A stretch of 61,767 nt of DNA, filler included, from Basidiobolus ranarum (GCA_040143965.1; 20 parts of 20 records of this genome joined end to end with filler, not necessarily neighbours in it); one strand, 5' to 3'. Positions 1 to 61,767 are shown, counted from the whole stretch's first letter. A program made the numbers and translations. The notes: generated by a model not told the origin, from the letters alone.

Positions 1-1855
1 TATATATAGGACATGATCCCTGTGATAGAGTCAGATTGTGCTGTATATATCATATTAAATAAAATATTCTAAAATTTATGTGGCACAATTTGGCACTATC
101 CAGCACCCTCTGGCATGATCAGTTTAAGCTCTATCTATAGAATTGAGGTGTGATAACCATTGGCCTGTTAGAACAAAAAAGATAATCATTGATATCAAGT
201 GTGTTAAAATTTATGTGTGTCACCCATTAGTGGGGGCTTGACTTGATATTTTATTGAAATTCACAGCATGGTCAAGATCATGAAGCTCTTGAAACTTTCT
301 GGATACATCCGCATAACTTACCAATATTCACGCAAATATGTAATGAAGATAAGCTTGTGTTATTTTTTGAGGTTTGTTAAAATATTTGTGGATACATAGT
401 TTGCCTATAGCCGTTTGGTACTCATAATATTTTTTTGCATCACAATGCATTCTGAGCACTAACTGGCTTATAGAATAAGAGCTTTAGCATCATTAATCGA
501 ATCAAATAGGTTTTCTATCGAAGTCGAGGTTAGCTTATTTTACTCTTATTGTTGCTTCAATCACTTACACATCCTCATCAGTTAAACATATCATCTCATC
601 TGAATTGAGCTTTATCCAAGAAATTAGATCTTTTCCAAATGTTTGCACTTCTTTAGACCATCAAGAGTCCATTTTCTTAATTCCCAGCATGGCGTCATTA
701 AGCAGCTCTCCTATTTCCCTATTTCCACTGTTACGTCTCATCTCTTAGATAATCACTTTTGCGTGTTTTAACTAGAACATATGGTACATTCCAATCGTAG
801 ATTTGAATCACTTGCTTCCTCAGATGTGTAGATTATCAGATCAATCAGAGCCTCTAACCAATGATTTCCATGGCCAACGTCACATTGTCGGAAGAATTTC
901 GCACGGTCAGAGGGATGTGACTGCATGAATGTTAGGCCTAGCATGTCTCCGGCCATGGTAAACATACAAACTTATATGAGTGTGTTACTACCGGCATGGT
1001 TTGCATGTCTTTACAGTGTGAGTCATATGGAAATGAGAATATGATTGGTGAGTCATGTCGGTTGAATACATGGTTGGCCCAATATACCCCCGAATGTGAG
1101 GCTAGACGAAGAAATACGAGATTGGGGTCCCAGATAATCGGATCCAAGCCACCTAATGTTGCTATAACAGATATCTTAGCTAGAGTAATCCAGAATGGCC
1201 CAATTTGCGTGCTTCTATTGGTACGGATCATGGAGAACACTCCATCTGACTCCAAGCATTTAGAATATTAGCTTTGCTGTCAACAATCCTTTTCCAAATC
1301 AACCCATGTCTCTATCGTTCTTGATCTCATCAGCTTTCAAGCACATCAAGCCACTCGCTATATGTAGGAAGGGTGTCCAATTGGTGATGTTTGTGGTTGA
1401 AAGAAATCTATGATCTATGCTATCCAGTCCGACCAATACGGGACACACAATGCCACTCAATTCAATTGCTATATTTGTCTAATGGGTTTCCAACAAGCCA
1501 AAAGTCATGGATTTATCTTTTAGATGGGCCATCATAATCTCCCAGAACGAGGGATGAGATCAGTGGTGCTGCTGGAGCGTGCTGATCAAGTAGTTATTGC
1601 TGAGTATCCTCCAATCGGCCCACCAGATCTTTCTCATCCATTTTTGTAGCAAGTACCAGCATGGAGCAGGGTTACCTAACTGAAAATTGTACATAAGACG
1701 GATTTATCCATTTGATTCATTGCTACTTTTATCGTAGATCTAGCTCTAGGTAAATCGACAATAAGGTTGGCTTCGACTTATTTTGACCAAGGTTTATGCT
1801 TGGTTGTGTTTCAAATTCCACCGCTAACTAATTACTGTCTACCTTCTTACCAGCA

Positions 1856-3007
1856 ATGTGTGGAATTTTCGCCGTTTTCAACTATCAAGGGGATGTTCAG
1901 GCCTATCGCCAGCGCGCTCTTCAGTTGTCGAAGAAGTACACTCATTTACTTTGCTCCTTGTAGCTTAATTGTACTCTAACTGAACAAATGATTCAAATTT
2001 CTAGACTCAGACATAGAGGTCCTGATTGGAACGGTTGTGTTATTAAGAACCAACACATTTTATGCCATGAACGTTTGGCTATTGTGGGTGTCGATTCTGG
2101 TGCGCAACCCATCGTCAATGATGATGAATCCCTTATTTTATCAGTTAATGGAGAGATTTACAATCATAAAACCTTGGAGAAGAGCTTGAAGACTCCTACT
2201 GAGATGAAGACTCGTTCGGATTGTGAGATTATCCTTCATTTGTATAATGAGATTGATACTGAGGTCGTCAAAAAACTTGATGGTATGTTCAGTTTCGTTC
2301 TACTCGATGTCAAGAAAAATCGGTTTATCGCCGCTCGTGACCCTATCGGTATTACCACCTTATACCAAGGTTGGAACTCTGCTTCTCCTGGAACTGTTTA
2401 CTTTTCCTCCGAGCTCAAAGCTTTGAATGAGGAATGTGATAAGATTATTGCCTTCCCTCCTGGTCACTTTTATGATTCCGCTACTGGTGAAACAGTACGC
2501 TATTTCAAACCTTCTTGGTGGGATGAGAAGAAGGTTCCAACCAAAGAGATCGACTACAAGGCTCTAAGAGAAGGTTTGGAAAAGGCAGTTCGTAAAAGAC
2601 TGATGAGTGAAGTACCATACGGTGTTTTGCTCAGTGGTGGTTTAGATTCCAGTCTGATTGCCTCTATTGCCTGTCGTGAATCTGTTAAACTTGCTATAGA
2701 GAGAGTTACTGAGAGCGATGATGATGTCGATCCTAGTGGTCTATACACCTGGCCTCGTGTTCATTCTTTCTCAATCGGTCTTCCTGGTTCACCAGATTTG
2801 ATCGCAGCTCGTAAGGCTGCCAAATTTTTGAAGACAGTTCATCATGAATACACCTTTAACCTTCAGGAGGGTCATGATGCTATTGCGGATGTGATTTATC
2901 ACCTTGAGACATATGATGTTACTACTGTTCGGGCCAGTACTCCTATGTATTTGCTTAGCAGAAAGATTAAAGCCATGGGTGTTAAGATGGTGCTTTCTGG
3001 TGAAGGT
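1856..3007 (+). CDS. ASN1: Glutamine-dependent asparagine synthetase, 5' part (runs off contig); exon 1856-1935, intron 1936-2004, exon 2005-3007
   Basis: The spliced N-terminus reads [35 protein letters not shown] (Ntn-amidotransferase Cys2). Further motifs: [46 protein letters not shown]. The intron is GTACAC...TTTCTAG. The ORF-track start at 1988 lies inside the intron. Confidence 0.96.
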
Positions 3008-3107
3008 NNNNNNNNNNNNNNNNNNNNNNNNNNNNNNNNNNNNNNNNNNNNTTAATTAATTAANNNNNNNNNNNNNNNNNNNNNNNNNNNNNNNNNNNNN
3101 NNNNNNN
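3008..3107. other. Artificial contig linker N44-TTAATTAATTAA-N44 (19 in total)
   Basis: Identical 100-bp spacers with stops in all six frames start at 3008, 6113, 9217, 12321, 15423, 18524, 21625, 24725, 27821, 30915, 34006, 37095, 40183, 43271, 46358, 49442, 52524, 55606 and 58687. Contig lengths never increase along the window. Confidence 0.98.
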
Positions 3108-3751
3108 AAATATCAATTAGATCACTTTTACCAATTTTCACTATTTTCTCAAAACTTCTCCAAATCACCTCAAATTTTCACCCATGCTTAACAGGCATGT
3201 TTGTTATGATCTAAGCATTTTCAATAGTCTTATTTTGTAGTAAACTATAAATAGGACATATTCAATTTAATAAAACTTATGTGTCTAATTGACAATCCAA
3301 ATCTTGTCCAAAACACTTCTATTGCAAACTTCTCTGTTGATGCAAAACTTTCAAAGCAGTACTTGTAGGCATTCCTCCAACAGCTTGCTTAGAGCTCACA
3401 ACCCAATACAATTGTTCAAGGGATTCAGCAGAGCTTTAGACAAGATTTGGAGTTGAGAACTAGACACTTGGGTTTTACTACATTCAATATGGACCTTTAT
3501 GGTTACCCAAAAAGAGATTCTTGGACATGCTTAGCCCATTACACACATATCTGTAAAGCATGGGTGAAAGCTTGAGGTGATTTGGAGAAGTTTTGAGAAA
3601 ATAGTGAAAATTGGCAAAAGTGATCTAATTGATATTTCTATCATTTAGAGCAATAAACTTGCATTTTGAATGGCAGAATTGAGTGCTAAATAATTGTAAA
3701 ATAAACAAATAGACTGCCAAATAATGATTTACTATATACCTAATTTCAACA
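3108..3751. mobile_element. Two partial Copia family-A LTRs in inverted orientation (3108-3320 +, 3555-3751 -)
   Basis: Both match the 352-bp LTR at 43568-43919 and 51568-51919. The minus copy ends ...TAATTTCAACA. Confidence 0.8.
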
Positions 3752-4151
3752 ACATAATACAAACTGTTTGTTAGCATTTTGACAAAACTATAAGTGCCAT
3801 CTTTTTATTTGATTAAGGGACAGCTGAAAACCACCACTATCTCCAAATATTGCAAACTATCTTCCAACACACACCCAGGCACTTCAACAAAAACTTCACT
3901 GATCAAACATAACTCAAAACTACCAATGTACTCTGCCAGCAAGCTAATTGTACAAAAACTACATTGTTTGATAAGCTTAACTCAAATCTAACTCATCTCT
4001 ACTACATGCAGCATGATTTTGCAGGCTTGAAATTTCTTTTTTACTTTCCTATACTTTGTCATACATAGCAATAATGTGTCTTAAAACCACATCAAGTGCT
4101 TATCCAGGACAACTTGGCACTGGTAATTCCATTTAATATCATCATTAGAAT

Positions 4152-4501
4152 AGCTGAAATTAGGTAAATAGTAACTCATTCTTTAGTAGTTAGTTCATTC
4201 ATATTCTGATTGTTTAACACTCAATTCTGCCATTCAAAAACATATATTTATTGCTCTAATTGGTAGAATTATCAATTAGATAAGTTTTACCTATTTTCAC
4301 TATTATCTCAAACCTTCTCCAAATTGCCTCAAATTTACCCATGCTTTGCAGGCATGCTTGTTATGATCTAAGCATATTCATCAGTCCTAGCATATAGTAA
4401 GCTATAAGTAGGACAGAGTAAATTCAATAAAATGTAAGTGTCAAATTCACAAATCCTAATCTTGTTCAAAACACTTCCAAATCCCCTCAATACTTTGATC
4501 A
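4152..4501 (+). mobile_element. Solo LTR, Copia family A (degenerate, near full length)
   Basis: Aligns end to end with the family-A LTR, including the TATAA and AATAAA boxes. Confidence 0.8.
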
Positions 4502-4789
4502 ATAATCATGATATGGTACTGATATTCTTCTAGCTTTCTGTTAGGTATGCTGCAACCTAGTTCTTGTATTGGGAGTGGGAATTAATCAGATTCCACTAAA
4601 ATCTTGCCTACTAAATTTAGAACTGTAGTCTGCATCAAAGCTTAGTAATACTTACGGTAGTCAAGAAACCATTGATTGGCCACAGTAGCTGGAGAACATT
4701 GGTGCTGCTAGCAGCACTGGTTCTGTTGGACCCACCAATTCAAGACATGTCACATGCTGCAGAGAACTTGACTTTTACTGCCTCTGTTA

Positions 4790-5200
4790 CCGCTACATTA
4801 GATGAAGATAGTGATGATAGTTTTATGCATTAGTCTTTTTTATCTGCAAGTGTAGGCACAATTATAACTCTTGCACTCAAGGAAGCAGGTATAATTGCTG
4901 ATGAATAGAGCATCAAGTCCAACTTTAGCCACCAGGCATTCATTGGCTTTCTTGTACTTCCATCATATGTCTATGTTAATGATTGCCTGCACTGAACTGG
5001 TACAAGTAGAAAGCTCTTTGTTACTGTTCATGAACAATTCCTCTGGAATGAAACTTTTTTGTGCCTAAGTGGTATTTAGCTTCCATGGGTGTGCTGAAAA
5101 AACTACAACCATGCACTACTTGCAGCCAATTGGCTATCTCTAATTTGGATCAAACTATTCACATTTGATATATATGCCATTCATATCATTTCTCTAAGTA
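4790..5200 (+). mobile_element. Degenerate fragment of the CACTA/CMC-type transposase N-terminus
   Basis: Similar to 25400-25730 and 14940-15270 (L.KEA..I..EW; C.NGC.AF region). Confidence 0.55.
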
Positions 5201-6002
5201 TTGATGCTAAATAATCCAAATTACTGAAAGTTTTCCTCCTTTTTATTAGTTCAAGGGTGAGAATATTTTGATATTATAAATCACTTCTGGGCATAAATCA
5301 CCAGTGCTCATCAACAGATAGTTGGAGCCATTGCCTGCCAAATGTCAATGGGTATTGGGTTGAGTTCTTATATTTCAGCATGTTGTCAAGGCCAATATTG
5401 TTAAATGTATTGGTAAAACTTCTGCAATTAGTTAACTTGGAAGTCTTTATAGGCTCAAGGTTTTATCTATCAATAAATTCTGTCACATCCATTGAATATA
5501 CAATGGCAGGCATGCTTGGCACTACTATATAAACACAAAGCTAACATCCTTGACTTTGCCATCAAGCACTTGTTTAAATTTCAATGTATTCTTGATCTCA
5601 CTTCAATAAACAATCCTTCTCATATCAAGCATGCAATCCACCATTGGCCCAAGATTGTATGGGTAAAGGGATTAACTAGAGCCTGAGTTTCTCATTGGGA
5701 ACTCAGCACCTGCTATTTCACAATGTTCCATTATTAAAACTCAGCTTTAGGTTGGAAAGTTCAATATGAATGCACCATATATGACAGGAGTCAAGTTGGA
5801 AAGTAAGATGTTGAATAATATCAAGATATCAGTAAATGCTACAAGGTCTCCCAGAAATATGCATTCATTGGGTTGCTTATATACATTTACAGACAGGAAG
5901 TCTTGGCTTTGAATATATCAAAGATGGATCTTGAAAAAATTCCTATCCAGTAAGTACTAATAGCATCAGGGTTGGAATTAAACACACAGCAACTCATTAC
6001 TT

Positions 6003-6112
6003 TGTTGAAATTAGGTAAATAGCAACTCATTATTTAGTAGTTAGTTTATTCATATTCTGATTATTTAGTACTCAATTCTGTCATTCAAAAACGTGTGTTT
6101 ATTGCTCTAATT
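6003..6112 (+). mobile_element. 5' end of a Copia family-A LTR
   Basis: Starts TGTTGAAATTAGGTAAATAGCAACTC, matching the family-A LTR terminus. Confidence 0.8.
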
Positions 6113-6212
6113 NNNNNNNNNNNNNNNNNNNNNNNNNNNNNNNNNNNNNNNNNNNNTTAATTAATTAANNNNNNNNNNNNNNNNNNNNNNNNNNNNNNNN
6201 NNNNNNNNNNNN

Positions 6213-6343
6213 CTCAACCTCCGATCATCATTCCCCAGTGGCCAATGCACCGCCCCAGAAGAGCCTACAAGAAATACAAGAAATACAAGAAATTTGCACA
6301 CCGTTCCTTCAAGATTAGATATTTTAGTGGAAATAGACACTAA
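6213..6343 (+). CDS. 3' end of secreted Gln/Glu-rich precursor with cationic tail (array copy 1, B-type)
   Basis: Reads QPPIIIPQWPMHRPRRAYKKYKKYKKFAHRSFKIRYFSGNRH*; paralogous to 7068-7868 and 8525-9216. Confidence 0.9.
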
Positions 6344-6993
6344 GCTCTGTTAATTGCTCCATGCCTCTCCTATTGATATGTTATTGTAGCCACAACAATA
6401 GTATTTCCTATAAATAAATATCAATCTAAGTATGTACCAGTAGAATGTGACTAATCTTGCACTTGTTATTTAGAAAGAATATCATCCAACCGTGATATAT
6501 TTTCCGGGCCTTACCTCAATAATCTCAATATAAGCCAGAGAAGTTTAGTATGTACGTAACATTTATACTGTATGTGTTTAATACTTCAGTATAAATGAGG
6601 TGAACTAATACTGAAGACAAAAAGCTAGTCTTCCGCAGATATTATAAAACTATTAATACATATATATATACAACCGATCTCTGGAATGCAAAAATTGAGT
6701 TTCGATATATGAAGGAATGATCATGCATACTAAAAGACATAGTCAGCTAGGTAGTATCATAAAATAGACGTTATTATATGGCTATTATAAGCACTCGAGA
6801 AGAAACTACTCCATTCAAAATTGACATTTGATAGTAATTCGTAATATCATTAATGTCAGAATCGAACTAAATTCAACGAGTTCATCGCAAAAAGTAGATA
6901 TTCATTTTGATGTGCTTTATCTAAACTAGAATGTAGAGAAATAGTTAGCGACATTAAAAAGGTGTACTATATGACTCTTTCGAGTAATAGAAG

Positions 6994-6999
6994 TATAAA
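6994..6999 (+). promoter_or_regulatory. TATA box of array gene A (equivalent TATAAAA at 8463-8469 for gene B)
   Basis: AGTATAAA lies about 60-75 bp upstream of the ATG in both paralogs, preceded in both by a similar AGTTAGyGAsATTAAA block. Confidence 0.6.
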
Positions 7000-7067
7000 G
7001 CTGCTGCTCTCTCATGAATTACTAATCATTCTGCACTTGGTTCATTGTCATTGATACCTCAACAATC

Positions 7068-7868
7068 ATGCAAGCCACTCTAGCTTTTTTGATCTCTTCT
7101 TGTGTCTTAGTTCAAGGAGCATTAGCAGCTCCACTTCATAACCTACCAGGTTTTGCCAACGCGGTTGCACACACCACTTACAAAGATAATTCGTGCGGAG
7201 AACAGGTTGGCTCATGCAATGTACAGCCTCAATATCAGACTACCCCTCAAGCAACGGGGTATAGTTATGCTCAACCACCAGCGATGCCAGTGTACCAACA
7301 GGGTGAAAAGCAACCAGCAGAGGAGGAGTCCACACAAGATCAAGGCCAAATGGAACAAGCTCCAGCTGAAGATACTAAAGGTGCAGTGCAACCAACAGAT
7401 GATGAATCCACTCCAGATCAAGGCCAAATGGAACAAGCTCCTGCTGAAGATTCTCAGAGTACAGAACAGCCAACAGAAGATGAATCTACTCCTGATCAAG
7501 GTCAAATGGAACAGGCTCCCGCTGAAGATGACCAGTCTCAATCTGAAGACCAAGCCCAAGGCACTCCTTCCTATACTACCACTCCTTCTGCATGGAATAT
7601 TGATCTGAGCCATCTCCAGCCCAAACAAGCGCTACTTGACGAATTGAAAGGCCACGCATCCCAACGTAGCCAAGCACTGTCCAATTCGAATCAATTCGAT
7701 CAAGCGCAGTTGGTTGACCAGACTATATACCAACCAGCTCAGCCACCTCAACCTCCGATCATCATTCCCCAGTGGCCAATGCACCGACCCAGAAGAGCTT
7801 ACAAGAAATACAAGAAATTTGCCCATCGTTCGTTCAAAATCAGGTACTTCAGTGGCAACAGACACTAA
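7068..7868 (+). CDS. Secreted precursor, 266 aa: signal peptide, 2-Cys segment, 3 x 26-aa acidic repeats, Pro-rich linker, RPRR, cationic Lys/Tyr tail (copy 2, A-type)
   Basis: Intact intronless ORF with hydrophobic N-terminus MQATLAFLISSCVLVQGALA|AP. Paralog conservation includes many synonymous changes. Confidence 0.92.
   Translation: MQATLAFLISSCVLVQGALAAPLHNLPGFANAVAHTTYKDNSCGEQVGSCNVQPQYQTTPQATGYSYAQPPAMPVYQQGEKQPAEEESTQDQGQMEQAPAEDTKGAVQPTDDESTPDQGQMEQAPAEDSQSTEQPTEDESTPDQGQMEQAPAEDDQSQSEDQAQGTPSYTTTPSAWNIDLSHLQPKQALLDELKGHASQRSQALSNSNQFDQAQLVDQTIYQPAQPPQPPIIIPQWPMHRPRRAYKKYKKFAHRSFKIRYFSGNRH
7311..7535 (+). repeat. 78-bp (26-aa) coding tandem repeat QPTDDESTPDQGQMEQAPAEDxQxxE, 3 copies (2 copies in gene B at ~8767-8915)
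   Basis: GATCAAGGyCAAATGGAACArGCTCC recurs at 78-bp spacing. Confidence 0.9.
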
Positions 7869-8524
7869 ACCCCCACTCTTTCACTGACTATTCTCATAAT
7901 GTCATTCCCCATGTTGGTATGATATGATCACAGTGCTCTATGTCAAATCAAATCAGTCTATATATGATATGCAGAAATATTCAAATTTCAATAAAAATTA
8001 AACAAAGAAATATTGGTTTAGATCAATAGTAGGACATCATCAATCAGACACTAAATATAATGCAAAGATACTGGCTAATGAGGGTACAACTTTGCAGAAA
8101 CATTCTGAATATACGGAAAACACAATTGATATATTTGACTGTTAATTTTTAGTCCTTTTACACTTCAGTTTTAGATTAAATATCTGAATCATGAGATTTT
8201 CATCGTCAGCAAGTAGTGTTGATGGTGAAATACCAAGTGGAGACTAGCAAAGGATACTGTGAGTACTACTTTAACTAATTGTGCTACTATATCAACTATA
8301 CTTTGGATACGATTTGGCACTCGAATATTGTATCCGACTAAAAAGAGAAGAGTCATTCACTTTGAATTTGATCTATGTATACTCGACTTTAAAATACCCA
8401 ACAAAACGCAGAGTTAGTGAGATTAAAGTGATGTATTTCATGATTACCCGCCGTTATATAAGTATAAAAGCACAACTTCCTCCTTCATTATATCAACATC
8501 ATTGTCATCAACAACTCAGTAAGC

Positions 8525-9216
8525 ATGCGTACAGCTCTAACTCTTTTGGTCTCTTCTTGTATCTTGATTCAAGGAGCAATCGCAGCTCCACTCCATAACA
8601 AACCAGGATTTGCAAATGCAGTTGCGCAAACCACTTACAAGGATAGATCTTGTAGAGAACAGGCTGGCTCTTGCGTTATACAACCCCAATACCAAGCCTT
8701 ACCTCAAGCAACTGAGTATAGTTATGTGCAACCACAGATGATGACAGTGTATCAACAGAATGAACAGCAGCCAGCAGACCAGGAGCCCACCCCGGATGAA
8801 GGTCAAATGGAACAGGCTCCAGCTGAAGATACTCAAGGTGCAGAGCAACCAACAGATGATGAATCCACTCCAGATCAAGGTCAAATGGAACAAGCACCCG
8901 TTGAGGACGACCAGTCCCAGTCCGAAGACCCAACTCAAAGCACTCCTTCATATACCACTACACCTTCTTCATGGAATATTGACCTGAGCCAACTACAGCC
9001 TAAACAAGCACTACTGGACGAAGTAAAAGGTCACGCATCCCAACGTAGTCAAGCTCTGTCTAATTCGAATCAATTCGATCAAGCTCAGTTGGTTGACCAG
9101 ACTATATACCAGCCAGCTCAGCCCCCTCAACCTCCGATCATCATTCCCCAGTGGCCAATGCACCGACCCAGAAGAGCCTACAAGAAATACAAGAAATACA
9201 AGAAATTTGCACACCG
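8525..9216 (+). CDS. Secreted precursor, array copy 3 (B-type), truncated by contig end
   Basis: Paralog of 7068-7868 with 2 acidic repeats and an extra KKY. Its last 91 bp match the contig's first 91 bp with 1 mismatch. Confidence 0.92.
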
Positions 9217-9316
9217 NNNNNNNNNNNNNNNNNNNNNNNNNNNNNNNNNNNNNNNNNNNNTTAATTAATTAANNNNNNNNNNNNNNNNNNNNNNNNNNNN
9301 NNNNNNNNNNNNNNNN

Positions 9317-10202
9317 AAAATTTAGCTGGCTACAGTGATGCAGATTGAGGAAGAAGATTTGATAATAGCAGATCAACAACTGGGTACACTTTTCTCAATG
9401 GTATTGGAGCCATAACTTGAAATAGTAAGAAGCATCCAACCAATGCAACTTCCACTAAAGAAGCAGAGTGTTTGGCTGCCTTAGCCACTACACATAAAGC
9501 AGTGTGGTTAGGAAAGATATTTCTAGATTAGGATGCATGCAGTATTGTAATATTACTATATTTAATTATGATCAATGTTTTATTTCATTGGCTAAAAACC
9601 TTCATGTAGGCATCATTTGTTAGGGCAGCCATAAAGATTGATAAAATTGAACTTGTCCAATGTCTCACTGAAGCAATGATTGCAGACATCTTTAATGAAA
9701 CCTATAGCTAAAAGCCAATTTGAGTTATTAAACTTTAAGTTAGGTTTAAAGAAATACAAAACAATTAGTAGAGTTGGAATGCTGAACAAGTTGCTCTCAA
9801 TTTGATCCAAAAAATAAGAAAAGTGCATTTCTGGGTCACTATACTCAAACTTGTTAATAAAATGTAAATAGTAACTCATTACTTGGTAATTGGTTTGCTC
9901 ATATTCTGATTATTTAGCACTCATTTCCAACATTAAAAAATGTGGGTTCATTGCTATTATGAGCCAAAATACAAATTTGATCACTTTAACTAACTTTCAG
10001 TTTTTTCTCAAAACTTAACCAGAGTACCTCAAATTTACAACCATGCTTTATAGGCACATTTGTTATGATCTAAGCTTGACCAATAGTCATATTTCAAAGT
10101 AAACTTCAAATAGGACTTATTCAATTGAATTAACCCTAAGTCTTTAATTCACAAATTTAAATCTTATCAAAGTACTTCAAAGTTCACTAAGCACTTTTGT
10201 CA
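9317..10202 (+). mobile_element. Copia family A: degenerate RNase H, PPT-like tract and 3' LTR (9852-10202)
   Basis: Motifs GYSDAD, RSTTGY, ST.EAE and MIADI..KP with stops; followed by an LTR. Confidence 0.85.
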
Positions 10203-10429
10203 AATCTACAGACTGTGGTCTGTAAGAGAATGTTGCATAAGCATAGACTTCCTCCTTGAAAGTGTTCCACCATCTCCCTGGCTTATTGCCCCTTGCAGAT
10301 CATCTTCTAGGGTATGTCTCCTCCATTGATGTACTTGGGTATAGAACTTGGATTCAAGAGGGTTCAGTGGTAGGTCAAATGTTGTCAGACACTTTCTGAA
10401 TAGTGCTGCTTGTGCTTCCTGCATCAAGA

Positions 10430-12320
10430 ACTGTGATTTGAGGGGAAAGAATGCTTCTTCATCAAAAACACATCTCTGCCCTTGATTGACTCCTGATATT
10501 TATATCAAACAGCCTGGGGGCTTGAAATCCATCACAGTAAACAAGAAATGTGCATTTACTGCTTTTGAGTACATGTTTAGAGCATTTTAAGCTGGAATTA
10601 AGCCATGTGCTTTTCAACCTAAGATTGTGAGATGTTCCACAATTAGTTTTAATTCATATTAGGCTTCAATTGGAGCAGAATTTTGTGGCAATGTTGCCTG
10701 GCATTTTTTTTGATATAGACTCAAGTAGATACCGATTCAGTGCAATATTGGTACTCTAACTTTTCATCTTGTGAAATTAGTCTTGCCATCTCAACTATGA
10801 TCATATTAGCACAATCTGTAACTCCATTTTGCTGTGGAGCACAAGGTACAATAGTTTATTACTTAATCCCATGTTGAGAGCAAAAACCAGCAAATTCTTT
10901 TGGGGAGCTTTCTACACCATTATCACTCTGGGGTACCCTCATTCTTCATGCAGATTCTGTCTCTACCATTGCTTTCTTGTGCATGAATGTAGCCAAGACT
11001 GTAGATTTTGATTTGAGAAAGAATACCCAAGTATATCTAGTTAGTTCATTAATAAAGATCAGAAAATTACTTTTAGCCCCAGTTAGACTTTGTTCCTTAG
11101 CACACATAGATCAGCATGATCAGAGCATAGTTTCAAGTGGATATGAAATAGCCACAGCTTAAACTTGGCTGTCTGCAATGTTTTTCATATACACATCCTT
11201 GATGTAGATCCAATATGGTAATATTTTTCAATTTCTAAGACTGAAGACAAGCTGACATTGGATCATTTATATCAGTGATGGTTCCCCTGTATTACCTACT
11301 CCTCTATGCCATGTTTGACTGCTTATTTTACCACTTTTGGCCAAATTTCGATGCTCAGAATGCAATTTGTAGATTTCCAGCCTGTGTAAGCATAGAGCTT
11401 TGATCTCAGTAGCTTTAATACTATTCTGCTTTGTGATAGTGCATCCAGTGTTGCGGAATATGAAATTCAGCCCTTCAGCTATTGCTTGGCTCTCTTAGAG
11501 GAGATTCTTGGGTATATTGGTTCCATGGAGTACATCAACCAATTTTTCAGATGATGAAACTTAATTCTGGTTTTGATTGAGCATAAATGTGCCCTACTGT
11601 GTTTAGTGCACAGTTATCACTTAAGAAGACTTTCCTTGTTTAAATTGGCTTCAAGCTGTAAAGCACATCTTTTCCATTTGACATATGCTGGGATGCTCCT
11701 GAATCAATTTAATATTTATGTGAGTCTTGCTTTGTGGTCACTGATAAGGCAGACAGAAACAGATGATCCTTATTGGTGCTTACTTGTTTAGCTTGTTCCA
11801 ACTTTGGGTTTTTGGCCAAAATCATATTTCTGCAATCATTCATTCAATGACCTAGTATCTTGCAATACTTGCCGATGATTGATTTCCGATTAGTGGCTGC
11901 ATTAATGAAACCTGTTAGACACTATATGGCTCCAAGAAATGCCTGATCTGCATGGTTAACTGAGATTTAGATCTTGTAATATCATATAGAAAATCATGGC
12001 TCCAACATATTTTGTTGTTGATGTCTCTGCTATTGATGATAAAAGTGTTTAGGGGATTTGGAAGTGTTTTGGACAAGATTTGGATATGTGAATTAGACAC
12101 TTAAGTTTTATTGAATTGAATATGTCCTATTTATAGTTTACTATGAAGTAGGGCTATTGGACATGCTTAGATCATAACAAACATGCCTGTTTAGCATGGG
12201 TGAAAATTTGAGGTGATTTGGAGAAGTTTTGAGAAAATAGTGAAAATTGGTAAAAGTGATCTAATTGATATTTCTATCAATTAGAGCAATAGACACACAT
12301 TTTTAAATAACAGAATTGAG
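10430..12320 (-). mobile_element. Copia family A, degenerate: LTR (12037-12320), zinc knuckle, protease, GAG-pre-integrase, integrase
   Basis: Homologous to 49542-51919 and 44480-45670; many stops and frameshifts. Confidence 0.8.
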
Positions 12321-12600
12321 NNNNNNNNNNNNNNNNNNNNNNNNNNNNNNNNNNNNNNNNNNNNTTAATTAATTAANNNNNNNNNNNNNNNNNNNNNNNN
12401 NNNNNNNNNNNNNNNNNNNNAGACATTCATTCCACTGCTGGGTGGGGCTGATGATGGGTGAAATATGAGGTGATTTGGAGATGTGTAGAGAAAATACTGA
12501 AAATTGGTAAAAGTGATCAAGTTGCTATTTCTATCAATCACACAAAAAAACATGATTTTTAATGGAAGAATTGAGTACTAAATATATGAGTTGCTATTTA

Positions 12601-15319
12601 TGTCACCTTCAAAATCCCTGGTTTCTTTGAGATACTTTCCTGGATATTTTTATCAAGGTTTTTCATACCCAAGGTTTGGTGTATATCTGACCAAAGTTGG
12701 TTTAAATATCTCTATCAAAGCCCACCATTGTATTAACATTGCTGATTCAGCATTCTTCCAGCTCTCTGGTGATTATCCTGCAAAATTGTGCAACTCTGTA
12801 TCAAGTTCTTGCCAGATATCTGCACAATCAACACCAGACTGATTGTCAAGTTGAGTTTTATTTTTCTGAAGACACTTTTGGCATACTTGCATTGTGTTTT
12901 TCCTCTCCTACTTTTTACAACACTTTACCAACACTTTTACTATTTTTATACATCCATGTAGTGTGACACTACTCAGTGTGTATTGTGGTGTTTGGGTGGC
13001 TTTTTGCTGTCTTTAAGTTTTGGGTGAATTTTGACACTTAGAAAAGTTCCACTTGAGGTTGGAAAGACAGGAGTTTTGTTACCTAGTACTTTTGCTTATG
13101 CAGGGATACTACTTGGTTGCACAGTAAAATCAAGCTTTTTTGCCATTATGTCTGACTTTGACAATGGGGAACTTAGAATTGATGTGAAGAATTTGATAAA
13201 TGGAAGAGCAGGGTTGAAAATTACTGGCTCCTTTGCTTTTCCCTTGGGTTTACTCACTTCCTGCTCCTTAAGTGCTTCTTTAGATGTTTTCTGTCTTTTC
13301 AAGGTGGATAACTTTGTACATTTTTGAGGTGTCTCATTTTAGGTCAATTCTAGCCTAATTGGCATTTGCTTGCAAAAACCAGGTTATGCTACATAAAATA
13401 AGTAAAAAATCTTCTGAGTAATGACCAGTCTTTGTCTTTTTCATAATAGGCTCAAATCAAGATGATTTTGGTCAAGATTCCATACAGTTTCCAAAATGTT
13501 GAATCATTCATCATCAGTGCAAGTGATAGCAGCTCTGACATATAGAGTCTTCTGGTTTTGGGTTTTCTTATGAGATTTCTACTTTCATGTGGCCAAGCAA
13601 TATTGAGCTGTTTCATAGGCTTAATGGTCCAGTACATATTCTGCTCTGGTCAATTGTTACAACGACTTTAGTATGTGTGGTGTGGGATTGATTGAAGTCC
13701 CATATGAGAATGGATGGAGGGAACAGCATGTGACTGTAACTCAAGTGCAGCATTTTGAAGGGCTTATATCACTGCTGAGTAACTCTATAACTCACAACTA
13801 GGTGCTTCTGAATGCTACATCAATTGAAATATTGCTGTGCTATTGCTTGTCATGGCCTGTATTGCAACTTTATAATTTTTACTCATGATCACATATAAAT
13901 GAGTATGATGTTCTGCCTGAGATTCCCTGATTGTAATGACTGTATCAAAAATTCCTCGGAGGGGTGTTCAATAGTTTGCAAAGTAGATATTTTGGAAGTT
14001 TATGGTCTTGACAGTATTTCTGTTGAATCTTGCTCAACTCTTGATTTACTATGTAACCAAGGGATTGTAATCTCCTCTGTTGTTCTGTTACTAGAAAGGA
14101 GCACAGCTGGTAAATTGATCATGCCTGAGTGTTACTTGAGTCAGTTCCTGGTATATTAGTGCCTTCCAACTTGGATAGCAGAGTGCTAGCCTGCTCATCA
14201 ATTGAGTCTTCCAACCTTGCTGCTTTTTCCTCCACTGACAGCAGGCTTTTGCTTGGAGGCCAATTTTCAATCAGATTTTGGAAGCTCTTCCAATGGTTAC
14301 AATATAATTAGATGTTAAATTTGGTACAATGAAATTGCTTACAAACAACTTAACATAAACCAAAGTTGCCATTGGTCAAGGGAAACATCTTGTAGATCCC
14401 TTGATGACTCATCTGTGAAACCATCTCAGAATTGGCTGATGATATTGATTGGTTATATCCAAAATACCACCCTTAAATGGTGGAGTTCCTTTTTCACAAA
14501 TATCCTTCATGGGCCACAACACAAAAATTTGAAGAAGCCTTGCATATAATGTCATAAATTCCTATGCTATGAAAGCCAGAGGCTTTACATAAATATCATG
14601 CACAAGAAAGCTCACTGTTCAAAGCCACCAGCTGCATAAAGCCTGGTGGGTATAACAAGTAATAAGTGCACAAAAACAATTTTAGTTTTGCTCACCAAGT
14701 CCAATAGCTGTGCTTTTCCTCAAAGTTTTGTTAACATTGCTGAAAGTCAAGATATCATGGAGTTACCTCAGTTATAAGACCAGAATGATGTAAGTTGAAG
14801 TGCAAGTTTGGTTAAGACAGTAGGTGCAGAAATCTTTGAGGACATGCTGCTAGATGTTGACCTTGGAAATCCCAGTGTGGATGGCAGTATATCAGGAGAT
14901 GTTGGTTCTGTTGCATACTCTTTGTTATTGGTAAGCATCAGTTCACCCATAACACTCAGAGTCAAGGAAGCAATATTGGTTATTGAGGAGTGGAGAGTTC
15001 AATCTAATGTTAGCAACCAGGTGTTCACTAGTTTTCTTGACTTTTACCAAAGTTGATTGGCAACTATTGCTTGCCACAGACCTGTTACAAGTTAAAACAC
15101 TGTCAATTGTATAATAAGTAATCATTTAGTAATTAAACTACATGGATATCCAAATGGTTGTTTGGCATTCACAGATGATCTGAAAAACCTGAAGTGATGT
15201 ATTGCTTGCACACAATTTGTAAGCACTGAATCTGGTAAGTATAGCTCATATTTGGCATACATACTGCTGATACCTTGCCTTTAAGCATTGAGGAAATCAC
15301 TTAAATATATATCATTGAT
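12601..15319 (+). mobile_element. Internal part of the CACTA/CMC-type element: accessory ORF remnant on - (~12600-14300) and transposase N-terminus on + (~14510-15319)
   Basis: 12601-12855 matches the reverse complement of the left-end copy 31015-31270. 14390-15310 matches 24825-25780. Confidence 0.7.
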
Positions 15320-15422
15320 CCCTAACAAAAATAAAATCGATTTGATCCGGATCGGATCCACCCTCCGAAATAGCAAAACCGTCAGAGAACCGTCACAATA
15401 TCGTTGGCTTGCATTCTGCCAG
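15320..15422 (-). mobile_element. Right terminus (TIR CCCTAACAAAAAT) of a young CACTA-type copy inserted into an older copy
   Basis: The same terminus occurs at 23439, 24164, 34806, 54924, 57553 and 58196. This copy keeps 7 CpGs. Confidence 0.8.
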
Positions 15423-16059
15423 NNNNNNNNNNNNNNNNNNNNNNNNNNNNNNNNNNNNNNNNNNNNTTAATTAATTAANNNNNNNNNNNNNNNNNNNNNN
15501 NNNNNNNNNNNNNNNNNNNNNNAACTCCCATATATCCAAGCAAGAATTCACAGTGGATACCTGGGCATCTGTAAAATCATTAGATGTGCACTGCTTTGTG
15601 ACACCCACATCTTCATTGAACTGCATGCAAAATTTTGGAAGTGGTGGTTTCCTGTACCAAAGTAGGTTGTGAATGAGGAAGAATCTGTTTTGACATGATA
15701 CATAACGATCATATATATCTATGGTGTTAGACTTTATTGGTTTCAATCAGAAGTAGGGATCTTTTTATATTATTGGATAAAGTGGGAAAGTGAATTTCCT
15801 GTAATGTTATCAAGGATAATGCATTTTGCTTTGAGCCATTTTGGTATGTATACTAAATAAATTGATTTGGATTGAATTATGATCAACTTAGCAGATGCAA
15901 TTTATTATATAACTTCCATGCAATCACATATAATCAAAATAATTAGGATAATAAATGAAAACAGAAATTTTATTATACAGAATGTAGGGAATTTTACCAT
16001 GATAACTGTAATTCTTAGATAAATAACTCACATGTGCCAGATTGATCAGTAATGTGCTA

Positions 16060-16950
16060 GCTCAATACAAGATTAATAACATGCTCACCATCTACTCTAA
16101 ATGGTCATTCCTCATTAATCCAATAGCAACTACTGGCTTTCCTATAATCACCCTAGAAGCTATATTTGAGCAATACCATGGCTCATATACTCCAATACAC
16201 ACCAGAAAGCAGCTAGTCAATTTGTTTTGTTACTACAAAAACTATTGTCTAATCAGATTTCAGTGCACTATTAATGGTAGCTAAGGTGGGAGCAGCTTCC
16301 ATACCAGGCTTCAAGTAAGTGAGAATTATCTAGCTTCAGTGATGAATGATGTTGAAGATGCCAGGAAAAAAGATTGAGAGACTCTAATTTCCTTCCATTT
16401 CCTGGAGTATTTCCCAATAGAGTTCATATCAGAAGTACTCTTGACACATTTCCAGTCAGAGTTAACAGGCCCAAAAGCAACCAAAAGCTATTCTATTCTG
16501 TCATGTACAAAGCCCACAGTGTAAAGTTCCTGGTGTTGACAGATTAAGAAGGAAACATCATTTGGTTTAGTGGGCCAGATCCAGGGAGACACTATGACAA
16601 AAGGCTTTGGGTTGAGAGGCATGCACTTTTTGTAAGATGTGAGAAGACTTTGGCTAATTTGGCATATGTTGGGGAAGAATGCAGAAGGCTAGGATGTTTT
16701 GCAGCTAACAAGAGGCCCAGAGGAGGGATACTCACAGAGAGGCAAAAGCTTTATATTGACATTTTTTCCCATTTTGGAGCTAGAGTAGAACATAGATTTA
16801 GTTTCCTAAAGAGATATAAAATTATAGCAGGAAAGTATAGAGGAAAATCATTTTTTGGGCCTCAATCAAAGTTAGGCAAAGTAGTCAAAATCTTGATTAA
16901 TTTGCAATAGTTCCATGCTCAAAGATATCCATTGGGAGCTCTAGACTTAT
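16060..16950 (+). mobile_element. DDE_Tnp_4 (PIF/Harbinger-ISL2EU/IS5-like) transposase pseudogene
   Basis: Reads LDTFPVRVNRP...YS..YKAHSVKFLVLTD*EGNIIWFSGPDPGRHYD...LANLAY...KRPRGGILTERQKLY...RVEHRFSFLKRYKII...YRG, with an in-frame stop. Confidence 0.8.
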
Positions 16951-18017
16951 GAAACTATGAATAAAGCTTTCATCATCATTTGAATGTGTAATAATATCTA
17001 AAAGTACTTTTCCTAAATATACCACATAAGTAAAATAAGCTGTTTCCAAAATAGTAAATAACATTGTGCCAGATAGTGCTCAATGATGCCAATTTTTGCA
17101 GGCAAACTTTTTAGCTGGCCTGATCTGGCTCAATAAAATAGAACAAGTCTAATAGCTTGAAGACTTTCTGAGAAAAGATTATTTCTGACAATAGAACTAT
17201 CAAGAATTTAAATACTTAGAGGGTAGAAAAAACTCTGATGGCTTCTCTAACTTGAAGTCTGAAGAAAGAGACATAATTCTTTTGAGATTGGCAAAGACTT
17301 TGATTAAGAGTGCAGTATATTATATGGCTGTAAAAGTGAAGATAACAATGAAAGAATCTGAACTGCAATCTTCAATAGTCAAGCCTAGTAGAGTTGCAAT
17401 AGAAAGCCTTATTATCCTACTATGATACAGGGTAAAATATGTAGTTAAAGAAAGAATAAAGAATATGATGCAGTTTTGGATGGTGCTAAGGCTTGAAGTT
17501 TCTTACCAGGGTGAAGGGTTGCTTACATAGAGAAATAGCTGAGATTAAATGCTATGAATTGACAGCTGGGTATTAATGCCATGGGCGGTTGTCTTAGCAT
17601 TGAAGTGCCAACAAGATCACTAATTCAGCAGTTGTGGCTTTGAAACACTGAAGATATAAGCATCAAGTACTGTTGCAGCTCTGTGCAGAATATGAAGAGA
17701 ATCCATTGGCTGGTTCAAAAGTTAGCACTAATTTTCTGAGCATCTCAAGGTCTTGAATTCTTATGTTCTGAATAAATGCTAGTGTTGATTTTTGTGTTGA
17801 CAATTATGAAATGGTTGTAGCTCCATCAGTAATTGATCTAATATTATAATACTTGTATGGTTGCAAAGCTCTAATTCAGGAGTCTATGATTGCTTTTAGA
17901 AGTACTGTAATCAATAAGGTACTGATGTGACTTTGCACAATTGATTATTTTTATCTGTTTCTTGATCTGTAAGAATATTATAACTTAGCAGTAGATAACA
18001 TTCTTCCTGCCTACTAT

Positions 18018-18523
18018 GTGCAAGTTTTTGTTCAAATATTTCCAACACTTAATACTGCAATATTGCAATTAATGCAGTATTCCAAAGCAACAAGCCAACA
18101 GCTCAAGAGTAACTCAACAATGATACAAGACTTTGAGAATGCTGTTCTTCAGCTACAGCAACATACTTCTTCCTCCATGCATTCTCATACAGGATTTCAA
18201 TCAATCCCTCACCATACAAAGATCTGTACTTCCAGAGTCAGATATACTGCAAAAAAGCTTAATTTCACCATGGAGCAAGGTACAGCAGTTGGGAGAGCAC
18301 TAGATATGGAAGTCTATCCAATACCTGGCACCTTTTGACAAGCCAAAACATCAGCAAATAAAACTCAAAACTCTTCAACCTCAACTAGTGTTTCTCAAAG
18401 TGTTGAAATTAGCCCCAAACTTCAAGGCAAGCAAAAAGCCACACAAACACCACAAAGCACCCTCAGTAGTGTCACACTTCAAGGACATATAAAAATAGCA
18501 AAGTGCTTGAAGATTATCCTCAA
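18018..18523 (+). mobile_element. Remnant related to the CACTA-type accessory ORF
   Basis: 18425-18505 matches the reverse complement of ~12935-13015. Confidence 0.45.
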
Positions 18524-18623
18524 NNNNNNNNNNNNNNNNNNNNNNNNNNNNNNNNNNNNNNNNNNNNTTAATTAATTAANNNNNNNNNNNNNNNNNNNNN
18601 NNNNNNNNNNNNNNNNNNNNNNN

Positions 18624-19645
18624 GATTTTTCAAACTTGTGCTAGAAGCCCCAAACTTTGCACACATGTTCCTGGGACCTTCCTTAACATATTCTACATGT
18701 TAGTTTGTTTATATCTTGACAAAACTATAAATGTGAACTTTCTACTCAAAAAATCAATAAGTGAAAACCATCAATTTCTCTAATTCTCCAAACCACTTCC
18801 AACAGGCTCCCAAATACTTAAACAGGTAATGAGCCCCAAGCTTGCACTCTCTGTAATGTCTACTTCTCAAATTTCTGGAACTTTTCCCTCTTGCGAAAAA
18901 TTGGGTGGATCCAATTTTCAGGTTTGGAATACCAAAATGAAATGCTATAGCAAGAAAACATACTTTTGGACACTGTTGTAGGCAAAGAAAACAATGCAAA
19001 GCTATCTGAAACCAATGCTTTACTCCAGGCTAATAAGAACAAAGTGCTTTTTTTTACCCAATTTGTCTCATGTTAAGTTCAAATTGCTAATCCAATGTTC
19101 AATAGCCAAAACTACCAAGAAGGTATTAAAAGCTTTGGAAGACAGCTACCAAACATGTTCTGCTGCCAACAAGATATTTTTAAGATGACAATTCTTAAAG
19201 TTAATGATGAAGCTATGAGAAGACATTAAATCACTAGTTAATAGAGTGGCTAGTTTAGTGCTTGAAATGTAATTCATTGGAGTATCTACTACAGATGAGA
19301 ATATCATAGTTATAGTCCTGAATAGCCTGCCACATGAGTTTCAGAGCCTAGTAATGGCTCTAGAATAGGAACTGAAAATTTGACCTTAAATTATGTACTT
19401 GCCAGACTTCTAGATGAAGATTTATGCAAATTGCAATCCAACCAAAGGAATGAATAAAATACATTAATAGGCTATGGGAAACCGTCCTACATAGATCAAT
19501 AGCACTTTAAAAAGAAAAGTAACACATGCTGTGATTACTGTAAAAGAATTGGCTATTTATACAAAGATTACTTCAAAAGAATTGCAGAAGAAAAACTTAA
19601 CAAATACAGAAATGTAGTTATAACAGAAGATCACTTGTTCATATC
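18624..19645 (+). mobile_element. Copia family B: 5' LTR end (18624-18824), PBS (18825-18837), degenerate gag with CCHC knuckle
   Basis: Junction ...AAACA|GGTAATGAGCCCC; gag includes CDYCKRIG. Confidence 0.85.
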
Positions 19646-21624
19646 AAATTTCTATTTTGGTTAGGGGGTTAATTTTAATTCCAGAAATTAGGTGATTTCT
19701 GAACATTTTGCTCAAATAATCAAATCCAATATGGCCAAATCTCTTATTCAATAATTGAATAGCTTCTTGATTGTAATCACTTATATTTACATGTAAACTT
19801 CTTGGATTATATATAGGTTTGTATAAGTTCTTATCCATTTCTCCCAAAGCTAAATAATTCCCATTTTCATCAGTGATGGTGTATCATGACTTATCAAAAT
19901 TGAATTATAGCCCATCTGAGGTGACCTTACATAAAAATATTAAATTCTTGCCAATACCTGGAGCATGTAGTACAACTATAAAAGTATACACTTTCTTCAG
20001 AAGCTCTGGTTAAATTGAATTGAATTGTTCTCATTCCAATGGCATCTAATGTACAGTCATCTATCTGCAAAACTTTTCTAATTGGGAATTCTTCATAATC
20101 CACAAAGCAATGTTTTTCATTTGTGAAATGTTGGGAGGCTCCAGAATCAATTTGTCACATCTGAGAATCCTTGTTGGTAGTCATAGATAGAGCAGATATG
20201 AACAAGTGATCTTCTGTTGTTACCACATTCCAAGATTCAATGTGTTTTCTTCCTTTGCAATTCTTTTAAAGCCATCTTTGCTTAAATGGCCAGTTCTTTT
20301 ACAGTAATCACACAATGTGTTACTTTTCCTCTTACAGTGCTTTTGACCTTTATAGGAAGGTTTGGTTACTTTCTTCTTATAGAGCTTTTGACCCTTATGG
20401 GGAGGTTTTACATAGCCTATTAAAGCATTTTCTTTATTCTTTTGGTTGGATTCCAATATCTGTAAATCTTCATCCTGAAGTCTGCCAAATACATAATTTA
20501 AGATCACATTTACAGTTCTTGTTTCAAAAGCCATTACTAGGCTCTGAAACTTGTGTGGCTGGCTACCAAGGACTACAACTATGATATCTTGATCAGTAGT
20601 AGGTACTCTAATGCATTCCATTTCATCCACTAAAATAGTGACTCTATTGATTAGTGATTTAATGTCTTCTCTTGGCTTCTTCTTTAAGTTGGAGAATTGT
20701 CTTAGAAATATTTATACAAATTGCATTAAGGGCACTTTGTTCCTTCTTTGTTAAAGTATTTGAGAGCCTGTTGAAAGTGGCTTGGAGAATTAAAAGTATT
20801 GGTGGTTTTCACATATTGATTTATTGAGCAGAAAGTTGACATTTAAAGTTTTGTCAAGTTGTACACAAACCAACATGTAAAATGTGTTAAGGAAGGTCCC
20901 AGCAACATGTATTCAAAGTTTGGGGCTTCTAGCACAAGTTTGAAAAATCTATATATCTGAGAACTTCCAAGTTGATAAAAATATTCTAGGTAAATTCCAA
21001 TTGAGAATGATGGATAATATCTTAATGAATTAAGTTAAGTTAAGATTTGTCTCCATTGGCATAGATACTAGATTGCATTCTTCCATTTTAAACTTCTTTA
21101 GTATATCTAGGATATACTTAGACTGGTTTAATGTTGCTGTTTTGATAGTTCTATCTATCTTAATTTGGATCCCAAGATAGTATGTCAGTTCACTAACATT
21201 GGTCATTTTGAATTTGGCTGATAAGCTGGATTTGGTTCTCTCCAAAGTCTTTGAGTCATTGGTTGCTATAATAATGTCATCAACATATAAGGATAATAAA
21301 ACTGGGTTTGTCTTATCTGGCCTGAAGTAGATACTAAAGTCAGCATTGCTCTTTTGAAATTTGAGTGTTTCCCAAAAAGTGACTATGTTGCTATTCCAAG
21401 CTCTTGAAGATTGGTTTAAGCCATAGAGTGTTTTCAAGAGTCTGCAAAGCTTTTTGAAGGTTTTTTGGGTCCACAAATCCATCTGACTAGTCCATATGAA
21501 TCTCCTCAGCAGGCACAACATTCAAAAAAGCAGCTTTAAATTTCATTTGATATATAATACACTGATAATCAGCTGGAATTGCTGATATCAATCTATTGTA
21601 GTAAAACTTTGCTACAGGAGCAAA
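19646..21624 (-). mobile_element. Copia family B, scrambled: RT (21030-21624), partial LTR (20749-21030), gag interior, protease, GAG-pre-integrase
   Basis: RT LYGLNQSSRAW...LYVDDII; gag CDYCKRTGH; protease IDSGASQH; R.GHIG motif. Confidence 0.85.
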
Positions 21625-21724
21625 NNNNNNNNNNNNNNNNNNNNNNNNNNNNNNNNNNNNNNNNNNNNTTAATTAATTAANNNNNNNNNNNNNNNNNNNN
21701 NNNNNNNNNNNNNNNNNNNNNNNN

Positions 21725-21855
21725 TGAAACTGAAAAAATTGATTAAAATCAAATCTAACTTGACAATTTTATGAAGGTAAGTAAACAGTCAACCCCAAAT
21801 GGATTAAAATTGTGATGGTTTTCCTACAATAACAATCCTCAAATTTCTATTAGGG
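21725..21855 (-). mobile_element. Left terminus of the CACTA-type element (...AAATTTCTATTAGGG)
   Basis: The same ~130-bp end occurs at 31396-31526 and 56072-56202, each with different flanking DNA. Confidence 0.75.
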
Positions 21856-22239
21856 TAAAGTATAAAGATGAGCCATATCTTTTAAATAAAAATCATCCTG
21901 GCTTTCAACTAACATTTACTACTTGTGCTCATACCTTATGTTCATCACCACTTACAAGACCGTTGAAGAGGAAGCTCAAGAGAGACTGCTAGAAACAGTT
22001 ACAGGCTATTGTGTGACTAGAAAGGACTTGACTGGCTCAAAGGAAGTACCGACAAGTAGGTATTATGTTTCTGATACTTTATATTTTGTTCTCAACTTTG
22101 TCTGCATAGACAAGGAACTTTTCTTATCTTTGGATAAAGCACTACCAGTGCATCCTTGTTCAAGACCCTGCTGGCTAAGTTTACAGTTGTTTTTGATGCG
22201 ATATACTCTTTTCATCTGATCATTCCCAAAGGATGTTGA

Positions 22240-22495
22240 AGCCAGTTTATTCTTTTGTCAGGTGCTGGCATATTATCCAACAGAAAGCTGGACATTGCAT
22301 TGTGATTTATTAGTCCTTATACATTTCTAAATGCTTGATTCCCTTTCACAAAGACCCAAGAGACAAGAGACAGACCCATATTTCAGTACATCCCAGAGTT
22401 ATTCAACTGTGATTATTATACACTTTGGATGCTTCACAAAGCCCTTAAGACATTGCAGTTATAGTTACTGTTTACACCCTAAAACAACTACAGCA
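22240..22495. repeat. Unclassified dispersed repeat (second copy ~52150-52410)
   Basis: Shared CAACAGAAAGCTGGACATTGCATTGTG...CAAAGACCCAAGAGACAAGAGACAGACCCATA. Confidence 0.75.
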
Positions 22496-22496
22496 C

Positions 22497-23439
22497 ATCT
22501 GTGGTGAAATCATGCTCTGTGCAAAGTCATTAGTATTACCATATGCTAATTTGATTAACATTTTATCAGCAAAATCTGCAATGGATGTACTGCAATGGAT
22601 TAAGCAGACTCCAGAGTACATTAACCTTCCAATACCGGGCCTGTTTCAGTGTGCTCATGGGTTTTTGCATTGCTTGAGCACAATAACAGCAACAAAATCC
22701 AATCCATGGACATAGAGTAAGTATCTCTATAATCCAGACTAATTTGTTTGTGTGATAATCCGACTGTAAATCTAGGAAAGCTGCAAGACAGACTTCTTAG
22801 TGAGATAAATCAAGATATGGAGTATTATTTTTTTAGCCATGGAGCAATCTATTCAAGAAATGACACATCTACTTGAGGTAGTAATGAATTCTTTAAGGAA
22901 ATTTGCCAAAATCCGAGAGCTTATTCTCATTGTGAATGATAACAAGAGTCAGCTATTTGTCCAGTGTCAGTGCTATTCAAAATTTCAGATGTTTAGCAAT
23001 TCTTCCACCATTAGTGTGCTGGTAAACCATATTGCTGTTGTTGTGTTATGTCTGATCAGTCAAGTATGTGCCTATGTAGAGACTAAATACAATCAGATTC
23101 TTGTATTTTTTTTCTCATTGTGGCTGGAATAAAAAGCCAAAAAAATATAAATAAAAGCATGCATATTAATTCAAGTTCCTAAGGCAGTAAACCCAGCAAT
23201 TTGCCATTTGAAAATTAGATTTTTGCAAAAATTGCTGGAAATATAAAAATGCATGCCAAATATGAGGATCAATATTTTAACTTGTATAAATACAGTCAAA
23301 GCACCATCAAGAAACCATAGTGACACCATTAAAATCTCTGGCAGAATGCAAGCCACCAATATTGTGATGGCTATCTAATGGTATTGCAATCCAGGAGGGT
23401 TGATCCAATCTAGATCATGTAGATTTTATTTTTTTAGGG
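22497..23439 (+). mobile_element. 3' part of the CACTA-type element ending in the TIR ...TTTTTAGGG
   Basis: Colinear with 26200-26902 and with the reverse complement of 34806-35780. Confidence 0.8.
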
Positions 23440-24163
23440 ACGTTTGTACATTTGTACTGGTTGAGAGATATTTTTGTTTCAAAATCTATACTTTGATTCC
23501 TAAATTCTTATAAAATTGGAATGAGGCACTTTATCAGCCAAGTTTAGTCCATATCCAACGCAAGTTTGTGGCAGCAACTATATCACAATTATCAATACTA
23601 CAAGTTTAAATGATTCCTCCAGTTTCCTGATGTGTACCCCATAACCTGGTACAACTCTTTGTTAAGTTTGTTGCCAACACCTTTATGGTAAACTCAAGAG
23701 TAAGTTCAAGTTAATTCATATTTTTGGCAAGTAACTGGTTGCATGTTTCTGATGCATTTTGCCTTCAAGCTTTGGGAAGTTTTTTTCAGGTATTTGGTCA
23801 TGTGTCTTATGATTTACTAGCTTGATCCAAGTGAATCTAATCCAGGGTGTTTTAGTGGTTTCTTGGTAGCTTTTATTCAAGCTCTGGTAAAGGTTGAAGA
23901 GCTGTGGATCCTACCTTCTTGTGCTTGAAGTCATTGAGATGTCATAAGAGTTTGATCCAAGTCTGACTTTGATACTTTCCAGCCTGTTTGCATTGTTGTA
24001 TGGCAAGTTCCATCTTTTTTGATGATTCATCCACAAGTATATCAAGCTATGACACTTTCTTCATGTAGCAGTGTGCAGAAATGTGTCATAAGTTGGTATC
24101 TTGAGGGCTCCCTAGTACCTTCATCTTTCCCATTAGCTTACTTGTGTCTTGGTGCTAATGTAT

Positions 24164-24531
24164 CCCTAACAAAAATAAAATCAATTTGATTGGGATTGGA
24201 TCCACCCTTCTGGTTTGCAAAACCAGCAGAGAACCATCACAATATTGGTGGCTTGCATTGTGCCAGGGATCATAATGATGTAATGGCAGCTTCTTGACAG
24301 TATTTGCTTGTGTTGAAATATTGATCCTCATATTTGATATGCATTGTTCAATTTCTGGCAATTTTTGCAAAAATCTAATTTTTGAATGGCAAATTACTGG
24401 GTTTACTGCTATAGAAATTTGAATTAATATGCATGCCTTTAATAAGATATTTTTGGCTTTGTATTCCAGTCATAATGAGAGTCAAAAAATACAAGAATCT
24501 TGTTGTGTTTAGTCACTAAATATGCACATAC
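24164..24531 (-). mobile_element. Right end of the CACTA-type element, inverted relative to 23070-23439
   Basis: Begins CCCTAACAAAAATAAAATC. Confidence 0.8.
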
Positions 24532-24532
24532 C

Positions 24533-24724
24533 TGTGAAATTTCACTTAACTAAAAACTGGAACAGATATTATATATATATGTGAATAATGTGAGAATTAG
24601 CAATTCTAAATTGGAAATTTCAAACTCATCCAATTTACCCCAAAAATAGCTCATTTTACTCCCACAGATGTTCTGAACACAACCCCAGTGTTAGTTTTCT
24701 GTTTATACACCAAAATGTATAAAT
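24533..24724 (+). repeat. Unclassified dispersed repeat D (copies ~59095-59290 on -, degenerate ~30400-30540)
   Basis: Shared GTGAATAATGTGAGAATTAGCAATT...TAGCTCATTTTACTCCCAC...CACAACCCCAGTGT; possibly an LTR. Confidence 0.7.
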
Positions 24725-24824
24725 NNNNNNNNNNNNNNNNNNNNNNNNNNNNNNNNNNNNNNNNNNNNTTAATTAATTAANNNNNNNNNNNNNNNNNNNN
24801 NNNNNNNNNNNNNNNNNNNNNNNN

Positions 24825-26902
24825 CAGAAATATCTTGTAAATCCCCTAATGACTCATCTGTGACACCATCTCAGAATCAGCTGATGATATTGATGGGCTA
24901 TACTTGATATACCACCCTTACATGGGAGGTGTGCTTTTTTCTACAATGTCCTTTGCATGCCACAACTCAAATGTTTAAAGAAGCCCTGCTATCATTGTCA
25001 TAAATTATTGAGCTATGAACGCTGGAGGCTTCATAGAAAAAATAACCACAAGCACGGTTGCTGTACAAAGCCACCAGCTGTACCAAGCATGGTGGACAAC
25101 AACAGTAATAAGTGCACTAAATTGACCTTAGATTTGCCCATTAAGTCCACTGACTGCAGTTTCCTCAAAGTTATGGTAACACTGCCAAAAGTCAAAATAC
25201 CATGGAGTTACCATAGTAGTATGACCAGAATAATTTAGGGCAAAATGCAACTCTGGACAAACCAGTAGGTCCAGACAACTTTGAGGACCTGCTGCTGGAT
25301 GTTGATGTTGGTTAATCCAGTACCAATGGCAGTAAATCAGAAGTCAAAGAGGAAAATGACGGTTTTGTTATGGACCCTTTGTTATTGGCAAACATTAGTC
25401 CACTCATAACACTTACTGTAAAGGAAGCAGCTTTGATCATTGAGGAGTGGAGAGTTCAACCCAATCTTAGCAACCAGGTTTTTATTGGTTTTCTTACACT
25501 TTTACCAAAGTTGATTGGCAACTGTTGCTTGCCACAGACCTGGTACAAGTGGAAAACACTTGTCAATTGTATGACTTACAATCCTTCAGTAATTAAACTA
25601 CCTTCTTGTCAAAATGGTTGTTTGGCTTTCTTTGGTGATCAGAAAAACCTGAAGTCATTTACTGTTTGCACACAATAGGCCATCACTGAATCAGGTATAT
25701 ATCATTCATATTTGGCTTACATAGTATTGATTGCCCATGTTAAAGTTTTCATGAAATGACCCAAATATGGATTGTTGATCCAATACCAAAGTACTCACTG
25801 TAAAGCTGATGGTATTACCAATATACTCAATAGATATCACTACCAGAATCTGAAAAGTCATCTAGGCATTTATTCAAATGCAAAGACTGGAAGTATTTGA
25901 TTTCTATATATTCAAGTGAAATTTTGAAAAGATTTCTGCCTGGAAAGTATTGGCAACATTGAGGATTATTTGCTGCTAGCGTTAACATGTTCTTACCATA
26001 TCCACTCACATTGGCAGATCTCAGGCAGATACAGCAACTGTGCAAAGATTTTGTAATTGCATAGGAAAAACTTTATTACAGGTTTAAAGAAGATAGACAG
26101 AATCCATGCCAGTCTTCAATACATTCCCTGCTGCATCTTTCACAATGCTTAGAGATTATAGGCCCTTGCTATACATTCTGGTAGTTCCCAATAGAGTGCA
26201 CCTGTAGTGGAATGATGCTCTGTGTGAAATTGTCAGTATTACCAATTGCTAATCTGATTAAGAATGTATCAGCCAAATCAGTAATGGATGTAATGCAATG
26301 GGTTATGGAGATTCCAGAGTATATTTACCCACCAACAAAGGGCTCTTTTCAATGTGCTCACAGGTTTTTGCAATGTTTGTGCACAATAACAGCAACAAAG
26401 CCCAATCCATGGACACAGAGTCAGTATCTCTATAATCAGACTAATTTGGTTGTATGATAATCTGAAGTTATTTTTAGGAAAGCTGCAAGACAGACTTCTT
26501 GGTAAGGTAGATCAAGATATGCAGTATTATTGTTTTAGCCATGGGGTAACCTATTCCAGCAACGACACATCTACTTGTGGCAGGACATTAGTTGACTGCA
26601 ACATGGGGATATACTGGCTGAATTCTTTACAGAAATTTGCCAAAATCCAAGACCTCATTCTCATTGTGAACAGTACCTAGAGTTGGCTATTTGCCAAGTG
26701 TCAGTACAATTCAAAATTTCAGATGTTTAGCAATTTTCCACCATTAGTTAGCTGGTATAGCATAACAATGTTGTTGAGCTAAATCTGATCAGTTGAGTAT
26801 GCACATATGTAGAGACTAAACATAACAAGATTCTTTTATTTTTTGATACTCATTATGGCCGGAATACAAAGCCAAAAATATCTAAATGGAGGCATGCATA
26901 TT
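24825..26902 (+). mobile_element. CACTA/CMC-type element with an internal deletion at ~25858 removing the Transposase_21 core
   Basis: N-terminal C..C and CQNGC.AF motifs. Jumps from YHYQNLKS to SRHLFKCKDWK (compare 36120-36880). DUF4218-like H.LLHL...I...GP...W.FP.ER.C. Confidence 0.85.
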
Positions 26903-27820
26903 TGACAAAAGTGTTTATGGGATTTGGAAGTGTTTTGACAAGATTTGAATTTGTGAATTAAACACTTAAGTCTTATTGAATTAAATATGTCCTATTTATA
27001 GTTTACTATGAAATAGGACTAATGGATGTGATTAGATCATTACAAACATGCCTGTTAAGCATGGGTGAAATTTTGAGTTGATTTGCAGAAGTTTTGAGAA
27101 AATAGTGAAAATCGGTAAAAGTGATCTGATTGATATTCTTATCAATTAGAGCTATAAATACACATTTTTGAATGACAGAATTGAGTGCTACATGGTCAGA
27201 ATATGATTATATTAACTACTCAATAATGAGTTGCTATTTAAATAATTTCAACATTCCCACCCAACTAATTATTTTGTATTTCTCTTAAACCTAACTTGTA
27301 TCTTAATAATTCAAATTGTGCTTTAGCTAAAGGTTTGGTTGAGATGTCAGCTATCATTTCTTCAGTAAGTCAATAGATAAGCTCAATTATATCAATGTCT
27401 GTTGCTTCTCTAACAAAATGAAGCCTAATATCTATATGTTTTGTTCTAGCATGAAATGCAGGGTTTTTGGCTAATGAAATAAAACTTTGATTATCTTCAA
27501 ATACAGTGACAGCACATTTTTGCTTGTATCATAAGTCTGTAAATAACTTCCTTAACCGCATAGCTTTTTGTGTAGTAGCAGAGGCAGCCATATACTCAGC
27601 TTCTGTAGTGGAAAGTGCTATGGTTGGTTGCTTCTTACTGTTCCAAGTTATGGCTCTATTACCACGGAGAAAAATGTACCCAGTTGTTCATCTGCAATCA
27701 TCAAGTTTTCTTCCTCAGTCTGCATCATGGTAGCCTTCAATATTTTGTGCATCAGGAGTGGCAGAGTATTCCAGAACCAGATCTACAGTTCCTCTCAAAT
27801 ACCAGAATATTTGTTTTACT
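26903..27820 (-). mobile_element. Copia family A 3' end: RNase H, PPT (AGTTGGGTGGGAA) and complete 3' LTR 26903-27253, inserted in the CACTA copy
   Basis: Motifs [57 protein letters not shown]...TGTCA. Confidence 0.92.
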
Positions 27821-27920
27821 NNNNNNNNNNNNNNNNNNNNNNNNNNNNNNNNNNNNNNNNNNNNTTAATTAATTAANNNNNNNNNNNNNNNNNNNNNNNN
27901 NNNNNNNNNNNNNNNNNNNN

Positions 27921-28246
27921 TTACGACTAGAACCACCACAATTCCAACACCCTCTAACTGGTCAAATTCTAATGATACCACTACACAAGGACAACAGCAA
28001 GGTTCGTCAGAGGGCGGCTCAAGTCGTTCGTTAGTAGCCGCAGGGGTTTCAGTTGGTGTGGTGGTCGTTCTGGCCTCAGTTGGTATATTTATCTTCCGAA
28101 AATGGAAACTTTCACCTTCTCGTCATTTTCGTTCGAAGTTGGAAGAAGGAGAATCTTATCATCAAATCCCGTCACGGTCTGGTTCAAGAAGAGATCTTAC
28201 AGCACCAAATCAAGACACAGTATTTCTTAAAGAATTACATTCATAG
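27921..28246 (+). CDS. 3' end of a Ser/Thr-rich single-pass membrane protein (Mid2/SKG6-like architecture)
   Basis: Open from the contig start: TTRTTTIPTPS...LVAAGVSVGVVVVLASVGIFIF (TM) RKWKLSPSRHFRSKL...FLKELHS*. CpG content is normal. Confidence 0.75.
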
Positions 28247-30671
28247 AGGTCACTTTATTTTGATATTTAGCCAATATCCTTTTCACATTCAGATCTCATA
28301 TATCCTCCCCGACTCAACAACTACATTATTTTCCTATCTTTGGTCTCTTCCAAAACTTTATGGACCATATGTCGTATTATTTGTATAGAATATAATAAGA
28401 AAAGCCAGTTTTTTTTCTCACAGAACAGTTTACCACTTGAAATCCATTCCAATTTTTATAACGTCAATTATGCAATAAATACTATTCGCGACATAGCACC
28501 CCCAAGTTGATTTCAAATGATTAAGGAGTGTACAAAATTTGTTTCTCCGCTGCATATTTCAGTTGTTTATCAAAGTGATTGACTATCTCCAAATCCCCTC
28601 CCCTTGTTTTGTTCAAAGGGCGTTTTTCAAGATTGTTCATCAATTTCAGCTGTATCACCTTTGTTCCATATTCATTTAGTTGTATCCAATGGAAATGAGA
28701 AGCTAATATAAATTTGGAAGAGTATTACTCAATGGACATATAAACAATTAAGTAAATGTAAATAAGATGATTAATGTTTGTTGAACAACTTGTGCGCTAA
28801 TCAGAGTTTCCATGAACTCAATTCTAAAATTCTTCTTCATATGAGATAAGCCTCTTAGGCTCGGCCCATACGTGATCACATGAAGTAAATTGATACACAC
28901 GTATTAAGTTGATTTTTCATCTTGTAGAATGGGGAAAGAACCTTGCCATGGTCATTTGATCAACATATGAATTAGACTGTAGTCGTATGGAATGAATCCA
29001 ACAAAAATCCATTCATTCTTTCGGTCGAGTGAGATCTAAATCCTCCATAATTTCATATGGAAATTGTAGCTACACTAGTACCAGATTCATTTGGCCCCGA
29101 TGAGTCTGGATAATGGTATGCTATAGTCATGGTTCGGAATTTTTAGTCATAAATTGTGTGTACATTAAATTCAAGTTTTATCAAGTCCTTTACCATATTG
29201 TTAAGTTCGAGATAGATACTGGGAGCATTATATCTATCCTTTTACGGAATTGTTTTTGGAGTGAAGTCGGGAACATTTCTAAAAGCACCTGATTCGAAAT
29301 ATTCACCTATTGTAATAATTATTTTGAGAAAATGACTTCTTAGCACTTGGAAGAATAAACCTATCATATTCCCGCTACCCTTCTAGTCCATCGAGATGGT
29401 GGATATTTTGGAATCAATTGCAGAAACTAGTTCAGATAATTCACTTTTGATAGAACTGCATATATTAAACGTATACGTATTTGGCTCCATTACCTAGACA
29501 TCTGCAATTGATTACATACTGCAAAAGCTTTCTACGGAGAAACTTGGTTTTAATTCATAACTTCATATGTTTGAGCTTACTGCTATTTCAAGTCTTTAAT
29601 GATGTAGGTGTAATGACTGCCACTTCAATATTTTGTGCTTTCATTTTCGATTTAAATTCCTCGGCTTCGGCATGTGCGGCCGTTGCAAAATCCTCACTGT
29701 AACGTTGCTATAGATATTGCTGGAATAGCAACTTGAATGATACATATTTAGTATCGATGTGTTTCTTGGCAGCAATAACACATTTCTTCTTTTGCGTAAG
29801 TCTTTCAAGGAGTGTAGACTCATACGAGTATATGGGGTAGACACATTACGCCCGAATCTTCGTAAAATTTAATAAATAAGGTCTTGGTTAATATTACAGT
29901 TTGCCTAATTGGGTCTACTTGAGTAGTAATCCTCTAGTATCATGTTGACTACTCTTGATTGAACTTAATGGCTTCTTTGTTGCTGCAATTTGTAATCTGT
30001 TACTCTATGTATCTAGCTACTCTTTGTATCCTATCTGAAACTTACAGTTTATTTCCCAATTGTCACAAAGTTGAAAACAGTTGTATTCAGTATCCTATAC
30101 ATATCTAAAAATTAGTAACACTTAGTTTCAAATTTTAAAAAAACCAAATTAACTGTGATAGGTATTCTAAACCCACGCATGTTCTCATCATGTATTGCCT
30201 TGCAAGATATCGTTTCTTATTGCACTACAATTATTCCTTCGTTTAAGAAATACCTCACCAAACGTTTATTATAAGTTAAATCATCATTTTCTTCGGATAT
30301 AGATCTTTATGTTTTATTATGATTATTATTATACCCCTAACTCATCCCTTGATCATATCTAGGTTATTTAACGCTCTTTAGTCTAATATGACTTACCTGT
30401 ATATCAGAATATGCACTTGGTGTATATGTGAATTATTCAACAATTAGCAATGTTACACTTGAAATTTTAAAATTATCCAAATCAACCTCAAGATACTTCA
30501 TTTTATTCCTACAGATGGTTTCAACACAAAACCAGCTTTTTTTTATAAATTCATTATTTCTAGTTAATAATGAATATTTATGAACCTTACATATCCATTT
30601 CTTAGAGCATCTGTGGAAATTAATATAGACTATACATTTAAACAGTCATATAGAGCTTAGTACTTGGTTAT

Positions 30672-30914
30672 TGTTGAAATTAGCATTGCCGAAACACCTA
30701 TATAGTCATATATGTTAAAGTATTTGGGAGCCTGTTGAAAGTGGTTTGGAGAATTTGAGGAATTGGTGGTTTTCACTTGTTGATTTATTGAGTATTCAGT
30801 TGACATTTATAGTTTTGTCAAGATGTAAACAAACTAACGTGTAGAATGTGTTAAGGAAGGTCTCAGGAACATGTGTGCAAAGTTTTGGGGCTTCTAGCAC
30901 AAGTTTGAAAAATC
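30672..30914. mobile_element. Copia family-B LTR 5' stub (30672-30712 +) interrupted by an inverted family-B LTR end (30713-30914 -)
   Basis: The two pieces match opposite ends of the full LTR at 31773-32119. Confidence 0.8.
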
Positions 30915-31014
30915 NNNNNNNNNNNNNNNNNNNNNNNNNNNNNNNNNNNNNNNNNNNNTTAATTAATTAANNNNNNNNNNNNNNNNNNNNNNNNNNNNNN
31001 NNNNNNNNNNNNNN

Positions 31015-31526
31015 TTCAACTTGACATTCAGTCTGGTGTTGAGCATGCAGATATCTGGGAAGAACTTAATGCAGAGTGGGACCATATAGCAGGGTATCTG
31101 CCAGATAGCTGGAAGAATGTTGATTCAGCAACATTAATATGATGGTGGGCTATGATGGAGATCTTGATGCAGACTCATGTTGGGTATGAGCTAAATCTTG
31201 GGTATGAAGAACTCTATAAAAATATTCAGGAGAATATATCAAAGAGACTAGGGATTTTGAAGGTGACAAATTAGCCTTCAAGTGGTAACTGTGTAAAATT
31301 TGAGTTGTGTTTTTTGCACATGTGTTGATCCATAGTTCTCTGAGATTGTAGCCAATCATGCACAACTATGTTGTGAGATCTTGAAATTAAACTCCTGAAA
31401 CTGAAAAAATTGATTACAATCAAATCTAACTTGACAATTTTATGATGGTATGTAAATGGTCAATCCTAAATTGATTAATATTGTGATGGTTTTCCTACAA
31501 TAACAATCCTCAAATTCCTGTTAGTG
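31015..31526 (-). mobile_element. Left end of the CACTA-type element, inserted into Copia-B gag
   Basis: Terminus ...AAATTCCTGTTAGTG; the interior matches 12601-12855 and 55870-56202. Confidence 0.75.
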
Positions 31527-32119
31527 TTAAGAAAAATTGTTTTGAAGGCACTTTGTTCTTTTTTAGCTTGGAGTAAAACTTTGGTGTCAGATACTATTGC
31601 ATTGTTTTCTTCTGCTACAACTGTGTCCCAAAGTACTTTTTCTTGCCACAGCATTTTCATTTTAATTTTGAAAACTTGATAATTGGTTCCATCCAATTTT
31701 TCAGAAGAGGGAAAAGTTCCATAAATTTAAGAAGTGGACATTACAGAGAGTGCAAGCTCAGTGATCATAACATGTTGAAGTATTTGGGAGCCTGTAAGAA
31801 GTGTTTTGGAGAACTAGAGGAATTAATGTTTTCCATTTATTGATTTATTCAGTAGAAGGTTGACATTAATAGTTTTATCAAGATGTAAATACACTAACAT
31901 GTAAAATGTGTTAAAGTGAGTCCCAGGGACATTTGTGCTAAGTTTATGGCTTCCTGCACAAGCTTGCAAAATTTATATAGCTCACAACTTCTAAGGTGGC
32001 AAAATACTCCAAGTAAATTCAAAATGAGAATAACTCATGAAATCATAGCAACTTATACAATGACCAAGTACAAAGCTATATATAACTATATAGGTGTTTA
32101 TGCAATGCTAATTCCAACA
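31527..32119 (-). mobile_element. Copia family B: complete 347-bp 5' LTR (31773-32119), degenerate PBS, gag N-terminus
   Basis: LTR TGTTGGAATT...TTCAACA; gag LDGTNYQVFKIKMKML.QEK.LW (Copia gag N-terminal type). Confidence 0.85.
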
Positions 32120-32299
32120 TAAATATGGCCACTACTCTAACTGCTACTCTTTTAGTACTTTGATTATATGATTGCTTCAAACATAAACATTCACTATGAA
32201 CACCAGCAAAATCATTGAGAAGTAACAGCAAGGCTCATATTCTTGTAATGGTTCTGATTAGTTGGATAATTGAAACTTTAGATCATATCAATTTGATAA

Positions 32300-34005
32300 T
32301 GCACCAGTTGCAGATGAAGCAGCCAGCATTTTTGACACTATATTTGTTACACCTCCAATGGGGATTTTATTTGGGAATACAAGCCAGATTTCACTTCTCA
32401 AACTCTGCACTAGGATTTCTATGCTTCATACACCGATGTATACACAGCTGTGACACCAGGGAACCTTTTAGTGAACTCACCACAGTGATGAAACACAAAA
32501 GACTGTAAAGGCAGCCAATAGCAGACAGGCAAGAACATTATCTACCAAGCCATTGATAAAATCATTCAAAACTCCACCTGACCTGAAATCCTAGTTCTCC
32601 ATCCACACTATTGCTGCTATTGTCATAAGTGTTTTATGCCACCACAAATCTGGTGGCTCACTGTTTGTTCAGTGTGTTTGATGCAACCACCAAGGCAATT
32701 CAAGCTGGATGCTACTGTAATTCAGAATCCATAAAGGCAGCAAAGGCAACAGATTATAGTTATTGCCTTAACAAGCTAGAGGTGAATGTTAGTAGGCACT
32801 ACTTGGACTGTACTTAAGGGAAAGCAGATTGGCTGGCTTGTGATGATGCACTGACATACCCTCAAGGGTTAGCTTCTCCTGAATGTACATCTAGCAAGTT
32901 GTATAAATCTCCAGAGCCTCAGGCAGAGTTGAAGGGCCTGTCTGTGCCTCTGATGCTAGAGATCCCAATGTATCACTATTAGAGAATTATCATCTTGCCA
33001 TTGGCAAGTACAATGTTGACTTGCATGGAATACAGAGTTTTGAAGTGCAACTTGTACAACTATTCTGATATTACCTAATCTGTGGAATAGCCTAGACAAT
33101 AACAATAGTAATAATAGACCAGAGCTTGAAATCATAAACTGAGTTGGGGCTAGTATTAGGTTTAGCCTTAGAATGTATACTTGTGGATTTGCCAAAATGG
33201 TTAACATGGTGGATTACTAACATGCAATAGTTAGCTCATTCTGTCCCAGCTCTATTGGAGGAATGCAATATACAAAGTTCACTAGTAGCTTCTCTGTGCC
33301 CTCATTGTACTCCTGATTGTGATGTAGGTGGCTTTAAATGGATGCTGTTGCAATGAGTCTATGACATTGAGTATCTTACAACACTGCTTTGCTGTCAAAT
33401 GAAGTATCATCATCATTGTTAGCATACCATGTAATCAAACATGAATCTGGGCTTCTTTAAACTATATCAACCTAGTCACACACTAAAATACCTCATCTTT
33501 AAATGGTTTTGAAGTAAAAGCTGCAAGGCTAAGTGCATATTGAACATCACAACCAATGAAGTACAATATAGAAATTGAAAAGTAAGTCTTTGGACACTAT
33601 ACTCAAGATTGCTGCACTGATGAAATCCAGTTACTGAAGTGAACTGTCAAATCGCCTTGAAATATTTAACCTGGCCCAATTGCAGTATGTCCAGCTGCAT
33701 TCTTGTAATATCCTGGTTGTGTGTTAGCTTCACACTGGCATATGGCTTATCATCATTTGGTGCCTTCATAATCACAACCAAGAATGAGATGAAATAGCAA
33801 CAAACTTCATTTCTCCTTAAATTAGTGTACTAGGATTGTGGTACCTCATATACCAATAAATATGTAGTGCTGAAAATGGGAAACTTCTCAGTGTAGCTTC
33901 AGTGAGCTCACTGCAGTGAAGAAACACAAAACCCAATAAAGGCAGCTGCCAGCAGACAGGTGAGACCTTTGTATTGAAATTATTTAGGGAGAAATATTGG
34001 TCTGG
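32300..34005 (+). mobile_element. Possible highly degenerate Kyakuja-Dileera-Zisupton (KDZ) transposase remnants, partly duplicated
   Basis: Fragmentary motif resemblance only: IAVCPA (~33680), AAASRQ..PL....REKYW (~33940-34003), AIDKII (~32550). A ~80-bp internal duplication lies at ~32465 and ~33900. Confidence 0.3.
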
Positions 34006-34105
34006 NNNNNNNNNNNNNNNNNNNNNNNNNNNNNNNNNNNNNNNNNNNNTTAATTAATTAANNNNNNNNNNNNNNNNNNNNNNNNNNNNNNNNNNNNNNN
34101 NNNNN

Positions 34106-34805
34106 GATTTAACCATCAACAGCCCCATCAGATTTCAACATAATCACTGATATCAATTTACCAAAAAGTTAGTCTAGCATCAATCTTGCTATTAGCCATA
34201 AGCCTAAGATTATATTGCTAAAGAGGATCAACTGGAGCCAGAGCTTCCAATTAGGCACTGTGCGCTTTCAATGCAACAACATTCCAATACTACCTAATAA
34301 GCTATGTAGTGGAAAATTCAATTTGAATGAGCCATTTGAGATAGGATCAAATTTTGAATTGCTTGGGAAAATGTTTGAAAACACTGTGATACCATCATAT
34401 TTTACCAGGACCCCCATCAATATCTACTCACCTAGGCATTTATTCAAATGCAAAGACTGGAAGTATAGGATTTGCTTATATTGAAGTGGAATCTTGAAAA
34501 GATTTCTGCTGGATAAATATTGACAACATATGGAGTTGTTTGTGGATATTGTTAATATATTCTTATGGCATCAACTCATATTAGCAGATCCCAGGCAGAT
34601 ACAGCAACTGTGCAAAGATTTTGTAATTAGGTACACAGAATTCTATTACAGGTTTAAAGATGATAGACTGAATCCATGCTGGTATTCAATAAATTCCCTG
34701 CTGCATCTTTCACAATGCTGAGAGATTATAGGCCCTTGCTATACATTCTGGGAGTTCCCAATGGAGTGCACCTGCAGTGAAATAATGCTCCATGTGAAAT
34801 CATCA
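34106..34805 (+). mobile_element. CACTA-type transposase fragment (DUF4218-like region)
   Basis: FKCKDWK...LLHLSQC..IIGPCYTFWEFPME.TC; inverted copy of 35745-36440. Confidence 0.85.
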
Positions 34806-37094
34806 CCCTATCAAAAATAAAATTGATCTGGATCAGATCCCCCTCCAAAATAGCAAAACCTTCAGAGAACCGTCACAATATTGGTGGCTTGTATTCTGCC
34901 AGGGATTTTGATGGTGTGATGGCAGTTTCTTGACAGTATTTTGATGGTATTCATACATGTTAAAATATTGATCCTCAAATTTGGCATGAGTTATTCAATA
35001 TCCAGCAATTTTTGCAAACATCTAATTTTCAAATAGCAAATTACTGGTTTTACAGCTGTAGGAATTTGAATTAATATGGATGCCTGTATTTAGATATTTT
35101 AGGCTTTGTATTCCAGCCATGATGAGAATCAAAAAATACAAGAATCTTGTTATGTTCAATCTCTACATATGCACATACCTGACTGATTAGACAAGACTCA
35201 ACAACCTCAATATGCTTTTCCAGCAAACTAATGGTGGAAAAATTGCTCAACATCTGAAATTTTGAATTGCACTGACACTTGGCAAATAGCTGACCCTTGT
35301 TAATGTTCACAATGAGAATAAGTTCTTGGATTTTGGCAAATATTTGTACAGAATTCAGCCAATATATCCCCAACTTGCAGTCAACAAATGTCCTGCCACA
35401 AGTTGATGTGTCATTACTTGAATAGATTTCCCCTTGGCTAAAACAATAATACTGCATATCTTGATCTTTCTCACCAAGAAGTTTGTCTAGCAGCTTTCCT
35501 AAAAATAATGTCAGATTATCTTACTAACAAATTAGTACAAATTATAGAGGTACTTACTATGTGTCTATGGATTGGACTTTGTTGCTGTTATTGTACTCAA
35601 ACAGTGCAAAAACCCATGAGCACATTGAAAAGAGCCCTTTGTTGGAAGTTTAATATACTCTGGAGTCTCCTTAACCCATTTTATTACATACATCACCAAA
35701 TTTGCTGATACATTGTTAATCAGATTAGCATATTGTAATACTGACAATTTCACATGGAGCATTATTTCACCACAGGTGCGCTCCATTGGGAACTCCAAGA
35801 ATGTATAGCAAGGGCATATAATCTCTAAGCATTGTGAAAGATGCAGCAGGGAATGTATTGAATACAGGCATAGATTTAGTCTATCTTCTTTAAACCTGTA
35901 ATAAAATTTTTCATATCTAATTACAAAATCTTTGCACAGTTGCTGTATCTGCCTGAGACTGGCCAACGTGAGTTGATGTGGTAAGAATATGTTAGCAATA
36001 TCAGCAAACAACTCCCAATATTGCCAATACTTATCAGGCAGAAATGTTTTCAACATTGCACTTGAATATATACAAATCCAATACTTCCAGTCTTCGCATA
36101 TGAATAAATGCCTAGATGAGTGGATATTGATGGGAGTCCTAGTAAAATACAATTGTATCTTGACATTTTCAAGCATTTTCCAAATCAATTCTAACTTTGA
36201 TCCTATCTCAAATGGCTCATTCATATTGCATTTTGCACTGTATAGTTGAGTAAGTAGTGTTGCAATGTTGTTGAATAGTAAGTGCATGGTGCCTAAGGGA
36301 AGCTCTGGCTACAGCTGATCCCCCTTAGCAATATAATCTTAGGCTTGTTCTGATAGCAAGTTTGATGTTAGACTGACTATTGGGTGAACTGATATCAGTG
36401 ATCATGTTGAAATCTGACCGGGCTCTTGATGGTAAAATCATGGAGTTTAGTGTTGTATTTGGATAGTAGTAATGCATATTCCTGATAGAGTAAACTCCAT
36501 TGATTTGACAAATCTACAGCAAGTTAGTGCATTGTGCACATAAAAACCTCCTAGTTTACTGATGGCAGGAGTGTCACCAATACATACAATAATATTAGCT
36601 TTAATAAAATATTCACCCATCTGATTCCCATTAGATAACCATTCACATTCCACAATCAAAGGCTCTAAGAAGCTCTGTATAAGCACTGGTGATTTAGGTG
36701 CAGATATAATGGATAATATCAAAATATTATGATTGTTATATCATCCAGGAGGAGGAAGATTTAAGTTGATTAAAGTAATTGGCCAGCAAGCCTCTCCAAC
36801 TGTGTATTTGTTTTGTGGGAAAGCATCCATTGCAAATGCAAATGCATGATCATATGTGTTCTCAAAGAAACCTTGACTTTTCAGATTCTGGTAGTGATAT
36901 TCATCAAATATATTGGTACCACCATCAGCTTTATGGTGAGTACTTTGGTATTGGATCAATGATCTATATTTGGGTGATTTCATCAAAACTTTAAGACAGG
37001 GAATCAATGGTATGTAAGCCAAATAAGGAAAATTCTTACCTGATTCAGGGATTGCCAATTGTGTGCAAACAGTACATTACCTCAGGTTTTTCAG
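34806..37094 (-). mobile_element. CACTA/CMC-type element, 3' two-thirds: Transposase_21 (Tnp2-like) core, DUF4218-like region, right TIR
   Basis: Motifs AMDAF, CWPITLINLNLPP, FLEPLI.E, IGDTPAISKL, H.....CRF, IHSLLHL, EFPMERTCG; TIR CCCTATCAAAAAT at 34806. Confidence 0.9.
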
Positions 37095-37194
37095 NNNNNN
37101 NNNNNNNNNNNNNNNNNNNNNNNNNNNNNNNNNNNNNNTTAATTAATTAANNNNNNNNNNNNNNNNNNNNNNNNNNNNNNNNNNNNNNNNNNNN

Positions 37195-39656
37195 TTCTGG
37201 ATTTATCGACAACGAATTGTTTTCCAATTTTGAGGTATTGTTTCTTTAAGAGAGGATAATTGCACATAATAGAGCCCTAAAAGATTCATTTATCAAGTCC
37301 TTGGTGATTCAACTTGGAGTTAAAGAGTGCTTAATCGTAGAAAATGACAAATGTAACGGATACGAAATTTCTAAACTGACCTCAGTTTTAAATAGATGTG
37401 AAGTAGTGATTACTGAATGTAAAAAAGGTTGGTTTGCTATTGAATTGAAAATGAAAGTTATTATGATGGTTGATTCAACATCTCTCAGGCTACTATCAAA
37501 CGAAGAATGTTGAACAAGATCTAAACAGACTACTAGACGGAGAGGTTCCAATCACCTCCATGCGTGAGTGCCTTCTTAGCATACATCTTTTGATCAGTCT
37601 TCTAACGCATAAGATGTAGCTGAGTTTGAACTCAGGCACGCCATGGGATCAACTGCTTGCTTGATCAAGTATTTATCAGTAAGTGATACCCTAACCCTAA
37701 GTGTAGATTTAAGTAGTATTGTAGACTTAACATCCCCTCTTCTCTCTCGGTAGCTATTAGACGATGACATGAACTTTGGTAATTACACCCTGCGTCAACA
37801 TGATTTATCGCATTATATGAAATTAGATGTCTCAGCTCTACAAGCGCTAAACTTGATGCCAAGAATGCAAGATGGTGTGTGTGAGAATCATTCTTCTATG
37901 TGTATAACTTCTGGTCTAAAGCTATTGATCCAGGGCACAACAAAACCATGAGTGTTTTTGGAATCCTTAACAATTGCAAAACCGCCCAAGGATCTCGATT
38001 GCTTGGTCAATGGCTAAAGCAGCCCTTGTTAGATATCAAGGAAATAGGTTGGCCATTTTCAGTAACATTCATCTTCACAATCCAGCAACTTCATCAACTC
38101 TTGTTATAACCAAGGGCAGCGACAGACGTTAGTTGAGGTTCTCATAGAGTGTGATGAACTTCGGCAATCACTTCAAGTAGGGCGTTTGTTATCGAATCAG
38201 TGAGACTGTTACGGTGACCAACAATGTTACCAAATAATAGGAGGATCATCTTTGTCGGATGCCTGATTTACACCGCTTAGCCAAGAGATTTCAGCGAGGA
38301 AGTGCTCATCTACAAGTAATTTACAACTCTGATATCAGATACGCAACTCATTCATATCTGGAATTACCCATAGGATGTAGTTCGTATATATCAAGTCCTA
38401 ATCCGACTCCCGAGCCTATTGGATTCAATAGAAAATACCCAATTTGTTGACAATAAGCATAGGGAGCTGGTTGACGAGGTCTACACCAAGAAACTGAAGG
38501 TATGACTATGGCCACTCTAGCTGTTCACCGGTACCAAGCATCTATTCCATAGGAATACGTGGAGGATTTGTCCAAATTGCAGGAAATGATCGAAACAACC
38601 ATCGACTTGGAACGTGTCAATTATCACGAATATGTCATTAAACCTGACTTTGATGATACTCTGAGAGGTACTCGTACTTGTATAATACGACAATTGACAA
38701 TATTGCTGACCTTATCTGCCTCACGAAAGACATGCGTGACAAGTTGGATAAAGCAATGGCCGGACTAACAATGGAACATGAATGAGCAAGTGTTGCGATT
38801 GAAATTGGAAGACGAAGTAAGATTCTGACTGTGCTATGTGTATGTGTTTAGGTGGGTGAGAGCCTCGGATTGGAGATCGAAAAGAAACTGAAATTGGAAA
38901 AGAGTGCCCTGTATGGTATTGCTTCCGAATTGCAGGAACTGTAAGAGCTTTGCTATATATATCCATGTGTTTATGTATATCAAATCATCATGATATTGAC
39001 CCGAATGCTAGGAAGCCTCCGTTCTGAGAAGTAAGTGTACACAATACATTGAACTCTCCACACAACGCAGCGGTATTTTGTTTACCACTCGCAAAATGCG
39101 TGAAATGAGTGAAAAAATACGAGACCTCTCGGAAGAATACGATCACACGCAATCCGCCCTAGTTAAGGAGGTCATTGGGATAGTCAGTTGGTCTCAATTA
39201 TATCCGATGCCATTTCCCAGATACTTTCTGAGCATCAATTTTGCATTAATCTTGCTCATTGAAGCTTCATACTTCCCTATACTTGAAGTATTCAATGGAT
39301 GCTTGCACATTTGGATGTTCTTATTAGGCACACACTCAAACATATACATATCTACAACTCATGTTTGCTCAATCAATATTGGTTTAGCTTTAGCCATGCT
39401 TCTGCCCATGCCCCCATTGCTTACACCAAACCAAATATTATTACTCAAGGTCCGATATATCCCTTCTCCATTAACTACCAGTCGACTTAACACTCTTAAA
39501 GGTCTAGGAGATCTTGTTCTCATCAATGCCCGACACCCATGTCTCGAAATACAAGACGATGTTTCGTTCAATCCAAATGACGTAGACATAGTCCGCACAA
39601 AAAGTGATTTTCAAATAATAACGGGCCCTAATGTCGGAAATTCAATAGAAAATTAA
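37195..39656 (+). pseudogene. MSH2: MSH2 (MutS homolog 2) multi-exon copy, disrupted and truncated at Walker A
   Basis: Exons give [96 protein letters not shown]. Lesions: in-frame TGA at 38783, -1 frameshifts at ~38916 and ~39298, and no MGGKST or later exons. Confidence 0.88.
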
Positions 39657-39964
39657 TCAATTGAAGCAACAATATCAAACTAGGGTTAATCAGAATTGCA
39701 AATAATCTTAACCCTAACCCTCATCTGAGTAATACTTTTGTTGCGCATAAATCTAAAATAGTATGCATGAACATATTATTGTTGTTATTATTACCAAATA
39801 TGCAAAGTAGTCCAACAATAAATCAATTATTTTATGAAATCCACAATCACGTGCGTACATTCACGTAATCGAAATTCCAATCATCCATGAAATCGGCTTA
39901 AAATCAAAACTTGCCCAAATGAAAGAAATGAAAATCAAAACTACGTGATTGAAATAGAAATTCG

Positions 39965-40014
39965 ACGCGTTCCAATTTTATGACAAAACACGCGGCTCTG
40001 ATAAATATATAAAG
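39965..40014 (+). promoter_or_regulatory. Histone promoter elements: MCB box ACGCGT (39965-39970), CCAAT, second ACGCG core, TATA (ATATATAAAG)
   Basis: Motifs lie 50-100 bp upstream of the H2B ATG. Confidence 0.55.
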
Positions 40015-40066
40015 GATCAGCTGGGTACGGATTACGGTCATCAATTTATAAACATCTAAATACATC

Positions 40067-40182
40067 ATGGCACCTAAAGACGTCCCCAGTACCGAGAAGA
40101 AGGAAACCAAGCACAAGAAGGCTTCCCGTAAGGAATCTTATGCCTCATATATTTACAAGGTATTGAAACACGTCCACCCCGA
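40067..40182 (+). CDS. HTB1: Histone H2B, 5' part (runs off contig), short N-terminal tail
   Basis: [38 protein letters not shown] matches the H2B signature RKES/TYSxYIYKVLKQVHPD. Not in the ORF track. Confidence 0.92.
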
Positions 40183-40282
40183 NNNNNNNNNNNNNNNNNN
40201 NNNNNNNNNNNNNNNNNNNNNNNNNNTTAATTAATTAANNNNNNNNNNNNNNNNNNNNNNNNNNNNNNNNNNNNNNNNNNNN

Positions 40283-40600
40283 ACTTATCTATTATATCTT
40301 ATTACACAAACTCCTGAATATCTCAAACAATTGATTTACTTTTCTACTATATAAGTCACCATATACTCTTGAGAATAAACTAACTAAAACACATTATCAA
40401 CAGTTGCTTCTAATACTCAAAGTCTACCCCCATTATGTCAAGATCCTCCAACAGGGGGGTTAATTTGACTTCCAGAAATTATGCAATTTTTGATCATTTT
40501 GCTCAAATAATCAAATCCAATATGGCCAAATCTCTTATGCCATAATTGAATAGTTTCTTGATTGGAATAACTTACATTTACACATAAACCTCTTGAAGAT
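40283..40600. mobile_element. Copia family-C LTR 3' end plus leader and gag start (+), joined to an inverted GAG-pre-integrase fragment (-)
   Basis: 40283-40450 matches the reverse complement of 52735-52902. 40458-40590 matches 19665-19805. Confidence 0.75.
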
Positions 40601-41641
40601 AAATAATTTCAACATGATTCAAGAAGGGCAATACTCATTTGGTATTGACTCAATGTTATTCACAACTTGTGAGTGCAATTATTACATTAGTATTAATCCT
40701 AAATATAGAGGCGTATTTTAAACAACTATTATGTAAACTAATGCTTATTCTTGCTGTGCATAAAACTGCTGTGGGGTAGTTAATATATATACTGTGCTAT
40801 GAAGTACAACTTCACAGAAATTTTATATGATCTGGAAGACATTCAATACCAGCTTCAATGCATGTGAAGGATTCTGACTCCAAAATATTGGACAGAAATC
40901 TAATAGCAGAGATCTTTGCTGCTTGCTGATATTAATCTCTGTAAGATACTTGCAACCATTTAACCAATTCCATCATAGTTTTTAGAATATATATTATTCA
41001 TGTGAACATAAACAGATTTACTTCAAAATTAAGTGGACAATTTGTGATAGCATTAACACTTGTCCAGATGTTTCCTTTAGCTGGTAAAAGTAGTGGATCT
41101 GATTTGGCAAGAAGATATTTGTAGAATAAAGTTGGAGTTTACCTAATCTGCCAATCTCAGCACTCTCTGTATTACACCCTTGTAATAAGCATGGAACTAG
41201 AGCAAATTTGGCTTTCCCTCCAATACCAGAGAAGATTTCCTAGTTCAAAAAGTATATTTGCCAGTATTGTGTGTACAATTTTATGGAAATAGTGCATTCC
41301 GTATATCAAATACAACTTTGGAACAAGGTACTATCAAAGAACTCAAATAATATTCAAAATCCTTGACAGAGAATTAATATTGGGGTAGAACAGCTTGAAT
41401 GACCTGATGCCATAACAATAATGTTGTAAAAAACCACCAAGAAATCACAAATAGAAACTGAGTAACCTGGTGCATAAATATATTCTCATAGTGATCATCG
41501 ATTAGTGAGCTACATTTGACAACTACATCCGAACAGTGTCGATATCAAAAAGAAAACTTGGCCTGTACATTGACAATTTTCGATTGTTGCAACATTTGTC
41601 AAATTTGCATATTTAGGAAGTATATAGTTTAGATAATTATT

Positions 41642-43270
41642 TTAAAAGATATCTTGCACATCCAGCCAAGCATCGCCATCTTCATGTAAGAACGGTTTCT
41701 GATTAGACTGCCCGCGCTCCTCCCAATATTGATTGGTAAATCTCCAGTACTCTCTTTGTGAATCTTTGTCAAAATCCTTTACAAACCACCTGGGCTTCCA
41801 GGAATATTCTGGAGTCTCTTCAAATTTTTTACGTTTGGCCCGTTGCTTTTCCTCCAGTCTCATTTTCTCTTTTTGTGCCAGTTCATACTCCCCATGCTCT
41901 AGGGCTTTTTGATCAGGTCGAAGACGTGAATCAGTGGGAGCCAGATACGGTAACAAGGTATCCGGGCATTCATTTAGCGTGATTGCAAAGGGTGTTAGAT
42001 TGAAAGGCGTTGCAATGTTAGAGGCCTTCTTTCGCTTCCATAGTAAAATGGCAGGATTTGAAGTTTCGCTATTATGGTTCAATATCATAGGAATTGGTAA
42101 AATCTCATTGCACTTCAACTTCTTGTCCTCAGGGAACGGCTGTGAATCATCGGTTGCCATTCGAGCAGCCAAGAACTCACTCCATTTACCATACAGTTGC
42201 CATATGATATTACCATGCCTATCTTTCACGACCCCTTGAACTATATTTTTATCCGAGCTTCCCCACTTACGTTCTTTGAAGGTCAAAGTACATGTTTCAC
42301 CGGTGCGATGGTTAACAATCTCCATATCTCCATAATTCTCTAGGTAAATCTTCCCTATTAGAATATTATTCACTCGGGTTGTCACCTTCTTCCATGAGAA
42401 ATGTTCTTGTATTGTTTCAGAGTCACTTTCTCCCTTTTTATCAAGTCTCTCTTCCGTTTCTACGAAGGCTTTGGGGATTTTTAGGTACAAATGAGTTAGT
42501 CCGGCCGGAAATAACTCAAACGATTTCCCCCAGAATTTGGTTTTACAATCAACTTCAGCGTAAAAGATGAAGTTTGAAGATTCGCAGTGACAGGCGCTAA
42601 TTGGCTTTGAAAGATATTTCATAAATATTGTGAATACTTATTGACACTTCTAAAACCTTCGGATTTCTCTTACCGGATGATGGCTCACTTGCTCGGAAAT
42701 GTATCGATATCCCTTGTCTATACGTACGTATTCAAATGTCTCTCCCTAAATAACTCCAAGTCAATATGAAAATTACTGAACTCTTTTATATGTCAGTAAA
42801 CTTACTAAAAGAGGATTAAAAGGTTTTGCTATTCTATGCTCAGATCCAGAGTAGTTGGTCATTGCAAATGTAGCAACCCAGAGTAGTCGCTGTAAACTGT
42901 CTGAATGTTTAGTAGCCATATCAACCAGCTCGCTATACTCCATCTCTTCGCACAGACGCTGAAGCATTGATGTAGGTTCATTGAAATAAACCGGAAGAGC
43001 AATCTTCGTGAGGTCCTTTCCAATAGAATTGGCTAACACAGACCATAATGATAGCTCCGGTTTACTTGATAATGATTCGATAGGTAATCGAGTCCGAAGA
43101 TTTCCTGGATATCCTTTATATGAAGCGGCAATAGCATCGGCGCTTCGTTGTTTTTCAACATTAAACTTAACAGGGATGGAATTATCTTTTAAAATCACCG
43201 AGTCCATTGCATCATAAAACTCTTCCTCTTCTTCCTCCTCTGCAGGCGTCACCTGTGTAACTTCCTCTAT
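41642..43270 (-). CDS. Oxysterol-binding protein-related protein (Osh1/2/3-type), 3' part; exons 43270-42806, 42745-42674, 42604-41642
   Basis: FFAT-like EEEEEFYDAMD; IGKDLTKIALPVYFNEPTSMLQRL; KPFNPLL|GETFE; OSBP signature EQVSHHP|PISA; PTDSRLRPDQ. Canonical GT-AG introns keep the frame. Confidence 0.95.
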
Positions 43271-43370
43271 NNNNNNNNNNNNNNNNNNNNNNNNNNNNNN
43301 NNNNNNNNNNNNNNTTAATTAATTAANNNNNNNNNNNNNNNNNNNNNNNNNNNNNNNNNNNNNNNNNNNN

Positions 43371-46357
43371 GGATAGCTTCTGGTGGTCCCTTTGGCTCTA
43401 TTTCTTCTCCTGTAACAAATCCCCAAAGGTCCTTGTCTTCTAGCACCATTTGCATCTTGAACTTCCAAAGGTGAAAGTCTTGACCATCAAACTTCTCTGT
43501 GGATGCAAAAACATTGATAATAGTACTGGTAGCCATTCCTTTAACTGCTAGCTTGGGGCACATAACCTGATAAAAGTGTTTAGGGGATTTGCAAGTGTTT
43601 TGGACAAAATTTGGATTTGTGAATTTGACACTTAAGTTTTTTTGAATTGGACATGTCCTATTTGTAGTTTAAAATGAAATAAGACTATTGGAAATGCTTA
43701 GATCATGACAAACATGCCTGTTAAGCATGGGTGCAAATTTGAGGAGATTTGGAGAAGTTTTGAGAAAATAATGAAAATTGGTAAAAGTGATCTAATTGAT
43801 AGTAATATCAATTAGAGCAATAAACACTTGTTTTTGAATGACAAAATTGAGTGCTAAATAATCTGAATATGAATAAACTAACTACTAATTAATGAGTTGC
43901 TATTTACTTAATTTCAACATTCTCACTCAACTAATAATTTTGTGTTTCACTTAAACTTAACTTATATCTTAACAATTCATATTGTGCTTTAGCCACAGGT
44001 TTGGTTAAGATATCAGCTATCCTTTCTTTAGTAGGGCAACAGACAAGTTCAATTATATCAATCTCTATTGCTTCTCTAAGAAAATGATGCCTAATGTCTA
44101 TATGTTTTGTTCTAGCATGAAATGTAGGATTTTTAGCTAATGAAATACAACTCGATTATATATTCAATTACAGTAATAGCACATTTTTGCATGTATCCTA
44201 AGTCTGTAAATAACTTCCTTAACCAAATAGCTTCTTGTGCAGTAGCTGAGGCAGCGATACACTCTGCTTCTGTAGTGGAAAGTGCTATGGTTGGCTGCTT
44301 CTTACTATTCCAAGTTATGGCTCCATTACCATAGAGAAAAGTTTATTCCAGCTGTTGATCTTCTATCATCAAGGTTTCTTCCCCAGTTTGCATCACTGTA
44401 GCCTTCAAAATTTTGTGCATCAGGAGTGGCAGAGTATTCCAGAACTAGATCCACAGTTCCTCTCAAATACCAAATGTTTATTAACTTCTGATTTTTGGTA
44501 TCAAACAGTCTGCAGGCCTTGGATCCATCATGGTAACCAAGAAATATGCATTTTCTGCTTTTGGGTTCCAACATTGAGCACATTTGAGCTGGAATTAGAC
44601 AATAAGCTGTGCAACCAAAGATCCTGAGATGCTCCACACTTGGTTTTGATCCATATAGGGCTTTAAATGGATTAGCATTTTGTAGCAATCTTGTTGGGCA
44701 TCAGTTCTTGATATAGAATGCTGTTGAGACAGATTAAGCTCAATATTGGTAATCTAACTTTTGATCATGTAACATTGATATTGACATCACTACTATGGTT
44801 CTATTAGCATGTTCTGCAGCTCCATTTTGCTGTGGAGTATAAGGTAGAGTAGTTTGTTGCTTAATTCCATGTTTAGAGCAAAAACTAGTAAAGTCTTTGG
44901 AGCAGTATTCTCCACAATTATCACTCCTTGATACCCCTATTTTTTATGCTGATTCTTTCTCTACCACTGCTTGGTAGTGCTTGAAAGTAGTTAAGGCATC
45001 AGATTTTGATTTGATCAAGATTACTCAAGTATATCTTGTTTTGTCATCTATAGAGGTCATTGAGTACCTTTTCCCACCCGGTGAGATGTTTTTCATGGGC
45101 CCACATATGTCAGAATGAATCAGGTAAAGAATTCAAGTGAATATGATCTCTCTAGAGCTTGAAAATGGCTATCTGTGATGTTTTCCATATATGCAACCTT
45201 CACAGAGATCCAATTAAGTGATATTTCTAACTTCCAAGCCTGAAACAAGCTGATATGGATCATTTGGGTCAGTTTTTGTTCCCCAATATGGCCTAATCTT
45301 CTATGCCATATTTGCCACCTTATTTCACCAGTTTTGGCCAAGTTTGCATGCTCAGAATGCAATTTGTTGATATCTAGCATGTATACGTTATGAGTTTTGA
45401 TCCCAGTAGCTGATTGGGTACTATTCTGATCTGTGATAGTGCATTCAGCCTTACTGAACACAAAATGTCATCCTTGAGTTGTTGCTTGGCTTACCAAGAG
45501 TAGATTCTTGGCAATATTTGGTACATGGAGTACATCATCTAATTTTGCAGATGGTGTAGCTGAATTTTGATCTAAATTGAGTACAACTGTGTCCTTACCA
45601 TCTGCATCTAGTGCAAAGTCATCACCTAAATAGGCTTTCCTTGTTTGGATTGGTTTTGAGCTGTGCAACCAATCTTAACAGCTGCATAATGCTCAGGTCT
45701 TGGGTTTTGCACATGTTGGCTAACTACTCCCACTGCAAAAGAGATATCTGGCCAGGTTCCAGTCATAGCTTATATCAAAGTACCTAGCATAGATTGATAA
45801 TGGAACTCAGGGCTTTCAAATGACATATTTTGAGCCATGTTTGGTCAATTTTCATCATTTTTGATGGAATTTTTCACTAGTTTCACACTTGGATTTATGG
45901 GAGCTGCTACTGGCTTACAATTCTCCATCCTATAATGTCTAAGAATGCCTGAGATGTATTCAGATTGATTCAGAGTAATAGATTTGCTCACTATATCCAT
46001 ATGGATCTGCAGGCCTAAAAAATACGTAAGTTCACCTAAATCAGTCATCTTGAATTGGACTGATAGATCTCTTTTGGTGTTCCTGAGAGCTTCATCATTA
46101 TTGGTAGCTATAATCAGATCATCTACATATAAGGCAAGTATCACCTTACTGTCCTTATCTGTCTTAAAGTAGATCCCAAAATCCGCCGTACTCTTTTGGA
46201 AATCAAGTGATTCCAAGTATGTGTCTATCTTAGTGTACCAGGCCCTGGGTGATTGTTTAAGTCCATAGAGTGATTTCTGTAGCTTACACACGTCCTCTGG
46301 GTGCTCAGGATCCACAAAACCATCTGGTTGATCCATGAATATATCCTCTTCCAAGTC
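43371..46357 (-). mobile_element. Copia family A, rearranged tandem: RT - protease - integrase - RT end/RNase H - PPT - LTR (43568-43919) - PBS - gag
   Basis: RT LYGLKQSPRAW/LYVDDL; integrase SDNCGEY, QQNGAAE; RNase H GYSDANW; PBS GGTTATGTGCCCC; gag EKFDGQDFHLWKFKMQMVL. Confidence 0.92.
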
Positions 46358-46457
46358 NNNNNNNNNNNNNNNNNNNNNNNNNNNNNNNNNNNNNNNNNNN
46401 NTTAATTAATTAANNNNNNNNNNNNNNNNNNNNNNNNNNNNNNNNNNNNNNNNNNNN

Positions 46458-46589
46458 CTTACCATTTATATTTGCTTTATTTAACTTTATTCTATTCTCA
46501 AATTTATTAGGAATGGTTCCTTATAGCTTTACTCCTACTTCTCATATGGCATTAACATTTAGTTTTAGTATAGCTATTTTAATAGCTGT
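46458..46589 (+). other. atp6: Mitochondrial atp6 (ATP synthase subunit a) fragment: NUMT or chimeric join
   Basis: LPFIFALFNFILFSNLLGMVPYSFTPTSHMALTFSFSIAILIAV matches the subunit-a motif N.LG..PY.FT.TSH. Very AT-rich with TTA/ATA codons, unlike the downstream sequence. Confidence 0.88.
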
Positions 46590-49441
46590 CAGCTCTAGTC
46601 ATTCTGAAAACGTAAAGCCTACAGCCGGCACTGCTCATTTTGAGAGTGTAAAGCACACAGTGAATTCTAAGCACTCTGAGAGCGTAAAGCCTACTGCCAG
46701 CACCAGTCACTCTGAAAGTGTAAAGCCAATTGTCAGCTCTGCTCATTCGGAAACCGTGAAGCCCACTACCAGCTCAGGTCACTCTGAAAGCGTAAAGGCA
46801 ACAGTTAGTACAAAGCACTCCGAAAGTGTAAAGCCAACAGGCAGCTCAAGTCACTCTGAAATTGTAAAGCCTACTGCTAGCACTGCTCACTCTGAAAACG
46901 TAAAACTCTCTGTCAGTCATAGTTACACTGCTCACTCTGCAAGCGCAAAGTCCGCTGTCAGCTCTGCTCACTCTACAAGCGCAAAGTCCGCTGTCAGCTC
47001 TGCTCACTCTGCAAGCGCAAAGTCCAATGTCAGCTCTGCTCACTCCAAAAGCATCAAGCCCACCGCCAGTTATAAGAACTCTGAAAGCCTAAAGCCTACG
47101 GTCAGTTCTAAGCACTCTGAAAGCGTAAAGCCCACTGCCAGTTCTAAGCACTCTGAGAGCGGAAAATCAACAGTCAGCTCTGCTCACTTTGAAAGCATAA
47201 ACCCAACTGTGAGCTCTAGTCACTCTAAAATTGTGAAGCCCACTGACAGCGCCGTTCACTCTCAGAACGTAAAACCCACAGTTAGCTCTAGTCGTTCTAA
47301 AAACGTAAAGCCTACTGCCAGCACTGCTCATTCTGAAACCATGAAACCCACTAACAGCTCAGGCCACTCTGAAAGTGTAAAGCCTACAGTTAGTACCAAG
47401 CACTCCGAAAGTACGGTCAGCTCTAGTCATTCCGAAAGCGTAAAGCCTACAGTCAGCACTAGTCGCTCTGAAAGCGTTAAGCCCACCGCTAGTTCTAAGA
47501 ACTCTGAAAGCCTAAAGCCTACGGTCAGTTCTAAGCACTCCGAAAGTGACAAACCCACAGTCAGCTCTGCTCACTCTGAAAGCGTAAAGCCAATTGTCAG
47601 CTCTAGTCACTCTGAAATTGTGAGGCCCACAGTCAGCTCTAGTCATTCTGAAAACGTAAAGCTAACTGCCAGCACTGCTCACTCCGAGAGCGTAAAGCCT
47701 GCTGCCAGCTCCAGTCACTCTAAAGTCTTAAAGCCAACTGTCAGCTCTGCTCATTCTGAAACCGTGAAGCCCACTACCAGCTCAGGTCACTCTGAAAGCG
47801 TAAAGCTTACAGCTAGTACCAAGCACTCCGAAAGTGTAAAGCCATCAGGCAGCTCAAGTCACTCTGAAGTTGTAAAGCCTATTGCCAGCACTTCTCACTC
47901 AGAAAACGTAAACCTCTCAGTCAGTCATAGTCACACTGCTAGCTCTGCGCACTCTGCAAGCGTAAAGCCCACTGTCAGTTCTGTTCATTCCGAAAGTGTA
48001 AAGCTCACAGTCAGCACTGCTCACTCCGACAGCGTAAAGCCCACCGCTAGTTCTAGGAACTCTGAAAACCTAAAGCCTACGGTCAGTTCTAAGCAATCCG
48101 AAAGCGACAAACCCACAGGCAGTTCTACTCACTCTGAAAGCGTAAAGCCCACAGTCAGTTCTAAGCACTCTGAGAGCAGAAAATCAACAGTCAGCTCTGC
48201 TCATTCGGAAAGCGTCAAGCCAACTGTCGGCTCTAGTCACTCTGAAATTGTGAAGCCCACTAATAGCGCCGCTCACTCCGAAAACGTAAAGCCCTCAATC
48301 AGCTCTAGTCGCTCTGAAAGCGTTAATCCCACCGCTAGTTCTAAGAACTCAGAAAGCCTAAAGCCTACGGTCAGCTCTAGTCTCTCTGAAATTGTGAGGC
48401 CCACAGTCAGCTCTAGTCATTCTGAAAACGTAAAGCCTACAGCCAGCACTGCTCATTTTGAGAGTGTAAAGCACACAGTGAATTCTAAGCACTCTGAGAG
48501 CGCAAAGGCTGCTGCCAGCTCCAGTCACTCTAAAGTCTTAAAGCCAACTGCCAGCTCTGCTCATTCTGAAACCGTGAAGCCCACTACCAGCTCAGGCCAC
48601 TCCGAAAGCGTAAAGCCTACAGTTAGTACCAAGCACTCCGAAAGTGTAAAGCCAACAGGTAGCTCAAGTCACTCTGAAGTTGTAAAGCTTACTACCAGCA
48701 CTGCTCACTCTGAAAACGTAAAATTCTCTGCCAGTCATAGTCACACTGCCAGCTCAGCTCACTCTGAAATCCTAAAGCCCATCGTCAATTCTAAGCAATC
48801 CGAAAATGTAAAGCCTACTTTTAGCTCTAATCACTCTCAAATTTTGAAACCCACCATCAGCTCTAGCCACGCTGAAATTTTGAAGCCCACAGTTAGCTCT
48901 GCTCACTCTGAAAGTGGGAAACCAACCTTCAGTTCGGTTCGCTCTGAAATTTTAACGCCCATTACCAGTTCTGCTCAGCCTGAAAGCGTAAAGCCCACAG
49001 GCAGTACAAGGCACACTCAAGGTGTCAAGCCAACTATCAGCTCTAGTGACTCTGAAATCTTGAAACCTGCCATCAGCTCTGCTCATTTTGAGAGCATAAA
49101 GCCCACTGCCAGCTCTAGTCATTCTGAAAGTGTGAAGCCTACTGCCGGCACTGCCAACTCCGAGAGCGTAAAGCTCACATTCAGCACTAAGCACTCTGAA
49201 AGTGCTAAGTTCACTGTTAGTTCTAGTCACTCTGAAAGCGTTAAGCCTACAGCCGACTCTAGTCACTCGGAAGACTTAAAGCCAACTGTCAGCTCCGCTC
49301 ATTCTGAAATTGCAAGGCCCACTACCAGTTCGGTCCATTCTGAAAGTATGAAGCATACTGCCAGCACTGCTCATTCTGAGAGCGTAAAGCCTACTGTCAG
49401 TTCTAGACACTCTGAGAGCGTAAAGCCTACTTACAGCTCTA
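46513..49441 (+). CDS. Ser/Thr/His/Lys-rich tandem-repeat protein (about 80 x 12 aa, HSESVKPTVSSx), mucin/adhesin-like, open to contig end
   Basis: More than 970 codons without a stop; 36-bp period with synonymous variation; CpGs retained. Confidence 0.8.
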
Positions 49442-49541
49442 NNNNNNNNNNNNNNNNNNNNNNNNNNNNNNNNNNNNNNNNNNNNTTAATTAATTAANNN
49501 NNNNNNNNNNNNNNNNNNNNNNNNNNNNNNNNNNNNNNNNN

Positions 49542-51919
49542 ATTTTTGAGCTGAAATTAGGCAATATGCTGTGCAACCAAAGATCCTGAGATGATCCACA
49601 CTTGGTTTTGATCCATATAGGGCTTCAAATGGAGTATTATTTTGTAGCAATATTGTTAGGCTTCTGCATTCAATTACCTTCTGGTTGTTGCCATCAAACA
49701 GTCCCTAGGCTTTAGTTCCATCACAGTAAACAAGAACTAAGCTATTTCTGCTTTTGGATTCCAATTCAGATTGTTTTGAGCTGTAATGAGGAAATATGCT
49801 ATGCAACCAAAGATCCTGAGATAATTCACACTTGGATTTGATATATGTAGCACTTGAAATGTAGTAGAATTTGACAGCTATGCTGTAAGGCATCTGTCTT
49901 TGATACAGACTGCAGTAGACACAGATTCAACCCACTAATAAAAATCTAACTTATAATCTTGTAACATTGATATAGCCATACCTATCTCCACTATGGTCTT
50001 ATTAGCATATTCTGCAACTCCATTTTGCTGTGAAGTATAAGGTACAGTAGTTTGTTGCTTAAGTTCATGTTTAGAAAAAAAACTAGCAGAGTCTTGAGAG
50101 CAGTATTCTCCGCAATTATCACTCCTTAGCACCCTTGTTTTTTGTGCTGATTCTTTCTTGACCACTGCTTTGTAGTGTTTGAATGTAGCTCAGGTTTTAG
50201 ATTTGATTTGGAAAAGAATACCCTGGTATATCTTGTTTTGTCAACAGTAAAGGTTATACAGTGCCTTTTCCCACCTAGTGAGACATTTTTCATGGGCCCA
50301 CATAGGTCAGAACAAATCAGGGCAACATTCTGAGTAGATGTAATATCTCCAGAGCTTACAAATTGCTGTCTGCAATATTTTCTATATATACGACCCCCAC
50401 ATAGATCCATTTGATTGATATTTGCAACTTCTAAACCTGAAACAAGCTGATTTTAGATTATTTGGGTAAGTATTTTCCCCAATGTGGCCTTATTTTCTAT
50501 GCCACATTTAAAAGCTTATTTCACCAGCTTTAGCCAAGTTTATATGCTCAGACTGCAATTTGTTGATTTGTAGCTTATATACATTATGAGTTTGAATCCC
50601 TGTGTCTAATATAGTATTATTCTGAGCTGTGATAGTGCATCCAGCCTGGCTGAACAGGAAATATAGTCTTTGAGTTGTTGCTTGGCTTACTGATAGTAAA
50701 TTCTTGGCTATATTTGGTACATAAAATGCATCATCTGTTTTTTCAGATGGCATAACTGCATTTTGGTCCAAGTTAAGCACTACTGTGCACTTACCAACTG
50801 CATCTAGTACATAGTTATCACCTAAGTAGACTTTCCTTGTTTGGATGAGTCTTAAGCTGGAAACCCAATCTCTCTTGTTTGACATATGTTGGGAAGCTCC
50901 TGAATCAATGTACCACATTACGGAGTATTTGTTAATGGTAACTGATAGGGCAGACACAAATAGATGATCCCTATTAGTGCTTATGTGATTTGCATGTTCC
51001 AATATTAGCTTTTTGGAAAAAATCCTTTTTCTACAATCTTTGATTAAATGGCCTGGTTCATTGCAATACTTGCAGATGATTTATCTCCTATTAGGGGCAC
51101 AATTATTGAAGCCTGTTGGATATTTTACATCTTCAAAAATGCTTGTTCAGCATTATTTTGCTGAAAATAGATCTCCTAAATTACTCATTCAAAAGCCTAG
51201 CAGCAACATTGTCCATTGTTAATGGCTCTGATCTTTATTCTGGGACAATTATGGTGTTCCTAAACTTGTCTGATTTTGGATGTTTTGGCTGATTATGTAC
51301 AGCTCATTTAAGAGTCTCTGAGATGTAGATAAAGTGTAGAGAGTGTTTACCTCTGCTTCTTGTGATATACACAGATAGCTTCTGGTGGTCCTCTTGGCTG
51401 GATTTCATCTCCAGTAACAAATCCCCAAAGGTCTTTGTTTTCTAGCACAATTTGCATCTTGAACTTCTAAGAGGAAAGCCTTTACTATCAAACTTCTCTG
51501 TGGATGCAAAAAAATTGGTTATGGTGCTGATGGATATTCCTTTAACAACCAGTTGGTGCTCATAACCTGATTAAAGTGTTTAGAGGGTTTGGAAGTGTTT
51601 TAGACAAGAACTGGATATTAGATTAGGCACTAAAGTTTTATTGAATTGAAGATGTCCTACTTATAGATTACTATGAAATTGGACTATTGGACATGTTTAG
51701 ATCATAACAAACATGCCTGTTAAGCATGAGTGAAAATTTGAGATGATTTGAAAAAGATTTGAGAAAATAGTGAAAATTGGTAAAAGTGATCTAATTGATA
51801 TTTCTATCAATTGGAGCAATAAACACTCATTGTTAAATTACAGGGATTGAGTGCTAAATAATCAGAATATGAATTAACTAATTGCCAAATTAAGGGTTGC
51901 TATTTACCAAATTTCAACA
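49542..51919 (-). mobile_element. Copia family A 5' part: LTR 51568-51919, PBS, deleted gag, protease, integrase (with a local duplication)
   Basis: PBS GGTTATGAGCACC; WYIDSGASQHM; SDLCGPM; LRSDNCGEY; QQNGVAE. The HLRIFGC block occurs twice (~49570 and ~49800). Confidence 0.92.
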
Positions 51920-52623
51920 GATGCTCCAAATCCATCCTGGCCAGGGCCTTTGCACAGTGAGCTTTGTATTTGCCAGAATAGAATTGCTTTTGATTGCCTT
52001 TGGACTAGTTGATTCTCACAGGAAATGTGTCAAGAATACATCTGATATGAACTCTAAATTGTTGCAATACCAGCATAGTACCATCACAAAACAGTCAGAA
52101 AATAGTATGAAATGCAAATTCAACTTTTTTGTTCAGGACTCAAAGGATGTTTAAGCCAGTATATTCTTTTGTCAGGCACCTGCATATTGTTCAACAGAAA
52201 GCTGGACATTGCATTGTGGTTTATCAATCCTTAAACATTTCTAAAGGCTTGATTTCCTTTTACAAAGACCCAAGAGACAAGAGACAGACCCATATTACAG
52301 TACATCCCAGAGTTTTTCAACCATGGTTAGCACACCCTTTGAACACCTCACAAAACCCTTTGGATATTACAGTTTTACTTGCTGCTTACATCCTAAAACA
52401 ACTATACTTGGCACCCATTGTGGGGGTTCAACTGAATCTCTGTGAAGACTTACAACAAGAAACACTACTACTACTGCAACCCATTAAACCTGTCAACCCC
52501 AATACTACCATTATGAGGATCCCNNNNNNNNNNNNNNNNNNNNNNNNNNNNNNNNNNNNNNNNNNNNTTAATTAATTAANNNNNNNNNNNNNNNNNNNNN
52601 NNNNNNNNNNNNNNNNNNNNNNN

Positions 52624-53047
52624 GCACATGTTGCATCTTGAATTTCCATTCATGGAAATCTTCCCCATTGAATGTTGGAATATTAGTAATCTGCTTTTGG
52701 GAAGAAGACTCTGGTTCACTTGCTGCTACCATGTTGCAGGATCTTGACATAATGGGGATAGACTTTGAGTATCAGAAGCAACTTATGATAGTGTGTTTTA
52801 GTTACTTTATTCTTGAGAGTATATGGTTACTTATATAGTAGAAAGTAAATCAATTATTTGAGATATTCAGGAGTTTGTGTAATAAGATATAATAGATAGG
52901 TGGAGGTAATAAGACATACTTGTTATATAGATATAGAGATGTTCCTAATTAAAATTTAGGGGCTATAAATATGTTGCTTTCCATTTCTGAAATATGTATC
53001 ATAACTAAAGTTAACTATGATGCTGAATAAAGATTAATTATCCAACA
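52624..53047 (-). mobile_element. Copia family C: 262-bp LTR (52786-53047) and gag start
   Basis: LTR TGTTGGA...CTATCA; gag IPTFNGEDFHEWKFKMQ. Other LTR pieces at 40283-40397 and 58787-58862. Confidence 0.8.
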
Positions 53048-53429
53048 GAAACCTTGATGATAGAAGATCAACAAGTGGGTACACTTTACTGTATGACAAT
53101 GGGGCTATCACTTGAAATGGTAGGAAGCAACCAACTATAGCACTTTCCGCTACAGAAGCAGAGTATATGACTCCCTCTGCAGCTACATGAGGAGCCATGT
53201 GGTTAATAAAGCTATTTACAGACTTAGGATACATGCAAAAGCATGCTATTACCGTATATGAGCATACCAAAGTTGTATCTCATTAGCCAAAAGCCATATA
53301 TTTCATGCTAGAACAAAACATGTAGATATTAGGCATTGTTTTGTTAGAGAAACAGAAGAGAATGATATTATCAAACTTGTCTATTGCTCTACTGAAAAAA
53401 TGATTGCCAACATTTTAACCAAACCTTTA
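53048..53429 (+). mobile_element. Copia family-A RNase H fragment (target of the Copia-C and Tc1 insertions)
   Basis: LDDRRSTSGY...[15 protein letters not shown]...HARTKHVDIR...MIANILTKPL. Confidence 0.88.
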
Positions 53430-54620
53430 CAGATGGGATTATTAATGATTTGTCAAAAATTAATTGCAAAAATAAGCACAATAAATACTCACTTTTCATG
53501 CTTGACTTTCTCATGAACAACATGGACTAACTTCCTAGAATTTTTTGTATAACAAGTTATTCATGTGAATTTATATAAAATAAAAAAAATATTCAATTCA
53601 ATATTTTTTTCATTGCCCCTAGTGTCTATGCCTGCCTAGCACAATCTCCCCATACTGGCCACTAATCCCAAAGCATACTCACTTGTCATGTTTTCCCAAA
53701 CTTTGGTTATAGCTTTCTTCAAGCTTTCAGAGACTTAAATGCTTTTAGGCTATGCAACTCATGAGACAGCTCACTTCAAACATGCTCAATTGGACTCAGA
53801 TCTGGGCTCTGAGGTGGCCAGTTCTCTAAAATTTGCAAGGAGTTACTGCTCTCCCACCACTTTGCATAACCACCTGTATGACAAGGCACATTGTCTTTCT
53901 GGAAGGTGTACTATCTACCTGCAGAATGTGGTAACTCATTGTACCATGGAAGGCATCATTGCAATAAACAATCAATGGACAAATCTTGGTTCATGATGAC
54001 ATCAACAAAAACTAATAGGCCATAGCCACCAGCCCAAAAACAAGACCAAATCATTAAACTGCCCCCATCAAACTTGATAGTTCTTAGGAGGTGACAGCTC
54101 TCATTATGTTTGCCTTCCTTTCTCAAAACCTTTGGCTTGCATTGTTGCCAAACATGCAAAATTTTGATTCATCAGACCAGATTATTGTGCCCCATTGTCC
54201 ATTGGTCCAGTTGACATGTTTTTTGGCTGATATGTATCTTTTTTTTGTATATCAGAGAGCTTAAGCTTGCTTGCAGGAGAGGAATACTTGAACCCCAACT
54301 GCTTGATCCATTCTTTGATGGTTGAGTGACAAACAGTTATACCCATCAGCAGAGTTTGTCTCTAATCATGTTAATTGTCTGAAAAGGATCTTTTCTGATT
54401 ATGCACTCCAAATGGTGCTTTATATACTTGTCAAAGGTAGATGGTCTTATCTTGCTCTTCCCTGCCAAAGTGGTACCAGTTTCAGCTATTCTACTACTTG
54501 CACTTTGCTCAGTTGTGGACTTCATTTCAATCATGGTTGAAATATCATGCTGACTGATTCCAAGCTGCTGCAAGTAGAAAATCATGGTCTATTTCATTTT
54601 TTTACTACTTGTTCTGATCT
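53430..54620 (-). mobile_element. Tc1/mariner transposon, degenerate
   Basis: IIWSDESK, GGSLMIWSCF, WPPQSPDLSPIEHV; the end TA|CAGATGGG at 53428-53437 fits a TA target. Confidence 0.9.
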
Positions 54621-54667
54621 GAAAGTTTGAATAGAACTGACACCTCACAAATAGCTGACTTCTATTA

Positions 54668-55605
54668 CCATTCACATTGAGAGTAAGCTCTGGAATTTTG
54701 GCAAATTTCCATAAAGAATTGAGCTGAAATATCTCAATTTGCAGTCAACACATGTCCTGCCACAAGTAGATGTGTCATTGCTTGAATGCATTACCCCATG
54801 GCTAAAACAATAATACTGCAAATGTTAATCTACCTCATCAAGAAGTTTGTCTTGCAGCTTTCCTAGAAGTACCATCAGATTACCACCCAAACAAATTAGT
54901 TCAAATTATAGAGTTATTTACTACCCTATCAAAAATAAAATCAATTTAATCCAGATTAGATCAACCCATTTAGATTGCAATACCATCAGAGAGCCATCAC
55001 ATTACAGGTGGCTTGCATTCTGCCAGGGATCTTGATGGTGTGATGGTGGTTTCTTGATGGTATTTTAACAGTACTCATACATGTTAAAATATTTTTCCTC
55101 ATATTTCGCATGCATTATTTAATTTCTGGCAATTTTCACAAAAATCTGATTTTCAATGGCACATTACTGTGCTTACTACTGTGGGAATTTGAATTAATAT
55201 GAATGCCTTTATTTAGCTATTTTAGGCTTTGTATTCCAGCCGTAATGAGAATCAAAAAATACAAGACTCTTGTTTTGTTTAGTCTCTACTTATACACATA
55301 CTTGACTGATTAGTCATAACTAACCAACATCAATATGTTTTACCAGCAAACTAACGGTGTAAAATTGCTAAACATCTGAAATTTTGAATAGCACTGACAC
55401 TTGGCAAATAGCTGACTCTTGTTACCATTCACAATGAGAATAAGCTCTTGGATTTTGGCAAATTTCCATAAGGAATTCAGCCAATATATCCCCAACTTGC
55501 AGTCAACAAATGTCCTGCCACAAGTAGATGTGTCATTGCTTGAATAGATTACCCCATGGCTAAAACAATAATACTGCATATCTCCATCTATCTCACCAAG
55601 AAGTC
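54668..55605 (-). mobile_element. Two nested 3' fragments of the CACTA-type element (TIR at 54924)
   Basis: Both match 34806-35560. Confidence 0.8.
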
Positions 55606-55759
55606 NNNNNNNNNNNNNNNNNNNNNNNNNNNNNNNNNNNNNNNNNNNNTTAATTAATTAANNNNNNNNNNNNNNNNNNNNNNNNNNNNNNNNNNNNNNN
55701 NNNNNCGGCACAATTTGGCACTATCCAGCACCCTCTGGCATGATCAATTTCAATCATGT

Positions 55760-58196
55760 TTACTCTAATATATTGATCCAAGGTCTGATAAATCCTGGCA
55801 CAATGGAACAAGTCCAATGGTGAGCTTTGGTGGAGATATTGATACAAACTTGTGTTGGGTATGACTTAAACCTTGGGTATGAAGAACTCTATAAAAATCT
55901 TCAGGAGAATATATCAAAGAGACTAGTTATTTTGAAGGTGACAAATTAGCATTCAAGCAGTGATTGTGTAAAATGTGAGTTATGTTTTTTGCACATGTGT
56001 GGATCCATAGTTCTCTGAGATTGTAGCCAATTATGCGCAACTATTTTGTCAGATCTCTTCAGTTTCACTTCAGAAACTGAAAAAATTGATTAAAATCAAA
56101 TCTAACTTGATGATTTTATGATGGTAAGTAAACAGTCAATCCCAAATGGATTAAAGTTGTGATGGATTTCCTACTATAACAATCCTCAAATTTCTGTTAG
56201 GGATTACTTACTCCAGTATATAGTGGAAAACTTGATATCCATGAGCCACTTGAAATAGGATTAAAGTATGATTTGATTAAGAAAATGCTTGAAACATTAA
56301 GATACCATTATATTTTACCAGGACTCCCATCAATATCCACTAATCTAGGCACTTATCCAAATGCAAAGACTGGAAGTATTGGATTTGTATGTATTCAAGT
56401 AGAATCTTGAAACAATTTCTGCCTGACAAGTATTGCAACATTGGGAGTTGTTTGTGGATATTGCTAATATATTCTTATGGCATCAACTCACATTGGCACA
56501 TCTCTGGCAGAAACAGCAACTGTGCAAAGATTGTGTAATTGGATAAGATTTGCTTTATTACAGGTTTAAAGAAAATAGACTTAATCTACGCCAGTCTTCA
56601 ATACATTCCCTGCTGCATCTTTCACAATACTCAGAGGTTATAGGCCTTAGCTATATATTTTGGGAGTTTGCAATGGAGTGAACCTGTAGTGGGCTGAGGA
56701 GTCCAGAGTTTATTAACCTTTCAGCAAAGGGCTCTTTTCAATGTGCTCATGGGTTTTTGCATTGTTTGAGCATGATAAGAGCAACAAACCCCAATCCATG
56801 GACACACAAAAAGTACCTCTATAATTCAGGCTAAGTTGTTTGTGTGATAATCTGATGGTACTTCTAGGAAAGCTGCAAGATAGACTTCTTGGTGAGATAG
56901 ATCAAGCCATGCAGAATCATTGCTGTAGCCATGAGGTAATTCATTCAAGCAATGACACATCTACTTGTGGCAGGACATTTGTTGACTGCAAGTCAGGGAT
57001 ATATTGGCTGAGTTCTTTATGAAAATTTGCTAAAATCCACAAGCTTATTTGCATTGTTAACAGTAACAAGAGTCAGCTATTTGCCAAGTGTCAGTGCTGT
57101 TCAAAATTTAGGATGCTTAGCAATTTTTCCATCATTAGTTTGCTGGTGAAGCACATTGATGTTGCTGAGTTATGTCAGATCAGTTCAGTATGTGCCTATG
57201 TAGAGACTGAACAGAACTAGATTCTTGTATTTTTTGATTCTCATTAAGGCTGGAATACAAAGCTAAAAATATCTAAATAAAGGCATGCATGTTAATTCAA
57301 ATTCCTACAACAGTAAACCCAGCAGTTTGCTATCCAAAATAAGATTTTTGTGAAAATTGCAAGATATTAAAAAACACATGTGAAATATGAGGATCAATAT
57401 TTTAACATGTATGAATATTGTCAAAAAACCACCATCACACCATCAAAATCCCTGGCAGAATGCAAGCCTCCAATATTGTGACAGTTCTCTTACAGTTTTG
57501 CAATTAAGGCGGGTGGATCTGATCTAGACAAAATTGATTTCATTTGGTTAGGGTTTAGCTATGGGGTAACCTATTCAAGCAATGACACATCTACTTGTGG
57601 GAGGACATTTGTTGACTGCAAGTTGGGGATATTTTGGCTGAATTCTTTATGGAAATTTGTCAAAATCCAAGAGCTTACTTGCATTGTCAACAGTATCAAG
57701 AGTCAGCTATTGGGCAAGTGTCAGAGCTAATCAAAATTTCAGATGTTTAGTAATTTTTCCACCATTAGTTTGCTAGGAAAGCATATTGATGTTGTTGAGT
57801 TATTTCTGATCAGTCAAGTATGTACATATGTAGAGACTAAACATAACAAGATTCTTGTATTTTTTGATTCTCATTATGCATGGAATACAAAGCCTAAAAT
57901 ATCTAAATACAGGCATGCATAGTAATTCAAATACCTGCAGTAGTAAACCTACTAATTTGCCATTCAAAAATTAGATTTTTGCAAATATTGCCAGAAATTA
58001 TATAATGCATGCCAAATATGAGGATCAATATTTTAACATGTATGCATAACATCAAATTACCATCAAGAAACCACCATGACACCATCAAAATCCCTGGCAG
58101 AATACAAGCCACCAATATTGTGATGGCTCTCTAATGGGGTTGCAATGCAGAAGGCATGATCCAAACTGGATCAAATTGATTATATTTTTGTTAGGG
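55760..58196. mobile_element. CACTA-type cluster: left end (-, to 56202), 3' half (+, 56260-57553), second 3' end (+, 57554-58196)
   Basis: Three TTAGGG termini at 56202, 57553 and 58196; interiors match the other copies. Confidence 0.82.
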
Positions 58197-58410
58197 CTAC
58201 TGCTGTAGCAATATCAGGCTTAGTCCCAGTTGTAGCATGTATGAGACTTCCAACTGGACTATGGAAAGGAATAGGTTTCATGATTTCAATATCCTCAGAG
58301 ATCTTTAGTTCTGTATCCTTAGTCAGCCTCAGCATACATAGTGGATTTGAAGTTGATTTATATTCTGACATATTTAGTCTGTTTAAAACATCTCCAATAT
58401 ATTTTTTGTC
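58197..58410 (-). mobile_element. Copia RT C-terminal fragment
   Basis: PFHSPVGSLIHATTGTKPDIATAV resembles the consensus PYxSxVGSLMYxxxxTRPDIxxAV. Confidence 0.75.
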
Positions 58411-59589
58411 ATCCTACACATAGTGTATTTCCACCCAGACCTTCCAAGGAAGGTCCCTTGATCATCCTTACATCATTCTTAAATTATCCCTCTTTCTATT
58501 GGTCCTAATCATCCCCAAAACCCCAACTCTCAAACTTGCCACAGTATATTCCCTATTCAGTATATTATGTTTCAACTGCAATATCTATATAAGCCCCATG
58601 TATTCCTTGATCAGACCTCAGTCTGATCAATGCCAGTTATCAATAAAGATTCTTGCCAAAGTATCTTCCTTGTCCAGTCTTGTCTTNNNNNNNNNNNNNN
58701 NNNNNNNNNNNNNNNNNNNNNNNNNNNNNNTTAATTAATTAANNNNNNNNNNNNNNNNNNNNNNNNNNNNNNNNNNNNNNNNNNNNCATTGCCTTCTGTT
58801 TCTTATCTATGTCTCATAACTAAAGTTAACTATGATGTTGAATAAAGATTAATTATCCAACAGAATTCCATTACATTCAATCACCAACTCAACATGGCCT
58901 CACCTACCAGTACTCTAAGTCTCAACATTCTTGATAATGCCAGAGCAGCCTATGAAAACATATCCCAACAACTCTGGAAACTTATGTCTGAGAAAGATGC
59001 ATAATTTTGGGAAAATATGGGCTGTTTGGAGGAACTTTAGAAAAGTGGAGTTGTGAATAGCTTTGTGAGATAATTATTTATTGTCCAGCAATAAAGCATT
59101 TATACTTTTTGGTGGAAATACAGAAAACTGACACTGGGGTTGTGTTCAGAACATCAGTGGGAGTAAAATGAGCTATCTTTGGGGCAATTTGGATGAGTTT
59201 GAAATTTCTAATATGGAATTGCTAATTCTCACATTATTCACCTATATATAAAATATATGTTCCAATTTTCAGCTAAGTGATATTTGACTAAGTAATGTTA
59301 AATAACTTATTTGTGATATATGAAATAGTTAGGTGTATAAAGATAGAGATAATAAATATGATAAAGACAATAAACTTCAACATATATATTTTGGAGTATA
59401 CTTCCCTTCTTCAATCAAGAGCTGATGAAGTGTAAAGGCAAGACCTACAGGAAGTCATTGCTTCTGAAAAGGAAGAAATCACTATTCTTAAGGAATGTCT
59501 CCAAGATCATGCTGAAACAATTCTCAACATGGAGAATCCTCCAACCTTCACCCTGCCTGCATCAAGAACCACTCTCACATCTGCTACAA

Positions 59590-61662
59590 GTAATAGAACC
59601 CATCCAAACAAGAAAAGTCTATTTTGGTGGAGATCAAGTAGTAGATGCAGTTGGTAAGGGCACAGTTGTACTCAATATAGACTTAAATTTGGCTACACCA
59701 TCTGAAAAATTTTATGATGTACTCTATGTACCAAATATAGCCAAAATTCTACTCTCAGTAAGCCAAGCAACAACTCTGGGACTAAATGTTGTGTTCAGCA
59801 AGCCTGGAGACACTAATATAGAATATACTGATACTAAATTAGCTACTGGGATCAAAACTCAAAACTTATACAAGCTGGAAATCAACAAATTCCATTCTGA
59901 GCACACACACTTGGCAAAAACCAGTAAGATAAGCAGCCATGAATGGTGTAGAAAATTAGGCCATGTTGAGGAACAAAAACTGACCCCAATAAGCCAAATT
60001 CAGCTTGTTTCAGGCTTAGATATTCAAAAAATCACCAAATTGGATCTGTTTGAAGTTTGCATACAGAAAACATCACAGACAGTTGTTTTCAAGATCTGGA
60101 GATATCAAAGCCACTCAGAAACTTGCCCTGACTCATTATGACCTATGTGGGCCCATGTGAAACATCTCACTAAGTTGTAAAGGTACTTTATGAGCTTTAT
60201 TGATGACAAAACAAGATAAACTTTGGTATACTTTCCCTTATCAAAATATGAAGTCTTAACCACATCTAAGCACCACAAAGCAGTGGTCAAGAAAGAATCA
60301 GCACAAAAACTCAGGGTACTAAGGAGTGATAATGGTGGAGAATACTGCTCTAAAGACTTTGTTAGTTTTTGCTCTACATATTGAATTACATAACAAACCA
60401 CTGTACCTTCTACTCCCTGGCAAATTTGAGTTGGCCAATGTGCTAATAGAACCATATTAGTGATTATTAGATCAATGCTCTGCAATTGCCACTTGGATCA
60501 ACAATGTTGGGCAGAATCTGGCTCCACTGCAATCTATAACACCAACAGATGCCCAATAAGATTGCTACAAATTTCACTCCATTTGAAGCCCTGTCTGGAT
60601 AAAAATCAAGTGAAGTTCATCTCAGGAACTTTGGTTGCTCAGCATTTTTCCTAATTGCAGCTCAAATATTCTCCAAATTGACGCCTAAAAGCAGTAAAGG
60701 CCAATTTTTTGCATACTATGATGAATTAAAGGCCTACAGACTGTTTGATACCAAAAGTCAGAAGATTATTACTTGTAAAGAAGCAATTTTTGATCAAAAA
60801 GCTCAGTTTTAATTCCAAACAAATACAATGAGCACTATTCAGGAGGTGTCTGACAAAATTCCAGCTGTATGGAATCACTATTCAGCCCAAATTCTAACCC
60901 CAACTTAATGAGAAGATGGTTCATGACCCAGCAGATCATTCAGAAGAAGAAATAAGCCTGGGATTAGTGGAACACTACTAATGATGATGTCTATGCTTAT
61001 GCAGCATTAAGTGACATTTCATAGACACTATATCAAGCTCTACAGTGTCTAGAATCAAAATTATGGAAAAATGCAATTTCTATTAAGTTTTCTTAAATTC
61101 AGAACAATAAATGTGGGTCCTGATTCCTTTACCATCAGTAAAAGAGCCATTGGGTTGAAGATGGGTCTTCAAAGTCAAAAACAAGTTGATGAATCCATAG
61201 AAGGACATAAAGCAATATTTGTTGCAAAACCTTATCTCCAGACTCCAGGAGTTGATCTTGGTGAAACTTTTGCTTGAGTAGTTAAGTTTAGCTTCAGTAC
61301 AGGAATGCTGGTACTCTCCACCATCCACAACCTTGGTTTACATCAAATGGACTTAAAACAGCCTTTGTGAGAGGAAATCTAAAAGAAAAGATTGATATGG
61401 AGCAATCAGATAGATTTGTTGACACAAGGCACCTTGATATTGTCTGTAAACTGCAAAATTGCTATTTGAACTCAAGCAAGTATCTAAGGCATGGGACAAC
61501 AAGATAGATATGCATTTGGAATCACTGGAATTCCAAAATTACACAGCAGATCACACAATTTACAACAAAACCACTGGAAATAGGATCCTCTACTGGGCAC
61601 AATATATGGATAACTTGATCATAGCCACAAATGATCTAGAAGCACTTAATTCAACAAAAAGC
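59590..61662 (+). mobile_element. Copia family-A internal region (protease, integrase, RT), degenerate
   Basis: DVLYVPNIAK.LLSVSQ, LRSDNGGEY, HKA.FVAK.Y.Q.PGVD..ETFA, YMDNLII; many stops. Confidence 0.88.
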
Positions 61663-61767
61663 TGTTAAAGTATTTGGGAGCCTGTTGGAAGTGGTTTGGA
61701 GAATTAGAGGAATTGGTGGTTTTCACTTATTGATTTATTGAGTAGAAAGTTGACATTTATAGTTTTG
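61663..61767 (-). mobile_element. Copia family-B LTR end inserted into the family-A RT
   Basis: TGTTAAAGTATTTGGGAGCCTGTTG, as at 20749, 30713 and 31773. Confidence 0.85.

Follow-up and report, generated by a model that had tools for sequence, protein, structure and literature searches.

A Lys/Tyr-tailed family of predicted secreted, charge-segregated proteins is amplified in Basidiobolus

Contig G000:C2797 of Basidiobolus ranarum carries tandem genes for predicted secreted proteins that end in a cationic Lys/Tyr tail behind an RPRR site, which raises the question whether this tail is a released peptide or one part of a larger conserved protein. The window, i.e., the whole stretch of DNA analysed (61,767 nucleotides), is a string of 20 contigs of approximately 3 kb each with spacers N44-TTAATTAATTAA-N44; because it was built from separate contigs, its remaining genes are not neighbours of the C2797 genes. 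Both ends of C2797 interrupt the conserved 3′ part of a gene. The first-pass annotation described three head-to-tail paralogues, and copy 2 is indeed complete with copies 1 and 3 cut by the contig ends (Table 1). The number three is less secure: the first and the last 91 bases of the contig differ by one mismatch (other paralogue stretches are approximately 72–92% identical), so that there may be only two types of gene. Copies 1 and 3 would then be opposite ends of a single two-gene repeat unit that has been collapsed, or else a pair duplicated very recently.

All parts of the architecture originally claimed, namely a hydrophobic N-terminus, C-x6-C, acidic repeats, a conserved block (here termed block B), a Pro-rich linker, RPRR and a cationic tail, are present in copies 2 and 3. 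The N-terminal 20 amino acids are hydrophobic and end with ALA in all complete members, as judged by eye and with a simple hydrophobicity rule. The acidic region varies in repeat number as stated, with three units in copy 2, two in copy 3 and 0 to 3 across the close paralogues; that of copy 2 contains two isolated Lys. Block B has a net charge of −2 over 50 amino acids and consists of Gln, Asn and Ser together with alternating Phe/Val/Ile/Tyr. The tail is 23 or 26 amino acids long with 8 or 10 Lys+Arg and contains neither Asp nor Glu.

Table 1. Positions of the contig, gene copies and sequence features in the window (amino acid numbering of copy 2).
Feature	Position	Strand	Remarks
Contig G000:C2797	6213..9216	.	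3004 bases; tandem-array fragment
Copy 1, 3′ end only	6215..6343	+	42 codons; linker, RPRR, tail with three YKK units, stop
TATA-like element of copy 2 (TATAAA)	6994..6999	+	74 bases before ATG; narrowly misses the 7-base pattern TATA[AT]A[AT]
Copy 2, complete intronless gene	7068..7868	+	266 aa (P0001)
Putative signal peptide, aa 1–20	7068..7127	+	judged by eye; least constrained region
C-x6-C segment, aa 43–50	7194..7217	+	common to most Lys/Tyr-tailed members, both species
Three 26-aa acidic Gln/Glu/Asp repeats, aa 82–159	7311..7544	+	without dibasic site
Block B, aa 176–222	7593..7733	+	family-defining; PxQALLD...ALSxSNQFDQxQxxDQTxYQ
Pro/Gln-rich linker, aa 223–239	7734..7784	+	Ile-Ile-Ile core
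RPRR	7785..7796	+	candidate kexin site
Cationic Lys/Tyr tail, aa 244–266	7797..7865	+	
AATAAA of copy 2	7990..7995	+	candidate polyadenylation signal
TATA box of copy 3	8463..8469	+	
Copy 3, 230 aa read	8525..9216	+	two acidic repeats, three YKK units; contig end cuts tail

The genes belong to a large family. Copy 2 has at least 103 matches in its own genome, a figure in which some genes appear twice with separate pieces; a query with the end of a distant member gave 95. Block B was found in 80 ORF segments from 64 genome stretches, a set that lacks some of the genome matches and in which a broken gene may count twice. Sorted by their ends, 24 segments have the focal tail, nine another Lys/Tyr tail, 11 an Arg-rich, Cys-bearing tail and 15 an acidic end with a short CxxC, while 21 are cut or broken; one segment has a neutral tail. 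The terminal 15 codons of the focal type occur in 25 genes on 10 contigs, and the tails are near-identical. Arrays run head to tail; C7471 carries nine and C1261 four copies that are intact or nearly so. An explanation of the arrays as two alleles of one locus is unsupported, the paralogous stretches being 72–92% identical. Of 16 close paralogues, 14 have a match to TATA[AT]A[AT] 62–77 bases upstream of the ATG; of 30 genes examined, 27 have AATAAA or ATTAAA no more than 160 bases after the stop.

All 18 matches of a homologue search with copy 2 are from Basidiobolus, as are all 63 named matches of a search with a 24-member profile (38 from B. ranarum and 25 from B. meristosporus); with one exception they carry the label hypothetical. 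In an index-free search, 1.84 billion representatives yielded 21 matches: 16 are named Basidiobolus, three match ORFs of G000, and two look by eye like B. meristosporus members. Longer proteins (362–2000 aa), a weak test, gave one match, a fused B. meristosporus gene model. Copies 2 and 3 have no Pfam match above the cut-off, and the best E-value for 24 aligned members is 0.028; there was no match to PDB sequences at E 10 and no usable match for two ESM Atlas queries. An NCBIfam match of one of the 24 members at E 0.01 was judged to be due to chance. None of the 16 and 275 pattern matches in prokaryotic genomes and metagenomes was confirmed, so there is no sign of a bacterial origin. A description of the family was not found in the Basidiobolus literature on genomics, secretome, capilliconidial adhesion, KEX2 and antimicrobial peptides, on which subscription papers and supplements may bear; nothing relevant was found in the literature on fungal adhesives and Dopa, nor anything on the family in the available excerpts of PMC9391592 and PMC7466969. 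On the basis of these searches the family is real, amplified and, in the collections covered, restricted to the genus, and its members are predicted to be secreted and charge-segregated. It is not a member of any named family tested and is, as far as these comparisons reach, previously undescribed.

The B. meristosporus members are hypothetical proteins (P0017–P0020, P0023, P0030, P0047, P0054–P0060 and others) that share the signal-like N-terminus, C-x6-C, the acidic region, block B and an Ile-rich linker. Their tails end with FK[IV]RYFSGNR[HY], and they are multi-copy, as in B. ranarum. They differ in that they lack RPRR and have KR nine residues further down, and their acidic region is shorter and contains no 26-aa repeat. 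No fitting functional name is attached to any of them; P0061 is a gene model fused to a glutamine-amidotransferase-like protein.

Pooled pairwise dN/dS values among the close paralogues (Nei-Gojobori; 14 to 25 genes per region, pairs not independent) are 0.56 for the signal, 0.17 for the N-terminal Cys region, 0.07 for block B, 0.12 for the linker and 0.03 for the last 15 codons, with a dS of 0.3–1.2. The tail is kept by strong purifying selection and not by recent homogenisation. For copies 1 and 2, 10 synonymous differences had been noted, and a recount of their last 15 codons returned the same 10 base differences, all synonymous, with no replacement. One tail is retained by 25 paralogues in which synonymous change is saturating, so that selection seems to act on amount and not on diversity. 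Block B is constrained almost as strongly as the tail, and it persists in segments with other ends (11 Arg-rich, 15 with a short CxxC, one neutral), so that it should have a role that is independent of the cationic peptide. Block B, and not the peptide alone, is what defines the family in our alignments. In a tree built from block B (53 rows, 49 columns, few resolved forks) the Arg-rich and CxxC members form one branch with a support of 100/100; tail type follows this tree, and swapping of tails between clades is not needed. Block A (LLKQVF...KYQSGPS), a second conserved block of other subfamilies, was considered as an old repeat of block B and rejected: the hhalign score is 9.45, compared to 8.6 ± 2.2 for shuffles (40 of 150 column shuffles reached 9.45).

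The peptide had been regarded as strictly conserved together with its RPRR site, which does not hold beyond the close paralogues. We compared 49 Lys/Tyr tails, 25 from close paralogues, nine from other B. ranarum genes and 15 from B. meristosporus. At the RPRR position, 21 of the 25 close paralogues have RPRR or RPKR, three RPRK and one RPTR (RxxR in 22 of 25). KR/RR ahead of the terminal strand is absent from all nine other B. ranarum paralogues, three of which carry Arg-Pro at the site. In B. meristosporus, KR/RR lies nine residues further down in 13 of 15 proteins, right after the conserved Tyr and inside the proposed peptide; of the remaining two, one has RR near the RPRR position and one lacks KR/RR. 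Tyr248 is kept in 48 of the 49 tails in both species, and the terminal strand [FY]K[IVL]RYxSGxR is constant. Across the family the YxxY/F spacing and the terminal strand thus persist, whereas the kexin site moves or vanishes; the 23-mer is, by this comparison, not the unit that the family conserves. An RPRR site that is exposed in a disordered secreted protein is likely to be cleaved, which makes kexin clipping at RPRR probable in the focal subfamily. Kexin-type (convertase) P domains are encoded at four loci of the genome. From the proposed amplified system of secreted, released peptides, the uncharacterised, amplified and apparently secreted nature and the RR/KR of the close paralogues stand, and the generality of the site in the wider family falls.

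The charge distribution gives a similarly divided result. All 15 complete close paralogues have a net charge of −10 to −32 upstream of a tail of +10/+11 and are free of KR/RR in that upstream part, as are 37 of all 41 proteins. This agrees with the suggested anionic pro-region masking a cationic peptide. Block B, with a net charge of only −2, is not an anionic mask, and it is also conserved in members without a cationic end. Several distant members lack the acidic balance upstream of the tail (+7, −1 and −1), and over 41 proteins the upstream charge is not correlated with that of the tail (Spearman −0.15, p 0.36).

The 23-aa tail contains eight Lys+Arg, three Tyr and two His, is 26% hydrophobic and has a mean Eisenberg hydrophobicity of −0.42. 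Its best 11-residue hydrophobic moment does not stand out from 2000 shuffles (p 0.25, 0.09, 0.46 and 0.40 at 100, 160, 170 and 180 degrees), which argues against a membrane-lytic peptide. The tail is unlike a lytic peptide, and its composition would suit a polyanion binder or an antimicrobial that is non-lytic. Arg-rich tails from the sister clade can be aligned in register with the Lys/Tyr tails (mean BLOSUM62 0.36 at offset 0 and at most 0.01 elsewhere; three Lys/Tyr and two Arg-rich tails left out), and seven of eight distinct Arg-rich tails have Cys at the place of Tyr248. The in-register Tyr/Cys hints weakly at cross-linking, because Tyr-to-Cys is a single transition and offset +6 scores nearly as well for coincidence (2.61) as offset 0 (2.82). 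No fold emerged from AlphaFold2, whether the input was block B with the tail (pTM 0.17; a single short helix at ALLDEL) or a full-length member containing both conserved blocks (pTM 0.14); the alignments had 52 and 17 rows, and such shallow depth also lowers scores, so that this is weak evidence that the monomers are disordered. Block B, kept in every clade yet without a monomer fold, may be an assembly or recognition motif.

We tentatively favour an explanation in which the proteins are made at high dosage, associate with one another outside the cell as a material of the wall, the spore coat or the capilliconidial glue, and are probably clipped by kexin; it ranks ahead of an antibacterial peptide and, further down, a short signal peptide. 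Many intronless, TATA-driven copies, as seen in the gene structure, would provide high output, and the N-terminus would direct the protein into the secretory route. Block B, whose conservation is observed, could be a shared element of self-association or recognition that probably folds only in the assembly. The acidic front and the cationic tail would pair by charge and condense, and kexin would probably clip the tail at RPRR to give a polyanion and a polycation that stay in one material. In the weakest step, the tail would bind polyanionic surfaces and then be cured when its Tyr (in the sister clade, its Cys) is oxidised.

Several results favour such a surface material: the constraint on block B and its persistence without cationic ends, the moving kexin site as opposed to the constant YxxY/F spacing and strand, the single tail kept in 25 paralogues, the in-register Arg-rich tails, the missing amphipathy and monomer fold, and the upstream charge that does not follow tail charge. 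Against it stand the charge balance and the confinement of KR/RR to the tail in the 15 complete close paralogues, as in a pro-peptide design. The 57 tyrosinase-domain matches on approximately 33 contigs of the genome are a permissive context for curing, but none lies on the family contigs, and tyrosinases have other uses. The structural or adhesive protein already named as the alternative in the first-pass annotation fits the family-wide pattern a little better than a released peptide.

Mussel foot proteins and sandcastle-worm cement have adjacent Tyr and Lys and oppositely charged blocks able to coacervate, as found here, and Bacillus CotC is a Tyr/Lys-rich coat protein. There is no homology to such adhesives, however, and Tyr accounts for only three of 23 tail residues; the likeness to the coacervate and Dopa adhesive mechanism (PMC5633886) is one of chemistry by analogy, with Dopa being hypothetical here. 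Kex2-processed repeat proteins (KEPs) are likewise secreted fungal precursors with a kexin-type site, and one of them, Rep1 of Ustilago maydis, indicates that Kex2 products can be wall-surface material and is a precedent for Kex2-cut structural peptides (Le Marquer 2019, PMC6339444; Umemura 2020, PMC7329392). The definition of KEPs by Umemura (2020) comprises an ER signal peptide and at least three tandem repeats of at least eight residues between KR/KK/RK/RR sites (PMC7329392). KR/RR upstream of the tail occurs in 0 of 15 complete close paralogues, and by this definition the family, judged from its sequences, is not a KEP family. In contrast to KEPs, the Basidiobolus repeats lack flanking dibasic sites, and one C-terminal unit per gene is multiplied by gene duplication and not by internal repeats. 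Most plausibly, the surface material would be like Rep1 in logic, being Kex2-clipped, and like the adhesives in chemistry. Capilliconidia stick to insects with adhesive tips (PMC10964425, PMC13370150) and form an adhesive beak and droplet (PMC13370150, PMC5126542). That the family is the protein of this drop, with condensation by charge pairing, assembly through block B and curing by tyrosinase in convergence with mussel and sandcastle-worm adhesives, is a rather improbable extension by analogy.

Next in order, and in our view unlikely, is a released cationic antibacterial peptide that is non-lytic: kexin would free a 23–26-mer, the acidic front would mask it, and block B would be a conserved pro-domain. 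Alpha-defensin, frog-skin, cathelicidin and histatin-like precursors consist of a signal, an acidic spacer, a basic site and a C-terminal cationic peptide, a layout like that of the Basidiobolus family; cathelicidins have a conserved cathelin pro-domain, which might be likened to block B ahead of clade-specific cationic peptides. An acidic pro-region that balances the peptide is found in the 15 complete close paralogues (−10 to −32 versus +10/+11), where KR/RR is absent upstream; 21 of the 25 close paralogues have KR/RR at the RPxx site, some KR/RR precedes the terminal strand in 14 of the 15 B. meristosporus proteins, and the four P-domain convertase loci could provide the enzyme. In amphibian and defensin-type peptide families, however, the mature part is variable and the signal peptide invariant, the reverse of what we see; the family further differs from such precursors in its non-amphipathic tail, unlike the amphipathic mature peptides of the membrane-lytic classes, and in its long, neutral conserved block. 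Pfam and PDB searches found no sequence similarity to antimicrobial precursors. The life of the fungus among gut bacteria of amphibians and reptiles (PMC10964425) would suit this explanation, as would the survey in which B. meristosporus, with 43, has more KEPs than any other strain (PMC7329392). But KR/RR is found in 0 of the nine other Lys/Tyr-tailed paralogues, kexin would cut within the Arg-rich tails and the B. meristosporus tail, and 15 segments end acidic with a short CxxC and one neutral.

A short signal peptide is improbable. Here a cut after KKY-basic-basic would free a 16–18-mer ending with FKIRYFSGNR[HY] in both species, and the YKK units (1 to 3) would be a spacer. Two basic residues follow Tyr248 in 45 of the 49 tails (KK in the close paralogues, RK in seven others, KR/RR in 13 from B. 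meristosporus), and the number of YKK units varies, with the 15 residues behind them near invariant. KK and RK were counted as Kex2 sites in a survey (PMC7329392) and KK is used by Kex2 “to a lesser extent” (PMC6339444). Both are nevertheless weaker sites, a front of 200 residues with a strictly kept 45-residue block would be a large part to throw away, the site is not followed by an STE13-type XA/XP run, and the CxxC clade lacks such a peptide.

The 16 flanking ORFs that were scanned encode a kinase, ZPR1, a Dabb protein, an amidohydrolase, a short-chain dehydrogenase and 11 proteins without family; neither a peptide-modifying enzyme or cluster nor UstYa (DUF3328) is among them. Genome-wide, UstYa gave no match, with the search controls likewise silent. 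Repeated cores between Kex2 sites of the dikaritin/ustiloxin type are absent, there being a single C-terminal unit. A RiPP-type precursor, with block B as the recognition leader for an enzyme that cross-links or cyclises the Tyr- or Cys-bearing tail, would account for a constant leader-like block ahead of variable ends and for the in-register Tyr/Cys, but with its single, unrepeated core and no modifying enzyme among the flanking ORFs it is very improbable.

In a fungus that lives as a gut symbiont and occasionally infects humans, this is one of the large amplified families of apparently secreted proteins, and its near-invariant peptide of 16–26 residues is ready for synthesis and testing. As a released peptide, the tail would represent a ribosomal antibacterial or signal peptide from an early-diverging fungus. 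As surface material, the family would offer a candidate for the adhesive with which the fungus travels on insects to the amphibians and reptiles that host it.

Among subfamilies other than the focal one, which ends in the Lys/Tyr tail, most carry a second conserved block, PLLKQVFTTVTRKHxNLN...IKYQSGPSxExEG, in the N-terminal region, in B. ranarum as well as in B. meristosporus. The focal subfamily lacks this block, whose IKYQSG is similar to the IRYFSG of the focal tail. A sister clade of the family has protamine-like Arg/Cys tails with the C-terminal end FGRRY, and its genes are likewise arranged in tandem, with at least four on contig C1873. One member has His/Lys-rich (KPKKHHT) and Met-rich repeats where the acidic region would be, and a net charge of +17. 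In B. meristosporus, several gene models seem to join a family gene erroneously to the adjoining one, and in these the terminal strand of the tail is removed by splicing.

Family members and other features (L, fetched genome stretches; P, family proteins).
Feature	Location
Second conserved block	L039:5900-6982, L040, L041, L042, L043, L053, L058, L061, L066-L068, L070; P0030, P0047
Arg/Cys-tailed clade	L039:863-1642, L053, L058, L061, L066-L068
His/Lys- and Met-rich member	L039:5900-6982
Fused-looking models	P0029, P0031, P0050, P0051, P0053, P0061, P0021
Acidic/RCxxCN clade	L052, L054-L057, L063, L064, L070-L072, L077-L088
994-codon frame	window 46459-49440 (+)
Ordinary genes	window 1-3007, 37195-40182, 40283-43270

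Proprotein-convertase P domains lie at four loci of the B. ranarum assembly (on contigs C6895, C2655 and C6903), more than the single Kex2 of yeast, and the specificities of these convertases may differ from one another. The tyrosinase domain is strongly expanded in the same assembly (57 matches, about 33 contigs).

Elsewhere in the window, an open frame spans an entire contig and contains Ser/His-rich repeats (SSxHSESVKPT), preceded by approximately 45 residues that appear similar to part of mitochondrial ATP synthase subunit a. Judged by eye, further contigs carry ordinary genes (for asparagine synthetase, part of an MSH2-like mismatch repair protein and an oxysterol-binding protein), and many others contain remains of Copia-type retroelements.

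Another clade of the family ends in a C-terminal acidic stretch followed by RCxxCN. Stops or frameshifts interrupt many of its copies, a pattern indicative of birth-and-death turnover.
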